From Clostridia bacterium (GTDB taxonomy: Bacteria; Bacillota; Clostridia; Oscillospirales; CAG-272), in NCBI GenBank assembly GCA_024405755.1, contig JAKSOD010000001.1, positions 85,039 through 149,038 of the forward strand: a stretch of 64,000 nucleotides of DNA, in the 5' to 3' direction. Shown in pieces: positions 1 to 64,000 of this stretch. The notes below the pieces were generated by a model. That model was not told where the DNA came from and did not search any database. It worked only from the letters and a program-made list of their open reading frames with translations. Numbering within the stretch: position 1 is the first letter of the stretch; the number at the start of each line of letters is the position of its first letter. Both the position numbers and the translations under genes were made by a program.

Positions 1-735
1 GATACGGAACGGGCAGGCAACGCTGCCGTCCGTCTTGCCGAACTTCTCGGACTTGAAGTTGTTCCGGAAAGAATTGAAGCATATGATATATCAAATTTTG
101 GATCTGAACACATAACAGCGGGAATGATCGTATCAGAAAACGGGAAGTTTTCAAAAAAAGATTATCGAGTATTCTCCGTTAAAACAACGCATGGAGCTGA
201 TGATTACGGGGCTCTGAGGGAGACTCTTGAAAGAAGATTTTCGTATCTGCTTCCTGACGCTCCGGCGGGAGGAAGCTTCGGAATCGTTCCGGATCTCATT
301 CTCCTTGACGGAGGTGCGCAGCACCTTGCGGTTGCAGAAGATGTTATGGATAAAATGGGCGTTTACGTTCCCTGTGTGGGAATGGTAAAGGATGATTTTC
401 ATAAAACCCGTGCCCTTGTGACCTCGGACGGTGAAGTGAGTATTGCCAAAGAAAGAGAAGTTTACGTTCTGATCTATAAGATCCAGGAAGAAGTCCATCG
501 CTTTACGGTCTCAAAAATGAGCGCGGCAAAGCAGAAGACAGTGCGCACGTCCGTGCTTGAAAAGATAGAAGGAATCGGACCTGCGAAGGCAAAAGCAATT
601 CTTTATCATTTTGGTGGACTCGCTAAAGTAAAGACTGCTTCATCAGAGGAACTAAGTAAGGTTCGAGGGATCAGCCGAACGAACGCAGAGCATATAAGAG
701 AGTATTTTGACCGTTTATCAGAAAGCAAAAAATGA
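1..735 (+). CDS. uvrC: Excinuclease ABC subunit C, C-terminal part (5' end upstream of window)
   Basis: Frame 1 is open from base 1 (..RIEAYDISNFGSEHITAGMIV..). C-terminal helix-hairpin-helix EGIGPAKAKAILYHFGGLAKVKTASSEELSKVRGIS is typical of UvrC. Confidence 0.85.
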   Translation, partial: DTERAGNAAVRLAELLGLEVVPERIEAYDISNFGSEHITAGMIVSENGKFSKKDYRVFSVKTTHGADDYGALRETLERRFSYLLPDAPAGGSFGIVPDLILLDGGAQHLAVAEDVMDKMGVYVPCVGMVKDDFHKTRALVTSDGEVSIAKEREVYVLIYKIQEEVHRFTVSKMSAAKQKTVRTSVLEKIEGIGPAKAKAILYHFGGLAKVKTASSEELSKVRGISRTNAEHIREYFDRLSESKK

Positions 736-754
736 AACAGACGGAGAAATCTTT

Positions 755-1336
755 ATGAGAATAATAACCGGAAGCGCAAGAGGAACGAAATTATATACTC
801 TTGAAGGTGATGCAACCCGACCGACATCAGAAAGAGCCAAGGAAGCTGTTTTTTCGACTTTACAGTTCTGCATAGAGGGCAGACGGGTGCTTGATTTGTT
901 CTCAGGCTCGGGGCAGTTGGCACTTGAAGCACTGTCGCGCGGGGCGGCATACGCTGTTATGGTGGATCATTCAAAGCCTGCGGCTGAAATCATACGAAAA
1001 AACGCAGAGAAAACACATCTTTCCGATAAATGCAGGATCGAAGTCGGAGATGTAAAAGACCGCCTTTACAGAATGAGAGATACGGAGGCATTTGATATTG
1101 TATTCATTGATCCCCCGTACGCATTGGGACTTGTTCCCGCGACGCTGTCGGCACTTCTGAAATACGGAAGAGTAAAATCAACAACATATATCGTTTGCGA
1201 GACGGCGTCCGAAAATGATGTTTTTTGTGGGGATGCAGTTCTTTCAGCGCAGTTTGAAGTCTTTCGCAGGTCAAATTACGGGATAGCGTGCGTTACGGTA
1301 TTACGTCCGTTGATTGACAGTAAAAAGGAGAACTAA
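755..1336 (+). CDS. rsmD: 16S rRNA (guanine966-N2)-methyltransferase RsmD
   Basis: MRIITGSARGTKL N-terminus, SAM-binding VLDLFSGSGQLALEALSRGA and catalytic DPPY. ATG 755 is preferred to the ORF-track start 707 because it matches RsmD N-termini. Confidence 0.85.
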   Translation: MRIITGSARGTKLYTLEGDATRPTSERAKEAVFSTLQFCIEGRRVLDLFSGSGQLALEALSRGAAYAVMVDHSKPAAEIIRKNAEKTHLSDKCRIEVGDVKDRLYRMRDTEAFDIVFIDPPYALGLVPATLSALLKYGRVKSTTYIVCETASENDVFCGDAVLSAQFEVFRRSNYGIACVTVLRPLIDSKKEN

Positions 1337-1338
1337 AA

Positions 1339-1839
1339 ATGAACGACAGAATAAGAACGGCAATCATACCCGGCAGTTTTGATCCGTTTACTTTAGGTCA
1401 TCTTGATGTCGTTAAACGTGCAGCTGGACTTTTTGACCGTGTAGTCGTTGCGATAATGGTGAATCCCGAAAAATCGGCATCCGGAATGTTTACTTTTGCC
1501 GAACGCAAAAGAATAGCCGAAATCAGCGTGTCAGGGATCCCCGGTGTCACCGTAATTACTGCCGGAGGTTATCTTGCTGATCTTGCAGGTGCGCTCGATG
1601 CCTGTGCTATCGTAAAAGGGGTCAGAAATACGGATGATTATGAGTATGAGCAGGAAATGGCTGTTTTCAATCATGAACGGAATCCTCATTGTGAGACCGT
1701 GTATCTGCCTTCTTACGGAAAAATGACAGAGATCAGTTCAACTTTTGCACGTCGGTTGATATTTGAAGGAAAGAATACGGATGGTGTTCTTGCTGATGGT
1801 GCTTCTGAATTTATACGTTCACTCACAGGAGAAAAATAA
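1339..1839 (+). CDS. coaD: Phosphopantetheine adenylyltransferase
   Basis: GSFDPFTLGHLDVVKRA nucleotidyltransferase motif, 166 aa, and the conserved rsmD-coaD pairing. Confidence 0.9.
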   Translation: MNDRIRTAIIPGSFDPFTLGHLDVVKRAAGLFDRVVVAIMVNPEKSASGMFTFAERKRIAEISVSGIPGVTVITAGGYLADLAGALDACAIVKGVRNTDDYEYEQEMAVFNHERNPHCETVYLPSYGKMTEISSTFARRLIFEGKNTDGVLADGASEFIRSLTGEK

Positions 1840-2564
1840 TGCTGCTTGATATTACGGATTATAAAATTAATGCAGGAATACCGCATAAACTGCGTGCTGC
1901 GGTGATTGCTGATATACACGACGAAAAATTCGATAGAGTCTATTCCGAGATCAAGGCAAGAAATGTTGATTTTATACTGATTCCCGGAGATATCATTAAC
2001 GGTCACAGACACTCAGCCGTAAACAGTTTTGAAATGCTTGAAGTTTTTCAGAAAACATTTCCGACATTTATGTCTCTCGGAAATCACGAAACAGTCGGCT
2101 ACAATGAAGTAATCAAGACTGCCCGAAATGCCGGTATCGAACTTCTTGAAGACAGAAGCGTAAGATTCGGAGGACTGAATATCGGAGGACTGACTTCCGG
2201 TTACGTTATGGAAAGTGAACATTTAAAGCAGAATCATTTCAGGAAAACTCCGGAACCGAGACTTGATTGGCTCAGAAGATATGCGGCAGAGGACGGATTC
2301 AAAGTATTGCTTTGTCATCATCCGGAATACTACGTACGATACGTCAGAAATCTGCCGGTCGATCTGACAATATCGGGGCACGCACACGGCGGACAGTGGA
2401 GAGTATTCGGTCAGCCACTGTTTGCTCCCGGGCAGGGACTCTTTCCGAAATATGCTCAGGGATTCCATGAGGGAAGACTTATCGTCAGCCGCGGACTTGC
2501 GAATAATGCTCCCGTGCCGCGTTTCTTTAACCCGCGCGAACTGATATTTATTGATTTTGAATAA
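1839..2564 (+). CDS. Metallophosphoesterase family protein
   Basis: Motifs DIHD, GDIINGH, GNHE and SGHAHGGQ. The start codon overlaps the coaD stop. Confidence 0.75.
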   Translation: MLLDITDYKINAGIPHKLRAAVIADIHDEKFDRVYSEIKARNVDFILIPGDIINGHRHSAVNSFEMLEVFQKTFPTFMSLGNHETVGYNEVIKTARNAGIELLEDRSVRFGGLNIGGLTSGYVMESEHLKQNHFRKTPEPRLDWLRRYAAEDGFKVLLCHHPEYYVRYVRNLPVDLTISGHAHGGQWRVFGQPLFAPGQGLFPKYAQGFHEGRLIVSRGLANNAPVPRFFNPRELIFIDFE

Positions 2565-2566
2565 AA

Positions 2567-2602
2567 AATTCCGCCGCGGAAAAAGACCGCGGCGGAATTT
2601 TT
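2567..2602 (+). terminator. Intrinsic terminator after the rsmD-coaD-phosphoesterase operon
   Basis: 12-bp perfect stem AATTCCGCCGCG / CGCGGCGGAATT with a 9-nt loop, running into a T5 tract. Confidence 0.75.
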
Positions 2603-2711
2603 GGGGGAGCTTGTACTGCAAAAAAGCGGACAAATTTATAAAGACAAGCATAAAAAATATGACGTTGTCATAAGGATTAATGAACAAATGCATAGAGCGG
2701 AGGATCACCTT

Positions 2712-4190
2712 ATGACAGACGCAAGCATATACCGGGATATTGCCGGAAGAACCGGCGGGAATGTTTATATCGGGGTCGTCGGACCTGTAAGAACGGGAAA
2801 ATCAACATTTATAAAACGTTTTATGGAATCCCTTGTTCTTCCGAATATCACGGAAGGGTACGACAGAGATAGAGCGCGGGACGAATTGCCTCAGAGCGCT
2901 GCCGGAAAAACGGTCATGACCACCGAACCGAAATTTATTCCGGACGAAGCAGTGGAAATAAATCCCGGAGGTGTGGGGAAACTGAGGGTCAGAATGATCG
3001 ACTGCGTCGGTTATGTCGTACCGGAAGCACTCGGAGTGCTTGAAAACGGTCAGCCGAGGCTCGTGCGAACACCGTGGAGTGAAGATCCCGTTCCTTTTAT
3101 TGAAGCGGCGGAAACGGGGACACGAAAAGTAATCAAGGAACATTCAACCGTTGGAATGGTAGTCACAACTGACGGAAGCATAGCCGATATTCCGCGTGAA
3201 GCGTATATTGAATCGGAAGAAAGAGTAGTCCGTGAACTGCGCGAACTCGGCAAGCCGTTTGCCGTAATTCTGAATTCGGCAAAGCCTTCAAGCGACGCCG
3301 CCGTTGCCCTCGGACATGAACTTGAATCGAAATACGGTGTACCCGTTGCGCTGGTTAACTGTCTTGACCTTGATTCAGAAGATATTCAGAATATTCTTGC
3401 CATGGTACTCAATGAATTCCCGGTAACTGAAGTCACGGTGTCGCTGCCGGATTGGATAGCCGCACTTCCGGAAGACCACGAGATACGCCGTTCGGTCGGT
3501 GACTCTGTGCGTGAGTGCGCAGCAGGGGCAAAAAAGATCGGAGAGATTGACGACGCTTTTGCCGGACTTGAAAAAAATGAATATATATCTGACGCGAAAA
3601 TAAAGAACGTGGATCTCGGAACCGGAAAAGCGGAAATCGTTTGCGAAATGCGCCGCGGACTTTATTATGATGTCCTCGGTCAGATGACGGGTTTTTCAAT
3701 AAAAAGCGAAGAAGAAATGTTTGCATTGCTTTGCGAGCTTGCGGAAGTCAAGAAAAAATTCGATAAGATTGACCGTGCGCTTTCTGATGCCGAGGATCGC
3801 GGATACGGAATAGTTATGCCGGATGTCAGCGAACTGCATCTTGAAGAGCCGGAAATCGTAAGACATTCAGGAGGATACGGTGTAAAGCTGAGAGCTTCCG
3901 CCCAATCTATCCATATGATACGCGCAAATATCGAAACGGAAATCAGCCCGGTAGTCGGAACGGAACAACAGTCTGAGGACCTTGTAAAATATCTCCTGCA
4001 CGAATTTGAGGAATCTCCCGCACAAATATGGGAATCAAATATATTCGGAAAATCCTTATACGAACTTGTAAACGAAGGACTTCATTCAAAACTCGAACAT
4101 ATGCCTGATGATGCTCGTACGAAACTATCAGAGACTCTTGAACGAATCATAAATGAAGGAAGCGGAGGACTTATATGCATCCTTCTGTGA
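2712..4190 (+). CDS. spoIVA: Stage IV sporulation protein A (spore coat morphogenetic ATPase)
   Basis: Matches my recollection of B. subtilis SpoIVA along its length: YRDIAGRTGGNVYIGVVGPVRTGKSTFIKRFME (Walker A), DELPQSAAGKTVMTTEPKF, and C-terminal ETLERIINEGSGGLICILL. ATG 2712 has GGAGGA 7 nt upstream and gives 492 aa. Confidence 0.9.
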   Translation: MTDASIYRDIAGRTGGNVYIGVVGPVRTGKSTFIKRFMESLVLPNITEGYDRDRARDELPQSAAGKTVMTTEPKFIPDEAVEINPGGVGKLRVRMIDCVGYVVPEALGVLENGQPRLVRTPWSEDPVPFIEAAETGTRKVIKEHSTVGMVVTTDGSIADIPREAYIESEERVVRELRELGKPFAVILNSAKPSSDAAVALGHELESKYGVPVALVNCLDLDSEDIQNILAMVLNEFPVTEVTVSLPDWIAALPEDHEIRRSVGDSVRECAAGAKKIGEIDDAFAGLEKNEYISDAKIKNVDLGTGKAEIVCEMRRGLYYDVLGQMTGFSIKSEEEMFALLCELAEVKKKFDKIDRALSDAEDRGYGIVMPDVSELHLEEPEIVRHSGGYGVKLRASAQSIHMIRANIETEISPVVGTEQQSEDLVKYLLHEFEESPAQIWESNIFGKSLYELVNEGLHSKLEHMPDDARTKLSETLERIINEGSGGLICILL

Positions 4191-4285
4191 TGCATTTTCC
4201 GCCGCCTACCGAAAATCATTAAATAAAAAAAGACATAACACCGAAAAGCGTTATCTGAACTCGGTTTTTTATCAAAAATTCATTT

Positions 4286-4326
4286 ATCCCGCTGTGCAAT
4301 TACGGAAACGCACAGCGGGATCTTTT
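4286..4326. terminator. Hairpin between convergent spoIVA and traX (bidirectional terminator candidate)
   Basis: 12-bp perfect stem ATCCCGCTGTGC / GCACAGCGGGAT followed by CTTTT. Confidence 0.6.
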
Positions 4327-4331
4327 AATGA

Positions 4332-5162
4332 CTATCTTTCAATTATTGCAATTATCAATAAATGCAAAGGGTAGAACGCATAAAATGAATAACTGTAAAT
4401 CTTTCTCAGTATTTTGTTTTCAAGGCTGATGCCGCGTTTGCCATTAAAAGGCAAAATAAACAGCAGAGAGAAAGCGGCATAAATCTGTTCCGACTGCCAT
4501 TCTGATGGTTTGACAGGTGTTATTACGGTGTCTGAAATTAACGGAAAATAATCAGATAAACAAGCAACTGCAGAGAGAAAATAATATTTGAGAATGAATC
4601 TTGCAGCAAACGCGAGCGTGACGGCACAAATAAGGGAAAGAGATCTGATCCGTGCCGAAATATCTGACGTGAGCATTTCACTTTCGGCTGTCTTCCCGGC
4701 CGCGACGGATTCGGGAAAAGTGCAGAAATAAAAATACAGAACGATAAGTGCCACTCCCCATGCGCCGTAGTCAGTTGAAAACCGTTCAGCAATGAACATA
4801 CAGAATCCGGCAGGAAGAAGTGAGAGGAGAGAAAGAGGAAATGAATATCTGATCCTGTCGGCAAGAATTACGGCGAGAAGTCCGAGTGCCAACGTAAACA
4901 TCACGTTGTAACCTTCAACATGCAGTCTACCGTAAAAGCAGTAATCGTATACGTGTTCGCTGAGTATCCCGAATAACAGTATCCGGACAAGGTATTTGAA
5001 CGGATTGGAAGTCTTTTTGTAACCGAAAGCAATAAGATAGGCAAAAATCGGAAAAGATATTCTTCCGATCATACGAAGCGCGGGCAGAGAAGAGTTATGA
5101 TAACCTATATGATCGGCGAGCATTGTAAGGCACGCAGCGATTTTCAGTATCAGTGAACTCAT
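4332..5162 (-). CDS. TraX family membrane protein
   Basis: N-terminus LILKIAACLTMLADHIGY matches the TraX-family signature. The protein is polytopic and hydrophobic throughout. Confidence 0.7.
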   Translation of the reverse strand: MSSLILKIAACLTMLADHIGYHNSSLPALRMIGRISFPIFAYLIAFGYKKTSNPFKYLVRILLFGILSEHVYDYCFYGRLHVEGYNVMFTLALGLLAVILADRIRYSFPLSLLSLLPAGFCMFIAERFSTDYGAWGVALIVLYFYFCTFPESVAAGKTAESEMLTSDISARIRSLSLICAVTLAFAARFILKYYFLSAVACLSDYFPLISDTVITPVKPSEWQSEQIYAAFSLLFILPFNGKRGISLENKILRKIYSYSFYAFYPLHLLIIAIIER

Positions 5163-5737
5163 AGATCTTCCGCAAAAATGAGATTTCCGTCCGCGTCAAG
5201 GTCAAGACGCACAAGGGAGTGAAGATTGAGTCCCGCCTCGCGGAGTTTGCGTCCACCCGGTTGAAATGCTTTTTCAATGCAGATCCCGGCACCTACGACT
5301 TCCGCGCCTGCCTGATTCACTATGTCGATAAGACCGCGGAGTGCTTCACCGTCGGCAAGAAAGTCATCTATGATAAGGACCCTGTCGTCCGGAGAAATGT
5401 ATCTCTGATCCACTTTAACATCAAATACAGTACCTTTTGTAAACGAGCGGACACGTGAGCAGAAGACTTTTTCAGTGAGGTTACGCGACTGCGATTTCTT
5501 GGCGAAAACTACGTTCACACCGAAATACCTTGCGGCAATGCACGCAATTCCGATCCCGGATGCTTCGATTGTAAGTATAACCGTTGGTTTTTTATCACCG
5601 AAAAGACGATAGAATTCTTTTCCCATTTCATCAATAAGAGGTATGTCCATTCGGTGATTGAGGAAGCCGGATACTATGACGACTCCTCCGGGTTTAAGTT
5701 CAGCATCGTTAAGTATTCTTTGTTTTAACAGTTCCAT
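5159..5737 (-). CDS. xpt: Xanthine phosphoribosyltransferase
   Basis: MELLKQRILNDAELKPGGVVIVSGFLNHRMD resembles the Xpt N-terminus, and VLIIDDFLADGEA is the PRPP-binding loop. The start was moved to ATG 5737. The stop overlaps the traX start. Confidence 0.85.
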   Translation of the reverse strand: MELLKQRILNDAELKPGGVVIVSGFLNHRMDIPLIDEMGKEFYRLFGDKKPTVILTIEASGIGIACIAARYFGVNVVFAKKSQSRNLTEKVFCSRVRSFTKGTVFDVKVDQRYISPDDRVLIIDDFLADGEALRGLIDIVNQAGAEVVGAGICIEKAFQPGGRKLREAGLNLHSLVRLDLDADGNLIFAEDL

Positions 5738-5767
5738 TTTTATGACCATTCTTTCTTTTGAAATATA

Positions 5768-5936
5768 TATAGGGAACCTCTAAATATTCATCGCGGACGG
5801 GATCGCGGTGCTTTATTCCGTCATACTTCACAAAAATCCTTCGTGGTGGGGCAACAACACGTGCGGATTTTTGTTTCGTCTGACGAAAAAATCCCTCGCG
5901 CCCCATCTCGCACTGAACTTTTAGAGGTTCCCTATA
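5768..5936. repeat. Structured intergenic element, divergent copy C
   Basis: 17-bp perfect closing stem TATAGGGAACCTCTAAA / TTTAGAGGTTCCCTATA. It shares the core blocks TTCCGTCATACTTCACAAAA and TCGTCTGACGAAAAA, 44 nt apart, with the copies at 10072 and 44914. Confidence 0.7.
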
Positions 5937-5942
5937 AAAATA

Positions 5943-6329
5943 TTATTGCGGTTGATTATACTTTTCGATCTCCTCGTCAGGCGAACATCTTGAACACGGA
6001 CGTGTTTTTCCGTTTTTCTGTGCATCTTCCGATTTGCCGGAGAATATTTCTGATGAAGATGAGATAGACGGGCAATCGGAGAAATAATGCCAAACTTGTC
6101 CGCCGGAAGTCCAGAACACAACAAAATCTCCGTGACTGTCTGTCTGCGGCATAGTAAGGAGTGATTTTTCAAAAAAATGGTTTTCAATCATTGACTGCAT
6201 TTTTTCAGGTGTCAGAGTTTCTCCTCCGTAAAAATCCTTGACTGAATATCCGATTGCTGCGCATCCTGATATTTGGAAAACAAGAATTACTGAAAGAAGC
6301 AGTATCAATAGCGGTTTCAATCGATCCAT
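5943..6329 (-). CDS. Small lipoprotein with a Cys-containing C-terminal motif
   Basis: Start moved to MDRLKPLLILLLSVILVFQISGC (lipobox ISGC), 9 nt after the upstream stop. The C-terminus WHYFSDC...GKTRPCSRC resembles the (Y/W)H-x4-C...PC-x2-C tail seen on many secreted Firmicute proteins. No family name is assigned. Confidence 0.6.
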   Translation of the reverse strand: MDRLKPLLILLLSVILVFQISGCAAIGYSVKDFYGGETLTPEKMQSMIENHFFEKSLLTMPQTDSHGDFVVFWTSGGQVWHYFSDCPSISSSSEIFSGKSEDAQKNGKTRPCSRCSPDEEIEKYNQPQ

Positions 6330-6337
6330 ATGAACTT

Positions 6338-7240
6338 TCAACGGAAGAAGCGTTCCATCATATCGAGTTTTGCACCCGAATATTCGTATGCACCTTTGTA
6401 ATCGGATATTGCACTGCAGCATTTTTCAAGATCGGAGAAAACGAAGTACATTACGGGAGCGGGAAGAGAAACCGTGTCGCTGAGCATTTTTTTAAGAATC
6501 TGATGAGCCGCTGAAAAATCATTCTTTTCCATAAGGAGACGTGCTTTTATGTGTTTCGCTAATAGAATGTTGTTTTCATCCGTAGATTCGGAATAAGCCG
6601 CTGGGGATATCAGACTTTGAGTCTCAGCTTCCGTACCGCGGGAATTCATACTTATGAACACGGAGGAATAGCGGCAGAAAGGGTCTGAGAGTGTGTCGGG
6701 AGGAACGGAATAAGCAGCGTCGTCGGAATCAAATGAAGGGGAAACTTCGCGCATATAAGCAAGATATACAGTTCCTGTTTTTTTGATAAGCCTCAGTTGA
6801 TACGGATCGTCATTTTCAAGGCGATCACGGCATAAATCACTGAAAAGCGAACCGGCAAGCCGCAGATTACCTGAGTTAAATGCGTCTTTGGCAGAGTTGA
6901 AAAAACAGATTTTGCGAATATATTCAGTCTCGTCGTCATTTCCGCCGAGAGAATCGCACAGATCAAGACAGATCTCCCAATCTCCCGCTGCAAATGCGCT
7001 CCGGATATCAGGCATTCCGGTCATTTTTCGATACATGAATTCTTCTTTGTTATCCGCAAGAAGCAGTCCTGCAGGCACTCCGAGTCTTTCGGAAAGATAA
7101 AGCAGGGTAGGCAGAGAGGGAAGTGCACTGCCGTTTTCTATCCGGCTGAGCATATTCCGTGTTATTTCAGATCCCGCAAGTTCCGATTGAGTCATCATCT
7201 TTGCGTTTCTGAGCGTTTTTATCTTTTTTCCGATATCCAT
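6338..7240 (-). CDS. XRE-family HTH transcriptional regulator with a helical-repeat (TPR-like) C-terminal domain
   Basis: N-terminal HTH IKTLRNAKMMTQSELAGSEITRNMLSRIENGSALPSLPTLLYLSERLGV, followed by about 230 aa of helical repeat. Confidence 0.7.
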   Translation of the reverse strand: MDIGKKIKTLRNAKMMTQSELAGSEITRNMLSRIENGSALPSLPTLLYLSERLGVPAGLLLADNKEEFMYRKMTGMPDIRSAFAAGDWEICLDLCDSLGGNDDETEYIRKICFFNSAKDAFNSGNLRLAGSLFSDLCRDRLENDDPYQLRLIKKTGTVYLAYMREVSPSFDSDDAAYSVPPDTLSDPFCRYSSVFISMNSRGTEAETQSLISPAAYSESTDENNILLAKHIKARLLMEKNDFSAAHQILKKMLSDTVSLPAPVMYFVFSDLEKCCSAISDYKGAYEYSGAKLDMMERFFR

Positions 7241-7270
7241 TATTGCCTTTTGACCTTATCCATTATTGTC

Positions 7271-8461
7271 TTATTGTCTTTTGACCTTTTTAAAGAAGTC
7301 ACGCAGACTGTCGCTGCCGATATGTTTGCTGCGAGAGACTCGATCTTTTTTTCTTTGTTGTTTTATGCTTTCGTCTGACGCTTTTTTTTCACCTCCGGGG
7401 TTCGGAGCGAAGACGGTATTATTACTGTCTGTTCCGGTGCTGCGTACGGATTCAGCAGGAATATCCGATTTATTTTCCTGTCTGCCGTATTTTTTCTCAC
7501 ATTCTTCTTCTGGAGGCATATCTTCTGTATCGCAGCCGATTTCCGAAATGCGTTTTTCAATTTCAGATTCAAGTGCGTATCTTATCTGAGATACTTTTAT
7601 TGAGGTGTTTGAATTGTTGACGGTTATCTGTTCACTTAATTGTTCGGTTGCGTTTTCTGCTTTTTCTACTGTCTGCATAATTTCTCCTATACTGCTCTGA
7701 GACGCTTTATCTATCATTTCATAAATATCACGCATAGCTGTATCGGCCTTTGTTCTGACGATTTCACGGGCAAGTTCCGCTTCGAGCGCAGCTTCACGTC
7801 TGATGTCCACAGCATCTCTTCTCGCATTTCGGATGATCTGTTCCGCTTCTGACTTTGCTGCTGCGCTGGTTTCAATACATTCGGAGTCAGAAGAGAATTC
7901 CGGAACAATATTCTTGATTTCCGAGAATCGTTTGTCCGATTCAGTAATCTTTTCCGTAAGTTCGTTTATCTTTGACTCATATTCCTGTTTTTCGGCGGAT
8001 AAGTCAGAAAGTCTGTTTTCGAGGTCTTCTTTTTGGGCGAGTATGTCAGCAAGTCTGTTTTCAATGCTCTTTTTTCCTGACTCTGCTGTTGTCAGTTTTT
8101 CCACAAGTTCACTGACAGATGAACGTGCTGCGTCCAGATCAGATTCAATGGATTGTTTCTCGGTGTTGAACTCTTTTTTCAGCAATTCGAACTTTGTATT
8201 CAGATCGTCATTTTCGGCTTTCAGATTATTGTATTCATTTTTTTGGTTAATGAGTTCATTTTCAAGCGTATCCGATTTTTCACGTGCGTGTGCAGCATCC
8301 AGAAGTGCGTCGGAGAGTTTTTTTTCTGTTTCAGTCAGTTCGGCGGCGTGTTCTTTATCCATTTCGGCTATATAATCGTTAACGTCGTTTTTATTGTATC
8401 CTCTGAATGATCTGCCGAATACAATCGGACGTTTTTCCTCGCCCCGGTTTTCTTTAGACAT
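7271..8461 (-). CDS. DivIVA domain-containing coiled-coil protein
   Basis: N-terminal FGRSFRGYNKNDVNDYIAEM (DivIVA motif) followed by long E/K/L-rich coiled coil. Confidence 0.75.
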   Translation of the reverse strand: MSKENRGEEKRPIVFGRSFRGYNKNDVNDYIAEMDKEHAAELTETEKKLSDALLDAAHAREKSDTLENELINQKNEYNNLKAENDDLNTKFELLKKEFNTEKQSIESDLDAARSSVSELVEKLTTAESGKKSIENRLADILAQKEDLENRLSDLSAEKQEYESKINELTEKITESDKRFSEIKNIVPEFSSDSECIETSAAAKSEAEQIIRNARRDAVDIRREAALEAELAREIVRTKADTAMRDIYEMIDKASQSSIGEIMQTVEKAENATEQLSEQITVNNSNTSIKVSQIRYALESEIEKRISEIGCDTEDMPPEEECEKKYGRQENKSDIPAESVRSTGTDSNNTVFAPNPGGEKKASDESIKQQRKKDRVSRSKHIGSDSLRDFFKKVKRQ

Positions 8462-8580
8462 ATCTTACCTCCGGAATTTCAGCATTCTGCAAGTTAATTA
8501 TATTTACTCTATTTTATCACAATAAAAGACGTCTTTCAATATTTTCTGAAGATTTTTTCCGGTAAAAAAACTATTTTTTG

Positions 8581-8609
8581 TTTACATAATGTGAAAAATG
8601 TTGTATAAT
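8581..8609 (+). promoter_or_regulatory. Sigma-A type promoter candidate for the EEP lipoprotein gene
   Basis: TTTACA, 17 nt, TATAAT. Confidence 0.45.
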
Positions 8610-8641
8610 AAAGTAAAACACAGTGCGAAAGAAGGAAAACA

Positions 8642-10063
8642 ATGAAAAGAAATCACTATCTTCTCAGTATTGCAGCGTTTCTGATGGCAATGATCTGCAT
8701 AGCTCTGGCAGGATGCACCGGAAACGATACATACAACGTAGACAACGGTACATCGGACCTTTCATCTTCAGTCACGGAAACGGATACGTCCGCTTATGGA
8801 AAGATCGTTCTGATTGACAAAAATAAAAACGATTTTTCAATTATCAGGGGCATGTATGCAGAAATAGATGAAATCGAAGCGGCAAAACAACTCAATTCTG
8901 CATTCACATCAAAGTTTTCCTCAACTTGGGACTTTGTGATCAAGGATGATTTTGTTAAAGGTGCTTCAAAAGATGATGTCATTTCCGACAATGCACGGGA
9001 AATCCTTGTGGGTTATACTAACAGAAAGGAAAGCCGTGAAACTTTTGTTGGACTTAAAAAGGATCAGTATGTTATTAAGTTCGTCGGCAGTAAACTCGTA
9101 ATAATCGGATCAGATCAGTATTCCACACTTGCTGCAGTTGAGGAGTTTGTGAAGAATGTTGTTGAAAAGAACGAGACTTCGGAGCTTTTTGCCCTTTCAC
9201 CTGATTTTGTGCTGACCGGCACGGCAAAATTACGCCAGGTTTCGATTAATCCCGAAGCGTCATACAGACTCTTTAGTTGGAATCTCGGTTGTTACGTAGG
9301 AGGAAGTACCGGTTCATCTGAAGCAGTCAAAATTATTCTGAGGTATCTTCCCGACATACTTGCCTGTCAGGAAAGTGACAAAAAAGTTCATTCCAATATC
9401 CTTCAAAAAGTGCTTGATTCGAATTCCGATTATGCTTATGCCATGAAAATGCATCCCGGAACTTCAACATATAATTATACTCCAATAATCTACAAAAAAA
9501 CCTTGTTTGATCTTGTCGATTCGGGAGTTGAATGGCTCGACGGAAGATATACCGGGACAAATACAAAATCCCTGTCATGGGCGGTCTTTAAAGATAAAAA
9601 CGATATTCAGTTTGCAATGGTAAACTTCCACGGTGCTGTGTGTTCCGCAACTTATAAAGGATATGAGGATATGACTTCCGAAGAGCGTACCGCTCAGGCA
9701 CTTGCTTGGAAGATCGATAACGTCAGACAAGTTCTTGGAGTAAGAGACAGAATATACGCTGAATACGGAGAGATACCGTTTACTGTAAACGGAGACTGCA
9801 ACTTCAATTCAGACAGCGTACCATACGCCAATATGATCAAAGGTGGAATGTATGATGCAGAGAAAACAGCAAAGATCAAAACGACGGGATACACCACTTC
9901 ATTCACATATGGAAATTTTTATAAGTCCGGTAAGAGTATAGACCATATATTCGGTATCAACGGCATAGATTTTGTGGTATTTGAAATTGTAAGGGATGCG
10001 GAAGTCAAGACTGCGAGCGATCATTGCCCGGTCTACGTTGATTACAATATCGGAATTAAATAA
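8642..10063 (+). CDS. Endonuclease/exonuclease/phosphatase (EEP) family lipoprotein
   Basis: Signal peptide with lipobox LAGC. The C-terminal SDHCPVYVDY is the typical EEP catalytic His motif. Confidence 0.75.
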   Translation: MKRNHYLLSIAAFLMAMICIALAGCTGNDTYNVDNGTSDLSSSVTETDTSAYGKIVLIDKNKNDFSIIRGMYAEIDEIEAAKQLNSAFTSKFSSTWDFVIKDDFVKGASKDDVISDNAREILVGYTNRKESRETFVGLKKDQYVIKFVGSKLVIIGSDQYSTLAAVEEFVKNVVEKNETSELFALSPDFVLTGTAKLRQVSINPEASYRLFSWNLGCYVGGSTGSSEAVKIILRYLPDILACQESDKKVHSNILQKVLDSNSDYAYAMKMHPGTSTYNYTPIIYKKTLFDLVDSGVEWLDGRYTGTNTKSLSWAVFKDKNDIQFAMVNFHGAVCSATYKGYEDMTSEERTAQALAWKIDNVRQVLGVRDRIYAEYGEIPFTVNGDCNFNSDSVPYANMIKGGMYDAEKTAKIKTTGYTTSFTYGNFYKSGKSIDHIFGINGIDFVVFEIVRDAEVKTASDHCPVYVDYNIGIK

Positions 10064-10071
10064 GTTCGATT

Positions 10072-10251
10072 TTAAGGCAACACCGCACAATTCACGGCTT
10101 ACGCCTTGACTGCGCATATGCTTGCATCTTTTCCGTCATACTTCACAAAATTTCGTTGAAATAGATTAACTATTCCTTCCTCATTTTGTATCGTCTGACG
10201 AAAAATCTGACGGCGCATCTGCACCGCCAGAATTGTGGGGTATTGCCTTAA
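10072..10251. repeat. Structured intergenic element, copy A (180 bp)
   Basis: 22-nt terminal inverted repeat TTAAGGCAACACCGCACAATTC / GAATTGTGGGGTATTGCCTTAA. By hand alignment 173/180 positions are identical to 44914-45093. Confidence 0.8.
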
Positions 10252-10287
10252 GTTGAAACCGGCACGCTTCTGCGTGCCGGTTTCAAC
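10252..10287. terminator. Hairpin between convergent genes (terminator candidate, no clear U-tract)
   Basis: 15-bp perfect stem GTTGAAACCGGCACG / CGTGCCGGTTTCAAC with a 6-nt loop. Confidence 0.5.
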
Positions 10288-10299
10288 TGTATAAAACAC

Positions 10300-10740
10300 T
10301 TAATTGCGTTTTTTCCCTGAGGGATCAGAACGAAGTTCGCGGTCTTTTTTCATTGCTTTTTTAAGGCGTGAACAAGTAATCCCTATAATCACTGCTGATA
10401 CAGCATAGATTACGATAATGAGAAGAAGTCCCGTGAAACGTCCTGATCCGGTGACGCCTGATGGCAGAAGAATGCAAGTGAATGCGCCGGTTACAGTCAA
10501 AAGAAAATGAAGGAACCATCTGATGATAGGATCCGGCCTTTCCCGGCACAGCAGAGTATTGGCTATACCGAAAAGAAATGAAAACGGGAGAAACAGAAAT
10601 ATTCTCACAGCGTCAAGTCCCGCGCCGTTTTCAACTCCGGAATAGAGAATCATTATTATTAAACTGAATAATGACGTGACCGCAGTATAGCATATTGCGG
10701 TACCAATAAGTGTTTTCTTAAAAAAATCTTTTATACTCAT
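10300..10740 (-). CDS. Hypothetical integral membrane protein (about 4 TM helices)
   Basis: Hydrophobic segments throughout and a basic C-terminal tail. No family recognised. Confidence 0.55.
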   Translation of the reverse strand: MSIKDFFKKTLIGTAICYTAVTSLFSLIIMILYSGVENGAGLDAVRIFLFLPFSFLFGIANTLLCRERPDPIIRWFLHFLLTVTGAFTCILLPSGVTGSGRFTGLLLIIVIYAVSAVIIGITCSRLKKAMKKDRELRSDPSGKKRN

Positions 10741-10927
10741 TCAATCAATCCGTCCGTTTTTCGCGATTTCCGCGGAAGATATATTATACTTTATCACATT
10801 TTCAGAAAAAAAGCAAGGTCTGGCGGCAAAAAGTTAAAAATAAAGAGTTTCTTCCGACACACCCGAAAACGCACGTCTGAAAATTCAATAAGATTTTTGA
10901 ATATTCATTGTTTTATTCATTTTTATG

Positions 10928-10955
10928 TTGACTTTTTTAAAAAAATAAGTATAAT
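10928..10955 (+). promoter_or_regulatory. Sigma-A type promoter candidate for nusB
   Basis: TTGACT, 16 nt, TATAAT. Confidence 0.45.
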
Positions 10956-11010
10956 ATAATTATTATGGATTTTTATGCGTTCAGATTAGTGAACGCAGAA
11001 AGGAATTCTT

Positions 11011-11427
11011 ATGAAAAGAAAAGAAGCAAGGGCTCAGGTTCTGTCCCTTTTGTTTGAAACCGGATTCCGAAAAGATGAAACTCCCGCAGAAATATATGCG
11101 CGTGCGACGGAAATTAGAGAACTTGAAGATGACGATTATATACGCGACTCATATTTCGGGGTTATGGATAATATTGAATTTACAGATGAAAAAATAGCAG
11201 CTTTTTCACACGGATGGAAAACAGAACGTATTTCTCCGGTTTCGAGAGCGATAATGAGACTTGCGATTTATGAGATGTATTTCAGAGATGATGTCCCCGA
11301 TAATGTTGCGGTAAACGAAGCTGTGGAGCTTGTAAAAGTCTATGATGACGAAGATAAGGTAAAGGCGTTTGTTAACGGAATATTGAACTCCGTACTTCAG
11401 GAGAAAAAATCCGGAGGAGCAGAATAA
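11011..11427 (+). CDS. nusB: Transcription antitermination factor NusB
   Basis: MKRKEARAQVLSLLFE N-terminus, 138 aa, and its position ahead of xseA. Confidence 0.85.
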   Translation: MKRKEARAQVLSLLFETGFRKDETPAEIYARATEIRELEDDDYIRDSYFGVMDNIEFTDEKIAAFSHGWKTERISPVSRAIMRLAIYEMYFRDDVPDNVAVNEAVELVKVYDDEDKVKAFVNGILNSVLQEKKSGGAE

Positions 11428-12380
11428 TGCTTTTCTGCGGTATAGATACAAGCAACTATACCACATCCGCTGCATTGTGTGACGGAGAAGGCAATATTAT
11501 TGCAAATATAAAAAAGCCTTTGCCGGTAAAGGACGGAGATTGCGGACTGCGTCAGTCGGATGCGGTCTTTGCCCATGTAAAAAATCTTCCCGAAGTTATG
11601 CGGACCCTCTCCGAAGTGCTTGACGGCAACACTCCTGATGCAATCGGGGTTTCGTATGCTCCGCGTACTGCTGAAGGGTCATATATGCCGTGCTTTCTGA
11701 CAGGAATCGCCGCCGCGGAGTCTATGTCTGCGGGTAACGGTGCGCCGGTTTTCCGGTTTTCACATCAGCAGGGGCACATTATGGCAGCATATCATACGTC
11801 GGGAGCAGAGGCGGAAAATGCATCCAGAGATGAATTTCTCGCTTTTCATGTTTCCGGCGGTACAACCGAACTTTTAAAGGTTAAACCGCTCGGCGAAGGA
11901 TTCGATGTTGCTCTTGCAGGAGGAACGGAGGATCTCAACGCCGGGCAGGCGATTGACCGTGTCGGTGTTGCACTCGGACTGCATTTCCCTTGCGGGCCTG
12001 AGATGGACAGACTTGCGCACGAGTATGTCGGTGAAATCAAAGGAGTCCGTGTAAGTGTCAACGGTATGAAGTGTAATCTGTCGGGATTGCAGAATCTCGC
12101 GGTGAATATGATTCAGCACGGAGAAGATCCTTGTGCAGTCTGTGCCTTTGTATTTACTTTTATCGGAAAAACTCTTTATAAAATGGCACTCAATGCCCGC
12201 GAGATTTGCGGTGACCTGCCTATCGTGTGGGCAGGCGGTGTTATGAGTAATTCGATCATAAAAACAATGCTGTCAGGTCTTGGCAAAGTATATTTTGCCG
12301 AGCCTCAGTATTCGGCGGACAACGCCGTCGGTACGGCACTTCTGTGCCGCGAAAAATTTTTAAGAGGTCGTAATGTCTGA
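11427..12380 (+). CDS. Kae1/TsaD-like (peptidase M22 / ASKHA fold) family protein
   Basis: GIDTSNYTTSAAL N-terminal phosphate-1-like motif and HVSGGTTELL resemble the glycoprotease/TsaD family. The assignment is tentative. Confidence 0.5.
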   Translation: MLFCGIDTSNYTTSAALCDGEGNIIANIKKPLPVKDGDCGLRQSDAVFAHVKNLPEVMRTLSEVLDGNTPDAIGVSYAPRTAEGSYMPCFLTGIAAAESMSAGNGAPVFRFSHQQGHIMAAYHTSGAEAENASRDEFLAFHVSGGTTELLKVKPLGEGFDVALAGGTEDLNAGQAIDRVGVALGLHFPCGPEMDRLAHEYVGEIKGVRVSVNGMKCNLSGLQNLAVNMIQHGEDPCAVCAFVFTFIGKTLYKMALNAREICGDLPIVWAGGVMSNSIIKTMLSGLGKVYFAEPQYSADNAVGTALLCREKFLRGRNV

Positions 12381-13599
12381 ACTGAGGATTGAAGCCTTAT
12401 CGGTAACTCAACTGAATGATTATGTCAAAACTCTGATGGAGAACGATCCCGTGCTTTCCGAGATCACCGTCAGGGGGGAGATATCAAATTTCAAAGCTCA
12501 TTACACCGGACATCTGTATTTTTCACTCAAAGATTCATCAGCTCTCGTAAAATGTGTTATGTTTGCCGGTTCAGCGTCGTCGCTCAGATTCAGACCGGAG
12601 AACGGTATGAAAGTAGTGGTCTGCGGCAGGGTATCGGTTTTTCCGCGTGACGGTGTCTATCAGATCTATGTTTCATATATGATTCCTGACGGAATCGGTG
12701 AGCAGTTCCTTGCATTTGAACAACTGAAAGAAAAACTCGGTGCCGAGGGACTTTTCGACGAATCACGAAAAAAAACCATTCCCAAGTATCCCGATTCGAT
12801 CGGTATAGTTACTTCCGCAACGGGTGCGGCAGTCAGGGATCTGCTTAATATTCTCGGAAGAAGATATCCCGTTGCTGATGTTTTCCTTTACCCCGCACTT
12901 GTTCAGGGAAGCGGAGCCGCGGCAAGCATCTGCCGTGGGATCGGATATTTTGAAACGAAACAAAAAGTTGATGTGATCATAATCGGACGCGGGGGAGGAT
13001 CGGGAGAAGATCTCGGATGTTTCAATGATGAAACACTTGCCCGAACAATAGCGGCGGCTGATACGCCGATTATCAGTGCGGTAGGTCATGAAACTGATTT
13101 CACTATTTCGGATTTCGTCGCCGATCTCCGTGCTCCTACTCCTTCGGCTGCTGCCGAACTTGCAGTTCCGGACAAAGAAACGCTAATGAGGCAGTTATGC
13201 AGGGTTGAAGACAGATGCAGGCTCCTTTTCCGACAGAAGACGGATATGCTTGAGTCCAAATTAAAATTGATCGCCTCGTCGTCTGTTCTGACTTCCCCCG
13301 AAAGATCCATTGAACTGCGCATTGATGAGATTGCAAGACTTTCGGAAAAAATCGATTCTTTATTTAGTCGGATCGTTGAATCGGACGAAAAAATACTTGC
13401 TTCCCGCGCCGCCGGTCTTGAAGCAATGAGCCCGCTTTCAGTTCTCGGAAGAGGGTATGCTGCCGTGACACGAAAAGAAAGCGGTGAGATTGTGACGGAC
13501 GCTTCACATCTTTGTGTCGGAGATTCCGTTTCGATCAGGATGCGTGACGGAACGGCGGATGCCGTGATCGGCAAAGTTTGCATCACGGAAAAGAATTGA
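12373..13599 (+). CDS. xseA: Exodeoxyribonuclease VII large subunit
   Basis: LSVTQLNDYVKTLME...VRGEISNFKAHYTGHLYFSLKD (OB-fold N-terminus), followed by xseB. Confidence 0.9.
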   Translation: MSELRIEALSVTQLNDYVKTLMENDPVLSEITVRGEISNFKAHYTGHLYFSLKDSSALVKCVMFAGSASSLRFRPENGMKVVVCGRVSVFPRDGVYQIYVSYMIPDGIGEQFLAFEQLKEKLGAEGLFDESRKKTIPKYPDSIGIVTSATGAAVRDLLNILGRRYPVADVFLYPALVQGSGAAASICRGIGYFETKQKVDVIIIGRGGGSGEDLGCFNDETLARTIAAADTPIISAVGHETDFTISDFVADLRAPTPSAAAELAVPDKETLMRQLCRVEDRCRLLFRQKTDMLESKLKLIASSSVLTSPERSIELRIDEIARLSEKIDSLFSRIVESDEKILASRAAGLEAMSPLSVLGRGYAAVTRKESGEIVTDASHLCVGDSVSIRMRDGTADAVIGKVCITEKN

Positions 13600-13616
13600 A
13601 TTTGAGGTGATTTGAA

Positions 13617-13817
13617 ATGGAAAAAGATAAAATCAGTTTTGAGAATGCCATTGCCCGCCTTGAAGTTATCGTTCGCGCACTTGAAGAGGGCAAATGCAGT
13701 CTTGACGAATCAATGAAACTCTATGAAGAGGGAGTCAGACTCGTAAGACTATGTAATGAAGAACTTGCTTCGGCAAAACAGAAACTTACGGTTATTTCGG
13801 AAGAATCGGTTGGCTGA
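13617..13817 (+). CDS. xseB: Exodeoxyribonuclease VII small subunit
   Basis: ISFENAIARLEVIVRALEEGKCSLDESMKLYEEGVRL, 66 aa. Confidence 0.85.
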   Translation: MEKDKISFENAIARLEVIVRALEEGKCSLDESMKLYEEGVRLVRLCNEELASAKQKLTVISEESVG

Positions 13818-13846
13818 ACGATAAAGGCAGTCAGGAGAAATCTTAT

Positions 13847-14740
13847 ATGAATGAAATATTAAGAAAATCAATGTCAGAAGCCGCTTCTGCGGTTGAGAAA
13901 GAACTTGAAAAATACTACTCCGTTTATCGGGATACGGATACCGAACTTGTGAGGAAGGCTGAAATTTACAGTCTGACCGCAGGAGGAAAAAGAATAAGAC
14001 CTTATCTTGTACTCGAATTCTGCCGTGCGTTCGGAGGAAATGAAAAATCGGCACTTCCGTTTGCCGCTGCTGTTGAAATGATGCATACTTTCTCGCTCAT
14101 ACATGATGATCTTCCTTGTATGGACGACGATGATCTTCGCCGCGGAAGACCGACTTCACATAAAAAGTTCGGAGAAGCAACAGCACTTCTTGCAGGAGAT
14201 TCACTGGCTCTCCGTGCCGTCGAGACGGCAATGTCTAATCCTTATGTTTCAAAAGAAACGGCACTTGCCGGCGGTCTGGCTCTTGCGCGTGCTGCAGGAA
14301 GTGAAGGAATGATCGGCGGGCAGATCATAGATATGCGCGGTGAGACCGAAATACTTGATTTTGAGACTCTGTTAAAACTCCATAATAAAAAAACGGGAGC
14401 AATGATCAGAGTCAGCGCAAATCTCGGCTGTCTTGCTGCAGGACTTACGTCAAATGATCCCGAATATGCTGCGGCAGAAGAGTATGCCGACGGCATCGGA
14501 CTTGCATTTCAGATAATCGACGACATACTTGATGCCGAATCGGATTCTGCTACTCTTGGTAAGAGTGTTGGCAGTGATGCCGAAAACAATAAAACAACGT
14601 TTCTGTCGTTTATGTCGGCAGAGGACGCAAGAGCATACGCCAGAAAACTCACGGAAGAAGCTGCCGATGCCATAAGTCCGTTCACAGGGTGTGAGAATCT
14701 GATCTTATTTGCCGATTATTTAATTGAAAGAAAGAACTGA
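13847..14740 (+). CDS. ispA: Polyprenyl (farnesyl/geranyl) diphosphate synthase
   Basis: First DDxxD region LIHDDLPCMDDDDLRRGRPT and second motif IIDDILD. Confidence 0.85.
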   Translation: MNEILRKSMSEAASAVEKELEKYYSVYRDTDTELVRKAEIYSLTAGGKRIRPYLVLEFCRAFGGNEKSALPFAAAVEMMHTFSLIHDDLPCMDDDDLRRGRPTSHKKFGEATALLAGDSLALRAVETAMSNPYVSKETALAGGLALARAAGSEGMIGGQIIDMRGETEILDFETLLKLHNKKTGAMIRVSANLGCLAAGLTSNDPEYAAAEEYADGIGLAFQIIDDILDAESDSATLGKSVGSDAENNKTTFLSFMSAEDARAYARKLTEEAADAISPFTGCENLILFADYLIERKN

Positions 14741-14745
14741 GCTAA

Positions 14746-15516
14746 GTGAGAGCGGACGTTTATATTACGAAATCGGGATATTCCGTCAGTCGTGAAGCCG
14801 CACGGAAGTCCATTGAAGCGGGACTGGTTACCGTGGACGGAAAACTCATACGAAAACCCGGCGAACAGATAGACGAAAAAGCAGATCATTCCGTTGAATA
14901 TAAAAGCAGTATTCCGTATGTCAGCCGCGGAGGACTCAAACTTGAAGAAGCACTGAAAGTATTCGGAATTGACGTGCACGGATATATCGCCGTCGATATC
15001 GGGGCATCCACGGGAGGATTCACCGACTGCCTCATTCAGCATGGAGCCGGGAAAGTATACGCCGTTGATTCCGGTCACGGACAGTTGTCCCCGCTGTTAT
15101 GTAATGAACAGCGCGTCATTTCGATAGAAGGAAAAAATGCAAGAGAACTTAAGCCGGAAGATATCGGTGAAAAATGCGATATTGCTGTAATGGACGTTTC
15201 TTTTATATCCCAGACTCTGATCCTTCCGCAGATACGCGCGCTGCTGAAATCTGAAGGAATTGCAGTTACACTTATAAAACCGCAGTTTGAAGCAGGTCGC
15301 GGGAGTCTTGGCAAAGGCGGAATCGTTCGCCGGGCGGAAGACAGAAAAAACGCAGTTCAGCGTGTTATTTCTGCAGCAAGAGAGTGTGGACTCTACGCAG
15401 CAGACGTAATACCTTCACCAATCTGCGGAGGTGACGGAAACCGTGAATTCCTTGCTTATTTCCGAAGAGAAGATAAGGTCACTGCTGATGACATACTTAA
15501 AAAAATAAACTTCTGA
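14746..15516 (+). CDS. tlyA: TlyA-family rRNA 2'-O-methyltransferase (S4 + FtsJ domains)
   Basis: GTG start. S4-like N-terminus SREAARKSIEAGLVTVDG and SAM motif DIGASTGGFTDCL. Confidence 0.8.
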   Translation: MRADVYITKSGYSVSREAARKSIEAGLVTVDGKLIRKPGEQIDEKADHSVEYKSSIPYVSRGGLKLEEALKVFGIDVHGYIAVDIGASTGGFTDCLIQHGAGKVYAVDSGHGQLSPLLCNEQRVISIEGKNARELKPEDIGEKCDIAVMDVSFISQTLILPQIRALLKSEGIAVTLIKPQFEAGRGSLGKGGIVRRAEDRKNAVQRVISAARECGLYAADVIPSPICGGDGNREFLAYFRREDKVTADDILKKINF

Positions 15517-15544
15517 AAAAATGATGAAACGAGGACGAAGCATA

Positions 15545-16399
15545 ATGAAAAGTGTTTCCGTCATTACCAACTACAATATTCCCGAAAAAGCGGAACTTGC
15601 CGCCGAGGTGGTAAAGAAGTTTCAGCAATGCGGAGTGAGGGTATGTGTGCCGTTTTACGCATGCAATATTCTTAGGCTGCCGTCGCTGACATGCCTGCCG
15701 AACAATAAGTTATACGACAATGCAGAGTTGATTGCTGTTGTCGGCGGAGACGGAACGATACTTGAAACCGCACGCCGCTCCGCAGATAAAGGTGCACCGA
15801 TCCTCGGAATAAACAAAGGCAGAGTCGGGTATATGGCTGAACTCGAACCTGACGAACTTGATCTTATCAGACGTGTCGTTGACGGAGAGTACAGAATTGA
15901 AAACCGCTCAATGCTGGACGTTGAAGTCTACGCCGGAGAACGGATGCTTTATGTCAGCCGAGCATTGAACGATGCAGTTGTCTGCAACGGTACCGCTTCG
16001 CGTATGATCGACGTTCAACTCCTTGTTGACGGCGGAAATGTCGGGACTTACCGTGCGGATGGTATGATAGTATCAACGCCGACCGGTTCAACGGCGTATT
16101 CGCTTTCTGCGGGCGGACCTCTGATTGATCCGAGATTAAAAGGAACCTGTGTTACTCCGATCTGTGCCCATTCTTTTGCGGCAAGGTCAATGGTTTTTCC
16201 GGAAGAAGCGGTTATCGAACTGCGTAACGTCAGCGCACGCCTGCCATATATAACTCTTACGGTTGACGGAAGAGTAAATATTCATATTGGAAAGAATAAT
16301 GCCGTAAAGATCACTCATTCGGAAAAATACGCTTCTTTGGTGCGTGTAAAAGAAAACAATTATTTTACCGATCTTTATTCCAAATTAAAGAATGTTTAA
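15545..16399 (+). CDS. nadK: NAD kinase
   Basis: GGDGTILETARR motif, NDAVV and STPTGSTAYSLSAGGP. The start may instead be 15521. Confidence 0.85.
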   Translation: MKSVSVITNYNIPEKAELAAEVVKKFQQCGVRVCVPFYACNILRLPSLTCLPNNKLYDNAELIAVVGGDGTILETARRSADKGAPILGINKGRVGYMAELEPDELDLIRRVVDGEYRIENRSMLDVEVYAGERMLYVSRALNDAVVCNGTASRMIDVQLLVDGGNVGTYRADGMIVSTPTGSTAYSLSAGGPLIDPRLKGTCVTPICAHSFAARSMVFPEEAVIELRNVSARLPYITLTVDGRVNIHIGKNNAVKITHSEKYASLVRVKENNYFTDLYSKLKNV

Positions 16400-16420
16400 C
16401 AGGGAAGGAACGGACAGGAT

Positions 16421-16876
16421 ATGAAAAGCGGTAGACAGGAAAAAATTATCGCACTTGTCTCAAAGTATGAGATAGAGACTCAGGAAGACCTGATAGGTAA
16501 ACTTCGCCGTGAAGGTTATAATGTAACTCAGGCGACGGTATCACGTGATATCAGGGAACTTAAACTGACGAAAGTCATGACTCCGCGCGGCGCGTACCGA
16601 TATATTCTTCCGACGAAAAAGGAGCAGAGTGAAGGTTTTAAATTTAATTCTGCACTTGTTGAGTCTATTAAAACCGTTGATTACGCCTGCAATCTCGTGG
16701 TCTTGAAAACGTACCCTGGTATGGCTCAGGCGGTAGCTACCGGACTTGATGCCATTGACTCAAATGAAATTCTCGGTTGTGTTGCGGGTGACGATACGAT
16801 TTTTGTTGCCGCTCAAAGCGCGGAGAAAGCAAAGGATATAAGCGAAAAAATCAAAACCATGCTTAAAGCGATCTGA
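16421..16876 (+). CDS. argR: Arginine repressor
   Basis: RQEKIIALVSKYEIETQEDLIGKLRREGYNVTQATVSRDIRELKL and C-terminal GCVAGDDTIFV. Confidence 0.85.
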   Translation: MKSGRQEKIIALVSKYEIETQEDLIGKLRREGYNVTQATVSRDIRELKLTKVMTPRGAYRYILPTKKEQSEGFKFNSALVESIKTVDYACNLVVLKTYPGMAQAVATGLDAIDSNEILGCVAGDDTIFVAAQSAEKAKDISEKIKTMLKAI

Positions 16877-16940
16877 ATTCCCGTTCGCTCAGGATTTGAT
16901 TTTTGGCTGGTAAGAATTATATTGTAATGAGGAAATCACA

Positions 16941-18623
16941 ATGCTGAGTTCTCTTCATATCGAAAATATGGCGGTGATAAGGCGGATCGACATTGAACCT
17001 TGCTCCGGATTTACAGCAATGACCGGAGAGACCGGTGCCGGAAAATCCATTATTATCGACAGCATAAATTTTTTGCTCTGCAATAAAGTTTCAAGAGATC
17101 TTATACGTACCGGGGAGGAGAAAGCTTCGGTGACAGCGGTTTTTACGTCACTCGGAGAGACCGAGTGCGGAGCTCTTAAAGAACTCGGAATCGAAACAGA
17201 CGGAAATGAGATCTGCATTCAGCGTACTGCGACTGCCGACGGAAGAAGCACTTGCAGAATTGACGGCAGAGCAGTATCACAGCAGATCCTTCGTTCTGCA
17301 GGACAACTTCTGGTTTCAATTCACGGACAAAATGAGACGCAGAGGCTTGGTGATCTGCGTACAAGACTCGGAATAATTGATTCACTTGCAGAGAACGACG
17401 ATCTTCTTGACGGTTATTCAGCCGTGTATGACCGGTGGTGTGCGGTTAAATCAAAACTTGACGAACTGAGACGATCCGAATCAGAAAAAAATCAACTTCG
17501 TGATCTGCTTGAATATCAGATAAAGGATATAAAATCATATAAACTTAAAACGGGTGAGGAAGAAGCACTACTTGAAGAACAAAAGCGACTTCAAAGCATT
17601 GAACGAATCAAAAAACAGTCTGACGTTGCTCTGAGAGCACTTTATCAGAATGAAAAAGGTATAACAGCCTCGTATTTTACGGAGCGGGCAGCCGATGCTC
17701 TGATGAAACTTTCGGATGTGATACCGGAGTACGGTGCGTTGTCTGACAGACTGCGGGCTTGTAAATATGAACTTGACGATATAGCTGCCGAGGTCGCCGC
17801 AAGAGTTGAAACAGATACAGGCGGAGAGGATCCATCGCGACGTCTTGACAAGATAGGGTCACGTCTTGAATCAATAAAGAAATTACGTAAAAAATATGCT
17901 CCGACGGTAGATGAGATCATTTCTTTCTGTGAGAATGCTGAGAGGAAACTCGCTGAGATCAACAATTCGGACGATTTGACAGTTGAACTGACTGAAAAAG
18001 AAGAAAAACTACGTGCTGATCTTTGTTTATGTGCGGATAAACTCACCGAATCACGACGTAATGCTTCGGCGGGTATTGAGAGGGAAATTTCCGAGACTCT
18101 GAAATATCTCGATATGCCGAAAGTCAGATTTGCTGTTTCCGTACAGAAAACGGAAAAATTCAGGTCTGACGGTCAGGATTCTGTTGACTTTTTGATTGCG
18201 ACGAATCCCGGCGAACCAATGCAGCCTATTGAAAAAGTGGCGTCGGGCGGGGAATTATCCCGTGTGATGTTAGCTGTCAAATGCGCCGCCGCCGGAGCCG
18301 AAGGAATAGGAACGATCATCTTTGATGAAGTCGATACGGGAATATCGGGAAAAACATCGAGAAAAGTCGGAATTAAACTGAAGGAGGCTTCAAGGTCGGC
18401 TCAGGTTATATGTGTGACTCATTCGGCGCAGATAGCTTCTCTTGCTCAAATGCACCTGTTTGTATCCAAGCAGGAGAGGGAAGGAAGGAACGAGACGGTC
18501 GTGACCGTACTTGATGAGCAGGGAAGGATCAATGAGACCGCACGAATAATCGGTGGTATCGATGTGACTGAGGCTCAAAGAAAGGCCGCAATGGATATGA
18601 TAAATGAAGCCGAGGAGTATTGA
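16941..18623 (+). CDS. recN: DNA repair protein RecN
   Basis: MLSSLHIENMAVI...LTGETGAGKSIIID (Walker A), coiled-coil middle, SGGELSRVMLA signature and IFDEVDTG. Confidence 0.9.
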   Translation: MLSSLHIENMAVIRRIDIEPCSGFTAMTGETGAGKSIIIDSINFLLCNKVSRDLIRTGEEKASVTAVFTSLGETECGALKELGIETDGNEICIQRTATADGRSTCRIDGRAVSQQILRSAGQLLVSIHGQNETQRLGDLRTRLGIIDSLAENDDLLDGYSAVYDRWCAVKSKLDELRRSESEKNQLRDLLEYQIKDIKSYKLKTGEEEALLEEQKRLQSIERIKKQSDVALRALYQNEKGITASYFTERAADALMKLSDVIPEYGALSDRLRACKYELDDIAAEVAARVETDTGGEDPSRRLDKIGSRLESIKKLRKKYAPTVDEIISFCENAERKLAEINNSDDLTVELTEKEEKLRADLCLCADKLTESRRNASAGIEREISETLKYLDMPKVRFAVSVQKTEKFRSDGQDSVDFLIATNPGEPMQPIEKVASGGELSRVMLAVKCAAAGAEGIGTIIFDEVDTGISGKTSRKVGIKLKEASRSAQVICVTHSAQIASLAQMHLFVSKQEREGRNETVVTVLDEQGRINETARIIGGIDVTEAQRKAAMDMINEAEEY

Positions 18624-18634
18624 TCGAGGTTAAA

Positions 18635-18805
18635 ATGTTAATTTTATTTTTGGATTATTTTCTTAAATATTATTCTCCTGCCACGGGAGACGACAGTAAG
18701 CCGTGGTTATACGGAATTATCGCCGGGGTTATGCTTATTGCGGGAATTGTATTCATGATCATCAGCCGACGACGACATTCATCCGACGACGATAATGACG
18801 AATAA
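18635..18805 (+). CDS. Small membrane protein whose sequence reads like a bare sortase sorting signal
   Basis: ATG 18635 follows GAGGT. SPATG, then a hydrophobic helix (WLYGIIAGVMLIAGIVFMII), then SRRR. Whether it is coding is uncertain. Confidence 0.35.
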   Translation: MLILFLDYFLKYYSPATGDDSKPWLYGIIAGVMLIAGIVFMIISRRRHSSDDDNDE

Positions 18806-18862
18806 TGAACAAGACAGATATAAATAAATTTCACACGAAAGAATAAACAGTAAGGAAAAAAC

Positions 18863-20587
18863 ATGCAGACATTCAAAAAAACAATCGCAAAAAAAATCAG
18901 CGAAGCGGTGCCGCAGTTATTTGCCGGTGTAACTCTTGACTCTGAAACGGTTGATAAAATGCTGGAATACCCGCCTGACGCATCAATGGGGGATATCGCA
19001 TTGCCGTGCTTTAAACTCAGCAAGACGCTGCGTCGTTCTCCCGTTCAGATTGCACTTGCGCTTGAGTCCGCTTTTGAGGCGAAAAACGAAGCGGAGGTCA
19101 GTGCAAAGGCACTCAACGGTTATCTTAATTTTACCGTTTCGGACGCGGCTCTCGCGTCACAGACTCTGAATGCCATTCTTACAGAGGGGGAAAAGTACGG
19201 CTCTCCCGATATCGGTAAAGGCAAAACAGTTGTTCTCGACTATTCCTCACCGAACGTAGCAAAACCCTTCCATATTGGTCATCTCGGGACTACCGTGATC
19301 GGTCACTCGCTGAGGAAACTTCATGAATTTGCAGGATATAAGTGTGTCGGTATAAATCACCTTGGTGACTGGGGAACTCAGTTCGGAAAACTTATTGTTG
19401 CTTTCCGCAAATGGGGAAGCCGCGAAGAGATAGAGGCGGGAGGAATCGACAAACTTGTTGAACTTTACGTCAGATTTCATAAAGAAGCTGAGGATGATCC
19501 CGAACTCAACGATCAGGCTCGTGCCGAATTTACAAAACTCGAACATCATGATCCCGATAATATCGAACTCTGGAAATGGTTTATCAAAATAAGTCTTGAA
19601 GAATATTCGAAGACATACCGTCAGCTCGATATTGAATTTGATTCCTACAACGGAGAGAGTTTCTACACGGACAAAATGCCGGCGCAGGTTGAAAAACTTC
19701 GAGAGGCAGGTCTTCTGAAACTTGATGACGGTGCTTCCATTGTCGATCTTTCAGAATATAATATGCCGCCATGCCTGATACTCAAACGTGACGGATCTAC
19801 CCTATATCCTACACGTGACATTGCCGCTGCGGCTTACCGTCATGACACATACGATTTTGAAAAGTGCATTTACGTTACGTCATCTGCACAGTCACTGCAT
19901 TTTGCTCAGTGGTTCAAGGTCGTGGAGCTTATGGGATATCCGTGGTATGATAAACTTGTTCACGTTCCTTACGGGACTGTCAGTATCAACGGTGCCAAAC
20001 TCGCCACCCGTACGGGAAACGTGATTTTACTGAAAGATCTGCTTGCGCAGGCAATAGAAAAGGTCTCGCAGATAACAGCAGAGAAAAATCCCGATATGGA
20101 TGAAGATAAACGCGCAAAGATCGCCGAGGAAGTCGGTGTCGGAGCAGTTGTGTTCTATTATCTGTCAAATAATCGGATTAAAGATATCAACTTTATGCTT
20201 GAAGACGCTCTGTCGTATGAGGGAAATACAGGTCCGTACGTTCAGTACACATATGCCCGTACATGTTCTGTATTGAAACAAGCAAAAGGACTTAAAACCA
20301 ATTCGGAATTCAAGGTTACGGCACCTGAAGAACACGAACTGCTGAAAGCTCTTTCGGTTTTCCCCGAGCGCGTCCTTGCAGCACTCGAAGCCTATGAGCC
20401 TTCATACATCACACGTTATATTCTTGATCTTGCGGCTTCGTTCAACAGATTTTATCATAACTGCCAGATCCTCACGGATCCCGACAGCGAAGTTGTAAAC
20501 ACGCGTCTTGCGCTTACCGAAGCGACCAAAACCGTTCTCGGTACTGCATTTGGTCTGATCTGTCTGAAAAAAACCGAACAGATCTGA
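18863..20587 (+). CDS. argS: Arginine--tRNA ligase
   Basis: Class I HIGH motif (PFHIGHLGTTVIG), 574 aa, and a typical ArgS anticodon-binding C-terminus. Confidence 0.9.
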   Translation: MQTFKKTIAKKISEAVPQLFAGVTLDSETVDKMLEYPPDASMGDIALPCFKLSKTLRRSPVQIALALESAFEAKNEAEVSAKALNGYLNFTVSDAALASQTLNAILTEGEKYGSPDIGKGKTVVLDYSSPNVAKPFHIGHLGTTVIGHSLRKLHEFAGYKCVGINHLGDWGTQFGKLIVAFRKWGSREEIEAGGIDKLVELYVRFHKEAEDDPELNDQARAEFTKLEHHDPDNIELWKWFIKISLEEYSKTYRQLDIEFDSYNGESFYTDKMPAQVEKLREAGLLKLDDGASIVDLSEYNMPPCLILKRDGSTLYPTRDIAAAAYRHDTYDFEKCIYVTSSAQSLHFAQWFKVVELMGYPWYDKLVHVPYGTVSINGAKLATRTGNVILLKDLLAQAIEKVSQITAEKNPDMDEDKRAKIAEEVGVGAVVFYYLSNNRIKDINFMLEDALSYEGNTGPYVQYTYARTCSVLKQAKGLKTNSEFKVTAPEEHELLKALSVFPERVLAALEAYEPSYITRYILDLAASFNRFYHNCQILTDPDSEVVNTRLALTEATKTVLGTAFGLICLKKTEQI

Positions 20588-20653
20588 TCGATTATTAACA
20601 AGTATTAAAAAATTGTATTAAAAAAATAATTCATATAAAAGAGGTACAAAGCA

Positions 20654-21385
20654 ATGTCCGGACACAGCAAATGGAGCAACATCAAACACAAAAAAGAAAA
20701 GACCGATGCCCAAAAGGCAAAGGTATTTACCAAAATTGGTAAAGAAATTACAATAGCCGTCAAAGAAGGCGGTCCCGATCCCGTTTCCAATTCAAAACTC
20801 CGTGATCTTATTCAGAAAGCAAAAGCCAACAACGTTCCCAACGACAATATTGACCGCACCATAAAAAAGGCTGCCGGAGCTGAAAACGTCAACTACGAAG
20901 AGATCACCTACGAGGGCTACGGTCCTTCCGGTGTAGCCGTTATCGTTGAGACTACTACTGACAACCGCAACCGTACAGCAGGCAACGTCCGCGCATACTT
21001 CAATAAGTATCACGGTAATCTCGGTCAGTCCGGCTGCGTCGGATTTATGTTTGACGAAAAGGGTGTAATCGAGATTTCAGATGAAGACAATGACGTTGAT
21101 GAGGATTCCCTTATGGAAACCGCTCTCGAGGCCGGGGCAGCTGATTTTGTTGCCGATGACGGTTTGTATACAATTTATACTGAACCTGATGATCTTCTTT
21201 CTGTTGTTGAAGAACTTGAAAAGGCAGGTTACAAGCCGAGTTCTGCCGATAAGGCGAAAGTACCCCAGACAACCGTTGCTCTTGAAAATGAGGATGATAT
21301 AAAGTTTATGGGTCTTCTTATTGATATGCTTGAAGAAGATGACGATGTCATGAACGTCTATCACAACTGGGAGAACGCGGACTGA
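20654..21385 (+). CDS. yebC: YebC/PmpR family DNA-binding regulator
   Basis: MSGHSKWSNIKHKKEKTDAQKAKVFTKIGKEI is the invariant family N-terminus. Confidence 0.9.
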   Translation: MSGHSKWSNIKHKKEKTDAQKAKVFTKIGKEITIAVKEGGPDPVSNSKLRDLIQKAKANNVPNDNIDRTIKKAAGAENVNYEEITYEGYGPSGVAVIVETTTDNRNRTAGNVRAYFNKYHGNLGQSGCVGFMFDEKGVIEISDEDNDVDEDSLMETALEAGAADFVADDGLYTIYTEPDDLLSVVEELEKAGYKPSSADKAKVPQTTVALENEDDIKFMGLLIDMLEEDDDVMNVYHNWENAD

Positions 21386-21468
21386 TCGTTATAAAGATGT
21401 GAAAAGCAGAGTATTAAGGCAAACAAACTTAGTTCAGGTCAAAAGATCGGAGATCGCGTGAATTCGGA

Positions 21469-22911
21469 ATGAGTATGCAGGGAATCAACAGATACAAGAG
21501 ATTGCTGTCAAATACAGCTATATTTGCGGTAGGCACGTTTGCTTCCAAATTGATGGTCTACCTTCTAATGCCGTTATATACAAGATGCCTGCTCCCGGCT
21601 GAGTCTTCAACTGCGGATCTGATCACAAGTACCGCAAATCTTCTGATGCCGCTTGCTACGATAGGCATGTGTGACGGGATCTTCCGTTTTGCATTGGATG
21701 CCGGAGATAAAAAGAAAGAAGTTTTTTCTTCGGGAATGGCAATGCTATGCGTGGGCTCCATAGGTTTTCTTGCTTTGTCACCTCTGCTTTTCATTTTTGA
21801 TTTTGTTGACGGTTACAGTGCACTTATTGTTGTGTATGTTCTGTCGGCAAATTTTCAGTATGCCTGCGCGAGTTATGTTCGTGCACTCGGTTTTACAAAA
21901 GTATACGCTTTACAAGGGATAATAAATACGGGACTTACTATCCTGTTCAATGTTGTTTTCCTTGTGGTATTTGATATGGGGGTATTGGGGTACGTTCTTT
22001 CTGTCGTGATCGCCAATATCATTGTTATGGGAATTCTTATCGTCTGGAAAAAACTGTATCTTGACTTCAGTTTTTCTTTTGTAACCAAGCAGACGGTAAT
22101 GGATCTTCTGAAATACAGCGTCCCGCTTATCCCCACGCAGACTATGTGGTTTCTGACCAGCCTTACGGACAGACTTCTGGTAAAAGAGTACTGCGGAGAC
22201 GCTGTAAACGGACTGTTTGTTTATTCATATAAGATTCCGACTGTTCTGTCTCTGCTTACAACTATTTTTATTGAAGCGTGGCAGTTTTCGGCTGTAAATG
22301 ACGCCGATGACCGTGACCGCGGACAGTTTTTCGGTAATGTGTTCAACAGTTATATGGGCATAATATTTATGGCGTCCTCGGGACTTATTGCTTTTGCGAA
22401 AGTCTTTACGAAGATTCTCCTCGCGGAGAGTTACTACGGCGCATGGGAATATATGCCGACTCTGATTGTTGCAACCGCTTTCTCGGCATTTGCAACATTT
22501 ATGGGCAGTGTATATCTGGTAAACAAGAAAAGTGTACTTTCTTTCGCAACATCTGCGACAGGGGCACTGATAAACATTGCTTTATCGTGGTCACTTGCTC
22601 CCGATGCCGGTGTACAGGGTGTTGCAGTTGCAACAATATTCAGTTATCTGTCTGTTTTCATTATCAGAACGGTGAATACCAAACACTACGTTCCTTTTAG
22701 CATTCATCCGGTAAAACTGACCGTAAACACAATTCTTGTTGCTGCACAGAGTTTTATTATGATCAAGGAGTATCCCGGATGGATCTTCTGGCAAATCGGT
22801 TTCCTTGCAGTTATTCTTGCTTTTAACGGAAAACCTATTTTTGAGGGAATAATGATGGCATTGAAAAATAAAGTGCCAGCACTTGGCAGACAAAAAAAGG
22901 AAAACTTATAA
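21469..22911 (+). CDS. Polysaccharide biosynthesis / MOP-superfamily flippase
   Basis: About 14 TM segments. The N-terminus LLSNTAIFAVGTFASKLMVYLLMPLYTRCL is typical of the Polysacc_synt family. Confidence 0.7.
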   Translation: MSMQGINRYKRLLSNTAIFAVGTFASKLMVYLLMPLYTRCLLPAESSTADLITSTANLLMPLATIGMCDGIFRFALDAGDKKKEVFSSGMAMLCVGSIGFLALSPLLFIFDFVDGYSALIVVYVLSANFQYACASYVRALGFTKVYALQGIINTGLTILFNVVFLVVFDMGVLGYVLSVVIANIIVMGILIVWKKLYLDFSFSFVTKQTVMDLLKYSVPLIPTQTMWFLTSLTDRLLVKEYCGDAVNGLFVYSYKIPTVLSLLTTIFIEAWQFSAVNDADDRDRGQFFGNVFNSYMGIIFMASSGLIAFAKVFTKILLAESYYGAWEYMPTLIVATAFSAFATFMGSVYLVNKKSVLSFATSATGALINIALSWSLAPDAGVQGVAVATIFSYLSVFIIRTVNTKHYVPFSIHPVKLTVNTILVAAQSFIMIKEYPGWIFWQIGFLAVILAFNGKPIFEGIMMALKNKVPALGRQKKENL

Positions 22912-22916
22912 AAAAG

Positions 22917-22956
22917 CACCGGCGTGAAAACAAGAAAATTTCACGTCGGTGTTTTT
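22917..22956. terminator. Bidirectional terminator between the flippase and HAD genes
   Basis: 13-bp stem CACCGGCGTGAAA / TTTCACGTCGGTG (one G.U), with an A5 tract before it and a T5 tract after it. Confidence 0.7.
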
Positions 22957-22962
22957 GAATTT

Positions 22963-23667
22963 TTAAAGAAGAAATGCAAGTTTCTGCGGAAGATTGCGGT
23001 ATTTGTCGATCTCAACATAGTCAAGACCACCTAAACGTATGTGACTGTCTCCTCCGCCGTCTGCGAAGTCGTCACCGACGTAAAGTATTTCATCACGGGA
23101 AAATCCGTTTTCACTTGCGTAAGTCATGACAGCGTCGTATTTGTTATATTTTTTTGCGGTAAAGTCAAAAGAAGAAGATCCTCCAATAAATACCGTATAA
23201 TCAGGAAAAAGTGCGCAAACTTCAGGATAGATTATGCGGCGTTTTGCTCTGTCCGGATCAAAAGCAAGTTTGTCTTCAATAAGAGCTTTAGTTCCGAGAA
23301 AGGGAAAAGTGACCATGCCTGACGGATGAAACTCAACGGATTCTCCGCGGTATTCGGTGTAACCGTATTTTTCTCGTATCATATTCATGGTCTTCAAAAA
23401 ATACTCCCGGTCGGGTTTGGTTGTGGTGGTGCGCAATAGACGGAATTCACCGTCAATAACGGTACTCTGCTGCATACCGTAGTTTCCTACAATATCAATG
23501 GGGTAACCTTCCATTTGTTTATAGATTCTCTCACAGGTACCGGCACCGATCATTGCAAGATGATATTTCTGTCCGAGGAGATCAAGAAACCTGCGATTCT
23601 GTTCTTCAAGATTTGTACGGTGATTTGACAGTGTTCCGTCAAGATCGAAGCAAATAAGTTTTTTCAT
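22963..23667 (-). CDS. HAD-superfamily hydrolase
   Basis: Start moved to MKKLICFDLDGTL (motif I DxDGT) with AAGGA upstream. GDDFADGGGD is motif IV. Confidence 0.75.
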   Translation of the reverse strand: MKKLICFDLDGTLSNHRTNLEEQNRRFLDLLGQKYHLAMIGAGTCERIYKQMEGYPIDIVGNYGMQQSTVIDGEFRLLRTTTTKPDREYFLKTMNMIREKYGYTEYRGESVEFHPSGMVTFPFLGTKALIEDKLAFDPDRAKRRIIYPEVCALFPDYTVFIGGSSSFDFTAKKYNKYDAVMTYASENGFSRDEILYVGDDFADGGGDSHIRLGGLDYVEIDKYRNLPQKLAFLL

Positions 23668-23782
23668 TTTTATCCTTAATAAATCTTTCTTTGTATAACC
23701 GAGTTTTATTTTGCAGACCACCGACATACGTGCATATTCACTTTTGCCGCCTCGATTTATCAAGTATTTTATATATATATAT

Positions 23783-23811
23783 ATTATATAATATTTTTTT
23801 GTGATTTTCAA
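23783..23811 (-). promoter_or_regulatory. Sigma-A type promoter candidate for the HAD gene
   Basis: Minus strand: TTGAAA, 17 nt, TATAAT. The -10 abuts a (TA)7 run. Confidence 0.45.
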
Positions 23812-23831
23812 GTTCTGAGCAAGTATTTTGC

Positions 23832-23860
23832 TTGAATTTTTTGTCAAACCGTGATATAAT
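23832..23860 (+). promoter_or_regulatory. Sigma-A type promoter candidate for the thioesterase-metF-metH operon
   Basis: TTGAAT, 17 nt, TATAAT, with TG at the extended -10 position. Confidence 0.5.
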
Positions 23861-23875
23861 AGCAAAAATAAGGTA

Positions 23876-24709
23876 ATGAAAGATGGTGACGCTGCGTTGA
23901 TTGATGAAAAAGCACTCATCCATACTTTAAAATTCGATATTTCAATGTATAACTCTGACGGAATCATCTATCCTTCGGCATATCAGAAACTGACAATGAA
24001 TATGATCGAGGAACATCTGGACTTACTGAATATGGGTCAGAAAACTCTGATGTCAGACTCCGGGGTTTCGTGGGTATTGCTGTATAACTGTATTGAGTTT
24101 GTCAGAAGAATAACGCCGGAAGATAAACTGACCGCACGAACGTGGCATTCCGAGTGTAAAGCACCGATATTCAGGCGGGATTTTGCATTTCACGGAGAAA
24201 ACGGAGAAAAGACAGCCGTCGGAGCTACTTTGTCAACACTATTTGATTATAAGATACGACGCGTGTGTACAGATTTGAAGAGTTATTCCCGGATAGCACT
24301 TCCGGAAGGAATAAAGCTGCTTGATATTGAACGAAGATTTGTTCCTCCGAAGGAAACGGAGATTGCAGACAGATGTCTGGCACGTCCGTCAATGACAGAC
24401 GGTATCGGTCACGTGAATAATACGCGCTATTCTGATTTTGTTTACGATGCTATGACACGGGATGAACGTGCAAGATTGTCGGATCTGTGCAGAATGGATT
24501 CGTGGTTCTTTTCCGAATTGCGTGCGGGGGATGAATTTGAGATAAGACGTTCGCCTGAAAAAGAAAATACTTCGGTATGGCTCGGAATAAAAGCAGGGGA
24601 TATCAAACCATGCTTTGCAGTGAGATTCATATTTAAAAATCAAAATAAAGATAAGGAAACAGTCGGTTCCACGACGGGATGTGAGGGTATAGATCATGAA
24701 AATAAGTGA
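23876..24709 (+). CDS. Acyl-ACP thioesterase family protein (double hot-dog)
   Basis: VSWVLLYNCIEFVRRITPEDKLTARTW...FRRDF, and GHVNNTRYSDFVYDA in the second half. Confidence 0.65.
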   Translation: MKDGDAALIDEKALIHTLKFDISMYNSDGIIYPSAYQKLTMNMIEEHLDLLNMGQKTLMSDSGVSWVLLYNCIEFVRRITPEDKLTARTWHSECKAPIFRRDFAFHGENGEKTAVGATLSTLFDYKIRRVCTDLKSYSRIALPEGIKLLDIERRFVPPKETEIADRCLARPSMTDGIGHVNNTRYSDFVYDAMTRDERARLSDLCRMDSWFFSELRAGDEFEIRRSPEKENTSVWLGIKAGDIKPCFAVRFIFKNQNKDKETVGSTTGCEGIDHENK

Positions 24710-25571
24710 AATAATCGCAGGCGGGAAGCAAACTCTTTCTTATGAGGTATTTCCCCCGAAAACAACAGATAAATTTGATTCGGTAAAGTCCGCTACTGAA
24801 AAGATTGCTGCAATGCAGCCCGATTATATGAGTGTTACTTTCGGTGCGGGAGGATCGGGATCAAGATTCACTCTTCCTATTGCTGCAAATATTGAAAAAA
24901 ATTACGGTGTCCCGGTTATTCATCACCTGACCTGTGTCGGATCTGCATTTGATCAGATCAAAAATATGCTTGATGTAATGCGTGAAAACGGTATCAGCAA
25001 TGTTCTCGCGCTTCGCGGCGATGTTCCCGACGGAGCCGATCCGTCTGAATGGGCTTTCCAACACGCCTCCGATCTTGTGGAATACATACGTTCAAGAGGA
25101 GACTTCTGCATAGGCGGTGCCTGTTATCCGGAGGGACATCCTGAGTCTGCAAGTATTGAAGAGGATCTCTGCAACCTGAGGAGAAAAGTAGATGCGGGAT
25201 GTGATTTCCTGACTACGCAGCTTTTCCTTGATAACGATATTTTTTTCCGTTTTATGGAACGTGTTTACGCACATGGTATTTTCGTACCCGTGATTGCAGG
25301 TATTATGCCGATAACCAAAGCAAAACAATTTGCAAGGATAGAAACTCTTTCGGGATCTGAGATTCCGGCTGAACTGATCCGTATCGGCAATGTGTATGCC
25401 GACGATCCCGTGTCAATGCGAAAAGCAGGTCTTGATTACGCCAAATCGCAGATCAGATCGCTCATTGACCACGGAGTAAAGAACATCCATATTTATACAA
25501 TGAATGACCCGGAAGTTGCAGAAGATATCAAGGCGGATTATTTTGACTATGCTCTCGGAGGAAAAGCCTGA
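24696..25571 (+). CDS. metF: 5,10-methylenetetrahydrofolate reductase
   Basis: LSYEVFPPKT N-terminus, ALRGD and LTTQLFLD motifs. Overlaps the thioesterase gene by 14 nt. Confidence 0.85.
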   Translation: MKISEIIAGGKQTLSYEVFPPKTTDKFDSVKSATEKIAAMQPDYMSVTFGAGGSGSRFTLPIAANIEKNYGVPVIHHLTCVGSAFDQIKNMLDVMRENGISNVLALRGDVPDGADPSEWAFQHASDLVEYIRSRGDFCIGGACYPEGHPESASIEEDLCNLRRKVDAGCDFLTTQLFLDNDIFFRFMERVYAHGIFVPVIAGIMPITKAKQFARIETLSGSEIPAELIRIGNVYADDPVSMRKAGLDYAKSQIRSLIDHGVKNIHIYTMNDPEVAEDIKADYFDYALGGKA

Positions 25572-27946
25572 TGAAGTCTTTTTCGGAGTGTCTCGGCAGA
25601 AAATTACTGGTTTGCGACGGTGCTTACGGCACTATGCTGCGCACCGCTTGCGACGAGGAAAACTGCCGTGGTGAATTACTCTCCGTTCTTCGCCCCGATA
25701 CTGTGCGGGATCTTCATATCCGATATCTTGATGCCGGAGCAGATATTATCAGTACCGATACCTTTGGTGCCAATGAATTCAATTATCCCGATCAAGGAGA
25801 ATATAGGCTTGAAAATGTTATACGAGCTTCGGTCACTGTCGCTCGTGAGGCTGTTGATTCATACGGGAGCGGTGCATTTGTTGCACTTGATATAGGTCCG
25901 ACGGGAAAACTTGTCGGAGAAAACGGGGATCTTGATTTTGAAGATGCCGTAAAAGTATTTTCGCGTGTTGTAAAAGCAGGGAAATATGGATGTGATCTTG
26001 TCCTTCTTGAAACTTTCGGATCTCTTGCAGAGACTCGTGCGGCTTTGCTTGCAGTAAAAGAGAACTGCGATCTTCCTGTTGTTGTAACGAACGTATACGG
26101 ATCCGACGGAAGGACTTTCACGGGATCCGGAGTGGACGCAATGTGTACCGTTCTTGAAGGAATGGGTGCTGATGCCGTAGGAATGAACTGCTCGATAGGT
26201 CCTGCCGAAATGGTAAAACTTCTGCCGGAGTTTATTGAAAATACGTCTTTGCCTATTGCAGTAAATCCAAATGCAGGACTGCCGCACACAGACTGCTGCG
26301 GGAACGACTGTTATGATGTTACTGCCTCTGAATTTGCTGCCGAAATGCTGAAAATGGCAGAAGGCGGTGCTGCTATTCTTGGCGGGTGCTGCGGAACAAC
26401 TCCTGAGTATATTGCCGAACTTAAACGAGCAATCAAAGGACTCGGTTACAAAAAGCACAGCAGGCGGGGTGTCTGTGTTGTTTCATCCGAAACACGTACC
26501 CGCATTATCGGAAATAAGGACGATTTCACAGTAATCGGTGAAAGAATAAATCCGACCGGAAAACCTAAACTCAAAGCTGCATTGCGTGAAAACAACATTG
26601 ATTATCTTATCGCCGAAGCGCATAAGCAGATCGCTGCAGGTGCTGATATCCTTGATGTCAACGTGGGACTTCCCGAAATTGATGAATCATCGATGCTTAC
26701 GCAGGTTGTCGGCAGACTTCAATCGGTGACAGACGTCCCTCTGCAGCTTGATTCATCGTCTTCCGATGCCATGGAAAATGCCCTGCGCAGGTATAACGGG
26801 AAAGCACTTGTCAATTCTGTTAACGGAAGCGAGTCTTCAATGACTTCGATACTGCCGCTTGCCGCAAAATACGGAGGAGTTGTCGTTGCACTTACACTTG
26901 ACGAAAAAGGGATCCCGGATGATCCCGAAGAACGGTTTCGAATTGCAGAACGAATAGTTAACCGAGCCGCTGAGTACGGCATTTCAAAATATAATATAAT
27001 CGTTGATCCGTTGACTCTTACTCTCGGTGCGGATCCCGAGGCTGCCGATAAGACTCTCGTGGCAATGAAAATGATACGGGAAAGGCTCGGTGTTCCTTGC
27101 TCTCTCGGCGTCTCAAATATTTCATTCGGTCTTCCCGACAGAGAAAAAATCAACTGTGATTTTCTTTGTGACGCTATGCGATCGGGGCTTGACGCAGCGA
27201 TTATGAATCCTTGTGTTGAGAGTATGATGTCTGCGGCAAGACGAAATTCCACGGGAGGCGGATTGGGCGGAACCGAGCAGACTGCCCGGCTCGGACTCGG
27301 AGACAACAAAGGACTTGATCCGGAAAACCTCAGCGACTGCGTACGCGGAGGAATGAAAGGAAAAGCACTTGAACTTGCCTGTGCTGAATGTACTCGCAGA
27401 GATCCCAATGAAATCATTTCGGAATTCATAATTCCTGCACTTGAACGAGTCGGTGCTGATTTTGAAACCGGAAAAATCTTTTTGCCGGGACTTCTTGCGT
27501 CAGCAGACGCAGCAATTTCCGCGCTATCTGTTGTAACGGAAACAATGGAAAAGCAGGGAAGTAATAAACTCAAGAATAAAGGAAAAGTTGTTCTTGCGAC
27601 AGTTGAAGGCGACGTACATGACATAGGTAAGAATATAGTTGCGGTAATGCTGAGAAGTTACGGATTCGACGTAATTGACCTCGGACGGGATGTACCTGCT
27701 GAACGAGTGCTGTCTGCTGCACGTGAAAGCGGTACGAGGCTTGTCGGACTTTCAGCACTTATGACGACCACTTTGCCTTCAATGGAAAAGACCATAAGTC
27801 TTCTTAATACTGAACTTCCCGGAGTGAAGACCGTAGTCGGAGGAGCGGTGCTGACTGAGGAATATGCTGCAAGAATTCATGCGGACAGGTATTCTCCCGA
27901 CGCTATGGCAACTGTAAAGTTTGCGCGTGAGATATACGGCGAATAA
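25571..27946 (+). CDS. metH: Methionine synthase, short form (Hcy-binding, pterin-binding and B12-binding domains; no reactivation domain)
   Basis: GGCCGTTPEYI (Hcy S-methyltransferase domain), a pterin-binding middle, and the GDVHDIGKNIV DxHxxG cobalamin motif. It is 791 aa and ends after the B12 domain. Confidence 0.85.
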   Translation: MKSFSECLGRKLLVCDGAYGTMLRTACDEENCRGELLSVLRPDTVRDLHIRYLDAGADIISTDTFGANEFNYPDQGEYRLENVIRASVTVAREAVDSYGSGAFVALDIGPTGKLVGENGDLDFEDAVKVFSRVVKAGKYGCDLVLLETFGSLAETRAALLAVKENCDLPVVVTNVYGSDGRTFTGSGVDAMCTVLEGMGADAVGMNCSIGPAEMVKLLPEFIENTSLPIAVNPNAGLPHTDCCGNDCYDVTASEFAAEMLKMAEGGAAILGGCCGTTPEYIAELKRAIKGLGYKKHSRRGVCVVSSETRTRIIGNKDDFTVIGERINPTGKPKLKAALRENNIDYLIAEAHKQIAAGADILDVNVGLPEIDESSMLTQVVGRLQSVTDVPLQLDSSSSDAMENALRRYNGKALVNSVNGSESSMTSILPLAAKYGGVVVALTLDEKGIPDDPEERFRIAERIVNRAAEYGISKYNIIVDPLTLTLGADPEAADKTLVAMKMIRERLGVPCSLGVSNISFGLPDREKINCDFLCDAMRSGLDAAIMNPCVESMMSAARRNSTGGGLGGTEQTARLGLGDNKGLDPENLSDCVRGGMKGKALELACAECTRRDPNEIISEFIIPALERVGADFETGKIFLPGLLASADAAISALSVVTETMEKQGSNKLKNKGKVVLATVEGDVHDIGKNIVAVMLRSYGFDVIDLGRDVPAERVLSAARESGTRLVGLSALMTTTLPSMEKTISLLNTELPGVKTVVGGAVLTEEYAARIHADRYSPDAMATVKFAREIYGE

Positions 27947-27995
27947 AAAAACTGATTCAGCGAATACTGAAAATAAAGACAATTTTATATTTTGG

Positions 27996-28025
27996 TTGGC
28001 TGACACACTGCGGGGTGTCAGCCAA
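27996..28025. terminator. Hairpin after metH (terminator candidate, no U-tract)
   Basis: 11-bp perfect stem TTGGCTGACAC / GTGTCAGCCAA with an 8-nt loop. Confidence 0.45.
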
Positions 28026-28026
28026 C

Positions 28027-28055
28027 TTGACAAAAAACGCATTTTGGTTTATAAT
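28027..28055 (+). promoter_or_regulatory. Consensus sigma-A promoter for copA-copZ
   Basis: TTGACA, 17 nt, TATAAT. Both hexamers are perfect. Confidence 0.6.
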
Positions 28056-28078
28056 AATTCCGTATGGAGGAGATACAA

Positions 28079-30301
28079 ATGCGTGAGGAAGTTTTTGATA
28101 TCGGAGGTATGCACTGCGCAGCTTGCTCTGCTGCGGTTGAACGCGTAACCCGAAAACTCCCCGGAGTTGAAGAGAGTTCCGTGAATCTGACTACCGAAAA
28201 ATTAACCATAAAATACGACGAGTCGCAGACTACCCGTGAAATGATCATAAAAAAAATTGAAAAAGCGGGATTCACGGCTGTCATACACGTTGACAAAAAA
28301 ACGAAAAGTGAATTATCGGGAAACGGAAAACTTGTCCGTCTTATCATTTCTTCCGGTTTTGCCGCATTGCTGCTTATTGTATCAATGGGACATATGCTTT
28401 TTCCTGATGTTCCTCTTCCGGATTTTATCTCTCCCCAAATTAATCCTTTGAACTTCGCGCTATTGCAGATGTTTCTCGCAATTCCCGTGATTATCCTCGG
28501 ATATGAGTTTTTCACTAACGGTATAGGATCTTTATTTCACGGGAATCCGAATATGAATACCCTTGTTGCGCTTAGTTCCGCCGCATCTTTCATTTACAGC
28601 ACAGTTATGACTTTTTTGATTGTCAGACGTCCTGAGTATGTTCATCAATTGTATTTTGAGTCTTCTGCGGTCGTTATTGCCCTTGTTTCGGTAGGAAAAT
28701 ACCTTGAAACCAAAAGCACCGAAATAACACGTTCGGCAATAACAAAACTTATGAAACTGTCGCCCGATACTGCCGTGCTTGTAACAGACGAAGGGAATCG
28801 TGAAATCAACACCGCTGACGTTAATACCGGTGATATTCTTCTTGTCAGAGCGGGGGAGCATATTCCGCTTGACGGAATAATTGAAAAAGGCACCGGAAGT
28901 GCTGATGAGGCTATGGTCACCGGCGAGAGTATGCCCATAGGCAAAGAAGCCGGGGATACTGTTATCGGAGGAAGTACGCTGATTGAGGGTGCAATCTGTA
29001 TCAGAGTTACCAAAACCGGGAACGACACGACACTTGCAAAAATAATTAAATTTGTTGAGGATGCGCAGGGGAAAAAGGCACCTATCTCAAAAACTGCTGA
29101 TAAAGTTGCGGGTGTGTTTGTGCCCATTGTTATTTGTATTTCAACTGTTTCGGCAGTCGTTTGGCTGATACTTGGGAAGGATATAACTTTTGCTTTGAGG
29201 ATTTTTACTTCCGTACTTGTTATTGCCTGCCCGTGTGCCATGGGTCTTGCGACACCGACTGCAATTATGGCGGGTACCGGACTTGGTGCTTCAAGAGGTA
29301 TACTTGTGAGAAGCGGTGAGGCACTTGAAATTCTTCACGGAGTAAATGTTGCGGTTTTTGACAAAACCGGAACTATTACGGAAGGAAAACCTTCACTCAC
29401 AGATATTTTTTGTGCCGAGGGTGTCGGAAGAACGGAACTTTACCGGATGCTTTATTCATTTGAAACCCTTTCCGAACATCCTATAGCCAAAGCTGTCTGT
29501 TCATCTCAGGAAGCAGCATATATAACGGATATTCCCGAAATAACCGATCTGCGCAGTATTGCAGGAAAAGGTCTTTTGGGAAATTATGAAGGAAATTGTG
29601 TAGCTGTCGGAAATGAAGCACTTCTTAAAGAAATAAATGCAGATTCAACAAAAATGTCAGATAAGGCGCGGCAATTCCGTGAAGAAGGAAAGACCGTGGT
29701 TTATATTTCACGGGACGGTGAGGTGATCGGACTTGCCGCCGTTGCCGATTCGATCCGCGAAGGCGTCTTTGATATGATCGGACAACTGAAAAAACATGGG
29801 ATAACCCCTGTACTTCTTACAGGAGACAACGCTGCCGTTGCCGGAAGAATTGCCGCTGAAGCCGGGATTGAAGAAGTGATTGCCGAGGTCCTGCCGGATG
29901 AGAAGGCAAATGTGGTATCTGAACGAAAAAAAACAGGAACTATTGTTATGATGGTTGGCGACGGAATAAACGACGCGCCTGCTCTTGCAGAGGCTGATAT
30001 TGGAATTGCCGTCGGAAACGGAAGTGATATTGCGATCGATTCGGCTGATATAGTTCTGATGCGAAACGATGCCGAGGATGTTTTCCGTGCAATAAAACTC
30101 GGTAAACTGACTATCAGAAATATCAAACAGAATCTTTTCTGGGCATTTTGTTATAACGTGATAGCTATTCCGGTTGCCGCGGGTGTACTTTATCCCGCAT
30201 TCGGACTATTGTTGACACCAATGATAGGAGGACTTGCAATGAGTCTCAGTTCATTGTTTGTTGTTACGAACGCCCTGCGTCTCGGAAGATTGAAACTATG
30301 A
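28079..30301 (+). CDS. copA: Copper-translocating P1B-type ATPase
   Basis: N-terminal HMA GMHCAACSAAVE, the CPC motif (ACPCAMGLATP), DKTGT and GDGINDAP. ATG 28079 has GGAGGAG 6 nt upstream; the ORF-track start is 28064. Confidence 0.9.
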   Translation: MREEVFDIGGMHCAACSAAVERVTRKLPGVEESSVNLTTEKLTIKYDESQTTREMIIKKIEKAGFTAVIHVDKKTKSELSGNGKLVRLIISSGFAALLLIVSMGHMLFPDVPLPDFISPQINPLNFALLQMFLAIPVIILGYEFFTNGIGSLFHGNPNMNTLVALSSAASFIYSTVMTFLIVRRPEYVHQLYFESSAVVIALVSVGKYLETKSTEITRSAITKLMKLSPDTAVLVTDEGNREINTADVNTGDILLVRAGEHIPLDGIIEKGTGSADEAMVTGESMPIGKEAGDTVIGGSTLIEGAICIRVTKTGNDTTLAKIIKFVEDAQGKKAPISKTADKVAGVFVPIVICISTVSAVVWLILGKDITFALRIFTSVLVIACPCAMGLATPTAIMAGTGLGASRGILVRSGEALEILHGVNVAVFDKTGTITEGKPSLTDIFCAEGVGRTELYRMLYSFETLSEHPIAKAVCSSQEAAYITDIPEITDLRSIAGKGLLGNYEGNCVAVGNEALLKEINADSTKMSDKARQFREEGKTVVYISRDGEVIGLAAVADSIREGVFDMIGQLKKHGITPVLLTGDNAAVAGRIAAEAGIEEVIAEVLPDEKANVVSERKKTGTIVMMVGDGINDAPALAEADIGIAVGNGSDIAIDSADIVLMRNDAEDVFRAIKLGKLTIRNIKQNLFWAFCYNVIAIPVAAGVLYPAFGLLLTPMIGGLAMSLSSLFVVTNALRLGRLKL

Positions 30302-30324
30302 TATCAATTTGAAGGAGAAATCCA

Positions 30325-30507
30325 ATGAGAATACTCAACGTACCTGATATGCATTGTATGCACTGTGTCAAAAGGATTCAAGATGCTCTTAAAGCAGAGC
30401 ATATTGATGCGAATATTGATCTTGTCTCCAAAACCGTCACCGTATTTGACGAAAAAGCCGAAACCGTTATCGGTATTCTTGACGATCTCGGATTCGACGC
30501 GGAATAA
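30325..30507 (+). CDS. copZ: Heavy-metal-associated (CopZ-like) domain protein
   Basis: 60 aa with ferredoxin-like HMA layout. The metal site reads MHCMHC. Confidence 0.7.
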   Translation: MRILNVPDMHCMHCVKRIQDALKAEHIDANIDLVSKTVTVFDEKAETVIGILDDLGFDAE

Positions 30508-30520
30508 ATCCGCATTTCTG

Positions 30521-30550
30521 CGGTATGCCGTGAATCACGGCATACCGTTT
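30521..30550 (+). terminator. Terminator after copZ
   Basis: 12-bp stem CGGTATGCCGTG / CACGGCATACCG with a 3-nt loop, then TTT. Confidence 0.55.
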
Positions 30551-30581
30551 CCATGTTGATTAAAATTGATTGGAAAATGAT

Positions 30582-32501
30582 ATGAATATAGAAAAATATC
30601 CGATACTGTCAACGGTCGACGATCCATCCGACCTGCGTCGGCTCAATGATAAGGATACAGATACACTTGCTGATGAAATCCGAAATTTCCTTGTGGATAA
30701 CGTAAGTCGGACAGGGGGACACCTTGCGTCAAATCTCGGGGTTGTGGAGTTGACACTTGCCCTTCATAGAGTATTAGAAACACCGAAAGATAAGATAATC
30801 TGGGATGTCGGTCACCAATGTTACGTACATAAACTGATTACCGGACGCCGTGATTGTTTTGATACTCTTCGAAAACCTGGAGGTCTTTCCGGATTTACAA
30901 AAAGAAGTGAAAGTGAATATGATCCTTTTGGTGCAGGACACAGTTCCACGTCAGTATCTGCGGCACTCGGAATTGCTGAAGCAGAACGCCTGCGCGGAGG
31001 GGATGCATATACGGTTGCCGTTGTCGGAGACGGAGCTTTTACGGGCGGCATGATACATGAAGCACTAAATAACTGCGACGAAAACAGAGGACTTCGGCTG
31101 ATAATCATTATTAATGAAAACGAAATGTCTATTTCAAAAAATACAGGACGTTTCGCTAACAGTATCTCGAAGATACGTACCCGTCCGAGTTATTTCAGAA
31201 CAAAAGCGGCAACAAGGGGATTTCTTTCAAAAATCCCCCTGTTCGGTAAACCGCTCGTTTCCGGCATTACAAAAACAAAAAAATCACTTAAAAACCTTCT
31301 TTACGGATCAAATTATTTTGAGGATCTCGGACTGTATTATATAGGACCAATAGACGGTAATGACCGTGTAATGGTCGAAAACATGCTTCGGGAAGCAAAA
31401 AAATGCAACGACAGCGTTGTACTTCACGTGAAAACCGTGAAGGGAAAAGGCTATGCTCCTGCGGAAAAGACTCCCGATGCATTTCATGCTGTACCGCCTG
31501 CCGGTTCAGTCGGGCGAAATGGATTTTCTTCTGAATTCGGTAAGTATCTCTGCAAGTCCGCAGTGGAAGATAAAAGGATTTGCGCGATAACCGCTGCAAT
31601 GGGGCGCGGGACCGGTCTTCTTGATTTTCAGAACAAGTTTCCCGAAAGATTCTTTGACGTAGGTATTGCCGAGGAACATGCAGTGACCTTTGCTGCTGGA
31701 CTCGCGTCAAATGGAATGCGACCGGTGTGTGCAATATATTCCACTTTTTTGCAGCGTTCTTACGACAGTCTGATTCATGACGTTTCACTTCAAAACCTTC
31801 CTGTATTGTTTGCCATAGACCGTGCAGGTCTGAATTCATCTGACGGTGCTACACATCACGGAATTTTCGACGTAGCGTTTTTATCGGAAATTCCCGATAT
31901 GGCAATTTATACTCCCGCAACATACGCGGCAATGACAAGTGCCTTTGACGAAGCAAGAAGACTTGAAGTTCCCGCAGCTGTGAGATATCCGAATGCTGCC
32001 GAGGATCCACGGGTCATAGACGCATTTTACGGGAACGTTCTTCCTCTGAAACCCGGTGTGCGTTTATTCGGCCTTGAAGATCCCGGACATACAGATGCCG
32101 TTATTTTCGTACATGGCCGGATGGCTGCAACTGCTCTTGATGTAAAGGATGAACTGAGAAAGCGCGGCATACGGTGCGGGATTGTACTCTGTGAATATAT
32201 TAAGCCGTACCGGAAACTTGCCGAAGAAGTCAAAGCACTGTTTGATAGTCTGAATGGGGATTCTTTGGTCGTTTTCCTTGAAGAAGAAATCCGTTCCGGC
32301 GGATTCGGTATGAATCTTTCGGACGTTCTCGTTCAGCGCGGCTTGCTTTCATCTGATCGTCTTGAAATAATTGCTACTGATGATGATTTTGTTATACCGA
32401 CGTACGGAAAAACTGTTTTTGAAGCCGCCGGTATCGATAAAGACTCGGTTGCCGCAAAAATCACCTCACGCGTAAGTATGTCTTCCGAAGTTAAATTGTA
32501 A
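30582..32501 (+). CDS. dxs: 1-deoxy-D-xylulose-5-phosphate synthase
   Basis: GGHLASNLGVVELTLALH, GDGAFTGGM (ThDP motif) and DRAGL..DGATHHG. An alternative TTG start lies at 30570. Confidence 0.9.
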   Translation: MNIEKYPILSTVDDPSDLRRLNDKDTDTLADEIRNFLVDNVSRTGGHLASNLGVVELTLALHRVLETPKDKIIWDVGHQCYVHKLITGRRDCFDTLRKPGGLSGFTKRSESEYDPFGAGHSSTSVSAALGIAEAERLRGGDAYTVAVVGDGAFTGGMIHEALNNCDENRGLRLIIIINENEMSISKNTGRFANSISKIRTRPSYFRTKAATRGFLSKIPLFGKPLVSGITKTKKSLKNLLYGSNYFEDLGLYYIGPIDGNDRVMVENMLREAKKCNDSVVLHVKTVKGKGYAPAEKTPDAFHAVPPAGSVGRNGFSSEFGKYLCKSAVEDKRICAITAAMGRGTGLLDFQNKFPERFFDVGIAEEHAVTFAAGLASNGMRPVCAIYSTFLQRSYDSLIHDVSLQNLPVLFAIDRAGLNSSDGATHHGIFDVAFLSEIPDMAIYTPATYAAMTSAFDEARRLEVPAAVRYPNAAEDPRVIDAFYGNVLPLKPGVRLFGLEDPGHTDAVIFVHGRMAATALDVKDELRKRGIRCGIVLCEYIKPYRKLAEEVKALFDSLNGDSLVVFLEEEIRSGGFGMNLSDVLVQRGLLSSDRLEIIATDDDFVIPTYGKTVFEAAGIDKDSVAAKITSRVSMSSEVKL

Positions 32502-32514
32502 AAAAACACTGCCG
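32501..32514. repeat. Left arm of a split inverted repeat flanking the accessory segment
   Basis: AAAAAACACTGCCG starts on the last base of the dxs stop codon. Its exact reverse complement is at 38939-38952. Confidence 0.7.
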
Positions 32515-32794
32515 AAATATGCCGCGTGGTGATTTGGATGTGGTTCCCAATAATCATTACCTTAGCATTGCAATGGGAAACGGATAACGCTTGGAAAGGC
32601 AGAAATGCTTTTCTGAGCGTTTTTTCTTATCTGATAATCGGCACATTATATTTGTCTGCTTGTTTCCCCGATAATTTATGGGGAATTATAAAGGATGTCG
32701 AAAGACTAGGAAACGAGGCAGAAATACTTATACTTGGATGACTTTGAAAACCGGGTATTTGTCTGGTGACTTATCATAACCGGTACTCAGCAGC

Positions 32795-32821
32795 CGGCAG
32801 AAAGCCATGCTGCCGTTTTTT
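32795..32821 (+). terminator. Intrinsic terminator candidate in the dxs-regulator spacer
   Basis: Stem CGGCAG / CTGCCG with a 9-nt loop, followed by T6. Confidence 0.5.
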
Positions 32822-32840
32822 CTAACTTTATCAAAACCTA

Positions 32841-32869
32841 TTGAAAATCCAGGTCTATTCGTATATAAT
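32841..32869 (+). promoter_or_regulatory. Sigma-A type promoter candidate for the membrane-tethered LuxR-type regulator
   Basis: TTGAAA, 17 nt, TATAAT. Confidence 0.55.
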
Positions 32870-32927
32870 ATAGTATGTTCTTATGTTCTTTTACGAAAAA
32901 GAAAAAGAGACATTCAGGAGTGATAAG

Positions 32928-34817
32928 ATGAAGCACAACTTATATAAAATGTTCACAAAAACGCTGATACTGCTTGGGGTTCTCAGCATACAGTTGATTG
33001 GTACGCCGACAGCTATAGCTGCAGAATCTTCATTGATTACATCTGTGGATGAACTTACGGATGCGCTGATGAACTCAAACGACGGCGACACGATTCTCGT
33101 AGGAGATATTACATTTAAGCCGATGCCTATGGGGATGATCGTTGTCCCGAAAAATGTAACCATAAAAAGCGGCAAGCAAACTAATGCAGTTTTTACAAAT
33201 GCCACGTTCGCTCTTAACGGTACCACAACGGATTCATCTCCCCTGACTGTAAGATTTGAAAATGTTGATTTCCGCGGAGATCAGTCAGGTATACCCATAG
33301 ACCTGAATGCGCCTCCCACAATAAGCTCGGAAATGCCCGGCATTTTGAAAACAATGTGTGCGGCGATCTTCAAAATGAATGTCAATGCCACATATATCGG
33401 CTGTTCATTTGAAGGTTATCATTACAGCTACGGCGGAGTTTTTAACGCCATTTATTCCTCTGATGACAACAAGAATGCGCTGAATCTTACCTTGATCGAT
33501 TGTTCTTTTCGTAATAACGCATCAAAATTCGGAGGCAGCATCTATTTATCCGGATACAACCACAATGTCAGTTTAGACGCCCGCCGCTGCTCTTTTGATG
33601 CTAACGCCGCCGCGACCGGCGGAGCCATTTGGGCACGGGAATCCAATATTCATCTGCTTGACTGCTCTTTGATCGGTAACGGGTATCTGAATGCCGAAGT
33701 AAATTCGCCCAACGGCGGTGCATTGGCGTTATATAACTGCGGTGTGGATCTTGACGGATGCCTGATTGCGGGTAACACTTCCGGTGGCGACGGAGCCGGC
33801 GTTTTCTGCGAAATCTCGCCCTTCAAGACTTTGATTATGGAAAATTGCACGGTGATCGGCAATACCGCCGCAGAGGATGAAGGCATTTCAGTTGCGCTTG
33901 CCAAAACAAATTTTGATACGGCAGCCGCGGCACACATTTATTTTTCATCGCTCTTCGGGAAACAGAATTTTGCCGGCAATGTGGAATTGTCCGGCTGCCT
34001 GCTTGTTGACAAGAATATCTCAGAAAGTGAACCGAACGAAGAGAATGGATATTGTTTGGAACTGATACCGGAAAGTGCGCAGGAGAAAGGACTGATCCCG
34101 GCAACACCGGAACACGTATCTCTCCCGAAAGATGAATACCCGATCCCGAAAGAAGTGACTGACAGAATTGCCGGCGGAAAATTCGCAGACAGTCTGGGAA
34201 AATTGCAAGTCGGTGATAATTACGAAAAAGAAGCCAACATTGAAATAGAAGATACCCCGGGACACACGGAAGCCGTAACTCTCCGATACGGGGATAGAAT
34301 TGTACTTGAGTCTCCAGAAAGAAAAGGTTATTCCTTTGAGGGATGGGAATATCCCAAAGGAACACCTATTGAAAGCGGGAAAGTTTTCATTGGCGGTGAA
34401 CTGCCCGAAGGGAAAGTAACGGCTCGATGGAACTTCGTTCTCTCGGAAAATCTTTATGTGATATGGGTGCCGATCCTTGTGATCGCCGCCGCAGGTCTGC
34501 TTGCTTTCGTCCTGATCCGGAGAAAAAAGAAAGCAGTCCCTGATGTCGTCCCAGCGGTGGAAAATGCGGCGGAGGAAGCCTTGACTCTGCCGGATGATTG
34601 GATAGACCGGGTGTGCGAAAAGCCGGAAATCACCGGGCTGATTTCCAAGCGTGAGATGGAAGTCCTGCAAAAACTGCTGGAAGGCAAAAGCAGAAAACAG
34701 ATCGCAGAGGAACTGTTTGTCACAGAATCAACGATAAAAAAGCACTCTGCAAGCATTTATTCCAAACTGGACGTACACAACAGGACGGAGTTGATTTACA
34801 AGCTGACCAAACAATAA
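32928..34817 (+). CDS. Single-pass membrane protein: extracellular beta-helix (Pmp-type repeats) plus Listeria-Bacteroides-type repeat, TM helix, cytoplasmic LuxR/GerE HTH
   Basis: ATG 32928 has AGGAG 8 nt upstream. Signal peptide ..LIGTPTAIAAES. FxxN..GGA[IL] units (FRNNASKFGGSIY, FDANAAATGGAIW, NGGALALYN). GYSFEGW repeat. TM helix LYVIWVPILVIAAAGLLAFVLI followed by RRKKK. C-terminal REMEVLQKLLEGKSRKQIAEELFVTESTIKKHSASIYSKLDV. Confidence 0.75.
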   Translation: MKHNLYKMFTKTLILLGVLSIQLIGTPTAIAAESSLITSVDELTDALMNSNDGDTILVGDITFKPMPMGMIVVPKNVTIKSGKQTNAVFTNATFALNGTTTDSSPLTVRFENVDFRGDQSGIPIDLNAPPTISSEMPGILKTMCAAIFKMNVNATYIGCSFEGYHYSYGGVFNAIYSSDDNKNALNLTLIDCSFRNNASKFGGSIYLSGYNHNVSLDARRCSFDANAAATGGAIWARESNIHLLDCSLIGNGYLNAEVNSPNGGALALYNCGVDLDGCLIAGNTSGGDGAGVFCEISPFKTLIMENCTVIGNTAAEDEGISVALAKTNFDTAAAAHIYFSSLFGKQNFAGNVELSGCLLVDKNISESEPNEENGYCLELIPESAQEKGLIPATPEHVSLPKDEYPIPKEVTDRIAGGKFADSLGKLQVGDNYEKEANIEIEDTPGHTEAVTLRYGDRIVLESPERKGYSFEGWEYPKGTPIESGKVFIGGELPEGKVTARWNFVLSENLYVIWVPILVIAAAGLLAFVLIRRKKKAVPDVVPAVENAAEEALTLPDDWIDRVCEKPEITGLISKREMEVLQKLLEGKSRKQIAEELFVTESTIKKHSASIYSKLDVHNRTELIYKLTKQ

Positions 34818-34843
34818 TATACGACGATTGACCTTTTCTTGCA

Positions 34844-34870
34844 CAAAACAGAAAAAGTAGACCTGTTTTG
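34844..34870 (+). terminator. Terminator after the LuxR-type gene
   Basis: 8-bp stem CAAAACAG / CTGTTTTG with an 11-nt loop. The T-rich 3' arm runs into TTC. Confidence 0.5.
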
Positions 34871-34876
34871 TTCAAA

Positions 34877-34921
34877 GGTAGCCTTTTTTCCACTACCATT
34901 TTTACAAAAGATCTGTATAAT
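34877..34921 (+). promoter_or_regulatory. Inverted repeat overlapping a weak -35, plus TATAAT: candidate activator-dependent promoter of the six-gene operon
   Basis: GGTAG-N11-CTACC at 34877-34897. TATAAT at 34916-34921. The hexamer at the -35 position is CTACCA, a poor match. Confidence 0.35.
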
Positions 34922-34970
34922 ATTAATTGTAATCACCAAGGAACAGTGCGTTCGGAAAGGAGGTACAACG

Positions 34971-35393
34971 GTGCTGGATGCAGTAACGAAGAAATACATC
35001 GATGCTTCCACGGAAGAACAGTATAACTTCTCTTTTTTCTGTGACTGCTGCGGCAAGGTCGTCAGCACCACGAAACTCGCATTTCGTCCGGGATTTGAGA
35101 AAAAGCTGTTTCTGTCCCGGGCAGAGCAAAGAGCACGGGAGCTCGTTTGGCGGCAGGATCACGATTCCGCTTATGAACGGGCAAATGTCGAAGCTCTGAA
35201 GAAGCTGAACCGCTGCGTGATATGCGGTGCGGCGATCTGCAATGATTGTACGGTTGAATGTGAAGAAACGGACGGAAAAACCGTATGTGTCAAATGCGCA
35301 AAGGAACATCACTACAAGGGTATCATCTGGAACGACAATGACGAAACCGTACGGGTCGATTTCAGTTCAGAACAGGAAAAGAACGGTGCATAA
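34971..35393 (+). CDS. Cys-rich (probable double zinc-ribbon) cytoplasmic protein, uncharacterised
   Basis: GTG 34971 follows GGAAAGGAGG (34954-34963). Four Cys pairs: CDCC, CVIC, CNDC and CVKC. 140 aa. No family recognised. Confidence 0.6.
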   Translation: MLDAVTKKYIDASTEEQYNFSFFCDCCGKVVSTTKLAFRPGFEKKLFLSRAEQRARELVWRQDHDSAYERANVEALKKLNRCVICGAAICNDCTVECEETDGKTVCVKCAKEHHYKGIIWNDNDETVRVDFSSEQEKNGA

Positions 35394-35417
35394 TTGCACC
35401 TGATCGGAGGTAAACAA

Positions 35418-36041
35418 ATGAGTTTTTTGAAAAACATTATTCGCAACGCCATCGGAGACGGCGTCAGCAAAGGTATTCGTGACGCGGTAAGTTCCGCAGC
35501 GGAAAAGATCGTTGCTCCGAAAGCTGAAGAGTATGCAAACAAAGTGGCAGATTCTCTTGATAACGCTGCCGGAGAAGTGAACGCAGCGACTGCTGCAAGT
35601 GCAGACGAAAAGAAAAGCGGCTTTTCCTCTTTGGAGGAATCTCTGAACAGACTGTCCCGGTCCGCGGAAAAGTATGCCGCAACGCTGGAAAAGGCGGCCG
35701 CTACGCAGGAGGACCTGAACAAGATGTGGAACGAGAAAATTCCCGACTTCCCCGTGTGGTGCTTCGGCGGTACGGATTTTTGGTTTGATGATAACAGTAA
35801 TGACAGCGGCACCTACTATGTATTCAATGCGGATAATGCCCCGCAGGAGGGTTTGGAACTGTATATTGCTCTGCTTAAGCAGAACGGCTTTGTGCGAAAA
35901 TATGCCTCTGCCGATGAAGTTCTTTATAAAGATCTGGGCGGCGAATATCTGCTGTTCGGCTGTACCGATGCTTTCGGCACTGCTCCCGTGATGTCTGTCT
36001 ATATGGGCCGCACGAAAGACAGAAGCGAAATTGAATGTTAA
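35418..36041 (+). CDS. Hypothetical protein (helical Ala/Lys/Glu-rich N-terminal part, globular C-terminal part)
   Basis: ATG 35418 follows GGAGG. 207 aa. No family recognised. Confidence 0.6.
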   Translation: MSFLKNIIRNAIGDGVSKGIRDAVSSAAEKIVAPKAEEYANKVADSLDNAAGEVNAATAASADEKKSGFSSLEESLNRLSRSAEKYAATLEKAAATQEDLNKMWNEKIPDFPVWCFGGTDFWFDDNSNDSGTYYVFNADNAPQEGLELYIALLKQNGFVRKYASADEVLYKDLGGEYLLFGCTDAFGTAPVMSVYMGRTKDRSEIEC

Positions 36042-36057
36042 GAGGACATAATCATCT

Positions 36058-37020
36058 ATGAAAAAGTTTTTTGCAATTATGTTGGCTTTGACTATGCTGC
36101 TTGCTTTTGCGGCTTGCGAAAAAAAGCCGGCTGATACTCCCGAAAGTTCTTCGGAGTCCGGTAATAATCAGAGTCAGTCAACGCCCGGCGACAGTACTGC
36201 TCCCGAGGGCGCGATGTCCGATAAAACCGAGCTGGGCAAAGCCATCGCTTACAGAGTCGACAGCGAAGGACACGTTGTTATCTCCGTCAAGACGTCTGCT
36301 TATATCAAGAACGGCTCCGGCTGGCTCGGCATCTGCCCCATGGGCGTTTACCTGACGGAAGAAGCCGCCGACGCTGCCGATGTTTACTATGAGCATTTTG
36401 ATCCGAATTACGATAAGGAATGGTTTGACGGCATCTACACTTTCGTACTGAAAAACGATAGTATCGATCCGGCAACCTATACGATGGTTCTGTGCGATGA
36501 CGACGATTCCGGCAGCGTGATCGGCGAATGGATCTTTAACAAGACTAAGAGCGGAAGCATCGAGATCGGCTTTGACAACTCGTGGCTGAAGGGTGCAGGC
36601 GAAGGCAGACCCGTGAAGAAGTTTGACAGCTTGAAAGACGAGGTCGCATCCTGGTTCACGTTCAACGAGCTCGATGACGAATGGTCCGAATTCTTCTTTG
36701 ACGGGTACTATCTTGAAGAGGTTGACCCGTATGGATATGACAAATATCATCTGTTTGTCTGCCCTGAAGGCGACTATTCAACGTTTGACGAGGCAATGGA
36801 AGCGCACGTCGGCGATTATTCAGGCTTCGTGGAAAAATGTCCTTATAAGTTCTCAATCGATCACAGCAATATCGGGAAGGGCAAATACACGATGGTGCTT
36901 GCGAGAATGGGCGGCAATGTCGAAGTGCAGTTTACTGCCGAAAAGAAGAGTCCTACCGATTGGAAAATGGACTTCTCAAATGCCAAGTGCCCCAAGCTTG
37001 AAAGCAAATATGTAAAATAA
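36058..37020 (+). CDS. Hypothetical lipoprotein with two internally similar halves
   Basis: MKKFFAIMLALTMLLAFAAC lipobox and a Ser-rich linker. The two halves end in ..ATYTMVLCDDD.. and ..GKYTMVLARMG.. Confidence 0.65.
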   Translation: MKKFFAIMLALTMLLAFAACEKKPADTPESSSESGNNQSQSTPGDSTAPEGAMSDKTELGKAIAYRVDSEGHVVISVKTSAYIKNGSGWLGICPMGVYLTEEAADAADVYYEHFDPNYDKEWFDGIYTFVLKNDSIDPATYTMVLCDDDDSGSVIGEWIFNKTKSGSIEIGFDNSWLKGAGEGRPVKKFDSLKDEVASWFTFNELDDEWSEFFFDGYYLEEVDPYGYDKYHLFVCPEGDYSTFDEAMEAHVGDYSGFVEKCPYKFSIDHSNIGKGKYTMVLARMGGNVEVQFTAEKKSPTDWKMDFSNAKCPKLESKYVK

Positions 37021-37055
37021 TCTCGTCACAAAATTTTGATAAGGAGACAGAAAAA

Positions 37056-37781
37056 ATGAAAAAGTTTATTGCACTTGCACTTGCCGCTTTGATAGTATTC
37101 GCGCTTGCCGCCTGCGGCGGTAAAACCGATCCCAATACGTCGGACAGCACAGTATCTTCCGCGGATACCGAAGACACGTCGTTTCCGGAGGGAGACCCTG
37201 CGGAATATGGCCGTGAGTATTGGGAAGCAAAATATCCGGGTGAGAATATCTGTCCGTTCTATATCGAGGAAAACGGTGTGGAACGCAGTTATTACTGGAT
37301 TTCCGGCCTTGACGGTTGGAACGGCACGATGGCAAGTTGGATCAATCAACCCTTTAACTGGAACGGCTGGCACAAGACAGCGGACGGCTGTATCGTGAAC
37401 AAGGACGAGACCTTGAAGATCACCGACAACTGGGCAAACGGTGACGAATCCATGTCCAGCTACTGCACGGTAACGACCGAAAAGTATGATAAAGACAGCA
37501 CCGGTAATCAGAATACGGAAGTGAGTGAAGACTGGACGTTTACAGATTATGCCAAGCCCGAAAACTGCGAGATCGGCGAGATTGAAGACTGGGGATCCTT
37601 TGCAAAGGTCTATGTTACGTGGGATAGCAAGGATGCCGCAAAGGCATATAAAGAAGCACTTGCGCTTAGCGGCGGAACCACAGCCGACATAGACGGTGCT
37701 TTTGAGTATAATAGCAGTAAAGTGATGATTTCATATTCCGAAACAAACTCTCTCGCAAACTTTGTTATCATTTATAAATAA
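37056..37781 (+). CDS. Hypothetical lipoprotein
   Basis: MKKFIALALAALIVFALAAC lipobox and a Ser/Thr/Asp linker. GGAGA lies upstream. Confidence 0.65.
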   Translation: MKKFIALALAALIVFALAACGGKTDPNTSDSTVSSADTEDTSFPEGDPAEYGREYWEAKYPGENICPFYIEENGVERSYYWISGLDGWNGTMASWINQPFNWNGWHKTADGCIVNKDETLKITDNWANGDESMSSYCTVTTEKYDKDSTGNQNTEVSEDWTFTDYAKPENCEIGEIEDWGSFAKVYVTWDSKDAAKAYKEALALSGGTTADIDGAFEYNSSKVMISYSETNSLANFVIIYK

Positions 37782-37795
37782 TAGGAGGCACAGTT

Positions 37796-38185
37796 ATGGC
37801 TGATTTTAACGAAAAGTTCAACGAATTCAACAACACTCCCGACACGACTGCAGAATACGATCAAAACGACATTCAGCAAAACAAAGTAATGGCGATTTTG
37901 GCGTATTTGTCGTGGCTTGTTCTCGTTCCGATCTTTGCGGCAAAGGAATCAAAATTTGCACGGTTTCACGCAAATCAGGGAATCGTTCTTGCCATTGCGG
38001 AAATCATCTGCTGGGTCGCGCTCGGTATTCTCGGCAATCTGCCGTTCATCGGTTGGATTTTCAGTATTATGGATGGCATGTTCAGCCTCGTGTGTCTGAT
38101 ATTTGCCGTAATAGGTATTATGAACGCCGCAAACGGCAAAGCCAAAGAACTTCCGCTGCTCGGACACTTCAAGATCTTGAAATAA
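37796..38185 (+). CDS. DUF4870-like small membrane protein
   Basis: NKVMAILAYLSWLVLVPIFAAKESKFARFHANQGIVLAI matches the DUF4870 signature (..F.rFHAnQ..). Confidence 0.65.
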   Translation: MADFNEKFNEFNNTPDTTAEYDQNDIQQNKVMAILAYLSWLVLVPIFAAKESKFARFHANQGIVLAIAEIICWVALGILGNLPFIGWIFSIMDGMFSLVCLIFAVIGIMNAANGKAKELPLLGHFKILK

Positions 38186-38210
38186 TCATTTCGGCAACAG
38201 GAGAATTTCT

Positions 38211-38642
38211 ATGAGAAGAAACCTTCTGCTTGCGGGGATTGTCGTTCTGCTTGCTGTTGCCGTATCGGTCCTCGTCCGGTCTGTGCTTGACTCAAAATCA
38301 AACGATATTTCTTCTGTGATTTATGAATCTTCATACGGGTACCGTATCGAGATGACACGGCAGCAGGACGAGTTTTTCTTCTCCTATATTCCGTCGTCGG
38401 AACATGATCCCGTCGAACAGTTGAGAGGCGTGGAAAGCTATGAGACTGTGTCGGAACTGCTGCGGGAATTTGATCTGGACTCTGCGGCGGCTGTATCGGA
38501 CAACACATCCGGAGATGACGACGACCGTCTGACCGTCGTTTTCAAAACCGGCATAAAACATGTGCTGATTCGTCCGGAATCGGACGATGCGTTCCGGAGC
38601 ATCCGCAGCTGTCTGATGGAATTTGCGGGATTATGCCGGTAA
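38211..38642 (+). CDS. Hypothetical membrane-anchored protein
   Basis: N-terminal anchor MRRNLLLAGIVVLLAVAVSVLV. GGAGAA lies upstream. No family recognised. Confidence 0.55.
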   Translation: MRRNLLLAGIVVLLAVAVSVLVRSVLDSKSNDISSVIYESSYGYRIEMTRQQDEFFFSYIPSSEHDPVEQLRGVESYETVSELLREFDLDSAAAVSDNTSGDDDDRLTVVFKTGIKHVLIRPESDDAFRSIRSCLMEFAGLCR

Positions 38643-38690
38643 AGCAGATAATCTTTTGTTTGAAGATACAACATAGTATCAAAAAAGGAA

Positions 38691-38727
38691 AATGTGGCTG
38701 TTAAAAAGTCAATACTTTTTTACAGCC
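38691..38727 (+). repeat. Block X plus A/T-cored hairpin H1
   Basis: AATGTGGCTGTTAAAAAGTCAAT recurs, reverse-complemented and with one extra A, at 60180-60203. The hairpin GGCTGTTAAAAAGT / ACTTTTTTACAGCC has 14 bp with one mismatch. Confidence 0.65.
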
Positions 38728-38764
38728 CGTCAAAAGCAGTGGTCAGGATCCACTGCTTTTGACG
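38728..38764. other. 15-bp perfect hairpin H2
   Basis: CGTCAAAAGCAGTGG / CCACTGCTTTTGACG with a 7-nt loop. No U-tract on either strand. Confidence 0.6.
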
Positions 38765-38814
38765 CGAAATTGGCGTTTTTCCGTGAAACAAGGATGAATA
38801 TTACTCAATTTTCA

Positions 38815-38843
38815 GGGCAACACGGCGGTGTGCAGCCGCTGAG
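38815..38843 (+). repeat. Block Y
   Basis: GGGCAACACGGCGGTGTGCAGCCGCTGAG matches the reverse complement of 60120-60173, apart from 2 substitutions and a 24-nt insertion in the latter. Confidence 0.6.
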
Positions 38844-38855
38844 CCAAATGTCGGC

Positions 38856-38903
38856 GGGGTGTTAAAAAACTCGATAATGAGTTTTTTAACACCCCCGTTT
38901 TTT
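38856..38903 (+). terminator. Strong plus-strand intrinsic terminator H3 with no gene directly upstream
   Basis: 17-bp perfect stem GGGGTGTTAAAAAACTC / GAGTTTTTTAACACCCC with a 6-nt loop, then CG plus T6. Confidence 0.7.
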
Positions 38904-38910
38904 CACAAGT

Positions 38911-38952
38911 TACTGTCTTATCCACCCGTGGGATAAGGCGGCAGTGTTTTTT
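38911..38952 (+). terminator. Second plus-strand terminator-like hairpin; its 3' arm is the right arm of the split inverted repeat
   Basis: TACTGTC pairs with GGCAGTG (two G.U pairs) around an inner TTATCC/GGATAA stem, followed by T6. CGGCAGTGTTTTTT (38939-38952) is the reverse complement of 32501-32514. Confidence 0.55.
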
Positions 38953-38964
38953 ATTTGACTGTTC

Positions 38965-39921
38965 TTATACATTCACAGATAGTCCGAGTGAGTCGATAAC
39001 TTCATGCAGGGAACGGGCAGATTCACGCAGAAGAGTTTCTTCTTTTTCGTTAAGTGGAATCTCAAGTACTTTTTCAATTCCGTTTCTTCCGACAATACAG
39101 GGAATACCCATACATACTCCGTCAATACCGTAATGTCCGCCTACAAGAGTGGATACGGGAAGAATAGTCTGTTCGTCTTTTACGATAGCTGTTACGATTC
39201 TTCGTACGCTTTCTGCAATGGCGTAAAATGTTGCTCCTTTGGCGTCAATGATTCTGTACGCTGCGTCACGAACGTCCTCAAACAACGGATTGAACGACGT
39301 TGGATCACATTCCGAACAGCAATCACGACAGAATGATGAAAGGTCAATGCCGGAAATATTTGCACTGCTCCATACGGGAACCTCGCTGTCTCCATGCTCA
39401 CCGATGATGAATGTGTGAACATTTCTGCTGTCAACGCCGAGTCTGTTGCCGACAAGTTGTTTGAGACGGGCGGTATCGAGTACGGTGCCGGATCCGATAA
39501 CACGGTTGGCGGGAAAGTGTGACATTGAAAGCGTAACGTAGGTCAGAATATCAACGGGATTTGTAACAACAAGCAGGATCCCTTCGCATTTTGCCTCACA
39601 TATACTCCCGACTATTGAAGAGAATACCTTGACATTTTTGTGAACTAGATCAAGACGTGTTTCTCCGGGTCGCTGATTTGCACCTGCGGTGATGATGATA
39701 ATTGCAGCGTCGGAGATATCAGAATAGTCTCCCGCGTAAATGTCAACAGGGAAATTGAAAGGAATACCGTGTACCATATCTTCCGCTTCACCGGCCGCTT
39801 TTTTACGGTCGATATCTACGAGAACTATTTCGGTGAAAAGTCCGGAAAGCATTAAAGTATAGGCGGTTGTTGCACCGACATTTCCACATCCGATAACTGC
39901 ACATTTTCTGTTATTTACCAT
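38965..39921 (-). CDS. ldh: L-lactate dehydrogenase
   Basis: KCAVIGCGNVGATTAYTL (Rossmann motif), VLVDIDRKKAAGEAEDM, and GEHGDSEVPVWS containing the catalytic His. Confidence 0.9.
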   Translation of the reverse strand: MVNNRKCAVIGCGNVGATTAYTLMLSGLFTEIVLVDIDRKKAAGEAEDMVHGIPFNFPVDIYAGDYSDISDAAIIIITAGANQRPGETRLDLVHKNVKVFSSIVGSICEAKCEGILLVVTNPVDILTYVTLSMSHFPANRVIGSGTVLDTARLKQLVGNRLGVDSRNVHTFIIGEHGDSEVPVWSSANISGIDLSSFCRDCCSECDPTSFNPLFEDVRDAAYRIIDAKGATFYAIAESVRRIVTAIVKDEQTILPVSTLVGGHYGIDGVCMGIPCIVGRNGIEKVLEIPLNEKEETLLRESARSLHEVIDSLGLSVNV

Positions 39922-39931
39922 TTTTTCTCCT

Positions 39932-39973
39932 TTAAAACAATAATACCGAGCGTTTTTCGCTCGGTATTATTGT
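39932..39973 (-). terminator. glpK terminator directly abutting the ldh ribosome-binding site
   Basis: 16-bp perfect stem ACAATAATACCGAGCG / CGCTCGGTATTATTGT with loop T5. On the minus strand it is followed by TTTTAAAGGAGAAAAAATG. Confidence 0.7.
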
Positions 39974-40016
39974 TATCATTTTCTTGCAGATTACACCGCA
40001 AAAGATTTTAAATAAT

Positions 40017-41507
40017 TTATTTAGCCCATCCGAGGGATCTTTCAATTGCCTTGTGCCATCCGTCGATACGGTGTTTTCTTTCTTTAAATGAGATAACAGG
40101 ATCAAAGGACGCTGCAATACTGCGGGATTTGCTGATAACATCAGTTGAAGCAATAGCCCCTGTTGCAAGTCCGGCAAGATATGCGGCACCGAGTGCGGTG
40201 GTCTCAATGCATGACGGGCGAATGATCTTAGTCCCGAGCAGATCAGCCTGAATCTCAAGCAGGAGATCGTTTGCGGAGGCACCGCCGTCAACATTCAGGC
40301 TCGTAAGCACAGTGTTTGATTCTTTCTGCATCAGTTCAATTACATCCGCTGTCTGATAAGCCATTGAGTCAAGAACGGCACGTACGATGTGTGCTCTTGT
40401 TGTACCGCGGGTAATTCCGAATATTGCTCCCCGTGCATAAGGATCCCAATACGGAGCACCGAGTCCTACGAATGCGGGAACAAAATAAACACCTGCACTA
40501 TCACTTACAGTGCGTGCTATCGCCTCAGTTTCAGATGCTTTTGCAACAAGTCCCATACCATCCCTTAACCATTGTACTGCAGCACCGCAGACAAACACAG
40601 ATCCTTCAAGTGCATAATTGACTTTTCCGTTCAGTCCCCATGCAATGGTGGTCAGCAAACCGTTATCGGAAAAAACGGGTTTCTCACCTGTATTCATAAG
40701 CATAAATCCGCCGGTTCCATAAGTGTTCTTGCAGTTGCCGGCATCAAAACAGCATTGACCGAAAAGTGCTGCCTGCTGATCACCTGCAACTCCTGCGACG
40801 GGAATAGAAATGCCGAATAGAATGGGATCGGTCAGACCGAAAATGCCGGAGGAAGGTCTGACCTCCGGAAGCATGGATCGCGGAATATCAAACAGTCGAA
40901 GAAGCTCTTCATCCCAATCAAGCGTGTTTATGTTGAAGAGCATGGTTCTTGCGGCGTTTGAGTAATCTGTTGCATGAACTTTACCTCCGGTTAACTTATA
41001 TATCAGCCAGCAATCTACTGTACCAAAGCAGAGTTCTCCTTTTTCGGCACGTTCTCTTGCACCCGCGACATTATCAAGTATCCATTTGATTTTTGTTGCT
41101 GAAAAGTAAGGATCAATAATAAGTCCCGTTCTTCGGCGAATGTCATCGGTAAGTCCGTCAGCTTTAAGTTCGTCGCAGTATTTTGCAGTTCTGCGGCATT
41201 GCCAGACTATTGCGTTATATACGGGTTCCCCGGTCTTACGGTCCCAAACAATAGTTGTCTCACGCTGATTCGTTATTCCGATTCCGTAAATCTCATCAGG
41301 TGATATTCCGGCTTTAGCGATAACGTCGGCTGCCACTTCGTATTGTGAATTCCATATATCTTCCGGATTATGTTCTACGCAGCCGTCATGAGGGAAAATC
41401 TGTGGGAATTCTTTTTGTGAAACGGCGATCATCTTTCCCGTCGTATCAAATAAAATGGATCTTGAACTTGTAGTTCCCTGGTCAAGGGCAAGTATGTATT
41501 GCAACAT
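40017..41507 (-). CDS. glpK: Glycerol kinase
   Basis: Start moved to [20 protein letters not shown] (GGAGGC upstream). [15 protein letters not shown] and the FGGY-family C-terminal motifs are present. 496 aa. Confidence 0.9.
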
Positions 41508-41543
41508 CAGATTAGCCTCCGGTATATGTTGTTTATTTCTTAT

Positions 41544-41572
41544 ATTGTAACAAAAAAAGAATTTCGAGTCAA
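41544..41572 (-). promoter_or_regulatory. Sigma-A type promoter candidate for glpK
   Basis: Minus strand: TTGACT, 17 nt, TACAAT. Confidence 0.5.
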
Positions 41573-41692
41573 GCACCTGAGGGAAATTTTGATTATGTTT
41601 TATCGGTTTGAATTCTGAAAATAAAAATAAAAACACCCGGTCACCATCCGTGCATGTTTGCCTTGAGTGTACGGAAAATGGATGTCAGGTGT

Positions 41693-42463
41693 TTATTTGA
41701 ATTTGTAGTCGTTTGTTTCAAGAGCATTGATAGCGGAGTCAAGTTCACCGGCGGCGGAAATGGGGGAAATCACGTTGAACTTTTCATCTGTTTCTGAATT
41801 TATGCGAAGTGCTTTGGAAGCACCGGTGAGAGAGCGGTTGATCATTGCGATAGAGCCTGCACAAATGCGTGTAAATCCGAGATATGAATGAATTATTTTC
41901 TCACATTCAAGAGCCGTAGCTCGTGCACGGAGGTGCAGGGAACGTGAACGCGTTCTTGCGGCATTTTTATTTTCCTGAACAGTATAAGCAAGTTCTGCAA
42001 GCCTTGCTTCACTTGACAGTTCCGATGCCGAAGAAACGCACGCCCTCATACGGGCCGCACAGTCGGCGACATTTACCGAACCGTCTGCAATAAGATTTAT
42101 GTATGATGATATTTCTTCGCTGACGCGGGAAAAAGTCGAACGCAGCATGTCACAGATCTCGTCGGAGAACGAAAATGTAAAATCTCTGAGAGATCCTTTA
42201 GAATACCAATAATCAGTAAGACTTCTGAGAAGTGCTGCCGTGTCTTCTGCTGCACTTTCTGTCTGCATTCTGTTTCGCTCGGCAGTTTCATGGATAGACG
42301 ATACCGTGTATTCGAGATTTGCAAGCATTTTTTCGGTCGTGGACAGATCTGTCGTACCGTTATAGTATTTCTCTATTGTTTCAAGTGAGTCCGCGTCGAT
42401 AGGTGATCGGACAAGTCCGGATGAATAGATTTTCTGAGCAATTTCCGAAACTGAGGCTTCCAA
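41693..42463 (-). CDS. Hypothetical helical protein
   Basis: TTG start, 11 nt after GGAGGG. 256 aa. No motif recognised. Confidence 0.45.
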   Translation of the reverse strand: MEASVSEIAQKIYSSGLVRSPIDADSLETIEKYYNGTTDLSTTEKMLANLEYTVSSIHETAERNRMQTESAAEDTAALLRSLTDYWYSKGSLRDFTFSFSDEICDMLRSTFSRVSEEISSYINLIADGSVNVADCAARMRACVSSASELSSEARLAELAYTVQENKNAARTRSRSLHLRARATALECEKIIHSYLGFTRICAGSIAMINRSLTGASKALRINSETDEKFNVISPISAAGELDSAINALETNDYKFK

Positions 42464-42562
42464 AATACTAACGTACCCTCCTTCCTTTATTTTTTGTGAT
42501 TCGTGAAAAGCGGAGCCTTCGTCAGATCAATACAGAACTGCGTTGACTCCGCTTCCGGGGAA

Positions 42563-42805
42563 TTACTGAATTTCCACAGAGACTTTTTTTCCGGTCCCGG
42601 CGGAGGCGGCTTTGACAACGGTGCGGATCGCTTTTGCAATCTTTCCGTGACGACCTATGACCATACCCATTTCATCAGGAGCAACATTAAGAACGAATTC
42701 GATGCTGTCATCGGTTTCGTTGCGGGTGATCCTGACTTCATCGGGAGAATCAACAATCGCACTGACTATGTCAAGCAGGAGTTTTCCAAGATCCATATCT
42801 GACAC
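42563..42805 (-). CDS. KH-domain RNA-binding protein (YlqC-like)
   Basis: VIGRHGKIAKAIRTVV contains the GxxG KH loop. 80 aa, directly after rpsP. Confidence 0.85.
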   Translation of the reverse strand: MSDMDLGKLLLDIVSAIVDSPDEVRITRNETDDSIEFVLNVAPDEMGMVIGRHGKIAKAIRTVVKAASAGTGKKVSVEIQ

Positions 42806-42810
42806 CTTGA

Positions 42811-43056
42811 TCAGTCGGTGACGCCGGCCTTTTTAAGCAGGGCCTTAACTGTTTCGGTAGGTTGAGCACCGTTGGCGATCCAGGTCTTAGCCTTTTCGGC
42901 GTCGATCTTGATACCCTCACTTCCGTTTACGAGAGGATTGTAGTATCCAATCTCCTCGATAAATCTTCCGTTGCGGGGTGAACGCTCGTCAGCGACAATA
43001 ACGCGGTAGAAGGGCTGCTTCTTGGCACCGGCTCTTCTGAGTCTCATTTTGACCAT
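42811..43056 (-). CDS. rpsP: 30S ribosomal protein S16
   Basis: [41 protein letters not shown]. Confidence 0.95.
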
Positions 43057-43099
43057 TTTCTGTATCTCCTTTTTAAGATTTTTATATGTTGAAAATCCC

Positions 43100-44434
43100 T
43101 CAGAATGGGAATTTCATTCTGTTTCTTCCTCTTCCGAATTTTTTTGAAGAAGTGAATTGCTTCATCAGTTTTTTTGTTTGATCAAACTGTTTGAGAAGCC
43201 TGTTTACGTCCTCTACGGAAGTTCCGCTTCCGGCAGCAATGCGCCGTTTCCGCGGAGAATTGATTATATCTGGTTTTGTGCGTTCGCGTGGAGTCATTGA
43301 TCTGATAATCGCTTCAACTTTTTCGATTGCCTTTTCGTCTATCTGAGCATCCTTTAACGCAGAAGTATTGACACCGGGCATCATACCCAAAAGTTGTTCC
43401 ACGCTTCCCATACTCTTAATCTGCTCGAACTGTTCAAGGTAATCGTCAAGAGTGAAGGTTTGTTCACGCATTTTCTTTTCAAGTTCGGCAGCTTGTTTCT
43501 CATCATATACCGCTTCTGCCTTTTCAATAAGGGAAAGAACATCGCCCATACCGAGAATACGGCTTGCCATACGGTCGGGGTGGAAAGGTTCAATAGCGTC
43601 AATTTTTTCTCCGGTTCCGACAAATTTAATCGGTTTTCCGGTTACATAACGTACGGAAAGGGCAGCTCCGCCTCTTGTATCACCGTCGAGTTTTGTCAGA
43701 ATAACACCGGTAATGTCAAGAAGTTCATTGAATTTTTCGGCAACATTTACAGCGTCCTGTCCGATCATAGCATCAACAGTCAGAAGGATCTCGGTGGGAT
43801 TTGTTTTTTCCTTGATGGCGATCAATTCGTCCATAAGTACTTCGTCAACGTGAAGACGTCCCGCTGTATCAATAAAAACAATATCACAGAAATTGTCCTT
43901 AGCGTATTTAAGACCTTCCGCTGCGATCTTAACGGGGGAGACTTCATTTCCCATTGTGAACACGGGAACACCGATCTGTTCACCGAGAATCTGAAGCTGT
44001 TTAATTGCAGCGGGGCGGTAAACATCGCAAGCTACGAGAAGCGGGCGTTTGCCCTGCTTTTTGTACATTGCGGCAAGTTTTGCGGCATGAGTTGTTTTAC
44101 CTGCGCCTTGCAGACCTACCATCATAACGACGGTAGGGGGATTTGATGAAATCTGAAGTTTAGCCTGGGATCCGCCCATAATATTCGTAAGTTCTTCATT
44201 GACGATCTTAACGATCTGCTGAGCGGGAACGAGGGATTCGAGAACATCCGAACCTACCGCGCGTTCGGTAACTGTTTTTATAAATTCACGGACAACTTTG
44301 AAGTTAACATCCGCTTCAAGAAGAGCAAGTTTGATTTCTCGCATACCTGCTTTTACGTCGGCTTCGGTAAGTTTTCCTTTGTTTTTAAATCGTTTGAAGG
44401 CAGCGGATAATTTATCGCTGAGGCTTTGAAACAT
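43100..44434 (-). CDS. ffh: Signal recognition particle protein Ffh
   Basis: N/G domains ([20 protein letters not shown]) and a Met-rich M domain. Confidence 0.95.
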
Positions 44435-44465
44435 TCTGTAACCTCCTTATCGGATATTTAAAAAA

Positions 44466-44810
44466 TCAGGCTTTGATGGTATCGTTTATTCGTGAGAGCA
44501 GTGAAGACAGCTCATCTTTCCCATCCTGATCACAAAAAGATGAAACAATAACGGATGCTTTTTCGGCACAGTCACTTATCACACGGAATCTTTCCGCAAG
44601 ACCGAGTTTCTCTTCGTAAAACAGCAATTCGCTTCCGGCTTTTTTTATCTGATCGAGTGCCCCCTGACGAGTTATTCCGAGGGAAGCGGATATTTCCGAC
44701 AGAGACATATCTTCGTTATAATACATATCGAGAACGCTGCGCCGCCGATCATTAAGCAGTTCACCGTAAAAATCCAACAGATAACCGATCTCGACTTGTT
44801 TTTCGTGCAT
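44466..44810 (-). CDS. ylxM: YlxM-family (UPF0122) putative HTH protein
   Basis: LLDFYGELLNDRRRSVLDMYYNEDMSLSEISASLGITRQG, and its position upstream of ffh. Confidence 0.85.
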   Translation of the reverse strand: MHEKQVEIGYLLDFYGELLNDRRRSVLDMYYNEDMSLSEISASLGITRQGALDQIKKAGSELLFYEEKLGLAERFRVISDCAEKASVIVSSFCDQDGKDELSSLLSRINDTIKA

Positions 44811-44851
44811 GAGAGCCTCCGATCTTTGCTGTAAAGCAAATCACTTTACAG

Positions 44852-44880
44852 ATTATATCACTTCCTTGCTTAGTTGTCAA
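44852..44880 (-). promoter_or_regulatory. Consensus sigma-A promoter for ylxM-ffh-rpsP
   Basis: Minus strand: TTGACA, 17 nt, TATAAT. Confidence 0.6.
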
Positions 44881-44913
44881 GAGTTTTTTCAAAAACATTA
44901 TTTATTATTTTAA

Positions 44914-45093
44914 TTAAGACAACACCGCACAATTCACGGCTGACGCCTTGACTACGCATATGCTTGCATCTTTTCCGTCATACTTCACAAAATTTCGTTG
45001 AAATAGAGATACTATTCCTTCCTCATTTTGTATCGTCTGACGAAAAATCTGACGGCGCATCTGCACCGCCAGAATTGTGCGGTATTGCCTTAA
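44914..45093. repeat. Structured intergenic element, copy B (180 bp)
   Basis: 173/180 identical to copy A by hand alignment. The 22-nt closing stem has two plus-strand mismatches (A.C and C.A) that become G.U pairs on the minus strand. Confidence 0.8.
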
Positions 45094-45163
45094 AATAATT
45101 AACCCATAAAAATGTGCGTGTAATTTTATATCAAATAATATGGATTTTTGTAGACATTTGACA

Positions 45164-45192
45164 TTGACACGATTCGGAAAAAATGATAAAAT
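45164..45192 (+). promoter_or_regulatory. Sigma-A type promoter candidate for the antiporter gene
   Basis: TTGACA, 17 nt, TAAAAT, with TG at the extended -10 position. Confidence 0.5.
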
Positions 45193-45233
45193 TCTAACTT
45201 GTGATAATGTTTATTTGTCAGAGGTATATCATT

Positions 45234-46520
45234 ATGGAAATTTTGCTTGAAATATCCATCGCAATGGTTGCGGGACTTGCTATGTCGCGTGTTGTTAAAC
45301 CGTTCAACCTGCCCGCTGTAACGGCTTATCTTGTTGCCGGACTTCTTATCGGACCTTTTTGCCTCGGTCGGCTTGGTGTTTCCGGACTCGGTTTTACCAC
45401 GGCATCGGAAGTTGAAGCTCTGGATATGATCTGTGATGTTGCGCTCGGGTTTATTGCTTTTGCAATCGGAAACGAATTCCGTCTTTCCGAGCTGAAAACA
45501 ATCGGAAAGCAGGCGGCTGTGATCGGTGTTTTTCAAGCTGTTATCGCAACCGTGTTCGTTGATACAGCACTTGTCGTACTTCATTTTATTATTCCCGACA
45601 AACTTTCTGTGTCGACTGCGATAACCCTCGGTGCCATAGCGTCCGCTACAGCCCCTGCGGCTACACTTATGGTTGTAAAGCAGTACAAGGCGCACGGTAA
45701 ACTTACTGATCTGCTTTTACCTATTGTTGCCCTTGACGACGCAGTAGGACTCGTGATTTTTTCTGTTTCTTTCGGTATTGCCAAAGCTCTGAACACCTCT
45801 TCATTTGATATTATTTCCATTGTCGTAGAGCCTTTGATCGAAATTGTAATGTCCCTTCTTCTCGGAGTTGTTGTCGGAATCGGTTTTTCATTTTTCGAAA
45901 GGTTCTTCCACTCGAACAGCAAAAGACTGTCTCTCGCAGTTACCGCTGTAATACTTACCGTTGCCCTCTCACAGTTGAAATTTGAAATCGGAGGTATTCA
46001 CTTCGGTTTCTCGACACTTCTTGTTTGTATGATGCTTGCTACCGTTTTCTGCAATATCTGTGATTTCTCACTTGAAATCATGGACAGAACGGATAAATGG
46101 ACAGCACCGCTGTTTGTGCTGTTTTTCGTTATCAGCGGAGCCGAACTTGATCTCGGAGTGCTCTCTGACATTGCTGTTGTCGGAATCGGTATCGTGTATA
46201 TCATCGCACGTTCTCTCGGAAAGTATTTAGGCGCAGGCTGGAGTGCGGCATTTATGAAATGTGACGCTCCTGTCAGAAAAAATCTCGGCATTACGCTTCT
46301 CCCCCAGGCGGGTGTTGCTCTCGGAATGGCATCTACCGTCAGCGTCCTCGGAAGTGACGGAGTGATAATCCGCAATATTGTTCTTTTCGGGGTGCTGGTT
46401 TATGAACTTATAGGTCCTATGCTTACTAAAATGGCACTTACACGTGCCGGTGATATCGAGCCAAAGGAAGAAGGAAAGACCGCAAGAAAGAACCCGGAGA
46501 ACGCCGGACGAAAGCATTGA
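45234..46520 (+). CDS. Cation:proton antiporter (Na+/H+ exchanger family, CPA-type)
   Basis: MEILLEISIAMVAGLAMSRVVKPFNLPAVTAYLVAGLLIGP is a typical CPA N-terminus. About 12 TM segments. Confidence 0.75.
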   Translation: MEILLEISIAMVAGLAMSRVVKPFNLPAVTAYLVAGLLIGPFCLGRLGVSGLGFTTASEVEALDMICDVALGFIAFAIGNEFRLSELKTIGKQAAVIGVFQAVIATVFVDTALVVLHFIIPDKLSVSTAITLGAIASATAPAATLMVVKQYKAHGKLTDLLLPIVALDDAVGLVIFSVSFGIAKALNTSSFDIISIVVEPLIEIVMSLLLGVVVGIGFSFFERFFHSNSKRLSLAVTAVILTVALSQLKFEIGGIHFGFSTLLVCMMLATVFCNICDFSLEIMDRTDKWTAPLFVLFFVISGAELDLGVLSDIAVVGIGIVYIIARSLGKYLGAGWSAAFMKCDAPVRKNLGITLLPQAGVALGMASTVSVLGSDGVIIRNIVLFGVLVYELIGPMLTKMALTRAGDIEPKEEGKTARKNPENAGRKH

Positions 46521-46532
46521 CAATAACATTTT

Positions 46533-46562
46533 ACCGGAACGGTTTTTCTGTTCCGGTTTTTT
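46533..46562 (+). terminator. Terminator after the antiporter gene
   Basis: Stem ACCGGAAC / GTTCCGGT, then T6. Confidence 0.7.
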
Positions 46563-46591
46563 CTGTATATGAGAAAAAATACAAAAAATAC

Positions 46592-46620
46592 TTGAATGAT
46601 TATAAAAACCGTGGTACAAT
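46592..46620 (+). promoter_or_regulatory. Sigma-A type promoter candidate for tldD-pmbA
   Basis: TTGAAT, 17 nt, TACAAT. Confidence 0.45.
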
Positions 46621-46659
46621 ATTCTTGGTAAGTATTTCATCTGATACATTAAAGCTGAT

Positions 46660-48060
46660 ATGGAGGATATGAAATTGTTGGAAGAATTTATTTATGAAGC
46701 CGGCGATCTGTTTCCGACAGGAAGCGATGCAGAATTACGGGTTCAGCGAAGCCGTAACCGAGCGGTAAATATTGTGCAGGGCAACCTTGTTGGCAACGGG
46801 CGTTCGGACGCTTCGGGAACTTGTGCAAGAGTCAGGCGAGGAGGCGTGTGCGGATTTTCGTCAATAGCTGATGTTTCAAAAGAGGCAGCACGTGCAGTTT
46901 TGGCATCGGCTGTTGATAATGCGGACTTTATGGACTCAAGACTTTCCCGCGGAAAGGGTGCCTATCCCGTTGTAAAAGGAGCTGTACTGAATGAATCATG
47001 GGAAGTAAGTGATCCGGAACAGAAGTATTATGTTGATTTTCTGAGAGCACTTGATTCATATATTATAGGTAAATATCCTGATTTAGCAAGCCGCGGTTTG
47101 TTTGCTCGTTCTGAATGTATTGAAAAAGTAATAGCTACATCATTCGGTACAAAAGCTCACACTACTTTCCAAAGAAGTTACATTTATGTTCAAATGTCAG
47201 CAATGACACCTGCGGGAATTACCGTAGATAATTTGGCGATACTGGGCGGTTGGAACGAATTTGATCGTAATTTTGTTAAGCCGGAAGATTTTTATGAAAA
47301 AATAGACAATCTTTACAAAGAAGTCAGACTCAAAAGCGAAGGTGTATATGCCGAGGCCGGAACAAAGACCTGTATACTCGGAGGAGATCTTTCCGGTATG
47401 CTTGCACATGAGGCTGTAGGTCATACAGTTGAGGCTGATCTTGTGATCGGAGGCTCGGTTGCAGCCGGAAAAATCGGTCAAAGAGTAGCATCTGATCTTG
47501 TCAGTATGGTTGATTACGCTAATGTCACTCCTTTCGGAATGTCCCCGCTTCCGCTTTATGTTGATGACGAGGGCGTGAGATGCACCGACGCAGAGCTTAT
47601 ACGCGACGGTATTCTTGTAGGTTATATGCACAACCGTGACAGCGCGGAAAGATTCGGCGTTACTCCTTGCGGAAATGCCCGTGCATTTGCATATTCCGAC
47701 GAGCCATTGATACGTATGAGAAATACGGCTGTACTGCCCGGAAAGTCAAAACTTGAAGATATGATCGCTTCTGTGGATGACGGTTATTATCTTTGCTCAA
47801 CCAATAACGGTCAGGCGGATACCACGGGTGAATTCATGTTCGGCATAACTATGGGATATGAGATAAAGCACGGGAAAATCGGGAAAGCCATTCTTGATAC
47901 GACAATATCCGGTGTTGCGTTTGATATGCTTAAAACCGTTGATATGGTGTCCGATACTGTCACATGGTCGTCAAGCGGATATTGCGGAAAGAAACAGCAA
48001 ATGCCTGTTTCTCTCGGCGGACCTGCACTTCGCTGCAAGGTAAATATCGGCGGAAGATGA
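46660..48060 (+). CDS. tldD: TldD-family metallopeptidase
   Basis: The HEAVGH zinc motif (MLAHEAVGHTVEAD) and the family C-terminal Gly-rich region. Confidence 0.8.
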   Translation: MEDMKLLEEFIYEAGDLFPTGSDAELRVQRSRNRAVNIVQGNLVGNGRSDASGTCARVRRGGVCGFSSIADVSKEAARAVLASAVDNADFMDSRLSRGKGAYPVVKGAVLNESWEVSDPEQKYYVDFLRALDSYIIGKYPDLASRGLFARSECIEKVIATSFGTKAHTTFQRSYIYVQMSAMTPAGITVDNLAILGGWNEFDRNFVKPEDFYEKIDNLYKEVRLKSEGVYAEAGTKTCILGGDLSGMLAHEAVGHTVEADLVIGGSVAAGKIGQRVASDLVSMVDYANVTPFGMSPLPLYVDDEGVRCTDAELIRDGILVGYMHNRDSAERFGVTPCGNARAFAYSDEPLIRMRNTAVLPGKSKLEDMIASVDDGYYLCSTNNGQADTTGEFMFGITMGYEIKHGKIGKAILDTTISGVAFDMLKTVDMVSDTVTWSSSGYCGKKQQMPVSLGGPALRCKVNIGGR

Positions 48061-48095
48061 TCTTCATAGTAACTCGAAAGGATCATAAAGAATAA

Positions 48096-49403
48096 ATGAA
48101 AGAAATATACGATCTCGGACAAATTTCCGAGGAAATAATAAAAAAACTCGGCTCTGCGGGTGCGCAGAAATCCTCATGCGGAGTAACTTGCCGTGAGAAA
48201 CATGAATTTAATTATACAAGCGGAGATTTCTCGCTATTCAGAACTCTTTTCAGTACTTCGCTGTCGATCAGTGCGATCAAAGATCAGAAACACGGTGCCG
48301 CTTCGGTAAACAGACTTGACGAAGACGCGATAAATACCGCTGTTGCTGACTGCATTGCCGCGGCAGAGGCATCAGAAGCGGATCCCGCGTGGGATATTGC
48401 TCCTTTGACGGAAAACGCAGAATTTATCAACGGAACTCTTGAACCTGATGTTGAACTTCTGTTTGAACGTACCCGTGAACTTGTTGATACAATAGGGAAA
48501 AAATTCCCCAAAATAGTTATTGAAGAACTTATTGCATCCTATTCCGTATCTCATAGTGTATACGCTAATTCTAACGGAGTAAGATATGACTCGCGAGAAG
48601 GGTATTACAGCATTTCCGTTGATTTTTCTGCTCATGACGGTGATAAGGCGTCTTCATTCTTCTATTCATTTGCTTTGACACCGACTCTGGATAAACCTTT
48701 CATTGAACTTTCTTCCATAGAACAAGATCTTGCAGATATCGAAAAGCAGATAGATACACGTCCGGTCGAAGGAAAATATGTCGGAACGGTTATTCTCGCC
48801 CCCGGATGCCTTGGAGAACTCCTCGGATCTGCACTTGAAAATTTTGCTTCAGATCCCCGAATATTAGATAAAACAAGTATATGGATTGATAAACTCGGGA
48901 AGCAGGTTGCGAGTCCACTGCTTACGGTCAGTTTATCAGTTAAAGATGACAGACTTGCCGTTACTGATGATTATACTTCAGAAGGATTCCGTTCCGAGAG
49001 TTTCAACGTGATAGAAAACGGAATACTGAAACACTTTCTGCTCTCGCTGTACGTTGCGAATAAAACAGGACTTGACCGTGCTCCTAATGACGGAGGAGCC
49101 TGCATAATCGAAGGCGGAGACAAGACACTTGACGAGATCATTTCGGGAATTGACCGCGGACTTATTGTTGGCAGATTCTCGGGAGGACAGCCTGCTGCAA
49201 ACGGTGAGTTTTCGGGAGTTGCCAAAAACAGCTTTATTATCGAGAACGGAAAAATTACGGGAGCTGCAAGTGAGACAATGATCTCCGGAAATCTTGCTGA
49301 TCTTCTTATGAATGTAAATTCAATTTCAAAAGAAACTGTTTGTGACGGTACCTCAATTCTGCCTTATATCGCCTTTGACGGCGTGACTGTATCAGGAAAA
49401 TGA
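48096..49403 (+). CDS. pmbA: PmbA/TldE-family protein
   Basis: Paralogous fold without the HExxxH motif, paired with tldD. Confidence 0.7.
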   Translation: MKEIYDLGQISEEIIKKLGSAGAQKSSCGVTCREKHEFNYTSGDFSLFRTLFSTSLSISAIKDQKHGAASVNRLDEDAINTAVADCIAAAEASEADPAWDIAPLTENAEFINGTLEPDVELLFERTRELVDTIGKKFPKIVIEELIASYSVSHSVYANSNGVRYDSREGYYSISVDFSAHDGDKASSFFYSFALTPTLDKPFIELSSIEQDLADIEKQIDTRPVEGKYVGTVILAPGCLGELLGSALENFASDPRILDKTSIWIDKLGKQVASPLLTVSLSVKDDRLAVTDDYTSEGFRSESFNVIENGILKHFLLSLYVANKTGLDRAPNDGGACIIEGGDKTLDEIISGIDRGLIVGRFSGGQPAANGEFSGVAKNSFIIENGKITGAASETMISGNLADLLMNVNSISKETVCDGTSILPYIAFDGVTVSGK

Positions 49404-50539
49404 TAAATAAAAGGAAAGTATACTGCGGTGCTGACCGGCTTTCAGAATTGAAAGCTGTTCTCGACGGAAGACGCTGCGGATTGCTTACAGCGGCGTCGGG
49501 AATTGATCGTTTCGGAGTTCCGACATACGTTCATCTTTCGGAAGAGTTTCGTCTCACGGTTATGTTTTCACCTGAACACGGTGTTCACTCAGTTCTTCAG
49601 GACGGATCGTGGAGCGGAGAATACGTTGATCCGGAGACTGGAGTTCCGGTTTACGATCTTCCTGCCCAAGGCAGTCCGCGTATTTCGGAAGCACTGTCAA
49701 TGTGTGATGTTGTGCTTTATGATATTCAGGATGTCGGTGCAAGGTTTTATACCTACGTTTATTGCCTGACGTACCTTATGGGAGAATGCGCCGTAAGAAA
49801 TATTCCGGTTTTTATTCTTGACCGTCCCAATCCCATATCCGGAGATCTTTCACTTGCAGAAGGAGCTATTCTCGATGAAGGACGTTTTTCATCTTTTGTC
49901 GGAAGATATGCGCTGCCCGTAAGATACTCACTTACTTGCGGAGAATTTGCATCATATATCAATGATACTCATGGTATTGGATGTGAACTGCACGTAATAA
50001 AGTGTCTTGGCTGGGAAAGAGGATTATATGGCGACGAACTTGATCTGCCTTGGATCAATCCGTCACCGAACATACCTTCCGTCAACTGCGCAGTAAATTA
50101 TATAGGTACTTGTCTTATTGAGGCGACCAATGTATCCGAGGGAAGAGGAACGACGCGTCCGTTTGATCTTGTCGGAGCACCGTTCATTGATTCACGGCGT
50201 CTTGCAGACAGAATGAATTCGATAGGGCTTCCTGGTATTTATTTCAGCCGTGCTTTTTTCAAACCAATGTTCGGAAAACATGCGGGGCAGGCTTGTGAGG
50301 GCGTACAACTTAACATAACGGACAGAAAATCATACCGTCCTCACAGAGCAGGACTTTATCTTCTTGCCGCGCTGAGTGAATTTGAAGGATTTGAGATGAA
50401 ACCAGAATCACTGAATCTCAGATATGGTACCGATGCTCTGACACGCGAAGGAACATTTGATCCTGCAAAGGTATTGGAATCTGAAAAATTGCCGCTTGAC
50501 ACATACGTTTCTTCAGTAAAAAAATATCTTTTTTACTGA
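49400..50539 (+). CDS. namZ: DUF1343 family protein (NamZ-like exo-beta-N-acetylmuramidase)
   Basis: GLLTAASGIDRFG..., FSPEHG, DIQDVGARFYTY and PWINPSPN are characteristic DUF1343 blocks. Confidence 0.65.
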   Translation: MINKRKVYCGADRLSELKAVLDGRRCGLLTAASGIDRFGVPTYVHLSEEFRLTVMFSPEHGVHSVLQDGSWSGEYVDPETGVPVYDLPAQGSPRISEALSMCDVVLYDIQDVGARFYTYVYCLTYLMGECAVRNIPVFILDRPNPISGDLSLAEGAILDEGRFSSFVGRYALPVRYSLTCGEFASYINDTHGIGCELHVIKCLGWERGLYGDELDLPWINPSPNIPSVNCAVNYIGTCLIEATNVSEGRGTTRPFDLVGAPFIDSRRLADRMNSIGLPGIYFSRAFFKPMFGKHAGQACEGVQLNITDRKSYRPHRAGLYLLAALSEFEGFEMKPESLNLRYGTDALTREGTFDPAKVLESEKLPLDTYVSSVKKYLFY

Positions 50540-50551
50540 TTTGTATATTAG

Positions 50552-50581
50552 ACGGTGCACGGATAATCCGCGCACCGTTTG
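50552..50581 (+). terminator. Terminator after the namZ-like gene
   Basis: Stem ACGGTGC..GGA / TCC..GCACCGT, then TTTGATTT. Confidence 0.6.
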
Positions 50582-50616
50582 ATTTAAAAAAATTTTAAAA
50601 AAATCAAGAAATGGTA

Positions 50617-50645
50617 TTGACAATATAGGCAATTTGGATTATATT
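50617..50645 (+). promoter_or_regulatory. Sigma-A type promoter candidate for rubredoxin
   Basis: TTGACA, 17 nt, TATATT. Confidence 0.5.
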
Positions 50646-50675
50646 ATTAGAGCACAATAACAAAGGAGGTAAATT

Positions 50676-50873
50676 ATGATAGTATTTGTTTGTAACCTAT
50701 GCGGTTATGAATACAAGATTTCCGAAGGCTGTCCCGAAAGCGGAATTGAAGAAGGAACAGATTTCGATGATCTTCCCGAGGACTGGACCTGTCCTTACTG
50801 CGGAGCAGGGAAAGAAGAATTCGAAGCTACGGAAGTTGAAAAAGACGAAGAAGATGAAGAAGAGGAAGAATAA
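50676..50873 (+). CDS. Rubredoxin with an acidic C-terminal tail
   Basis: CNLCGYEY ... WTCPYCGAGKEEF (two CxxC knuckles), tail EKDEEDEEEEE, AAGGAGG upstream. Confidence 0.85.
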   Translation: MIVFVCNLCGYEYKISEGCPESGIEEGTDFDDLPEDWTCPYCGAGKEEFEATEVEKDEEDEEEEE

Positions 50874-50909
50874 GATCATTCCTGTTTAATTAATATATTT
50901 TATTAGTTT

Positions 50910-50950
50910 GGCTGTTGCCCCCGCGGTTTTAAACAGCCATTTTTATTTTT
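50910..50950 (+). terminator. Terminator after rubredoxin
   Basis: Arms GGCTGTT / AACAGCC around a GC-rich core, followed by ATTTTTATTTTTT. Confidence 0.6.
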
Positions 50951-50968
50951 TCATTTTGCTGCTTTTTA

Positions 50969-50997
50969 TTGACCTTTAGTGAAAATTGTGTTATACT
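50969..50997 (+). promoter_or_regulatory. Sigma-A type promoter candidate for polA
   Basis: TTGACC, 17 nt, TATACT. Confidence 0.45.
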
Positions 50998-51026
50998 AAA
51001 TTTGTATATTATCGGGAGGAATTTTG

Positions 51027-53567
51027 ATGAAAACACTTCTTGCGGTTGACGGAAACAGTATACTCAATCGTGCGTTTTACGGCGTTCGTCCACTTACTAC
51101 GTCGAAAGGTCTTCATACTAACGCAGTATACGGATTTGTAACAATGCTTTCACATCAGATCGAAAAATTTTCTCCGGACTATTGTGTTGCGGCATTTGAT
51201 CTTCATGCCCCAACTTTCAGACACAAGATGTTTGAAGGATATAAGGCAACGCGTAAGGGAATGCCGGAGGAACTTGCCGAACAGGTCGTATATGCTCATC
51301 GTGCGGCATCCGCTCTCGGATTTACCGTGTTCGAATGTGAAGGTTATGAGGCTGACGATATTCTCGGAACACTTGCTGCACACGGAGAAAATGACGGTGA
51401 TATCAGAACTCTCGTTATGACCGGTGACCGCGATTCATTGCAGTTGATTGACAAGAATACATCAGTACTTCTTGCAACGAATAACGATTATATTCTTTTT
51501 GACCGTGATGCTTTTTTTGAAAAATACGGTGTCGAGCCGGAACAATTTGTTGATGTTAAAGCAATTATGGGGGACAGTTCAGATAATATTCCGGGTATTC
51601 CGGGGATTGGAGAGAAAGGCGCAATTGCACTTATTTCCGAGTTCGGCAGTCTTGAATCTGTTTACGAAAATTACGTTTCGTCAGGTAATTTAAAACCGGG
51701 AATGATTGCAAAACTGGAAGCAGGTCGTGATTCGGCTTTTATGTCTCAGACTCTTGCAAGAATTTTTCGTGATGTACCGTGTGTTCCACCTATATGCGAA
51801 CTCCCTGAATCGGTTAGCGATCGCGTTTTACTGAAAGAATTGTTTACCGAACTTGAATTCAACGGTCTGATAAAAAAATTCGGACTTGACCAAGTTGAAG
51901 AATCATCCGTTCTGAATGAAAGAATGACGGAATTTGACCCTTCAGATCTGACCGTGAAAAATGACCTTGATAGTTTTATCAAATGCATAGAGACCGAGGG
52001 AGCGGCTGTATATACTGATTATGACGGCTTTATTTCTGCTTTTAACGGAAAATTTTCTTCAACCGTTGAAGTTGATCGTGATATTTTAAAGATCATATCC
52101 GAAAGAGCCGCGTCTCTTTGCTGTTATGACTGCAAGACTCTATATAAGTATTTTGACTCCTGCGGAGTTTCTCTCAGAAATATTGGGTTTGACATTATGC
52201 TCGCCGCTTATGTTCTTGATGCTCAGGGAGGAACTGATCTTGACAGAATAATTACTGCTCATTTAGGTGAAATACGTAATGAAAAGATTACGGTTGCAGT
52301 ATATATACGCAGAGCAAAAGAAGTCCTTATTGAAAAACTCCGTCAGCGATCATGTGAAAAGTTGTTTTATGATATTGAAATGCCTCTTGCAGGCGTCCTT
52401 GCCGATATGGAAGAAGAAGGCTTTCTGATCGACCTTGACGGACTTGCCGAATACGGCGGCAGACTCAACGAACTTGCGGGTGAACTTGCCTCAAGAATTT
52501 TCTTTTCGGCAGGTGAAGAGTTCAATATAAATTCCCCAAAACAACTTGGCGATATTCTTTTTGAAAAACTGAAGCTTCCGGCAGGAAAGAAAACCAAAAC
52601 AGGATATTCGACCAATGCCGAAGTACTTGAAAAGCTTGCGCCTTATCATCCTATCGTTGCCGATATACTCGAATACAGGAAAATTACAAAACTAATCGGA
52701 ACTTATGTTGCAGGACTGATTAAAGTTGCAGATGCTGACGGAAGAATCCATACTAATTTCAAACAGACAGGAACTGCAACCGGAAGGCTGTCGTCATCAG
52801 AGCCGAATCTACAGAATATTCCCATTAAAACCGACGAGGGCAGGGAATTACGGAAATACTTTTTGCCGAAGAATGGCTGTGTTCTTATAGATGCGGACTA
52901 TTCTCAGATAGAACTGCGGCTTCTGGCATCTATTTCGGGTGATGAGAGACTTATACGTGCCTTCATTGACGGAGAAGATATCCACACTTCAACTGCTTCT
53001 GCTGTTTTCGGCGTTTCGAAAGAGGCTGTCACACCGATCCTGCGTAAACGTGCAAAAGCCGTAAACTTTGGGATCGTTTACGGTATCGGTGATTTCTCTC
53101 TGTCGCAGGATCTCGGAATCAGCGTAAAACAAGCGAAGGAATATATAGAAAGTTATCTTGCCAATTATCCCGGAGTCAGTGCTTATCTTCGTGATATTGT
53201 GGAAAGCGCAAAAAAGAATGGGTATGTTGATACTCTTTACGGAAGACGCAGGTTTATTCCGGAACTAAGCGGAAAAAATGCAATGCTCCGAAAATTCGGA
53301 GAGAGAGTTGCAATGAACAGCCCGATACAAGGCAGTGCCGCCGACATAATCAAAATCGCAATGATAAACGTCAGCCGAAGACTTTCGGAAGAAGGACTTG
53401 ATGCAAGAATGATACTTCAGGTTCATGATGAACTGATCGTTGAATCCTCAGTCGATTGTGTTGAGCGAGCATCTATTGTTCTCCGCGAAGAGATGGAAAG
53501 TGCTGTCAGTCTGCCCGTTCCTTTGACTGTCGATCTGTCTGTCGGTGAACGTTGGTTCGAAACATGA
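51027..53567 (+). CDS. polA: DNA polymerase I
   Basis: 5'-nuclease N-terminus (LLAVDGNSILNRAFYG, GIPGIGEKGA) and polymerase motifs (DYSQIELR, RRKAKAVNFGIVYG, QVHDEL). ATG 51027 follows GGGAGG. Confidence 0.9.
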   Translation: MKTLLAVDGNSILNRAFYGVRPLTTSKGLHTNAVYGFVTMLSHQIEKFSPDYCVAAFDLHAPTFRHKMFEGYKATRKGMPEELAEQVVYAHRAASALGFTVFECEGYEADDILGTLAAHGENDGDIRTLVMTGDRDSLQLIDKNTSVLLATNNDYILFDRDAFFEKYGVEPEQFVDVKAIMGDSSDNIPGIPGIGEKGAIALISEFGSLESVYENYVSSGNLKPGMIAKLEAGRDSAFMSQTLARIFRDVPCVPPICELPESVSDRVLLKELFTELEFNGLIKKFGLDQVEESSVLNERMTEFDPSDLTVKNDLDSFIKCIETEGAAVYTDYDGFISAFNGKFSSTVEVDRDILKIISERAASLCCYDCKTLYKYFDSCGVSLRNIGFDIMLAAYVLDAQGGTDLDRIITAHLGEIRNEKITVAVYIRRAKEVLIEKLRQRSCEKLFYDIEMPLAGVLADMEEEGFLIDLDGLAEYGGRLNELAGELASRIFFSAGEEFNINSPKQLGDILFEKLKLPAGKKTKTGYSTNAEVLEKLAPYHPIVADILEYRKITKLIGTYVAGLIKVADADGRIHTNFKQTGTATGRLSSSEPNLQNIPIKTDEGRELRKYFLPKNGCVLIDADYSQIELRLLASISGDERLIRAFIDGEDIHTSTASAVFGVSKEAVTPILRKRAKAVNFGIVYGIGDFSLSQDLGISVKQAKEYIESYLANYPGVSAYLRDIVESAKKNGYVDTLYGRRRFIPELSGKNAMLRKFGERVAMNSPIQGSAADIIKIAMINVSRRLSEEGLDARMILQVHDELIVESSVDCVERASIVLREEMESAVSLPVPLTVDLSVGERWFET

Positions 53568-53603
53568 AAACAAATATATTTAATTTAAAATAAAGGAGAA
53601 AAA

Positions 53604-55535
53604 ATGAGATTAAGACCTCCCGCCTATCCTTTGATAACAATAGATCCCAATTTCAGTATATGGTCTGCATCCGATAAACTGACCGATACCGACACGGTAC
53701 ATTGGACCGGAAGTCCTGTTATTATTTCAGGAATTGCCGTTATTGACGGCAAAGAAATGCGTGTTATAGGAAAATATGGAAATGAATTAGTTCCTTCAAT
53801 GAAACAAATAAGTGCAGATTGCAGCACTTTCTCAACTGAATATGTTTTTCAGGATGCCGGTGTTCGTTTGATACTGAAATTCACCTCAGCTCTTATTCCT
53901 GATGACTTGTATCATCTTTCACGTCCCGTGAGTTACCTTGAAGTACGTCGTGAATCCACAGACGGAAAAAAGCACAATGTATCTCTTCGCCTTTCTGTTT
54001 CAGAGCAGATCTGTATGAACATCAAGGGGGACGATGATGTCGTTACCGAAAAAATCAGTCTCGGTAAGTTATCCTCTGTGAGTATGGGACGAAAAAATCA
54101 GCAGATGCTCGTACGTTCCGGAGATAACCTGCGTGCGGAGTGGGGATATTTTTATCTGACCGGTGAAGGAGAGACTTTTGTTACTGTTGACGGGGAAGGG
54201 ATGAACTTCGTCGGGATCAATTCCGAACTCGGAAATAAGCCGTCTCTGTTTACATTTGCATACGACGATATCAAGTCAGTCGAATATTTTCATAAACAGT
54301 TGACTTCCTATTGGAATAAAAACGGGGAAAACATAAGAGACGAGATTGTAAAAGCGCACGGGGACTATAAGGTAGTCTGCCGACGCTGCAGTGAGATCGC
54401 TGACAGGTTGTTTATTGATGCTGTCAGAGCCGGCGGCGAAAAGTATGCGGAAATGCTTGAACTTGCTTTCCGTCAGGCAGTTGCTGCTCATAAGGTTGCC
54501 GTTGATGAGAACGGTGAGATCCTCTTTATTTCTAAAGAGTGTTTCTCCAATGGCTGCGCCGCTACTGTTGACGTCAGTTATCCTTCAATACCGCTTTTCC
54601 TGCTTTATAATCCGGAACTTGTCAAAGGAATGATGAGACCGATATACAAATTTGCACGTTCCGAAGACTGGAAATATGATTTTGCACCTCACGATGCCGG
54701 ACGTTATCCGATACTCAACGGTCAGGCATACGGCGCAAATATTGAACGCCAGATGCCCGTTGAAGAGTGCGGAAATATGATAATTATGGAAGCAACGGTT
54801 GCGATTGCAACGGGGGATGTGTCATTTGCCGCGGAACATATGGATATTCTTGAAAAATGGGTAAAATATCTTATTGAAAACGGAAAGGATCCTGAAAATC
54901 AGCTTTGTACCGACGATTTTGCCGGACATCTTGCTCATAACTGTAATCTGTCTCTTAAAGCGATAATGGGGATTGCCGGATTCGGTATCATAAAAGGAAT
55001 GAGCGGTCAGAAACGCGAAGAGAAAAAATATCTGACAATGGCAAGATCAATGGCACTTGATTGGACAAAGCGTGCATCCAACGGAGACGGAAGTTATCGT
55101 CTTGCATTTGATAAACCCGATACCTTCAGTATGAAATACAACATTGTTTGGGACAAACTCTTCGGGACCGGACTTATGCCGCGTGAAGTTCTGACTTCGG
55201 AGCTGTCAAGTAATCGCAAACATATGAATATGTATGGTTTGCCTCTTGATAACAGAAAAGATTATACAAAATCCGATTGGCTTGTGTGGACCGCTACTCT
55301 TGCCGATGACAGAGAGGAATTTGAATCAATTATTGAACCTATGTGGAATGCCTATAACTCGATGACATCCCGCGTTCCTATGACAGACTGGTATTCCACC
55401 ATTACAGGCTTTCATCATTCATCTTTTTCCAAGAGTGAAAATATTGAAAAAAGTTTCAGGAACCGTACTGTCATAGGCGGTCTGTTCATCAAACTGCTTG
55501 AATATCGTGGTGTACTTAATGTAAAAAAAATCTGA
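53604..55535 (+). CDS. Glutaminase-A-like DUF5127/DUF4965/DUF1793 family protein
   Basis: The N-terminus MRLRPPAYPLITIDPNFSIWS is the hallmark start of this family. 643 aa. Confidence 0.65.
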   Translation: MRLRPPAYPLITIDPNFSIWSASDKLTDTDTVHWTGSPVIISGIAVIDGKEMRVIGKYGNELVPSMKQISADCSTFSTEYVFQDAGVRLILKFTSALIPDDLYHLSRPVSYLEVRRESTDGKKHNVSLRLSVSEQICMNIKGDDDVVTEKISLGKLSSVSMGRKNQQMLVRSGDNLRAEWGYFYLTGEGETFVTVDGEGMNFVGINSELGNKPSLFTFAYDDIKSVEYFHKQLTSYWNKNGENIRDEIVKAHGDYKVVCRRCSEIADRLFIDAVRAGGEKYAEMLELAFRQAVAAHKVAVDENGEILFISKECFSNGCAATVDVSYPSIPLFLLYNPELVKGMMRPIYKFARSEDWKYDFAPHDAGRYPILNGQAYGANIERQMPVEECGNMIIMEATVAIATGDVSFAAEHMDILEKWVKYLIENGKDPENQLCTDDFAGHLAHNCNLSLKAIMGIAGFGIIKGMSGQKREEKKYLTMARSMALDWTKRASNGDGSYRLAFDKPDTFSMKYNIVWDKLFGTGLMPREVLTSELSSNRKHMNMYGLPLDNRKDYTKSDWLVWTATLADDREEFESIIEPMWNAYNSMTSRVPMTDWYSTITGFHHSSFSKSENIEKSFRNRTVIGGLFIKLLEYRGVLNVKKI

Positions 55536-55603
55536 AATAATACTAATATGATCAGACTTGGAAATATACATGACCTTATAGTTTACGAAAACTAAAAAAT
55601 TGG

Positions 55604-55633
55604 GGCTGTTAAAAAACTTGTTTTTTAACAGCC
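55604..55633. terminator. Bidirectional terminator H4 of the GGCTGTTAAAAAA / TTTTTTAACAGCC hairpin family
   Basis: 13-bp perfect stem with a 4-nt loop, flanked by A-rich and T-rich runs. It lies between convergent genes. Confidence 0.7.
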
Positions 55634-55639
55634 TTAAAT

Positions 55640-56443
55640 TTATTTTTTTAGTTTCAGCGTCTTTTCGTACGCAGAAACCACAGCGTCCATAACGGAAGCA
55701 CGGAATCCGTCGTTTTCAAGCGCGTGAACTCCCGCTATTGTAGTCCCACCGGGACTGCAAACTGAATCTTTCAAGACAGCGGGAGCAGATCCTGATTCAA
55801 GTATCATTTTTGCAGATCCCAACATCATCTGTGCGGCATATTCGTATGCGGATTTTCTCGGAAGTCCACATTCAACACCTGCGTCGGCAAGTGCTTCGGC
55901 GAAAATGTAGGCAAAAGCCGGACCGCATCCCGAAACAGCAGACCCCGCGTCAATCAGTTTTTCGGCGATCATATCAATTCTGCCTGCGGCTGACATCATG
56001 GACCTGAATTCGTCGAGTGTTTCTTCGGAAACATTATCGGAAGCAGTGCAGAGAATCATTCCTTCGCCGACGGCACAGGGAGTGTTTGGCATAATGCGAA
56101 TTATGGGGCAGTCAAACCCGAGATAAGATCGGAAATAAGCAATATCAAGTCCGGCAGCCATTGTAACGAGAATAAAGTCGTTTCTCGATATTAGTTCCGG
56201 TTTAATTGAATCAAGGGCATTGCCCATGACTTGCGGTTTTACTCCGAGAAAGATATATTTGCAAAGAGATGAGATTCCGGATATGTCGGCGCAATAAACT
56301 CCGAACTCCTGCCTTATTGCTTCCGTAAGAGCCGGATAATTATCACATACGGCAATTTTTTCACCTCCGAGTGCCTTCGCTGCGCAGCGTGCAAGAGCTC
56401 CGCCCATATTCCCGCATCCGATAAAACCTGCAGTAAATTTCAT
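55640..56443 (-). CDS. proC: Pyrroline-5-carboxylate reductase
   Basis: MKFTAGFIGCGNMGGAL (Rossmann motif) with AGGAGGG upstream, and C-terminal SPGGTTIAG. Confidence 0.9.
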   Translation of the reverse strand: MKFTAGFIGCGNMGGALARCAAKALGGEKIAVCDNYPALTEAIRQEFGVYCADISGISSLCKYIFLGVKPQVMGNALDSIKPELISRNDFILVTMAAGLDIAYFRSYLGFDCPIIRIMPNTPCAVGEGMILCTASDNVSEETLDEFRSMMSAAGRIDMIAEKLIDAGSAVSGCGPAFAYIFAEALADAGVECGLPRKSAYEYAAQMMLGSAKMILESGSAPAVLKDSVCSPGGTTIAGVHALENDGFRASVMDAVVSAYEKTLKLKK

Positions 56444-56463
56444 TTTTCCCTCCTGATTAACAA

Positions 56464-57720
56464 TCATCTGACTTGACCGTTTCCGTATATTTTGTATTTG
56501 TATGAAGTAAGTTCCCGAAGTCCCATAGGTCCCCGTGCGTGGAGTTTCTGCGTTGATATACCGACTTCGCAGCCTAATCCGAATTCACCGCCGTCGGTAA
56601 AACGTGTTGAAGCATTGACGTAGACAGAAGAACTGTCAACGGAGTTCAGAAACATCTCGGCGGTCTCGCAATTTGAAGTAATAATTGCTTCGCTGTGGTG
56701 AGTTGAATGAAGCGCAATGTGGTGTACAGCGTCTTCTGCCGAGTCAACAATTCCGACGGCAAGAATCAGGTCGAGAAATTCAGTATCAAAATCTCCGTCA
56801 CCGGCAGGAGTCCCGCTGATAATATCAGATGCACGTTTATCAAGCCGAAGTTCGACAGGGATTTTACCCGAATCAATGCGTTTTTTACATAGACGATCAC
56901 GAAGCAGAGGAAGGAATCTATCTGCCACATCACGGTGGACAAGGCAAACTTCTTCGGCGTTGCATACCGAAGTGCGGGATGTCTTGGCATTTTCAATAAT
57001 ATCAAGTGCCATATCAAGATCAGCATCTTTGTCAACGTAAATATGACATATTCCGGTTCCGGTCTGAATGCAGGGAACCCGGGAGTTTTCAATGCATGAT
57101 CGTATAAGTCCTGCTCCACCGCGGGGAATGAGAACATCAACAAGACCAACGGCTGTCATAAGTTCAGCAGCGGCGGAACGTGAATTGTCTTCAAGAATAT
57201 TTACTGCGTTTTCAAGTCCGAAAGGAATCAGTGCCGAACGAAGTACATTTACAATTGCAGTTGAGGTTGCAAATGCTTCCTTACCGGATTTCAGAACGCA
57301 GCAGTTCCCGCTTTTGAAGCAAAGAGCCGCAGTATCGGAGGTTACATTCGGACGGCTCTCGTAAATCACCCCGACAACGCCAAGTGGAACGCTGACTTTA
57401 CGGATCAAGAGTCCGTTGGGCCTTTTCTCTTCATTCAGGGTGATACCTACGGGATCAGGCAGATTTACAACATCACGGATACCTGCTGACATTCCGGCAA
57501 TACGCTTTCGGTCAAGTGTAAGTCGTTCGAGCATTGAATCTGATAATTTATCTTTTGCTGCTGCAACGTCAGCTTCGTTATATTTCAGAATATCATCAGC
57601 CGCAAGATCGATCGCATCTGCCATAGCAAGTAAAGCGGCATTTTTAACGTCAGAGGACAAACAAGCCATATTTACCGTTGCATTTTTGGCTCTGTTAATT
57701 ATTTCAATAGTTGAACTCAT
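56464..57720 (-). CDS. proA: Glutamate-5-semialdehyde dehydrogenase
   Basis: IYESRPNVT, the catalytic Cys context CNAEEVCLVH, and 418 aa. Confidence 0.9.
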   Translation of the reverse strand: MSSTIEIINRAKNATVNMACLSSDVKNAALLAMADAIDLAADDILKYNEADVAAAKDKLSDSMLERLTLDRKRIAGMSAGIRDVVNLPDPVGITLNEEKRPNGLLIRKVSVPLGVVGVIYESRPNVTSDTAALCFKSGNCCVLKSGKEAFATSTAIVNVLRSALIPFGLENAVNILEDNSRSAAAELMTAVGLVDVLIPRGGAGLIRSCIENSRVPCIQTGTGICHIYVDKDADLDMALDIIENAKTSRTSVCNAEEVCLVHRDVADRFLPLLRDRLCKKRIDSGKIPVELRLDKRASDIISGTPAGDGDFDTEFLDLILAVGIVDSAEDAVHHIALHSTHHSEAIITSNCETAEMFLNSVDSSSVYVNASTRFTDGGEFGLGCEVGISTQKLHARGPMGLRELTSYKYKIYGNGQVR

Positions 57721-57725
57721 GGTAT

Positions 57726-58508
57726 TTACCTCTTATCGGCACTGCAAAATCTTGTACATAATACTTTATCTAGTCTGCCTTCCGATATATCGTACAGATT
57801 TTCGGGAAAGGCTCCGTTTGCAATGATCATTTCACAACCGTGCTCAAGGCAGAGACGCGCGGCGGATAATTTGGTCTTCATTCCGCCCGTTCCGAGACCG
57901 GTTGATGAATCCAGGGCGAGGGATGTGATTTCAGGTGTTATATCGTTGACTTCACGGATCAGAGATGCTTCAGGATCTTTTCTGGGATCCGCAGTATAAA
58001 GACCGTTAATGTCGGAAAGCAGTATCAGTAAATCGGCACCGATATTCACCGAAACCAGAGCGGACAATGTGTCATTATCCCCGACTTTTATTTCATCTGT
58101 CGCAACGGTATCGTTTTCGTTGATAATCGGCAGGGCATTGAGTTCAAGCAGCCTTCTGATAGTGTGGACAAAATTCTCACGTCTGTCTTCATGAGAGAAG
58201 TCTGTGCCCGTAAGCAGGATCTGGGCTACCGTATGATGATACTCGCCGAAAAGTTTGTCGTAAATATACATCAGTTCACACTGACCTACTGCGGCGGCAG
58301 CCTGCTTTGTCGCAATATCAGTCGGTCTTTCGTTAAGTGATAATTTTCCCGCACCCATACCGATAGCACCGCTTGTTACGAGAATCACCTCGTTGCCGCT
58401 GTTTTTAATATCGCTGATGATGCGGCATAATTCCTCGGTACGTCTGATGTTCAGTCTTCCGGTTTTATGTGCAAGAGTCGAAGTTCCGACTTTAATTACA
58501 ATTCTCAT
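57726..58508 (-). CDS. proB: Glutamate 5-kinase (short form, no PUA domain)
   Basis: Start moved to MRIVIKVGTSTLAHKTGRLN. VTSGAIGMG and NENDTVATDEI motifs are present. Confidence 0.9.
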   Translation of the reverse strand: MRIVIKVGTSTLAHKTGRLNIRRTEELCRIISDIKNSGNEVILVTSGAIGMGAGKLSLNERPTDIATKQAAAAVGQCELMYIYDKLFGEYHHTVAQILLTGTDFSHEDRRENFVHTIRRLLELNALPIINENDTVATDEIKVGDNDTLSALVSVNIGADLLILLSDINGLYTADPRKDPEASLIREVNDITPEITSLALDSSTGLGTGGMKTKLSAARLCLEHGCEMIIANGAFPENLYDISEGRLDKVLCTRFCSADKR

Positions 58509-58554
58509 TTTTGATACCTGTTTGAATTTTAAAAATCTTTTAACCTTTTGAATT

Positions 58555-58583
58555 ATTATACCACTATTATTGCTGAAAATCAA
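58555..58583 (-). promoter_or_regulatory. Sigma-A type promoter candidate for proBAC
   Basis: Minus strand: TTGATT, 17 nt, TATAAT. The leader is about 45 nt, too short for a T-box. Confidence 0.5.
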
Positions 58584-58666
58584 TATCTGATGATATAAAA
58601 ATATAAAAATATGCATTTTCTCGCGTCCGGATATTCATTACTTTCATAGGAGTATTATGGATGGTG

Positions 58667-58695
58667 TTGACATGGCAAAGTAAAAATAATATAAT
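58667..58695 (+). promoter_or_regulatory. Consensus sigma-A promoter for the LRR/transglutaminase-like lipoprotein gene
   Basis: TTGACA, 17 nt, TATAAT. Confidence 0.55.
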
Positions 58696-58716
58696 TAAGA
58701 AAAATAATATAATTAA
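58682..58716 (+). repeat. Tandem duplication (two identical 17-mers, period 18) covering the -10 box
   Basis: AAAAATAATATAATTAA at 58682-58698 and again at 58700-58716. Confidence 0.85.
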
Positions 58717-58733
58717 AAAAAAAGAGTAGTAAT

Positions 58734-60080
58734 ATGAAAAAAATCAGTTTTTTTCTTGCTGTTCTCATGGTTATATCATGTTTTATGATATCCTGCGGAG
58801 TAGCAGGCGTAGGATCTGATTCGAGTATTTCCGAAAATTCTCAGGATCAGCCTGAAGATTCTGTTGATTCTTCTGCGGCTTCCGATAGTATTGACATAAC
58901 TGCAGATTCTTCTGTTCCGGATTCTGAGTCAGAGAGTGATACTTCGAATGATGAGACATCCGCCGACGAACCGGATGAACCCGACGTTCCCGACGTGCCG
59001 GACGAACCCGACGACCCCGATGAACCCGAAGTTCCGGAAGAGCCGGAGCCGTCCTGCGTGCGCGATCCTCTTACCGAAGAAGACGTGATACTCGATATCG
59101 GTCTCGGAGAGTCGATACGCTTATACTGCGAGCTTCCCGACGACTTCGTTCTCACGAAAAGCTACCTTGCGTCCGTGACCTCGCTCGGAATTTCCGACGT
59201 CCGCCCCGAAACACTCGTCGGGCTTGAATATCTGACCTCCCTGCAGGATTTCGGATGCTTCGGCACGCATATTTCGGACATCAGCGTCATCAGCGGCATG
59301 ACCGAGCTAAAGTATTTTTATCTTGCCACGAGTCTCGTAAAGGAGATACCCGATCTTTCGCGTCTGACGCAGCTCGAAAGTCTGGATCTCAGCGGAAATC
59401 TGATCGAAGACCTCTCGCCGCTTCTGACCGCTCCCCATATCAGCTACGTCAGCATGAACGACAACCGCATATCGACCGTCCGCCCGATCGCCGACGCGCA
59501 GAACATAGATCATATCTGTCTTTCCGGCAATCCGATACTCGACATTTCCTGCCTTTCCGACAACGACAAGCTGGTCGAAGGAATGAAGGAATACTCTTAC
59601 GATTTCAAAAAAGCGGTCGAGACCGAGAAAAAAGCGCAAAAAATCGTTTCCGAGATCATCACGGAAGATATGACCGATCTCGAAAAGGAGTACGCGGTTT
59701 ACCGCTATATCATCGACAACATGGAATACGGCGTGATGAAGGGACTCGAGAAGCCGTTCGGATACGACGGACTCATCAAGGGAAAGGGAGTCTGTCTCGA
59801 ATACGCGAACTCGTTCTGTTTGCTTGCAAAAACGGCAGGTCTTGACGTCATCGTCGTTCTCAGCGATACGCACGCGTGGGATATGATAAAGCTCGACGGA
59901 AAATATTATCACGTTGACACGACGTGGGACGACGGGAACGAGATACCGTTCTTCTTCAACGTCGGCACGGACTATATCATGATACAGTCGGATCACGAAC
60001 ACGATCTTGCCCGTTATCCTGTGGCGGAGACCATGCCTCCGGAGGTCTACGAGTATCTTTTCGGGATCGATCTGTCGTGA
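58734..60080 (+). CDS. Lipoprotein with acidic Pro-rich linker, leucine-rich repeats and a C-terminal transglutaminase-like Cys-protease core
   Basis: Lipobox FMISC. Linker PDEPDVPDVPDEPDDPDEPEVPEEPEP. LRR units (LESLDLSGNLIEDLSPL, ISYVSMNDNRISTVRPI). KGKGVCLEYANSFCLLAKTAGL..HAWDMIKLDGKYYHVDTTWD supplies the Cys-His-Asp core. Confidence 0.75.
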   Translation: MKKISFFLAVLMVISCFMISCGVAGVGSDSSISENSQDQPEDSVDSSAASDSIDITADSSVPDSESESDTSNDETSADEPDEPDVPDVPDEPDDPDEPEVPEEPEPSCVRDPLTEEDVILDIGLGESIRLYCELPDDFVLTKSYLASVTSLGISDVRPETLVGLEYLTSLQDFGCFGTHISDISVISGMTELKYFYLATSLVKEIPDLSRLTQLESLDLSGNLIEDLSPLLTAPHISYVSMNDNRISTVRPIADAQNIDHICLSGNPILDISCLSDNDKLVEGMKEYSYDFKKAVETEKKAQKIVSEIITEDMTDLEKEYAVYRYIIDNMEYGVMKGLEKPFGYDGLIKGKGVCLEYANSFCLLAKTAGLDVIVVLSDTHAWDMIKLDGKYYHVDTTWDDGNEIPFFFNVGTDYIMIQSDHEHDLARYPVAETMPPEVYEYLFGIDLS

Positions 60081-60119
60081 TCCCGAAGCTCGTAAATTCC
60101 GATCCTTCAATTATAATAT

Positions 60120-60173
60120 CTCAGCCGCCGGAAGCAAACGTGCCTCCGGCGGCTGAACACCGCCGTTTTGCCC
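60120..60173 (-). repeat. Block Y second copy (minus-strand orientation), carrying a 24-nt insertion that creates an 11-bp hairpin
   Basis: The reverse complement reads GGGCAAAACGGCGGTGTTCAGCCGC[CGGAGGCACGTTTGCTTCCGGCGG]CTGAG, versus 38815-38843. Hairpin CAGCCGCCGGA / TCCGGCGGCTG at 60122-60155. Confidence 0.6.
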
Positions 60174-60179
60174 TAACAC

Positions 60180-60203
60180 ATTGACTTTTTTAACAGCCAC
60201 ATT
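60180..60203 (-). repeat. Block X second copy (minus-strand orientation); one arm only of an H1/H4-type hairpin
   Basis: ATTGACTTTTTTAACAGCCACATT is the reverse complement of AATGTGGCTGTTAAAAAAGTCAAT. The complementary arm is absent locally. Confidence 0.65.
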
Positions 60204-60207
60204 GGTA

Positions 60208-61203
60208 TTACTTATTATACTTTTTGAATTCTTCGTAAACTAACATTCCTCCTATATTGGGTGAAAGTTTTGCAGTATTATCATCTACTACAATCAGATT
60301 CTTGAATTTTATTCCTGAATGCTTGATCAGTATTTCAAATATGCTTCGCAGCGGATCCCCTCCTGAAACAACAAGCGTTGTGCTTTCATCACATACTTTT
60401 GCAATCGGACGGATATCATCGATCAGTATTGCACCTACGAAGAAGTTTGCTGCCTCATCCTCGTTCCAGTCTCCGTGTATCTGAACATTTCTGGCTTTGA
60501 TAAGAGTGGGGGAAACACCATGATCTGCGCAATAGTCAAATCCGAACCTGATCATTTCGGGAATGATGGTACGTATAACGGGGTCAGGCAGCGAATGTTT
60601 CAGAAGAGTATGTCCGGACATAGCTGCAATAAACTCTCCGCACATTCCGGTTATCATTGACTTGATTCTTCCGTTTTCGTCGATCTGTAAAATCTTGTTG
60701 TACGATCCCGGAAGAGTAATCGTAAAGGGTGGAGTAAGTCCGAGAAGTTTTATCAGACCGTATGTCTCACATTCCTCGCCGCTGAGCGAATCCCATTGCT
60801 CAACTTTCTCTGAAAGATCGGAGACCGTATTTTCCGGAAGAGTTTTTACACCGGGAATGAAGAAGATCGGAATCCCGCTGATTTCAGGCACTGTCACAAG
60901 TTCTGAATGCGAAGCACTTTCTTTTATACCTACGGGGGCGAGAACATGCGGTACACGGTATATACCGACATCAGAAGAAAGCGTTCCGGAGGAAATGATA
61001 ACCTCAATATCATTTTCTGTAAGTTCATTTCGTGTCAGAAGTTCGTCGATACAATCGTGAAGTGAGGATTTCAGCAGGTTGTTCGTACCGTCAAAGGCGG
61101 TATTTCGTACTCCTGCTTTTCGTCGTACTTCATCAATCAGCTCCTGACCGTTAAAAAGACGACAACGCATATTTGTTGATCCGCAGTCAATTGAAATAAT
61201 CAT
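60208..61203 (-). CDS. 2-keto-3-deoxygalactonate kinase (DgoK)-like ASKHA-fold protein
   Basis: IDCGSTNMRCRLF (compare DgoK IDWGSTNLRAWL), LSGEECETYG, LPGSYNKILQI and ITGMCGEF follow the DgoK block order. Confidence 0.6.
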   Translation of the reverse strand: MIISIDCGSTNMRCRLFNGQELIDEVRRKAGVRNTAFDGTNNLLKSSLHDCIDELLTRNELTENDIEVIISSGTLSSDVGIYRVPHVLAPVGIKESASHSELVTVPEISGIPIFFIPGVKTLPENTVSDLSEKVEQWDSLSGEECETYGLIKLLGLTPPFTITLPGSYNKILQIDENGRIKSMITGMCGEFIAAMSGHTLLKHSLPDPVIRTIIPEMIRFGFDYCADHGVSPTLIKARNVQIHGDWNEDEAANFFVGAILIDDIRPIAKVCDESTTLVVSGGDPLRSIFEILIKHSGIKFKNLIVVDDNTAKLSPNIGGMLVYEEFKKYNK

Positions 61204-61213
61204 TTTATTTTAC

Positions 61214-62236
61214 TTATTTTTTATTGTCTTTCAAAAAATTTTGTGTAATATCCTCGGCAAGCTGTGCTGTTCTTATCGGAACACCCTTATCATTAAGATG
61301 AAAGTTTGTGTCATAAAAATATTCCGGCGGCATAATGTAGTCGTTGATGTCGGAAATTACTCTGCAGGGAAGTTTTGACGCAAGAAATTCTTGGAAATAA
61401 GCAATTGTTTCTTTACTCCCGTCTTCAAGTGAATTTTTGTTCATAGGCGGATAAGAAAAGACTACTTTTGCACCTTTTTTTTCGCAAAAATTTACATATT
61501 CTTCGAGATAATCAATAAAATCTTCGCCGAGAATTTCTTCTTTAAGTCTTATCGGGTTATTTCTGTCGTAGCCGCGTTTTCCCATTGTATTGGTGGGACG
61601 GGGATAAATAATGTCGCCATATTCGTTAAAGGCATCGCGCGTATACGCAGGTTTTCCCGAACTCGGTTTAGTTCCGATTTCGGCATAATGCCACTTGTCC
61701 TCGACGTAGTCAATAAAACTGCCGGCAAGATCGGAGTAATTGTCCTTTCCGATATATCTCAGCAGTCCGGCATCCGCGTCGATCGCACGCCATGTTTCGT
61801 CTGCATTGAAAAACAGTGACAAAGTGTCGATTTCGATTTCCGGAGAAAGAACAACAATATCGCCTTCGTTAATATTGGAACGTGAAAGATCAAGCATGAT
61901 CTTTGTTCCGAGTGCTGCGTAAAGTCCGAAATTGACTACGGGATAACCGGTAGCATCAGAGAGTGCTTTGCTGTCAAGACCGAACGCAACACTGCTGCCG
62001 CCGATTACTATGATTTTCGGTTCATCAATGGAATTAAGAAGGGAAAATTTGTCGCTGAGTGCAGCATCAAAAGTTTCATCAAAACATTTCGGCAGTGCAA
62101 ATGTCAATGTTACGACAAGAATAACGGGGATAAGCGCTGCAATAAAAACGGCAGTGGCTCTCAGCACAAGTTTCTTTGGGGATATTCTTTTATCTGCCGT
62201 TTCGACGGGAGTTTGGATTAGTGTATTGTTATTCAT
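61214..62236 (-). CDS. Membrane-anchored SGNH/AlgX-AlgJ/DltD-like partner of the MBOAT acyltransferase
   Basis: N-terminal TM anchor, IVIGGSSVAFG, and YDTNFHLNDKG (DxxH-type motif). It sits immediately downstream of the MBOAT gene. Confidence 0.55.
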   Translation of the reverse strand: MNNNTLIQTPVETADKRISPKKLVLRATAVFIAALIPVILVVTLTFALPKCFDETFDAALSDKFSLLNSIDEPKIIVIGGSSVAFGLDSKALSDATGYPVVNFGLYAALGTKIMLDLSRSNINEGDIVVLSPEIEIDTLSLFFNADETWRAIDADAGLLRYIGKDNYSDLAGSFIDYVEDKWHYAEIGTKPSSGKPAYTRDAFNEYGDIIYPRPTNTMGKRGYDRNNPIRLKEEILGEDFIDYLEEYVNFCEKKGAKVVFSYPPMNKNSLEDGSKETIAYFQEFLASKLPCRVISDINDYIMPPEYFYDTNFHLNDKGVPIRTAQLAEDITQNFLKDNKK

Positions 62237-62251
62237 TATATTGACCTCCCG

Positions 62252-63730
62252 TCAGAATTGAAAATAGATAAAGGAACTTGCACCGTCTCCGGCAAGAAGA
62301 AGTACCCATGCAAGTGCTACTGCCCATACCACATATCCGAAGCGGATATTCACTGGTGCCGTGTTATTTCTCAGTTCAAGTTTCCGGCGATCGATAACGG
62401 AAAGAAGTGCAAGACTCAGAATGCAAGTCAGAATTCCGGTCAGATCAAGTCCCATAGCATTAATTGAATCAGTAAGGAATCCGATGCTGAACGTCCAAGA
62501 AGTAAAGAGTTTCCGGATTATTATCCATACATCCGATGTACTGTTTGCACGGAAGAATATCCATGCAAAGCAGACAAGAATAAACGTATTGAATCTGCGG
62601 AGTGCAGAAACGAATTTCCCATCAGGAGAAACACCGATTTTTTCCCATATTCTGTTACGCGGCTTATAAGTAAACTTTCCAATAACCTGATATAATCCGT
62701 GCAAAGCACCCCAGATAACGTATGTCCAAGCCGCACCGTGCCAAAGACCGCTGACAAGAAAGACGATCATTATATTGAGACAGTTACGGAATTTTGAGCA
62801 TCTGTTTCCGCCGAGAGGAATATAGAGATAATCTTTAAACCAGGCAGAAAGGGAAATATGCCATCTTGCCCAGAATTCCTTTATTGTTTTGGCATAATAA
62901 GGACGGTCAAAGTTCTGCATCAGTCTGATGCCCATGACCTCGGCACAGCCTATCGCGATATCTGTGTAACCTGCAAAATCACAATAGATCTGGAAGGCAA
63001 ACAGCACAGTCGCAATCAAAAACATAAGACCGTTGGCGTTTTCGACATCATTGTAGACTTTTACGACGTATGACGCAAAAAGATCGGCAACAACTACTTT
63101 CTTAAAGAATCCTATCAGTATTTTATGGAGTCCTCCGCGGGCGTTTTCCCAAGTCAGTTTGTGCGGAGTTTTCAGCTGAGGAAGCAGATTTTCCGGTCTT
63201 TCAATAGGTCCCGCAACAAGCTGCGGAAAGAAAGAGACATACAGTGCGTAATAACCTAAATTCTTTTCAACCGTGGTGGTTCCACGATACACATCAATTA
63301 CATACGAAAGTGTCTGAAACGTGTAGAAGGATATACCTACCGGAAGTATCAGATCAAGCGAATAGTCCCTTGTGTCAGCACCGAAAAATCTCATAGCGGA
63401 AGTCACTGACGCTGAAAGAAAATTAAAATACTTGTAGAAGAAGAGAATTCCGAAACAAACGAGAAGAGTGACCGTAAGGCAGATCTTCTTAGTTGATTTG
63501 CTCTCTGTCCGGCTGATAATGATTCCGCTGACGTACGATACAATTGTCGTAAAGACGATAAGCATCAGCAGTTTAACTGTATCAAGAAAGGTGTGGTCGC
63601 CCTTCCAACTCAGGTAAAAGAAGTAACTTGCACCCAAAAGCATTATCCATTTTGCTTTTTTCGGCAGAGAAAAATACAAAAGGAGAACTATGGGATAAAA
63701 GATAAGAAATTCAACAGAATTGAAAACCAT
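62252..63730 (-). CDS. MBOAT-family O-acyltransferase (AlgI/DltB-like)
   Basis: FFPQLVAGPIERP, FWARWHISLSAWFKDYLYIPLGGNR and the catalytic-His region SGLWHGAAW. Confidence 0.85.
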   Translation of the reverse strand: MVFNSVEFLIFYPIVLLLYFSLPKKAKWIMLLGASYFFYLSWKGDHTFLDTVKLLMLIVFTTIVSYVSGIIISRTESKSTKKICLTVTLLVCFGILFFYKYFNFLSASVTSAMRFFGADTRDYSLDLILPVGISFYTFQTLSYVIDVYRGTTTVEKNLGYYALYVSFFPQLVAGPIERPENLLPQLKTPHKLTWENARGGLHKILIGFFKKVVVADLFASYVVKVYNDVENANGLMFLIATVLFAFQIYCDFAGYTDIAIGCAEVMGIRLMQNFDRPYYAKTIKEFWARWHISLSAWFKDYLYIPLGGNRCSKFRNCLNIMIVFLVSGLWHGAAWTYVIWGALHGLYQVIGKFTYKPRNRIWEKIGVSPDGKFVSALRRFNTFILVCFAWIFFRANSTSDVWIIIRKLFTSWTFSIGFLTDSINAMGLDLTGILTCILSLALLSVIDRRKLELRNNTAPVNIRFGYVVWAVALAWVLLLAGDGASSFIYFQF

Positions 63731-63742
63731 TGTTCTGCCTCC

Positions 63743-63982
63743 TTATATCAATAATCCCGCGAGAAGTGCCGCGAGTATGAGAAGAAGAATGATCTCCGTC
63801 GGAGCACCAATAATCAGGCAATATAAGAACAATGCTGTATGCACACAAAGATTACCAATGGAAATAAATGTCTTTCCTTTGGTAATTTTTAATTCAAGAA
63901 TGTAAAGTGATGTTATTGCGGCAAGAAAAAACATAAAAATAAGCCAGTGTTCTGTAATTACTCGAAAGGAGTCAAGAAACAT
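63743..63982 (-). CDS. Small two-TM membrane protein preceding the MBOAT gene
   Basis: AAGGAG lies 7 nt upstream. 79 aa and hydrophobic. The stop is 12 nt before the MBOAT start. Confidence 0.5.
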   Translation of the reverse strand: MFLDSFRVITEHWLIFMFFLAAITSLYILELKITKGKTFISIGNLCVHTALFLYCLIIGAPTEIILLLILAALLAGLLI

Positions 63983-64000
63983 TTCAGTTCTCCTTGTTAA

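Follow-up and report, generated by a model that had tools for sequence, protein, structure and literature searches.

The element upstream of xpt described here, copy C, is in our view an ordinary mobile repeat, a non-autonomous MITE of type II that belongs to the IS5 family, rather than a new regulatory RNA, and we estimate the probability of this reading at about 0.9. The whole stretch of DNA analysed, 64,000 nt in length, is referred to as the window; it contains two relatives of the element, copies A and B, and the preliminary description had correctly placed copy C as a divergent member of the repeat family at 10072 and 44914. We observed paired ends, target-site duplications, a match of the ends to the termini of insertion sequences (ISs), the family of the transposase encoded by these ISs, and an empty site. 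As far as sequence can tell, all the testable features of a MITE are present, that is, small size, lack of coding capacity, inverted repeats, a duplication of fixed length, copies that are dispersed and for one of which an empty site exists, and ends in common with a transposase-bearing IS. The features of the window are as follows, with MITE labels according to the preferred reading.

5772-5932, + strand: copy C, read as a 161-bp MITE with ends of the IS5-lineage type 'T5' (from sequence, repeat blocks and fold)
5768-5771, no strand: target-site duplication TATA on the low-coordinate side of copy C (same 4-mer at both ends of the element)
5933-5936, no strand: target-site duplication TATA on the high-coordinate side of copy C
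roughly 5772-5790 and 5914-5932: inverted repeats of copy C
5816-5835 and 5876-5890: blocks of the central module of copy C, common to copies A and B
5836-5875: variable apical hairpin of copy C
10076-10247, + strand: copy A, read as a 172-bp MITE with ends of the IS5-lineage type 'T1' (GGCAACACCGCACAATTC...)
10072-10075, no strand: target-site duplication TTAA, left of copy A
10248-10251, no strand: target-site duplication TTAA, right of copy A
44918-45089, + strand: copy B, read as a 172-bp MITE with T1 ends
44914-44917, no strand: target-site duplication TTAA, left of copy B
45090-45093, no strand: target-site duplication TTAA, right of copy B
5159-5737, - strand: xpt (xanthine phosphoribosyltransferase, 192 aa), downstream of copy C and outside the element (ORF; Pfam Pribosyltran on the identical product)
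5943-6422, - strand: putative lipoprotein gene, upstream of copy C and outside the element (ORF)

The three copies are 161-172 bp long, within the range of about 50-1000 bp expected of a MITE, and carry no transposase gene, any ORFs within them being spurious and overlapping. Together with its flanks, copy C reads TATA-GGGAACC...GGTTCCC-TATA, with termini 5'-GG...CC-3', while copies A and B read TTAA-GGCAAC...ATTGCC-TTAA and TTAA-GACAAC...ATTGCC-TTAA, respectively. The two blocks that the preliminary description had noticed in all three copies each occur exactly three times in the window, always on the + strand: TTCCGTCATACTTCACAAAA at 5816, 10131 and 44973, and TCGTCTGACGAAAAA at 5876, 10191 and 45033. 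For the former, a 20-mer, only 0.02 matches would be expected by chance in the 64-kb window with up to three mismatches permitted. The gap between TTCAC and TCGTCTGACG is indeed 44 nt in copies A, B and C (the pattern match being 67 nt in each), although it varies between 43 and 47 nt across the wider family.

The minimum-free-energy fold of copy C is one long hairpin, which contains the inner pairings predicted in the preliminary description; its energy is -73 kcal/mol for the + strand (z = -8.2 relative to shuffles) and about -89 kcal/mol for the - strand (z = -13.5). The perfect 17-bp outer helix TATAGGGAACCTCTAAA/TTTAGAGGTTCCCTATA, reported as the closing helix, exists as well and joins 5768-5784 with 5920-5936, but its outer 4 bp, TATA, are the palindromic target-site duplication and hence lie outside the element. 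Nor is this stem unrelated to that of copies A and B, as had been claimed, since GGnAACnnCnnAnAATTCA is common to the ends of copy C and of copies A and B at 13 of 19 positions. Promoter and terminator scans of copy C yielded nothing convincing, and in the terminator scan the central module did not resemble an intrinsic terminator. The right arm of copies A and B contains, on the minus strand only, an 11-bp GC-rich hairpin followed by TTTTT (10206-10231 and 45048-45073), which looks like an intrinsic terminator and which copy C lacks.

To describe the family, we scanned one genome per species with the pattern CGTCATACTTCAC-N40-50-CGTCTGACG, requiring an exact core. The scan yielded 87 stretches from about 20 MAGs of gut and rumen Clostridia (Faecousia, Eubacterium CAG:180, Acutalibacteraceae, Ruminiclostridium, Ruminococcus and Lachnospiraceae) and one Selenomonadaceae MAG, the latter with more than 20 copies. 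A further 35 copies were found in the same loci by nhmmer, giving about 125 copies in genomic loci; the nearest genomic relative of copy C is at L069. The copies are 157-183 bp long, mostly 161-162 or 172 bp, and in all subfamilies they are bounded by GG...CC inverted repeats of approximately 17-25 bp. No match to the repeat was obtained in the phage collection, and in the plasmid collection only unannotated Subdoligranulum replicons matched, with copies that had not been selected for the core. A literature search yielded no specific description of such a MITE in Clostridia or Oscillospiraceae. The repeat is thus a family for which we found no prior description, but of a known kind, type II MITEs of the IS5 family.

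The target-site duplications were counted in the 73 copies whose ends match well, with complementarity at no fewer than 10 of the 14 terminal positions. In 56 of these the flanking 4 bp are perfect direct duplications, and in 10 more they match at three of four positions. Among the 56, TTAA is the most frequent 4-mer (34), followed by TTTA (5), TAAA, ATAA and TATA (4 each), TTAT and TTGA (2 each) and GAAA (1). As non-palindromic 4-mers are repeated directly, the flanks represent duplicated target sequence rather than a continuation of the inverted repeat. A duplication of TA, of the IS630 type, was considered and ruled out, the non-palindromic 4-mers being repeated in full. In two cases (L022, L080) tandem copies have a single common TTAA.

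All copies are intergenic, and their orientation relative to the neighbouring genes is near random: 28 and 16 copies lie between co-directional genes in the two orientations, 19 between convergent and 14 between divergent ones, the 28 versus 16 co-directional copies showing no significant bias. The same holds for the orientation relative to the local GC skew (57 versus 40, p = 0.10). There are also internal-deletion derivatives of 56-113 bp without the central module, several of them with matching or near-matching 4-bp flanks, which argues that insertion does not strictly depend on the module.

Two side observations concern the structure and distribution of the family. Variants of about 284 bp carry a GC-rich insert in the apical loop, and in one case a MITE is nested in another (examples of these forms are among L152 455-738, L161 1498-1782, L020 4607-4805 and L301 149-371). 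In the Selenomonadaceae (Negativicutes) MAG, CAVBUH01, the copies (e.g. at L003, L004, L011, L013, L014 and L080) number more than 30 and belong to at least two subfamilies. This suggests that either the element or its transposase was transferred horizontally, or else that there is a binning artefact.

The preliminary description had regarded the ends of these copies as the opposite of transposase-recognised MITE ends. In fact both end types are the inverted repeats of IS5-family ISs: GGCAACACCGCACAATT, the A/B type, constitutes the termini of full-length ISs of 1.13-1.17 kb, and GGGNACCTCTAAAAATTCA, the copy C type, those of full-length ISs of 1.25-1.35 kb.

For the A/B type, viral contigs were scanned for GGCAAYACCGCRCAATT, which yielded 105 loci, mostly end pairs of MITE size. 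Inverted GGCAACACCGCA(C/T)AAT ends are separated by 1126 bp in L133 and L186 and by 1166 bp in L147, and in all three they enclose a transposase with the Pfam domains DDE_Tnp_1 and DUF772. The domains were matched in two T1-type transposases, the Pfam scan covering the T1 type only; the T1-type transposases score 236-298 bits on NCBIfam NF033581, 'IS5 family transposase', at a cut-off of 140. Matching duplications are absent at two T1 IS copies. A scan of the viral contigs seeded with the T1 transposase protein retrieved near-identical copies only.

For the copy C type, metagenome contigs were scanned for GGKNACCTCTAAAWATTCA, which yielded at least 120 loci. Among the matches listed, five loci (L259, L238, L269, L253 and L312) have inverted GGGNACCTCTAAAAATTCA ends at a distance of 1253-1345 bp from each other. 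The ISs with T5 ends encode proteins of 337-353 aa that score 254-287 bits on NF033581 (cut-off 140), and perfect 4-bp duplications flank two of them (ATAA/ATAA in L238, ATAT/ATAT in L253). The same GGGNACCTCTAAAAATTCA ends also bound, among the matches listed, dozens of unrelated MITE bodies of 73-280 bp (L204-L323), the most frequent families having 110 bp and 141 bp, each with 4-bp AT-rich duplications. As so many GGGNACCTCTAAAAATTCA-bounded bodies have 4-bp duplications, the T5 IS5 lineage appears to be a prolific producer of MITEs.

When the terminal 30 nt are aligned, the ends of copy C group with the T5 ISs (L253, L238, L269, L259), its left end agreeing with an L253 terminus at 18 of 19 positions, and the ends of copies A and B group with the T1 ISs, with 17 nt identical to the termini of L133, L186 and L147. 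Beyond these terminal 17-23 nt, the ISs and the MITEs have nothing in common. The duplications are always 4 bp long, with TTAA and TTAG dominating and other AT-rich 4-mers also present. Thus, the termini are conserved within subfamilies, are flanked by duplications in the proportion given above, and are tied to transposase-bearing IS5 elements, an outcome that the preliminary description had itself named as refuting its reading. The full-length ISs with matching ends come from viral and environmental contigs; neither the window nor the 8-kb loci surrounding the genomic copies yielded an IS5 element of either end type, and a search of these loci for solo ends and multicopy ORFs gave none. Ends of the IS6/IS26 kind were rejected, as that family makes duplications of 8 bp.

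The following scheme would account for these observations. An IS5-family DDE transposase, acting in trans, would recognise the GG...CC terminal inverted repeats, make a staggered 4-bp cut at AT-rich sites, preferably TTAA, and repair of the gaps would leave the 4-bp duplication; mobilisation in trans would be by transposases such as the T1 and T5 ones found here. Copies A and B belong to a sister subfamily whose ends fit a second IS5 lineage, the T1 and T5 transposases being 32% identical in protein sequence. The closing stem of copy C would be complementary because both ends must fit one transposase and so change together, and would differ from that of copies A and B because it fits a different lineage.

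The preliminary description had taken the conserved core and the complementary ends for the mark of a selected structure. We analysed covariation in 49 non-redundant copies, using the better-folding strand, with the structure derived from per-sequence folds and with explicit counts of pairs; RNAalifold on a plain MAFFT alignment retained 6 pairs only, the arms being out of register between subfamilies. Standard pairs occupy 86.5% of the cells, compared to 74.3% with shuffled partners and 35-45% with the partners slid by 1-3 columns, although related sequences may exceed the shuffle control even without selection. Changes on both sides were seen in 49 of 70 pairs, some of them well inside the inverted repeats, and for the internal helices in 8 of 9 pairs of helix 2 and in 10 of 23 pairs of helix 5. 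Judging by these counts, the hairpin is kept by compensatory substitutions over its whole length, and for the internal helices the evidence is suggestive. The core itself is not universal, so this part of the earlier interpretation does not hold: copies of Subdoligranulum variabile have the A/B ends and arms but the core CCGGCA-ACTGTC-ACAAAAAT...TTTTTGT-TTAACC-TGCC, and 172-bp copies from viral contigs have the core CGGCA-TCTGCGT-TGCCAAAATGC...GCGCTTTTGGC-TTAGCAG-CTGCCG. Here CGTCA/TGACG is replaced by CGGCA/TGCC, and ACAAAA/TTTTGT by CCAAAA/TTTTGG, in a compensated manner, so that the architecture of stem, symmetric internal loop, A/T-rich stem and variable apical hairpin is retained. Another subfamily has different loop sequences, and the body of copy C is absent from all the loci with C-type ends among the matches listed (at least 120).

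The two strands do not fold equally well. The reverse complement of the orientation used here folds better in 77 of 82 copies, the mean energies being -77.7 and -61.8 kcal/mol, and the better-folding strand has about twice as many G-U cells. Part of this asymmetry simply goes back to the parent ISs, whose left and right ends differ by C/T.

The ends and the core have separate histories, and in the genome of the window one core is found under two end types. This may reflect a constraint on the module or an exchange of modules between co-resident MITEs. A simple model of selfish DNA does not predict that the internal helices change in a compensatory manner, that one strand folds better in 77 of 82 copies, or that the central module is identical under two end types. 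We considered an extension of the MITE explanation, an addition to it and not a replacement, in which the body carries a selected single-stranded (RNA or DNA) module, CGTCA / 6x6 loop / ACAAAA...TTTTGT / loop / TGACG, that persisted through an exchange of ends between two IS5 lineages. Its possible roles would be those of a transposition enhancer, a site for a host factor, or an RNA insulator, stabiliser or processing site that makes insertions into operons tolerable. It would explain why the module is identical under T1 and T5 ends in one genome while the arms and the apex differ, and it agrees with the both-side changes in helices 2 and 5, with the stem-loop-stem preserved in other sequence in the Subdoligranulum and viral copies, with the advantage of approximately 16 kcal/mol of one strand, and with the terminator-like hairpin and T-run of copies A and B, which is on the better-folding strand. 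Nevertheless, we consider this extension unlikely. The conservation of the core in the main set is partly an artefact of ascertainment, as the scan demanded an exact core, and the copies found by their ends carry other cores; the loop sequences vary between subfamilies; orientation has no significant bias relative to either transcription or GC skew; some of the strand asymmetry is inherited from the differences between the left and right IS ends; relatedness alone may beat the shuffle controls; and module-less deletion derivatives with duplications exist. If the extension is true, a selected module has moved between transposase specificities.

Far less probable is the alternative favoured in the preliminary description, that copy C, as RNA or ssDNA, is a structure selected to act in cis in the 5' leader of xpt, where it replaces a guanine riboswitch, with copies A and B as paralogous regulatory elements. 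It is true that the element nearly fills the gap, as had been noted: it occupies 169 of the 205 nt that separate the xpt ATG (5737) from the lipoprotein stop (5943). It is also true that the fold is strongly stable, that the hairpin covaries, that at copy C the better-folding strand is the sense strand of xpt, and that a purine riboswitch is indeed lacking. A search of the 64-kb window on both strands with Rfam 15 gave no family at the gathering score, and at E<=10 the region 5650-6050 gave noise matches to eukaryotic lncRNA models only; the purine riboswitch RF00167, specifically, had no match at the gathering score in the window and none at E<=10 in 5650-6050. That no known RNA family is matched also counts in favour of the MITE reading.

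The allele without the element speaks against the leader reading. The 192-aa Xpt protein is encoded on four other public contigs, and one of these, the Logan contig L325 (run SRR18398414), agrees with the window at 1262 of 1262 nt downstream of copy C and lacks exactly the 161-bp element and one TATA. In this empty allele only 40 nt separate the stop codon of the lipoprotein gene from the xpt ATG. Hence neither a riboswitch nor a separate leader would fit into the ancestral arrangement, and the lipoprotein gene and xpt probably form one transcription unit and are co-transcribed. Thus, an element that is missing from an allele with identical xpt, whose relatives lie in convergent, divergent and co-directional gaps beside unrelated genes in either orientation, and whose target-site duplications and IS5-terminus match indicate a transposon, can hardly be a leader replacing a riboswitch. 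According to the MITE reading, copy C was inserted into the 40-nt spacer between the two genes, and a hairpin of approximately -89 kcal/mol may now be part of the sense transcript, with a possible effect on xpt.

Around the insertion point, 3 of 9 nt differ between L325 (1-70) and the window (5737-5960), the junction being TTTTTATAT in the window with the element removed and ATTTCATAA in L325. These substitutions could be a footprint of excision or insertion, or could reflect a mutable AT tract. The Logan contigs L324 and L326 start inside the end of the copy C element, and when empty sites were sought at copies A and B, the contigs with the adjacent genes stopped at the repeat. Overall, the short-read contigs L324, L326, L327 and L330 break off in or next to each of the three copies, as is expected of a repeat, and the family thus fragments assemblies. 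Proteins identical to those of the window are also present in the NCBI assembly GCA_024500545.1.

Least credible of all is a REP/REPIN-like or IS200/IS605-type palindrome moved as ssDNA by an HUH (Y1) transposase, which would suit a wholly palindromic element with strand-asymmetric folding, but REP/REPIN and IS200/IS605 elements insert by a fixed short motif without target duplication, while here variable 4-mers are duplicated, the ends equal the termini of IS5 DDE transposons, and orientation relative to GC skew is not significantly biased.

Type II MITEs related to IS5 are known from Porphyromonas gingivalis (BrickBuilt, MITE293 and MITE700, related to ISPg1/3/4/9) and Neisseria meningitidis (ATR, related to ISNme1) (PMC4596501). 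Similarly to these, the present copies are short, intergenic, multicopy and non-coding, with predicted long stem-loops and with ends that match, fully or almost so, the ends of full-length IS5-family elements, the interior being unrelated (PMC4596501). They differ in their hosts, gut Oscillospirales-type Clostridia and one Selenomonadaceae MAG, and in the sequences of the ends and of the body; the duplications are regular 4-bp ones, whereas irregular duplications have been reported for BrickBuilt (PMC4596501); and here one body occurs under the end types of two IS5 lineages. IS5 makes 4-bp duplications at YTAR targets, which TTAA fits (PMC5009759), and the present family shares with the IS5 group the 4-bp duplication at YTAR-type sites, including TTAA and TTAG (PMC5009759). 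As in IS5 of Escherichia coli and the IS5 group, the partner transposase is a DDE enzyme with DUF772 and DDE_Tnp_1 (T1 type), and the ends start with GG. Unlike IS5, the copies in the window are non-coding, the partner ISs are small (1.13-1.35 kb), and the targets are broader and more AT-rich (TTTA, TAAA, ATAA, TATA) than the strict YTAR.

The Correia elements of Neisseria, RUP of Streptococcus pneumoniae and ERIC/IRU of enterobacteria are imperfect palindromes of 100-170 bp inserted in intergenic regions and operons; their transcripts fold into long hairpins and can alter the expression of neighbouring genes, their target duplication is TA, and the transposases associated with them are of the IS630 type or unknown. 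Copies A, B and C are likewise palindromic intergenic hairpins, but have no sequence similarity to these elements and a 4-bp, not a TA, duplication.

For annotation, the repeat should be labelled as an IS5-type MITE and not as a candidate riboswitch or sRNA, and xpt has no dedicated leader because it lies 40 nt behind the preceding gene. The family opens no new class of system. It is abundant in uncultured gut Clostridia, where it is of practical use in marking contig ends and variation at the strain level, and one hairpin body with the ends of two IS5 lineages offers a case for studying switching or co-evolution between MITEs and transposases.

As for the other two copies in the window, copy A is situated 13 nt past the stop codon of a 473-aa gene, with convergent genes on either side, and is followed by a separate GC-rich palindrome at 10254-10288. 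Copy B has the divergent ylxM-ffh operon on one side and a cation antiporter gene on the other. It is flanked by two near-consensus divergent promoters of the sigma-70 type, at 44852-44880 (- strand) and 45164-45192 (+ strand), with the sequences TTGACA-17-TATAAT with an upstream TG and TTGACA-17-TAAAAT, which presumably drive ylxM-ffh and the antiporter gene.

Follow-up and report, generated by a model that had tools for sequence, protein, structure and literature searches.

A non-coding repeat of 180 bases occurs twice, almost unchanged, in the 64,000-nucleotide stretch of clostridial DNA that was analysed here (the window). The question that this locus raises is whether such copies represent a structured RNA or insertions of a mobile element, two readings that the earlier note had left open. 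We conclude that the element is a MITE. In the full account, to which we assign a probability of about 0.9, a non-coding DNA transposon of 172 bp is bounded by terminal inverted repeats of about 18 nt (GGCAAYACCGCAYAATTC). It inserts in A+T-rich intergenic DNA at YTAR-like 4-mers (TTAA, TTAG, CTAA), which are duplicated, and it would be mobilised in trans by the DDE transposase of an IS5-family IS of about 1.13 kb with the same termini.

Copies of the repeat in the window

Copies A (10072-10251) and B (44914-45093) were aligned with MAFFT and were also returned by a repeat search (96%). The alignment is gapless over 180 nt, with 173 identical positions, and the seven differences lie exactly where the earlier note had placed them. 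The gene stop at 10063 and the hairpin beside copy A were also described correctly in that note. Its count of two copies has to be revised, however, because the window contains a third, diverged member on the minus strand (5768-5936 including flanks). The 22-nt end consensus has four matches in the window, compared to 0.00 expected from shuffled sequences, and inverted repeats of 18-22 nt are present in both A and B and in every family member. The coordinates of the features are given in Table 1.

Table 1. Features of the repeat copies and their immediate context in the window
Feature	Position	Strand	Evidence
MITE copy A, element proper (172 bp)	10076..10247	-	Covariance model 188 bits (-) versus 55.7 (+); better-folding strand is -; termini identical to IS5-family IS ends
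Target-site duplication TTAA, copy A, low side	10072..10075	.	Sequence; direct repeats and filled/empty sites in the family
Target-site duplication TTAA, copy A, high side	10248..10251	.	Sequence; family evidence
Terminal inverted repeat of copy A, IRR-type, GGCAACACCGCACAATTC	10076..10093	+	18/18 identical to the right end of IS copies L279 and L284
Terminal inverted repeat of copy A, IRL-type, GGCAAT, GGCAATACCCCACAATTC (minus-strand reading)	10230..10247	-	Most IS left ends likewise GGCAAT
MITE copy B, element proper (172 bp)	44918..45089	-	Covariance model 187.9 bits (-)
Target-site duplication TTAA, copy B, low side	44914..44917	.	Sequence; family evidence
Target-site duplication TTAA, copy B, high side	45090..45093	.	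Sequence; family evidence
Third, diverged member (161 bp), termini GGGAACCTCTAAAAGTTC...GAATATTTAGAGGTTCCC	5772..5932	-	Covariance model 63 bits, E 6e-14; interior-only nhmmer profile E 2e-14; inverted-repeat search
Symmetric G+C-rich hairpin (context only, outside the element)	10252..10287	.	Separates convergent genes 8642..10063 (+) and 10300..10740 (-); copy A inserted beside it

The third copy has kept the interior core, and its termini are identical to the canonical repeat at 11 of 19 positions. It is flanked by TATA on both sides (5768-5771 and 5933-5936) and lies between the co-directional minus-strand genes 5943..6422 and 5159..5749, probably in an operon spacer. Its termini (GGGAACCTCTAAAAGTTC) were also seen in a 55-nt mini-element with TAAA/TAAA flanks (L275) and at contig edges (L274 and L276).

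The gene that stops at 10063, next to copy A (8642..10063, +), encodes a lipoprotein of the endonuclease/exonuclease/phosphatase family. Copy B is located between two divergent promoters, one for the ylxM-ffh operon (-) and one for a cation antiporter gene (+). Inspection of the sequence revealed recognisable -35 and -10 boxes for both neighbours, each on its own side of the element. Copy B is thus upstream of both predicted promoters, and neither neighbouring mRNA should contain it. Among metagenome contigs of sister strains with an identical YlxM, one (L001) breaks 36 nt into copy B and two (L002, L003) end just before it, which is the assembly behaviour of a multi-copy repeat. The three window copies, at a gene 3' end, between divergent promoters and in an operon spacer, are most likely neutral insertions, that is, passive passengers.

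Elsewhere in the window, a tandem 42-nt direct repeat (79% identical) was found at 7983-8066 inside the ORF 7271..8461 (-), which encodes 396 aa with many charged residues. At 55585-55652, in A+T-rich surroundings, lies an inverted repeat of 33 nt that is 79% complementary around a spacer of 2 nt and that may be a bidirectional terminator.

Target-site duplication and empty sites

The TTAA on each side of copies A and B had been read in the earlier note as either an extension of the stem or a target duplication. At other loci of the family, non-palindromic flanks form direct repeats (CAAG, TTGT, GTAA, TTAG and TTTA; also CTTA and TCAA). When complete copies were scanned without a bias towards TTAA, 20 of 35 had identical flanking 4-mers: TTAG six times, CTAA and TTAA three times each, CTTT twice, and others. 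The YTAR sequences TTAG, CTAA and TTAA together make up 12 of these 20 pairs. As the non-palindromic flanks are direct rather than complementary repeats, TTAA at copies A and B is a duplicated 4-bp target site of the YTAR type, and the stem extension has to be given up.

Hypothetical empty sites were reconstructed and then searched for among the fetched loci. Empty orthologous sites with flanks 98-99% identical were found, and each contains exactly one copy of the 4-mer, so that the element is polymorphic for presence and absence at orthologous positions. The filled sites in L153 and L165 (CTTT on both sides) correspond to an empty site with a single CTTT in L222, the filled site in L200 (TTAG on both sides) to an empty one in L169, that in L192 (TTAG) to an empty one in L225, and that in L169 (CATT/CATC) to empty ones in L240 and L200. 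L169 and L200 are thus reciprocally filled and empty at two sites, which indicates recent transposition.

An IS5-family partner

A 4-bp YTAR duplication is the documented signature of IS5 (PMC5009759), and InsH of E. coli K-12 was therefore chosen as the seed of a search for an autonomous partner. This search of the fetched loci returned an IS5-like gene in L218 that is 44% identical to InsH and lies on one contig with a MITE fragment; the IS ends (GGCAATCCCACACAAAG) match at 13 of 17 positions. Relatives of the L218 protein in IMG/VR and in gut and rumen metagenomes belong to complete ISs of about 1129-1137 bp with a single ORF of about 325 aa and ends GGCAAYACCGCAC.... The intact transposase of the IS in L246 has 324 aa. 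There were 67 complete copies of this ~1.13-kb IS. In L279 and L284, the right end of the IS is identical to the MITE terminus over 18 of 18 nt (GGCAACACCGCACAATTC) and in the same polarity, and the left end has 14 nt in common with the MITE. The IS copies are flanked by CTAA/CTAA (11 times), TTAA/TTAA (six times) and TTAG/TTAG (five times), so that 22 of 23 identical pairs conform to YTAR. With the NCBIfam model of the IS5 family (NF033581, cut-off 140), the full-length L218 protein scores 302 bits and the L248 protein, of which the 232-aa N-terminal part up to the first ambiguous residue was used, scores 239 bits. The Pfam domains of the partner transposase are PF01609 (DDE_Tnp_1) and PF05598 (DUF772).

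The minus strand of copy A has the polarity of the partner IS, with the IRL-like end at 10247 and the IRR-like end at 10076. Most copies of the IS carry GGCAAT at the left end and GGCAAC at the right end, the same difference as in the MITE. This T/C difference is inherited from the IS, and the G.U pairs that it produces in the closing stem are thus not evidence for an RNA. The likeness between MITE and IS is confined to 14-20 terminal nucleotides, and the interiors are unrelated. The contribution of the IS is limited to the terminal 20 nt or less, and the interior is a rod-like imperfect palindrome.

The earlier note had stated that no transposase lies within the 64 kb. For the IS5 type, a tblastn search of the window agrees with this (nothing better than E=1.2), and among the fetched loci no transposase was found in or next to the copies. 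In about 1.7 Mb of loci selected for the MITE, there was no IS with exactly the MITE ends, and only L218 contained a relative; no IS and MITE were found within 1.2 kb of each other. Searches for an autonomous copy among the MITE matches, using unpaired ends with room for a gene, pairs of ends 400-6000 bp apart with matching flanks, and matches to half an element, produced candidates that all proved to be remnants or neighbouring MITEs. A tblastn search of plasmids with the clostridial transposase gave proteobacterial IS5 copies, none of them in MITE-bearing records (best 40 of at least 5000 matches). BLASTN of plasmids and phages with the element itself added nothing but further MITE copies, in records that lack annotation. 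In a Subdoligranulum variabile record, two 50-kb pieces contain 6-7 MITE copies and no partner.

The earlier note had named filled and empty sites with a TTAA duplication, together with an autonomous partner IS, as the finding that would make this an ordinary MITE. Filled and empty sites with a 4-bp duplication and an autonomous IS with the same termini and duplications were both found, and they identify the element as an ordinary MITE rather than a structured RNA. From the agreement of ends and targets, we infer that this particular transposase moves the MITE, presumably by DDE cut- or copy-and-paste.

Two further observations are added here. The region L103:3531-5284 contains a candidate 1.75-kb element with inverted repeats that match at 17 of 20 positions (GGGAATTATTGGAGCTTCCC and GGGAATTATTAGATGTTCCC). 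In loci L278-L357, many complete ISs have two unlike YTAR 4-mers at their ends (CTAG/TTAG, TTAA/CTAA), which points to recombination among the ISs or to contigs that were joined wrongly at the repeat.

Size, hosts and derivatives of the family

The exact 22-nt end pattern occurs in at least 117 stretches from at least 56 clostridial assemblies in a collection with one genome per species. An 18-nt pattern without TTAA added at least 120 stretches from IMG/VR. The carriers among the matches listed include Ruminococcus, Acutalibacter, Gemmiger, Subdoligranulum, Candidatus Cibiobacter, Neglectibacter, Pseudoflavonifractor, Anaerotignum and Mageeibacillus, as well as MAGs labelled Lachnospiraceae and Anaerovoracaceae. 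Ruminococcus sp. JL13D9, Acutalibacter intestini M00204 and Gemmiger formicilis DFI.6.10 are carriers that have been cultured. Many of the family matches are at contig ends, which is expected of a repeat. A comparison with Rfam (window and five diverse loci) gave no match at the gathering score, and a permissive E-value returned only noise. As the earlier note had also stated, the element encodes no protein, no long ORF being conserved across it. In the literature, we found no paper with the terminal sequence and none describing the family; a global MITE survey names Ruminococcus and Faecalibacterium only in passing (PMC11602168).

The shortest element proper measures 35 bp and the longest 285 bp. 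The distribution of sizes has its modes at 172 bp, with 43 copies, and at 161 bp, with 19 copies, and truncated remnants are common. Deletion derivatives with identical breakpoints were found at different loci, with sizes of 91 bp (L036, L112), 99 bp (L158, L192) and 35 bp (L024, L093). Since derivatives with the same breakpoints and without most of the interior are present at several loci, the interior is not essential for movement.

Local density can be high: in positions 1-10636 of L189 (IMGVR_UViG_3300029587_000258), five copies in mixed orientation occupy nearly every intergenic spacer of 10.6 kb. Many IMG/VR contigs filed as viral (L125, L136, L144, L166, L172 and many others) have both ends about 50-75 nt inside outward-facing MITE copies. 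These contigs are probably bacterial fragments that were cut at the repeat by the assembler, and their viral or circular status has to be treated with caution.

Predicted lipoproteins of about 480-520 aa, with signal peptide and lipobox, recur beside MITE copies in several genomes (L027:874-2385 and 2553-4046; L041:326-1843; L020:4118-5692; L111:1386-2933; L104:521-2041; L077; L106). In L027, two paralogues are located one on each side of a single MITE copy. These proteins of about 500 aa were considered as a partner and rejected: they lie outside the elements, are 25-42% identical to each other and have no Pfam match.

Secondary structure of the interior

Both strands of the element, the folding of which had likewise been proposed, fold far better than shuffled sequences, and the minus strand does so more strongly. 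For copy A, the predicted energies are -79.5 kcal/mol (z -9.7) on the minus strand and -58.8 kcal/mol (z -6.3) on the plus strand. DNA parameters keep this order (-40.7 versus -32.5 kcal/mol). The consensus from a MAFFT alignment of 18 members is a rod. Its inverted-repeat stem is extended by 10 bp and is accompanied by a small hairpin on the 3' side, whose loop is GNNA, by two more helices and by a variable apical hairpin. The 3'-side hairpin and an unpaired GCAAGCA motif are conserved asymmetric features.

In this alignment, 96.3% of the cells in paired columns can pair, compared to 82.3 +/- 0.9% in shuffled alignments and at most 46% in controls with slid partners. Changes on both sides were found in 23 of the 47 consensus pairs (14.6 +/- 1.6 in shuffles), and on each of five measures of covariation none of 500 shuffles matched the observed value. 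The covariance model was built from 18 members of about 180 nt, and every copy scores higher on one strand. The better-folding strand is constant in 68 of 70 copies, with a mean difference of 20.7 kcal/mol. Among 23 clusters with less than 75% identity between their interiors, it is constant in 22, also when the inverted repeats are removed. Interior G.U pairs number 99 on this strand and 43 on the other, a difference with the same direction in 20 of the 23 clusters. The favoured strand corresponds in polarity to the sense strand of the IS. If a MITE simply decayed neutrally, neither the strong covariation nor the strand asymmetry of folding would be predicted.

The differences between copies A and B fit this pattern of the family, but seven sites by themselves are weak evidence. 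Read on the minus strand, three are in the apical loop, one changes the loop of the side hairpin (GUAA or GUCA, both of the type GNNA), two change G-C to G.U (alignment columns 28/143 and 6/178) and one is a real mismatch, C.C, in copy A (columns 14/170). The two changes to G.U look like broken pairs only on the plus strand.

Evidence on a host function at individual loci

Relative to their flanking genes, copies are oriented at random (22 are antisense, 15 sense, 14 convergent and 10 divergent). The composition of the flanks is symmetric without a bias towards T-tracts, and a scan of copy A and its surroundings gave no promoter-like site. In a small sample of 55 private substitutions from three young clusters, 27% fell in unpaired columns, with 24% expected, and G.U pairs were created 14 times and A.C pairs nine times, which is about neutral. 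Due to the random orientation, the near-neutral private changes and the mobility of short derivatives, a host RNA function at each locus is unlikely. The structural idea of the earlier note therefore survives at the level of the family, where substitutions between subfamilies respect the helices, and does not appear to hold for individual copies, whose private substitutions are near chance.

The scan for terminator-like sites returned a single one, at 10206-10231 (-) in copy A on the better-folding strand, where an 11-bp G+C-rich hairpin is followed by TTTTTCGTCA. Formation of this local hairpin would be in competition with the long-range pairing, which is backed by covariation. A reading of the element as a terminator, based on this hairpin and its T-run on the minus strand, was rejected: some subfamilies have an A-run in place of the T-run or have lost it, and the flanks have no asymmetry in T-richness.

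Alternative explanations and the origin of the fold

We consider it very improbable that the repeats are paralogous genes for a structured non-coding RNA with a host function (an sRNA or a cis-acting UTR element) whose stem is extended by TTAA. The very stable minus-strand fold, the two-sided changes and high pairing, the constancy of the favoured strand, the excess of interior G.U pairs on it and the fact that six of the seven A/B differences are structure-neutral there would all suit such an RNA. They have to be weighed against flanks that are direct repeats, the existence of empty sites, random orientation to neighbouring genes, the position of copy B upstream of both divergent promoters, the lack of a promoter-like site at copy A and of an Rfam family, private substitutions that, in the small sample, are not depleted in stems, and frequent internal deletions that leave the element mobile. 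In addition, the closing stem extends to the ends of the element, so that an internal promoter could not produce it. The strand-specific advantage persists with DNA parameters, the interior conserves structure more than sequence and copies can be dense, as in L189; these points would also agree with an element that acts as single-stranded DNA, either of the REP/RAYT or IS200/IS605 (PATE) type or as an integron attC-like site. However, REP/RAYT and IS200/IS605 elements make no target duplication and would be expected to have a Y1 transposase as partner, and here a 4-bp duplication and a DDE enzyme were found. The termini are true inverted repeats equal to DDE-type IS5 ends, which is not the pattern of subterminal hairpins. 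For attC, the dense copies in L189 are mixed in orientation and form no array, and by inspection the ends TTAAGGC...GCCTTAA do not fit the core sites RYYYAAC/GTTRRRY. We thus give hardly any credence to this explanation.

That the element is a MITE leaves two accounts of why its interior pairs so well. The pairing could be a by-product of DNA mechanics, in which the arms are repeatedly made symmetric again, for example by a fold-back origin, by template switching from arm to arm (quasi-palindrome correction) or by abortive gap repair. The element as a whole is indeed imperfectly palindromic, its deletion derivatives retain this shape, private mutations look neutral, the interior is not needed for mobility, and the T/C difference in the inverted repeats derives from the left and right IS ends rather than from RNA wobble. 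However, template switching should give Watson-Crick symmetry and not wobble pairs that, in 20 of 23 subfamilies with interiors less than 75% identical, accumulate on one and the same strand, and the conserved asymmetric 3'-side hairpin and the unpaired GCAAGCA motif are left unaccounted for. We therefore regard this account as possible but on the whole unlikely. The other account, which we consider quite doubtful, is that the interior is a strand-specific folded module, as RNA or single-stranded DNA, that is needed for proliferation or persistence. It was put forward because pairing rather than sequence survives across more than 20 subfamilies, because the interior persists with diverged termini in the third window copy (11/19), and because the favoured strand always has the polarity of the IS sense strand. 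Such a module could present both ends to an IS5-type transposase on one strand, or it could neutralise read-through transcription.

Together, the data on the MITE suggest that any selection lies on the propagating lineage, or that a symmetrising process at the DNA level acts instead. In our preferred reading, selection would favour the transposing lineage rather than each inserted copy, and copies with a long hairpin may be better tolerated or may be more efficient substrates.

Comparison with known elements

With the IS5 group (E. coli IS5/InsH type), the element shares the 4-bp YTAR target duplication (PMC5009759), termini starting with GG and, through its partner, a transposase related to InsH. 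In contrast to members of this group, it has no transposase gene, is only 172 bp long and has an interior unrelated to the IS, and the termini of E. coli IS5 (GGAAGGTGCGAACAAG) are unlike those of the MITE.

The closest parallel is bcr1, a group-A repeat, as a mobile repeat with compensatory changes. This non-autonomous mobile Firmicutes repeat of about 155 bp from the Bacillus cereus group has short flanking direct repeats of 5 bp and a cruciform-like fold of two stems, is reported to be transcribed, is not conserved in its distribution among strains, and has compensatory base changes that maintain its secondary structure (PMC3184786). The element described here differs from it in the 4-bp YTAR duplication, in a fold made of one long rod with a side hairpin, and in its IS5-family partner.

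Other palindromic MITEs of bacteria are Correia/NEMIS (Neisseria), ERIC (Enterobacteriaceae), RUP (S. pneumoniae), Nezha and Chunjie, and ERIC-type sequences have a TA motif at their flanks (PMC3184786). Like the present element, these are intergenic, 100-240 bp long, bounded by terminal inverted repeats and target duplications, variable in copy number between strains and able to form long hairpins if transcribed; they differ from it in termini, targets and host clades. Correia and RUP elements also use TA. In some of these families, an influence on mRNA processing has been tested.

Type II or Tourist-like MITEs of the PIF/Harbinger group, which are eukaryotic relatives of IS5, have only the terminal repeats and the target preference in common with their partner, and greatly outnumber it. 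By analogy, the present element can be compared to them as a non-autonomous element whose likeness to its partner appears limited to termini and target. Unlike it, Tourist-like MITEs are eukaryotic, make a 3-bp TWA duplication and have no sequence relation to it. The type of element is therefore known, namely a bacterial MITE of the IS5 family in which every defining feature that was tested was found; what is new is the family itself.

Significance

In gut and rumen Clostridia, this family of repeats is widespread and has been active recently. Its copies break metagenome assemblies and yield "viral" contigs that start and end inside them, and its insertions are markers at the strain level. It adds a well-defined pair of a MITE and an IS5-family partner in Firmicutes, and it is a clear case of a MITE interior that is unrelated to the IS and yet has a covarying, strand-biased fold. 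If the interior were a folded module needed by the element, this would be a structural requirement that has not been described for IS5-family transposition. A functional fold would bear on the synapsis or the tolerance of very short elements.

What the first reader, a model, noticed from the sequence alone, without database searches (positions are those of the whole stretch)
32501..38952. 6.4-kb accessory segment sits between the two exactly complementary arms of what reads as one dxs/ldh bidirectional terminator
AAAAAACACTGCCG (32501-32514) begins on the last base of the dxs stop codon. Its exact reverse complement, CGGCAGTGTTTTTT (38939-38952), ends 12 nt from the stop codon of the convergent ldh. 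Joined by a short loop, the two arms would form an A6-stem-T6 hairpin. That is the canonical bidirectional intrinsic terminator for a convergent gene pair.

Everything between the arms is non-housekeeping: a 0.4-kb non-coding stretch, a membrane-tethered LuxR-type regulator, six uncharacterised envelope or Cys-rich genes, and a stack of hairpins.

Hand counts of single 60-nt lines inside the operon give 52-58% G+C (lines 36301 and 37321). Lines in neighbouring core genes give 38-50% (lines 47041 and 19261).

No integrase or transposase is present. The segment may be an old insertion into a terminator loop. Alternatively, the 14-bp repeats may be the terminal inverted repeats of a decayed element.
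Basis: partly seen in the sequence, partly recalled or inferred. Interest (0 to 1): 0.7.

Follow-up and report, generated by a model that had tools for sequence, protein, structure and literature searches.

The report
Foreign operon splitting the dxs/ldh terminator
A 6.4-kb horizontally acquired regulator-plus-envelope-protein operon sits where related bacteria have only a short two-way transcription terminator between dxs and ldh, and the two 14-base flanks look like the separated halves of that terminator; this is a tidy insertion scar, not a new kind of element.

Summary
AAAAAACACTGCCG (32501-32514) and its exact reverse complement (38939-38952) lie at the dxs stop codon and 12 nt from the ldh stop, and the pair is unique in the window.

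The insertion reading is supported. In the closest relative found (ldh 87%, dxs 74% aa) and in two more distant syntenic genomes, dxs and ldh are 55-80 bp apart. An A5-stem-loop-stem-T5/6 hairpin separates them at the same position, though with other stem sequences.

The seven segment genes have GC3 of 0.54, against 0.405 ± 0.044 for the other 46 window genes. Their LuxR-headed module recurs at 63-82% aa identity in seven other chromosomal contexts. None of those copies has these flanks, so the arms belong to the target, not to the module.

There is no transposase, integrase or target-site duplication. No empty site with the same stem was found, so "inserted at the hairpin apex" stays an inference (about 0.6).

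A second case of the same architecture exists in locus L023. Several relatives carry insertions beside an intact hairpin, so no hairpin-targeting mechanism is needed.

The right-end "hairpin stack" is a separate, conserved four-hairpin repeat element.

Verdict: an ordinary, well-documented insertion. Interest is low to moderate.

The parts
30570..32501 (+). dxs (1-deoxy-D-xylulose-5-phosphate synthase), the core gene on the left flank
   Evidence: Pfam DXP_synthase_N E = 1e-107. It is syntenic in L002, L006 and L082.
32501..32514 (+). Left arm AAAAAACACTGCCG. Inferred to be the ascending half (A-tract plus stem) of the ancestral dxs/ldh bidirectional terminator.
   Evidence: In L002 and L006 the A-tract starts at the same distance from the dxs stop.
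32586..32627 (+). Hairpin 'a' plus T6, carried by the module. It is now the first terminator-like site downstream of dxs.
   Evidence: 16-bp stem, fold z = -4.2. A 94% identical copy lies upstream of the LuxR gene in L089 at 9722-9754.
32795..32820 (+). Hairpin 'c' (CGGCAG-aaagccatg-CTGCCG-T6), the conserved left boundary of the module
   Evidence: Homology with L087 starts exactly here. The hairpin is conserved in L087, L089 and L090.
32841..32869 (+). Promoter-like site TTGAAA-17-TATAAT of the module
   Evidence: 11 of 12 consensus matches. It is conserved upstream of LuxR homologues in other genomes.
32928..34817 (+). Membrane-tethered LuxR/GerE-type one-component regulator: signal peptide, beta-helix ectodomain, transmembrane helix and C-terminal HTH
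   Evidence: There are 48 homologues, and the 100% match is annotated as a LuxR C-terminal-related regulator of a Clostridia MAG.
34839..35393 (+). Cys-rich small protein. Homologues are about 143 aa, so the true start is probably internal.
   Evidence: No family hit. It lies downstream of the LuxR gene in L087 (there after inserted MerR and YhfC genes), L088, L122 and L123.
35394..36041 (+). 215-aa protein of unknown function
   Evidence: 81% identical copy in L087 and a 45% identical C-terminal copy in L088. No family hit.
36058..37020 (+). 320-aa predicted lipoprotein
   Evidence: Lipobox signal peptide. It is homologous to the 519-aa gene of L088.
37056..37781 (+). 241-aa predicted lipoprotein
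   Evidence: 80% identical copy in L087.
37796..38185 (+). 129-aa membrane protein with a weak DUF4870/MamF_MmsF-like match
   Evidence: 87% identical copy in L087.
38211..38642 (+). 143-aa protein with an N-terminal membrane anchor
   Evidence: 26% identical to the 146-aa gene of L087.
38686..38905 (+). Structured repeat element of about 210 nt with four hairpins (A 38696-38727, B 38728-38764, C about 38822-38840, D 38856-38895 plus T6). D is the strong terminator of the operon.
   Evidence: A homologous copy lies directly downstream of dxs in L005 (nhmmer E = 5e-71). A partial copy is at window 60110-60203 on the minus strand. The consensus fold has 56 pairs, 6 of them compensatory. No Rfam match.
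38913..38941 (+). Hairpin H3 (CTGTCTTATCC-ACCCGTG-GGATAAGGCGG), which overlaps the first 3 nt of the right arm
38939..38952 (+). Right arm CGGCAGTGTTTTTT. Inferred to be the descending half (stem plus T-tract) of the ancestral terminator.
   Evidence: Its T-tract plus ATT aligns with the T-tract of the L082 terminator. The conspecific contigs L081 and L086 carry the same filled junction.
38965..39921 (-). ldh (L-lactate dehydrogenase), the core gene on the right flank. It now has no canonical U-tract terminator.
   Evidence: Pfam Ldh_1_N/Ldh_1_C. The scan found no minus-strand terminator-like site between 35400 and 39200.

Best explanation
The ancestor of this organism had dxs and ldh tail to tail, separated by one A-tract/stem/loop/stem/T-tract hairpin that terminated both genes.

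A compositionally foreign DNA segment of about 6.4 kb was integrated at or near the apex of that hairpin. The segment is a self-contained module:
- two upstream terminator hairpins;
- its own sigma-70-type promoter;
- a membrane-tethered LuxR/GerE regulator;
- six small envelope or Cys-rich proteins;
- terminator hairpins at the end.

The two 14-nt arms are the orphaned halves of the old terminator and no longer act together.

After the insertion, dxs transcription most likely stops at the module's first hairpin (32586-32621 plus T6). The operon stops at hairpin D (38856-38895 plus T6). ldh is left without a canonical terminator.

What is shown and what is inferred
- Shown: the segment is an insertion relative to all relatives sampled. 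It is horizontally mobile and not native in composition. The arms are not part of the module.
- Inferred: the breakpoint lay in the hairpin apex. Integration was by illegitimate (recombinase-independent) joining rather than by a dedicated element, because the segment has no recombinase, target duplication or att-type direct repeats. The event is recent, because the arms are perfect and GC3 is not ameliorated.
For: Ancestral adjacency
- dxs and ldh are adjacent, with an A5-stem-T5/6 hairpin between them, in L082-L085 (80-bp spacer), L002 and L006 (about 55 bp).
- In L002 and L006 the A-tract begins 1-2 nt after the dxs stop, as in the window.
- The T-tract plus ATT next to ldh aligns with that of L082.
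- None of the seven segment proteins is found within 10 kb of dxs in 80 related genomes.

Foreign origin of the segment
- GC3 is 0.541 against 0.405 ± 0.044, p = 6e-7.
- The module is 82-85% identical in nucleotides to the copy in L087, whose host genes have GC3 of about 0.67. The window's core genes are only 69-73% identical to its closest known relative.
- The module lies in seven other contexts.

The arms belong to the target
- No flanking inverted or direct repeats comparable to the arms occur around the other copies.
- The arms are unique in the window.
- Their position is significant against controls.

Consequences and a parallel case
- The scan found no minus-strand terminator-like site in the ~3.5 kb beyond the ldh stop. 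The first plus-strand site after dxs is the module's hairpin a.
- L023 shows the same architecture. An HTH_3 regulator gene (GC3 0.418, against 0.58-0.68 in its flanking genes) lies between AAAAAAGAGCTCCGC and GCGGAGCTCTTTTTT, at the stops of the convergent SdpI-family and phosphoglycerate-mutase-like genes.
Against: - No genome was found with an intact AAAAAACACTGCCG-loop-CGGCAGTGTTTTTT between dxs and ldh. The 30 metagenome hits with that stem are unrelated terminators.
- The closest relative, L082, has a different stem. Orthology of the arms with an ancestral stem is therefore not shown.
- The resemblance to the stem bases of L002 and L006 (CA..GCCG) is weak evidence only.
- The right arm overlaps a local hairpin (38913-38941) that the scan flags as terminator-like. 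It could be the tail of the operon's own terminator.
- All three conspecific sequences (the window, L081 and L086) are filled, so no presence/absence polymorphism is documented.
Confidence: 0.6

Rival explanations
1. The 14-nt repeats are the terminal inverted repeats of a non-autonomous or decayed transposable element that carried the operon and displaced the ancestral terminator.
For: The inverted repeat can be extended to 33 nt at 76% complementarity. In the analogous L023 case the repeat does extend, imperfectly, to about 38 nt (P = 0.013). In L023 the homology with relatives starts at the T-tract and excludes the stem. A transposase fragment (L088) and a Y1 transposase (L090) lie near other copies of the module.
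Against: No transposase or integrase domain is in the segment. There is no target-site duplication: the flanks are ...TTGTA and ATTTG.... The extension beyond 14 nt is not significant in the window. The other module copies have no such repeats. The arms occur nowhere else in the window. The A6-stem/stem-T6 form is exactly that of the terminators found at this site in relatives, which a terminal inverted repeat would have to mimic by coincidence.
Confidence: 0.13
2. The segment is a real insertion, but the complementarity of the two 14-mers is coincidental. The left one is just an A-rich sequence after the dxs stop. The right one is the tail of the operon's last terminator (H3).
For: 13-mer pairs of this type occur at background rates of about 10 per 1.5 Mb in any orientation. 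The right arm is partly paired within hairpin 38913-38941. The left arm has a weak local partner. L082's stem differs from the arms. The same stem arose independently in about a dozen unrelated metagenomic terminators.
Against: Once both arms are required to lie at convergent ORF stops, controls give 0 of 32 and 1 match of 14 nt or more in 23,438 comparisons. The register is exact: A6 and T6 are outermost and the 8-nt stems are in phase. A left-hand A6+GC-rich 8-mer without a partner has no other explanation at a gene end.
Confidence: 0.15
3. A hairpin-targeting mechanism acting in trans placed the cassette specifically into the terminator loop. Candidates are an HUH/Y1 enzyme, an IS that targets palindromes, or nuclease cleavage of extruded hairpins followed by end joining.
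For: There are two independent split-terminator cases in about 1.6 Mb of related sequence. IS elements that insert into REP palindromes are documented, and strain-specific segments are associated with BIMEs in E. coli (PMC1525189). Group IIC introns sit downstream of terminator stem-loops (PMC1702495).
Against: At the same dxs-downstream site other relatives carry insertions beside an intact hairpin: L003, L038, L031, L047 and L056. Split cases are therefore a minority, compatible with untargeted breakpoints in a 55-80-nt spacer. The insert ends of the two cases share no motif. No candidate enzyme is in the window.
Confidence: 0.08
4. The segment is ancestral at this site and was lost independently in the relatives.
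For: Only the fact that no empty conspecific site is known.
Against: This would need at least three independent precise deletions, each creating a perfect bidirectional hairpin. The segment's GC3 is foreign to the host. The module sits elsewhere in other genomes.
Confidence: 0.03

Closest known systems
Horizontally acquired genomic islets in spacers between convergent core genes (integration hotspots)
   Same: The gene block is compositionally atypical and absent from relatives. It sits between two conserved convergent genes, carries its own promoter and terminators, and varies in cargo between genomes.
   Different: There is no integrase, tRNA target or att-type direct repeats. The breakpoints appear to fall inside a single terminator hairpin and leave its two halves as a 14-nt inverted scar.
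IS elements that insert into REP/PU palindromes (IS1397, ISKpn1, IS621, ISPpu9; PMC1525189)
   Same: Foreign DNA lies within an extragenic palindrome between genes.
   Different: Those are autonomous IS elements with a transposase and a defined target palindrome family. Here there is no transposase, the cargo is an operon, and the palindrome is a unique intrinsic terminator.
Group IIC introns located after intrinsic-terminator stem-loops (PMC1702495)
   Same: The insertion site is associated with a terminator hairpin.
   Different: IIC introns insert downstream of the stem-loop, not within it. They are ribozymes with a reverse transcriptase. No intron RNA was found by Rfam and no reverse-transcriptase domain is present.
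Membrane-bound one-component transcription regulators such as ToxR and CadC (comparison from general knowledge)
   Same: A single polypeptide links an extracytoplasmic domain through one transmembrane helix to a cytoplasmic DNA-binding domain.
   Different: The topology is reversed: the ectodomain is N-terminal and the HTH C-terminal. The HTH is of the LuxR/GerE type, and the ectodomain is a beta-helix (PF13229/PF02415 hits in this protein and its homologues).
REP/BIME-like repeated extragenic palindromes (for the element at 38686-38905)
   Same: The palindromic units are conserved and lie just after stop codons. They recur in several genomes and at several places in the window, and compensatory changes keep the stems.
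   Different: Only a few copies were seen. The element is a composite of four hairpins over about 210 nt. No RAYT/Y1 gene is in the window, and the genome-wide copy number is unknown.

Membership tests
Bidirectional intrinsic (Rho-independent) terminator | GC-rich stem flanked by a 5' A-tract and a 3' T-tract, located between convergent genes | tested here: met
   A6-CACTGCCG and CGGCAGTG-T6 lie at the dxs and ldh stops. Relatives have hairpins of the same form at the same site.
Bidirectional intrinsic (Rho-independent) terminator | Short loop (3-10 nt), so that the stem forms in the nascent RNA | tested here: not met
   The arms are 6,424 nt apart. Only a hypothetical joined version folds, at -19.7 kcal/mol. 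In its present state it is a relic, not a working terminator.
TIR-bounded transposable element (IS, MITE or composite) | Terminal inverted repeats | tested here: met
   14 nt are exact. The extension to 33 nt is not significant.
TIR-bounded transposable element (IS, MITE or composite) | Target-site duplication flanking the repeats | tested here: not met
   The flanks are TTGTA|...|ATTTG, with no direct repeat.
TIR-bounded transposable element (IS, MITE or composite) | Transposase gene, or further copies with the same ends | tested here: not met
   No transposase domain is present. The 14-mer is unique in the window. Five other module copies checked lack such ends. The genome-wide copy number cannot be tested.
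Integrase-mediated genomic island or integrative element | Tyrosine or serine recombinase gene and att-type direct repeats, often at a tRNA or the 3' end of a gene | tested here: not met
   No recombinase is present. The longest direct repeat between the flank zones is 10 nt. The window has no tRNA gene.
Integrase-mediated genomic island or integrative element | Atypical composition and patchy distribution | tested here: met
   GC3 is 0.541 against 0.405. The segment is absent next to dxs in 80 relatives. The module lies in seven other contexts.
LuxR/GerE-family transcription regulator (protein 32928-34817) | C-terminal GerE-type helix-turn-helix | tested here: met
   PF00196 at E = 5e-18, score 64.8 bits against a cut-off of 23.5.
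LuxR/GerE-family transcription regulator (protein 32928-34817) | N-terminal receiver or autoinducer-binding domain, as in classical LuxR, NarL or FixJ | tested here: not met
   NCBIfam hits cover only residues about 530-628 and all fall far below their cut-offs. The N-terminal 540 residues give only beta-helix, PMP and Flg_new hints.
REP/BIME-type repeated extragenic palindromes (element 38686-38905) | Many copies per genome and an associated RAYT | not testable with these tools
   Only the 64-kb window is available. It holds three to four related hairpins and no Y1 transposase.

The most novel reading that the evidence does not exclude
In this group of gut Clostridia (Oscillospiraceae-like), recombinase-less gene cassettes headed by a regulator may be captured repeatedly at the apex of bidirectional terminator hairpins. 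The process would be specific to hairpins, for example cleavage of the extruded hairpin or its use as a recombination site by an enzyme encoded elsewhere. Split terminators would then be a general, searchable footprint of this kind of gene acquisition. The window and L023 would be two instances.
Probability: 0.1. Interest if true: 0.6.

Novelty: new member of a known kind. Interest (0 to 1): 0.3.

Why it matters
This is a clean, datable example of how a foreign operon enters a bacterial chromosome without any visible mobility gene, and of what that costs. Two housekeeping genes lose their shared terminator. dxs borrows one from the insert, and ldh is left without one.

The split-terminator signature is an A-tract plus stem at one convergent gene end, with the complementary stem plus T-tract at the other. 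It is easy to search for and could be used to catalogue recent integrase-independent insertions.

The finding does not change what is known about gene transfer or termination.

Tried and rejected
Empty-site searches
- An exact search of metagenome contigs for the dxs-side junction found nothing.
- A search for the rejoined hairpin found 30 stretches, none near dxs or ldh.
- An exact look-up of the dxs ORF product found no record. The ORF start is probably not the called start.
- Conspecific contigs L081 and L086 only reach the right junction.

Searches for a carrier of the segment
- DNA searches of the whole segment against plasmids and phages found nothing useful.
- A protein scan of viral contigs with LuxR found nothing. 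The plasmid hits match only the HTH domain.

Annotation attempts
- Rfam gave no match with E below 1 in 32000-39500.
- PADLOC, PHROGs and NCBIfam gave no function for the six cargo genes.

Ideas tested and dropped
- The extension of the inverted repeat beyond 14 nt is not significant.
- The 280 nt between the left arm and the module's conserved start show no homology with L087's upstream region.
- I looked for the missing right arm of the truncated hairpin copy at 60185-60198 on the far side of the second foreign gene (58734-60080). None was found.
- P0003, which looked like an intermediate ldh relative, is a 56% identical protein with an internal duplication.
- I considered an integron attC site, site-specific integration with a palindromic core, an inversion with a breakpoint in the loop, and ancestral presence followed by loss. 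All were rejected on the orientation or parsimony arguments given in the report.
Full report
**1. The observation**

The window reads ...GTTAAATTGTAAAAAAACACTGCCGaaatatg... at 32490-32521 and ...ataaggCGGCAGTGTTTTTTatttgactgttcTTA... at 38933-38967.

- The dxs ORF (30570-32501; Pfam DXP_synthase_N, 1e-107) ends in TAA, and the last A of that codon is the first base of the left arm.
- The ldh ORF (38965-39921, minus strand; Ldh_1_N/Ldh_1_C) has its stop 12 nt beyond the right arm.
- The 14-mer and its reverse complement are the only matches in the window, even with one mismatch allowed. Shuffles give 0.04 expected.

**2. Is it more than chance?**

A 14-nt inverted repeat somewhere within a few kilobases is not remarkable. 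I counted A5+8-mer ... reverse-complement-8-mer+T5 pairs lying 0.2-12 kb apart in 1.5 Mb of sequence (the window plus fetched related loci). There were 12 in the hairpin-like arrangement, 11 in the opposite (divergent) arrangement, and 13 and 7 as direct repeats.

The position is what is unusual.

- Only two of the twelve hairpin-like pairs have the A-tract arm within 25 nt after the stop of a plus-strand ORF and the T-tract arm within 25 nt of the stop of a minus-strand ORF. None of the 32 control pairs does.
- Across 11,719 pairs of convergent ORF-end zones, exact reverse-complement matches of 14 nt or more occurred four times: the window, L023, a 16-nt match in L056 that I did not examine, and one repeated complete hairpin.
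- Control matches of that length occurred once in 23,438 comparisons.

The extension of the repeat to 33 nt at 76% reported by the repeat finder adds nothing significant.

**3. Relatives**

The source genome itself is not in the genome collection. The best dxs matches are 64-65% identical and come from Oscillospiraceae/Anaerotruncus-like gut MAGs.

- Two of them, L002 and L006, keep the order ATPase-dxs-ldh-FGGY kinase. Their dxs and ldh are about 55 nt apart.
  - L002's spacer is AAAAATCAGCCGAAGC-TTTT-GCTTCGGCTGATTTTT.
  - L006's spacer is AAAAACAGCCGAGAC-AATT-GTCTCGGCTGTTTTTT.
  - The A-tract starts 1-2 nt after the dxs stop, as in the window.
- The closest relative I could find is L082-L085, reached through the ldh protein.
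  - It is 87% identical in ldh and 74% in dxs (amino acids), and 69-73% identical in core-gene nucleotides.
  - It is syntenic over at least 15 kb and has dxs and ldh 80 nt apart.
  - Its hairpin is AAAAAGGACGTTCTC-ACTCAAAAAA-GAGAGAACGTCGTTTTTT.
  - Its GTTTTTTATT next to ldh aligns with the right arm's T-tract in the window.
- In L003 another gene, 416 aa and HtrA-like by my reading of its sequence, lies between dxs and an intact hairpin that abuts ldh.
- None of the seven proteins of the segment is encoded within 10 kb of dxs in any of the 80 loci.
- The conspecific contigs L081 (ldh 100%) and L086 (98%) end inside the hairpin stack and carry the same filled right junction.

The stems of the relatives differ from the window's arms. 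Two metagenome scans found no empty site with the window's stem. The 30 stretches with A5-CACTGCCG...CGGCAGTG-T5 are ordinary terminators at about a dozen unrelated loci.

**4. What the segment is**

It is a self-contained transcription unit with these parts:

- hairpin a (32586-32621 plus T6; fold z = -4.2);
- a degenerate partial repeat at 32716;
- hairpin c (32795-32820 plus T6);
- a near-consensus promoter, TTGAAA-17-TATAAT, at 32841-32869;
- seven co-directional genes;
- hairpins at 38696-38941.

The first gene encodes a 629-aa protein. It has a signal peptide, an ectodomain of about 500 residues with beta-helix, PMP and Flg_new hints, one transmembrane helix, and a C-terminal GerE HTH.

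The six other proteins have no family assignment in Pfam, NCBIfam, PHROGs or PADLOC beyond two lipoprotein signal peptides and a weak DUF4870 match. No recombinase, transposase or phage gene is present.

I infer that the regulator controls the downstream envelope genes in response to an extracellular cue. That is inference from architecture only.

**5. The segment is foreign and mobile as a module**

- Composition. GC3 of the seven genes is 0.49-0.60 (mean 0.541), against 0.405 ± 0.044 for the other 46 ORFs of the window (p = 6e-7). Bulk GC differs only slightly.
- Other copies. The LuxR protein has 48 relatives. Seven were located on contigs, and each lies in a different chromosomal neighbourhood:
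  - L087, next to tRNA-Arg and rpmH;
  - L088, near rho and rpmE;
  - L089, near gap;
  - L090, between a Na/Pi cotransporter gene and a Y1 transposase;
  - L091, after an FtsK/SpoIIIE-type ATPase;
  - L123, near infC-rpmI-rplT;
  - L122, on a short contig.
- Conserved and variable parts. The leader (hairpins a and c plus the promoter), the LuxR gene and the Cys-rich gene are conserved. The remaining cargo varies.
- Evidence for transfer. The L087 copy is 82-85% identical in nucleotides to the window's, although L087's own genes have GC3 of about 0.67. The window's core genes are only 69-73% identical to its nearest known relative. That pattern indicates horizontal transfer.
- Carriers. No copy is on a known plasmid or phage.
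- Flanks of the other copies. The five copies I checked (L087, L088, L090, L091, L123) have no inverted or direct repeats flanking them that resemble the window's arms. Homology between the window and L087 begins exactly at hairpin c, and hairpin a is shared with L089. The module therefore reaches to within about 70 nt of the left arm, and the arms themselves are not part of it.

**6. Best explanation**

The arms are the two halves of the ancestral dxs/ldh bidirectional terminator, separated by an insertion at or near its apex.

- This explains the A6 and T6 on the outside, the exact phase, the position at both stop codons, and the T-tract homology with L082.
- It also explains why the scan finds no minus-strand terminator-like site in the ~3.5 kb beyond the ldh stop, and why the first plus-strand site after dxs belongs to the module.
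- The perfect arms and the unameliorated GC3 suggest a recent event.
- With no recombinase, target duplication or att repeats, integration was most likely illegitimate joining. The mechanism is inferred, not shown.
- Confidence is about 0.6, because the decisive empty site is missing.

**7. A second case, and whether hairpins are targeted**

L023 shows the same architecture.

- AAAAAAGAGCTCCGC begins 6 nt after the stop of an SdpI-family gene.
- GCGGAGCTCTTTTTT ends a few nt from the stop of the convergent 557-aa gene. I read that gene as phosphoglycerate mutase from its sequence and did not test it.
- The 1.67 kb between them holds an HTH_3 regulator gene with GC3 of 0.418, against 0.58-0.68 in the flanking genes.
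- In L023 the inverted repeat does extend imperfectly to about 38 nt (P = 0.013).

In close relatives of L023 (95% identity in that gene), the dxs-downstream spacer ranges from 55 nt to 2.2 kb. Different hairpins abut the conserved gene in different relatives, and several of these relatives carry extra genes beside an intact hairpin.

Insertions that leave the hairpin intact (L003, L038, L031, L047, L056) outnumber those that split it. The data therefore do not call for a hairpin-targeting mechanism. I give that idea about 0.1.

**8. Rivals**

- Terminal inverted repeats of a decayed element (0.13). There is no target duplication, no transposase and no other copy, and the module elsewhere lacks these ends.
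- Coincidence, with the right arm being the tail of the operon's last hairpin (0.15). This is possible because the right arm overlaps hairpin 38913-38941, but the positional controls speak against it.
- Ancestral presence with repeated loss (0.03). This is unparsimonious and contradicted by composition.

**9. The hairpin stack**

The stretch 38686-38905 is not a random pile of terminators.

- It is a four-hairpin element of about 210 nt. A homologous copy lies immediately after the dxs stop in L005 (nhmmer E = 5e-71), whereas the closely related L007 has a single hairpin there.
- A truncated copy lies at window 60110-60203 on the minus strand, just after the stop of a 2-keto-3-deoxy-galactonokinase-family (DGOK) gene.
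- The consensus fold has 56 pairs, six of them maintained by double changes.
- Rfam has no match.
- Its terminal hairpins belong to a GGGGnTGTTAAAAAAC...GTTTTTTAACAnCCCC family, also seen at window 55602-55633 and in L004, L007 and L061.
- I cannot tell whether it arrived with the module or was already between dxs and ldh. It is absent from the L087 copy.

**10. Comparison with known systems, and verdict**

The finding works like a small integrase-less genomic islet in a convergent-gene spacer.

- It resembles, but is not a member of, the IS elements that insert into REP palindromes (PMC1525189).
- It also resembles, but is not, a group IIC intron. Those sit after terminator stem-loops (PMC1702495).

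The TIR alternative is disfavoured. This is a neat but ordinary case: a new member of a known kind, interest about 0.3.

Noticed in passing
window 38686-38905; L005 11925-12149; window 60110-60203 (minus strand): A four-hairpin structured element of about 210 nt is conserved at about 75% between genomes whose dxs proteins are only 63% identical. It has 6 compensatory pairs and no Rfam match. It sits right after stop codons. L007 has a single hairpin where L005 has the full element.
   Followed up: partly
window 55602-55633, 38696-38727, 38856-38895; L004 11917-11958; L007 3139-3185; L061 7734-7783: A family of terminator-like palindromes, GGGGnTGTTAAAAAAC...GTTTTTTAACAnCCCC, is shared by several distantly related genomes. 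It is REP-like, and the copy number per genome is unknown.
   Followed up: partly
window 58734-60080 (+): This is the only other compositional outlier in the window (GC3 0.604). It encodes an LRR plus transglutaminase-core protein with a lipoprotein-like N-terminus, and it lies next to the truncated copy of the hairpin element. It is probably a second foreign insertion. No split hairpin was found around it.
   Followed up: partly
L023 12327-14021: A second split bidirectional terminator. AAAAAAGAGCTCCGC and GCGGAGCTCTTTTTT lie at the stops of convergent SdpI-family and phosphoglycerate-mutase-like genes. They enclose 1.67 kb with an HTH_3 regulator gene of foreign GC3 (0.418 against 0.58-0.68). 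The inverted repeat extends imperfectly to about 38 nt.
   Followed up: partly
L023 12429-12567; also L035 5194-5332, L001 9072-9210, L056 568-749, L016 5654-5797: A GC-rich repeat of about 140 nt, 77-96% identical between genomes, lies inside the L023 insert near its left junction. In L016 it forms a long palindrome at the contig end. It may be a MITE-like element.
   Followed up: no
L028, L046, L038, L031, L047, L056, L035, L034, L023 (interval downstream of dxs): In one clade (95% identity in the gene convergent to dxs), the spacer after dxs varies from 55 nt to 2.2 kb. Its gene content differs and so does the terminator hairpin abutting the conserved gene. This is a local hotspot of replacement.
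   Followed up: partly
L087 655-1024 and 1128-1319: tRNA-Arg(CCG) is followed by a direct repeat of about 105 nt covering its 3' end plus terminator (709-813 and 920-1024), which looks like an att-type scar. A 63-aa ORF between the promoter and the LuxR gene looks like an excisionase-type (Xis-like) HTH by my reading of the sequence, which I did not test. In this copy the module abuts the repeat.
   Followed up: no
L065 5378-12327; L059 16012-19920: Long inverted repeats (over 100 nt in L065, over 35 nt in L059) flank segments of 6.8 kb and 3.7 kb. They may be IS-bounded or invertible segments.
   Followed up: no
window 32597-32823: The leader region of the module is partly duplicated. GGCAGAAA occurs at 32598, 32717 and 32796. 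TATTTGTCTG occurs at 32649 and 32756. CGTTTTTTCT occurs at 32618 and 32814. Hairpins a and c are therefore related copies.
   Followed up: partly
L095 12848-12877; L112; L117: Unrelated metagenomic terminators read AAAAACACTGCCG-AAAT-CGGCAGTGTTTTT. The stem is the same as the window's arms, and the loop equals the 4 nt that follow the left arm in the window. This is probably convergence. The flanking genes are neither dxs nor ldh.
   Followed up: partly
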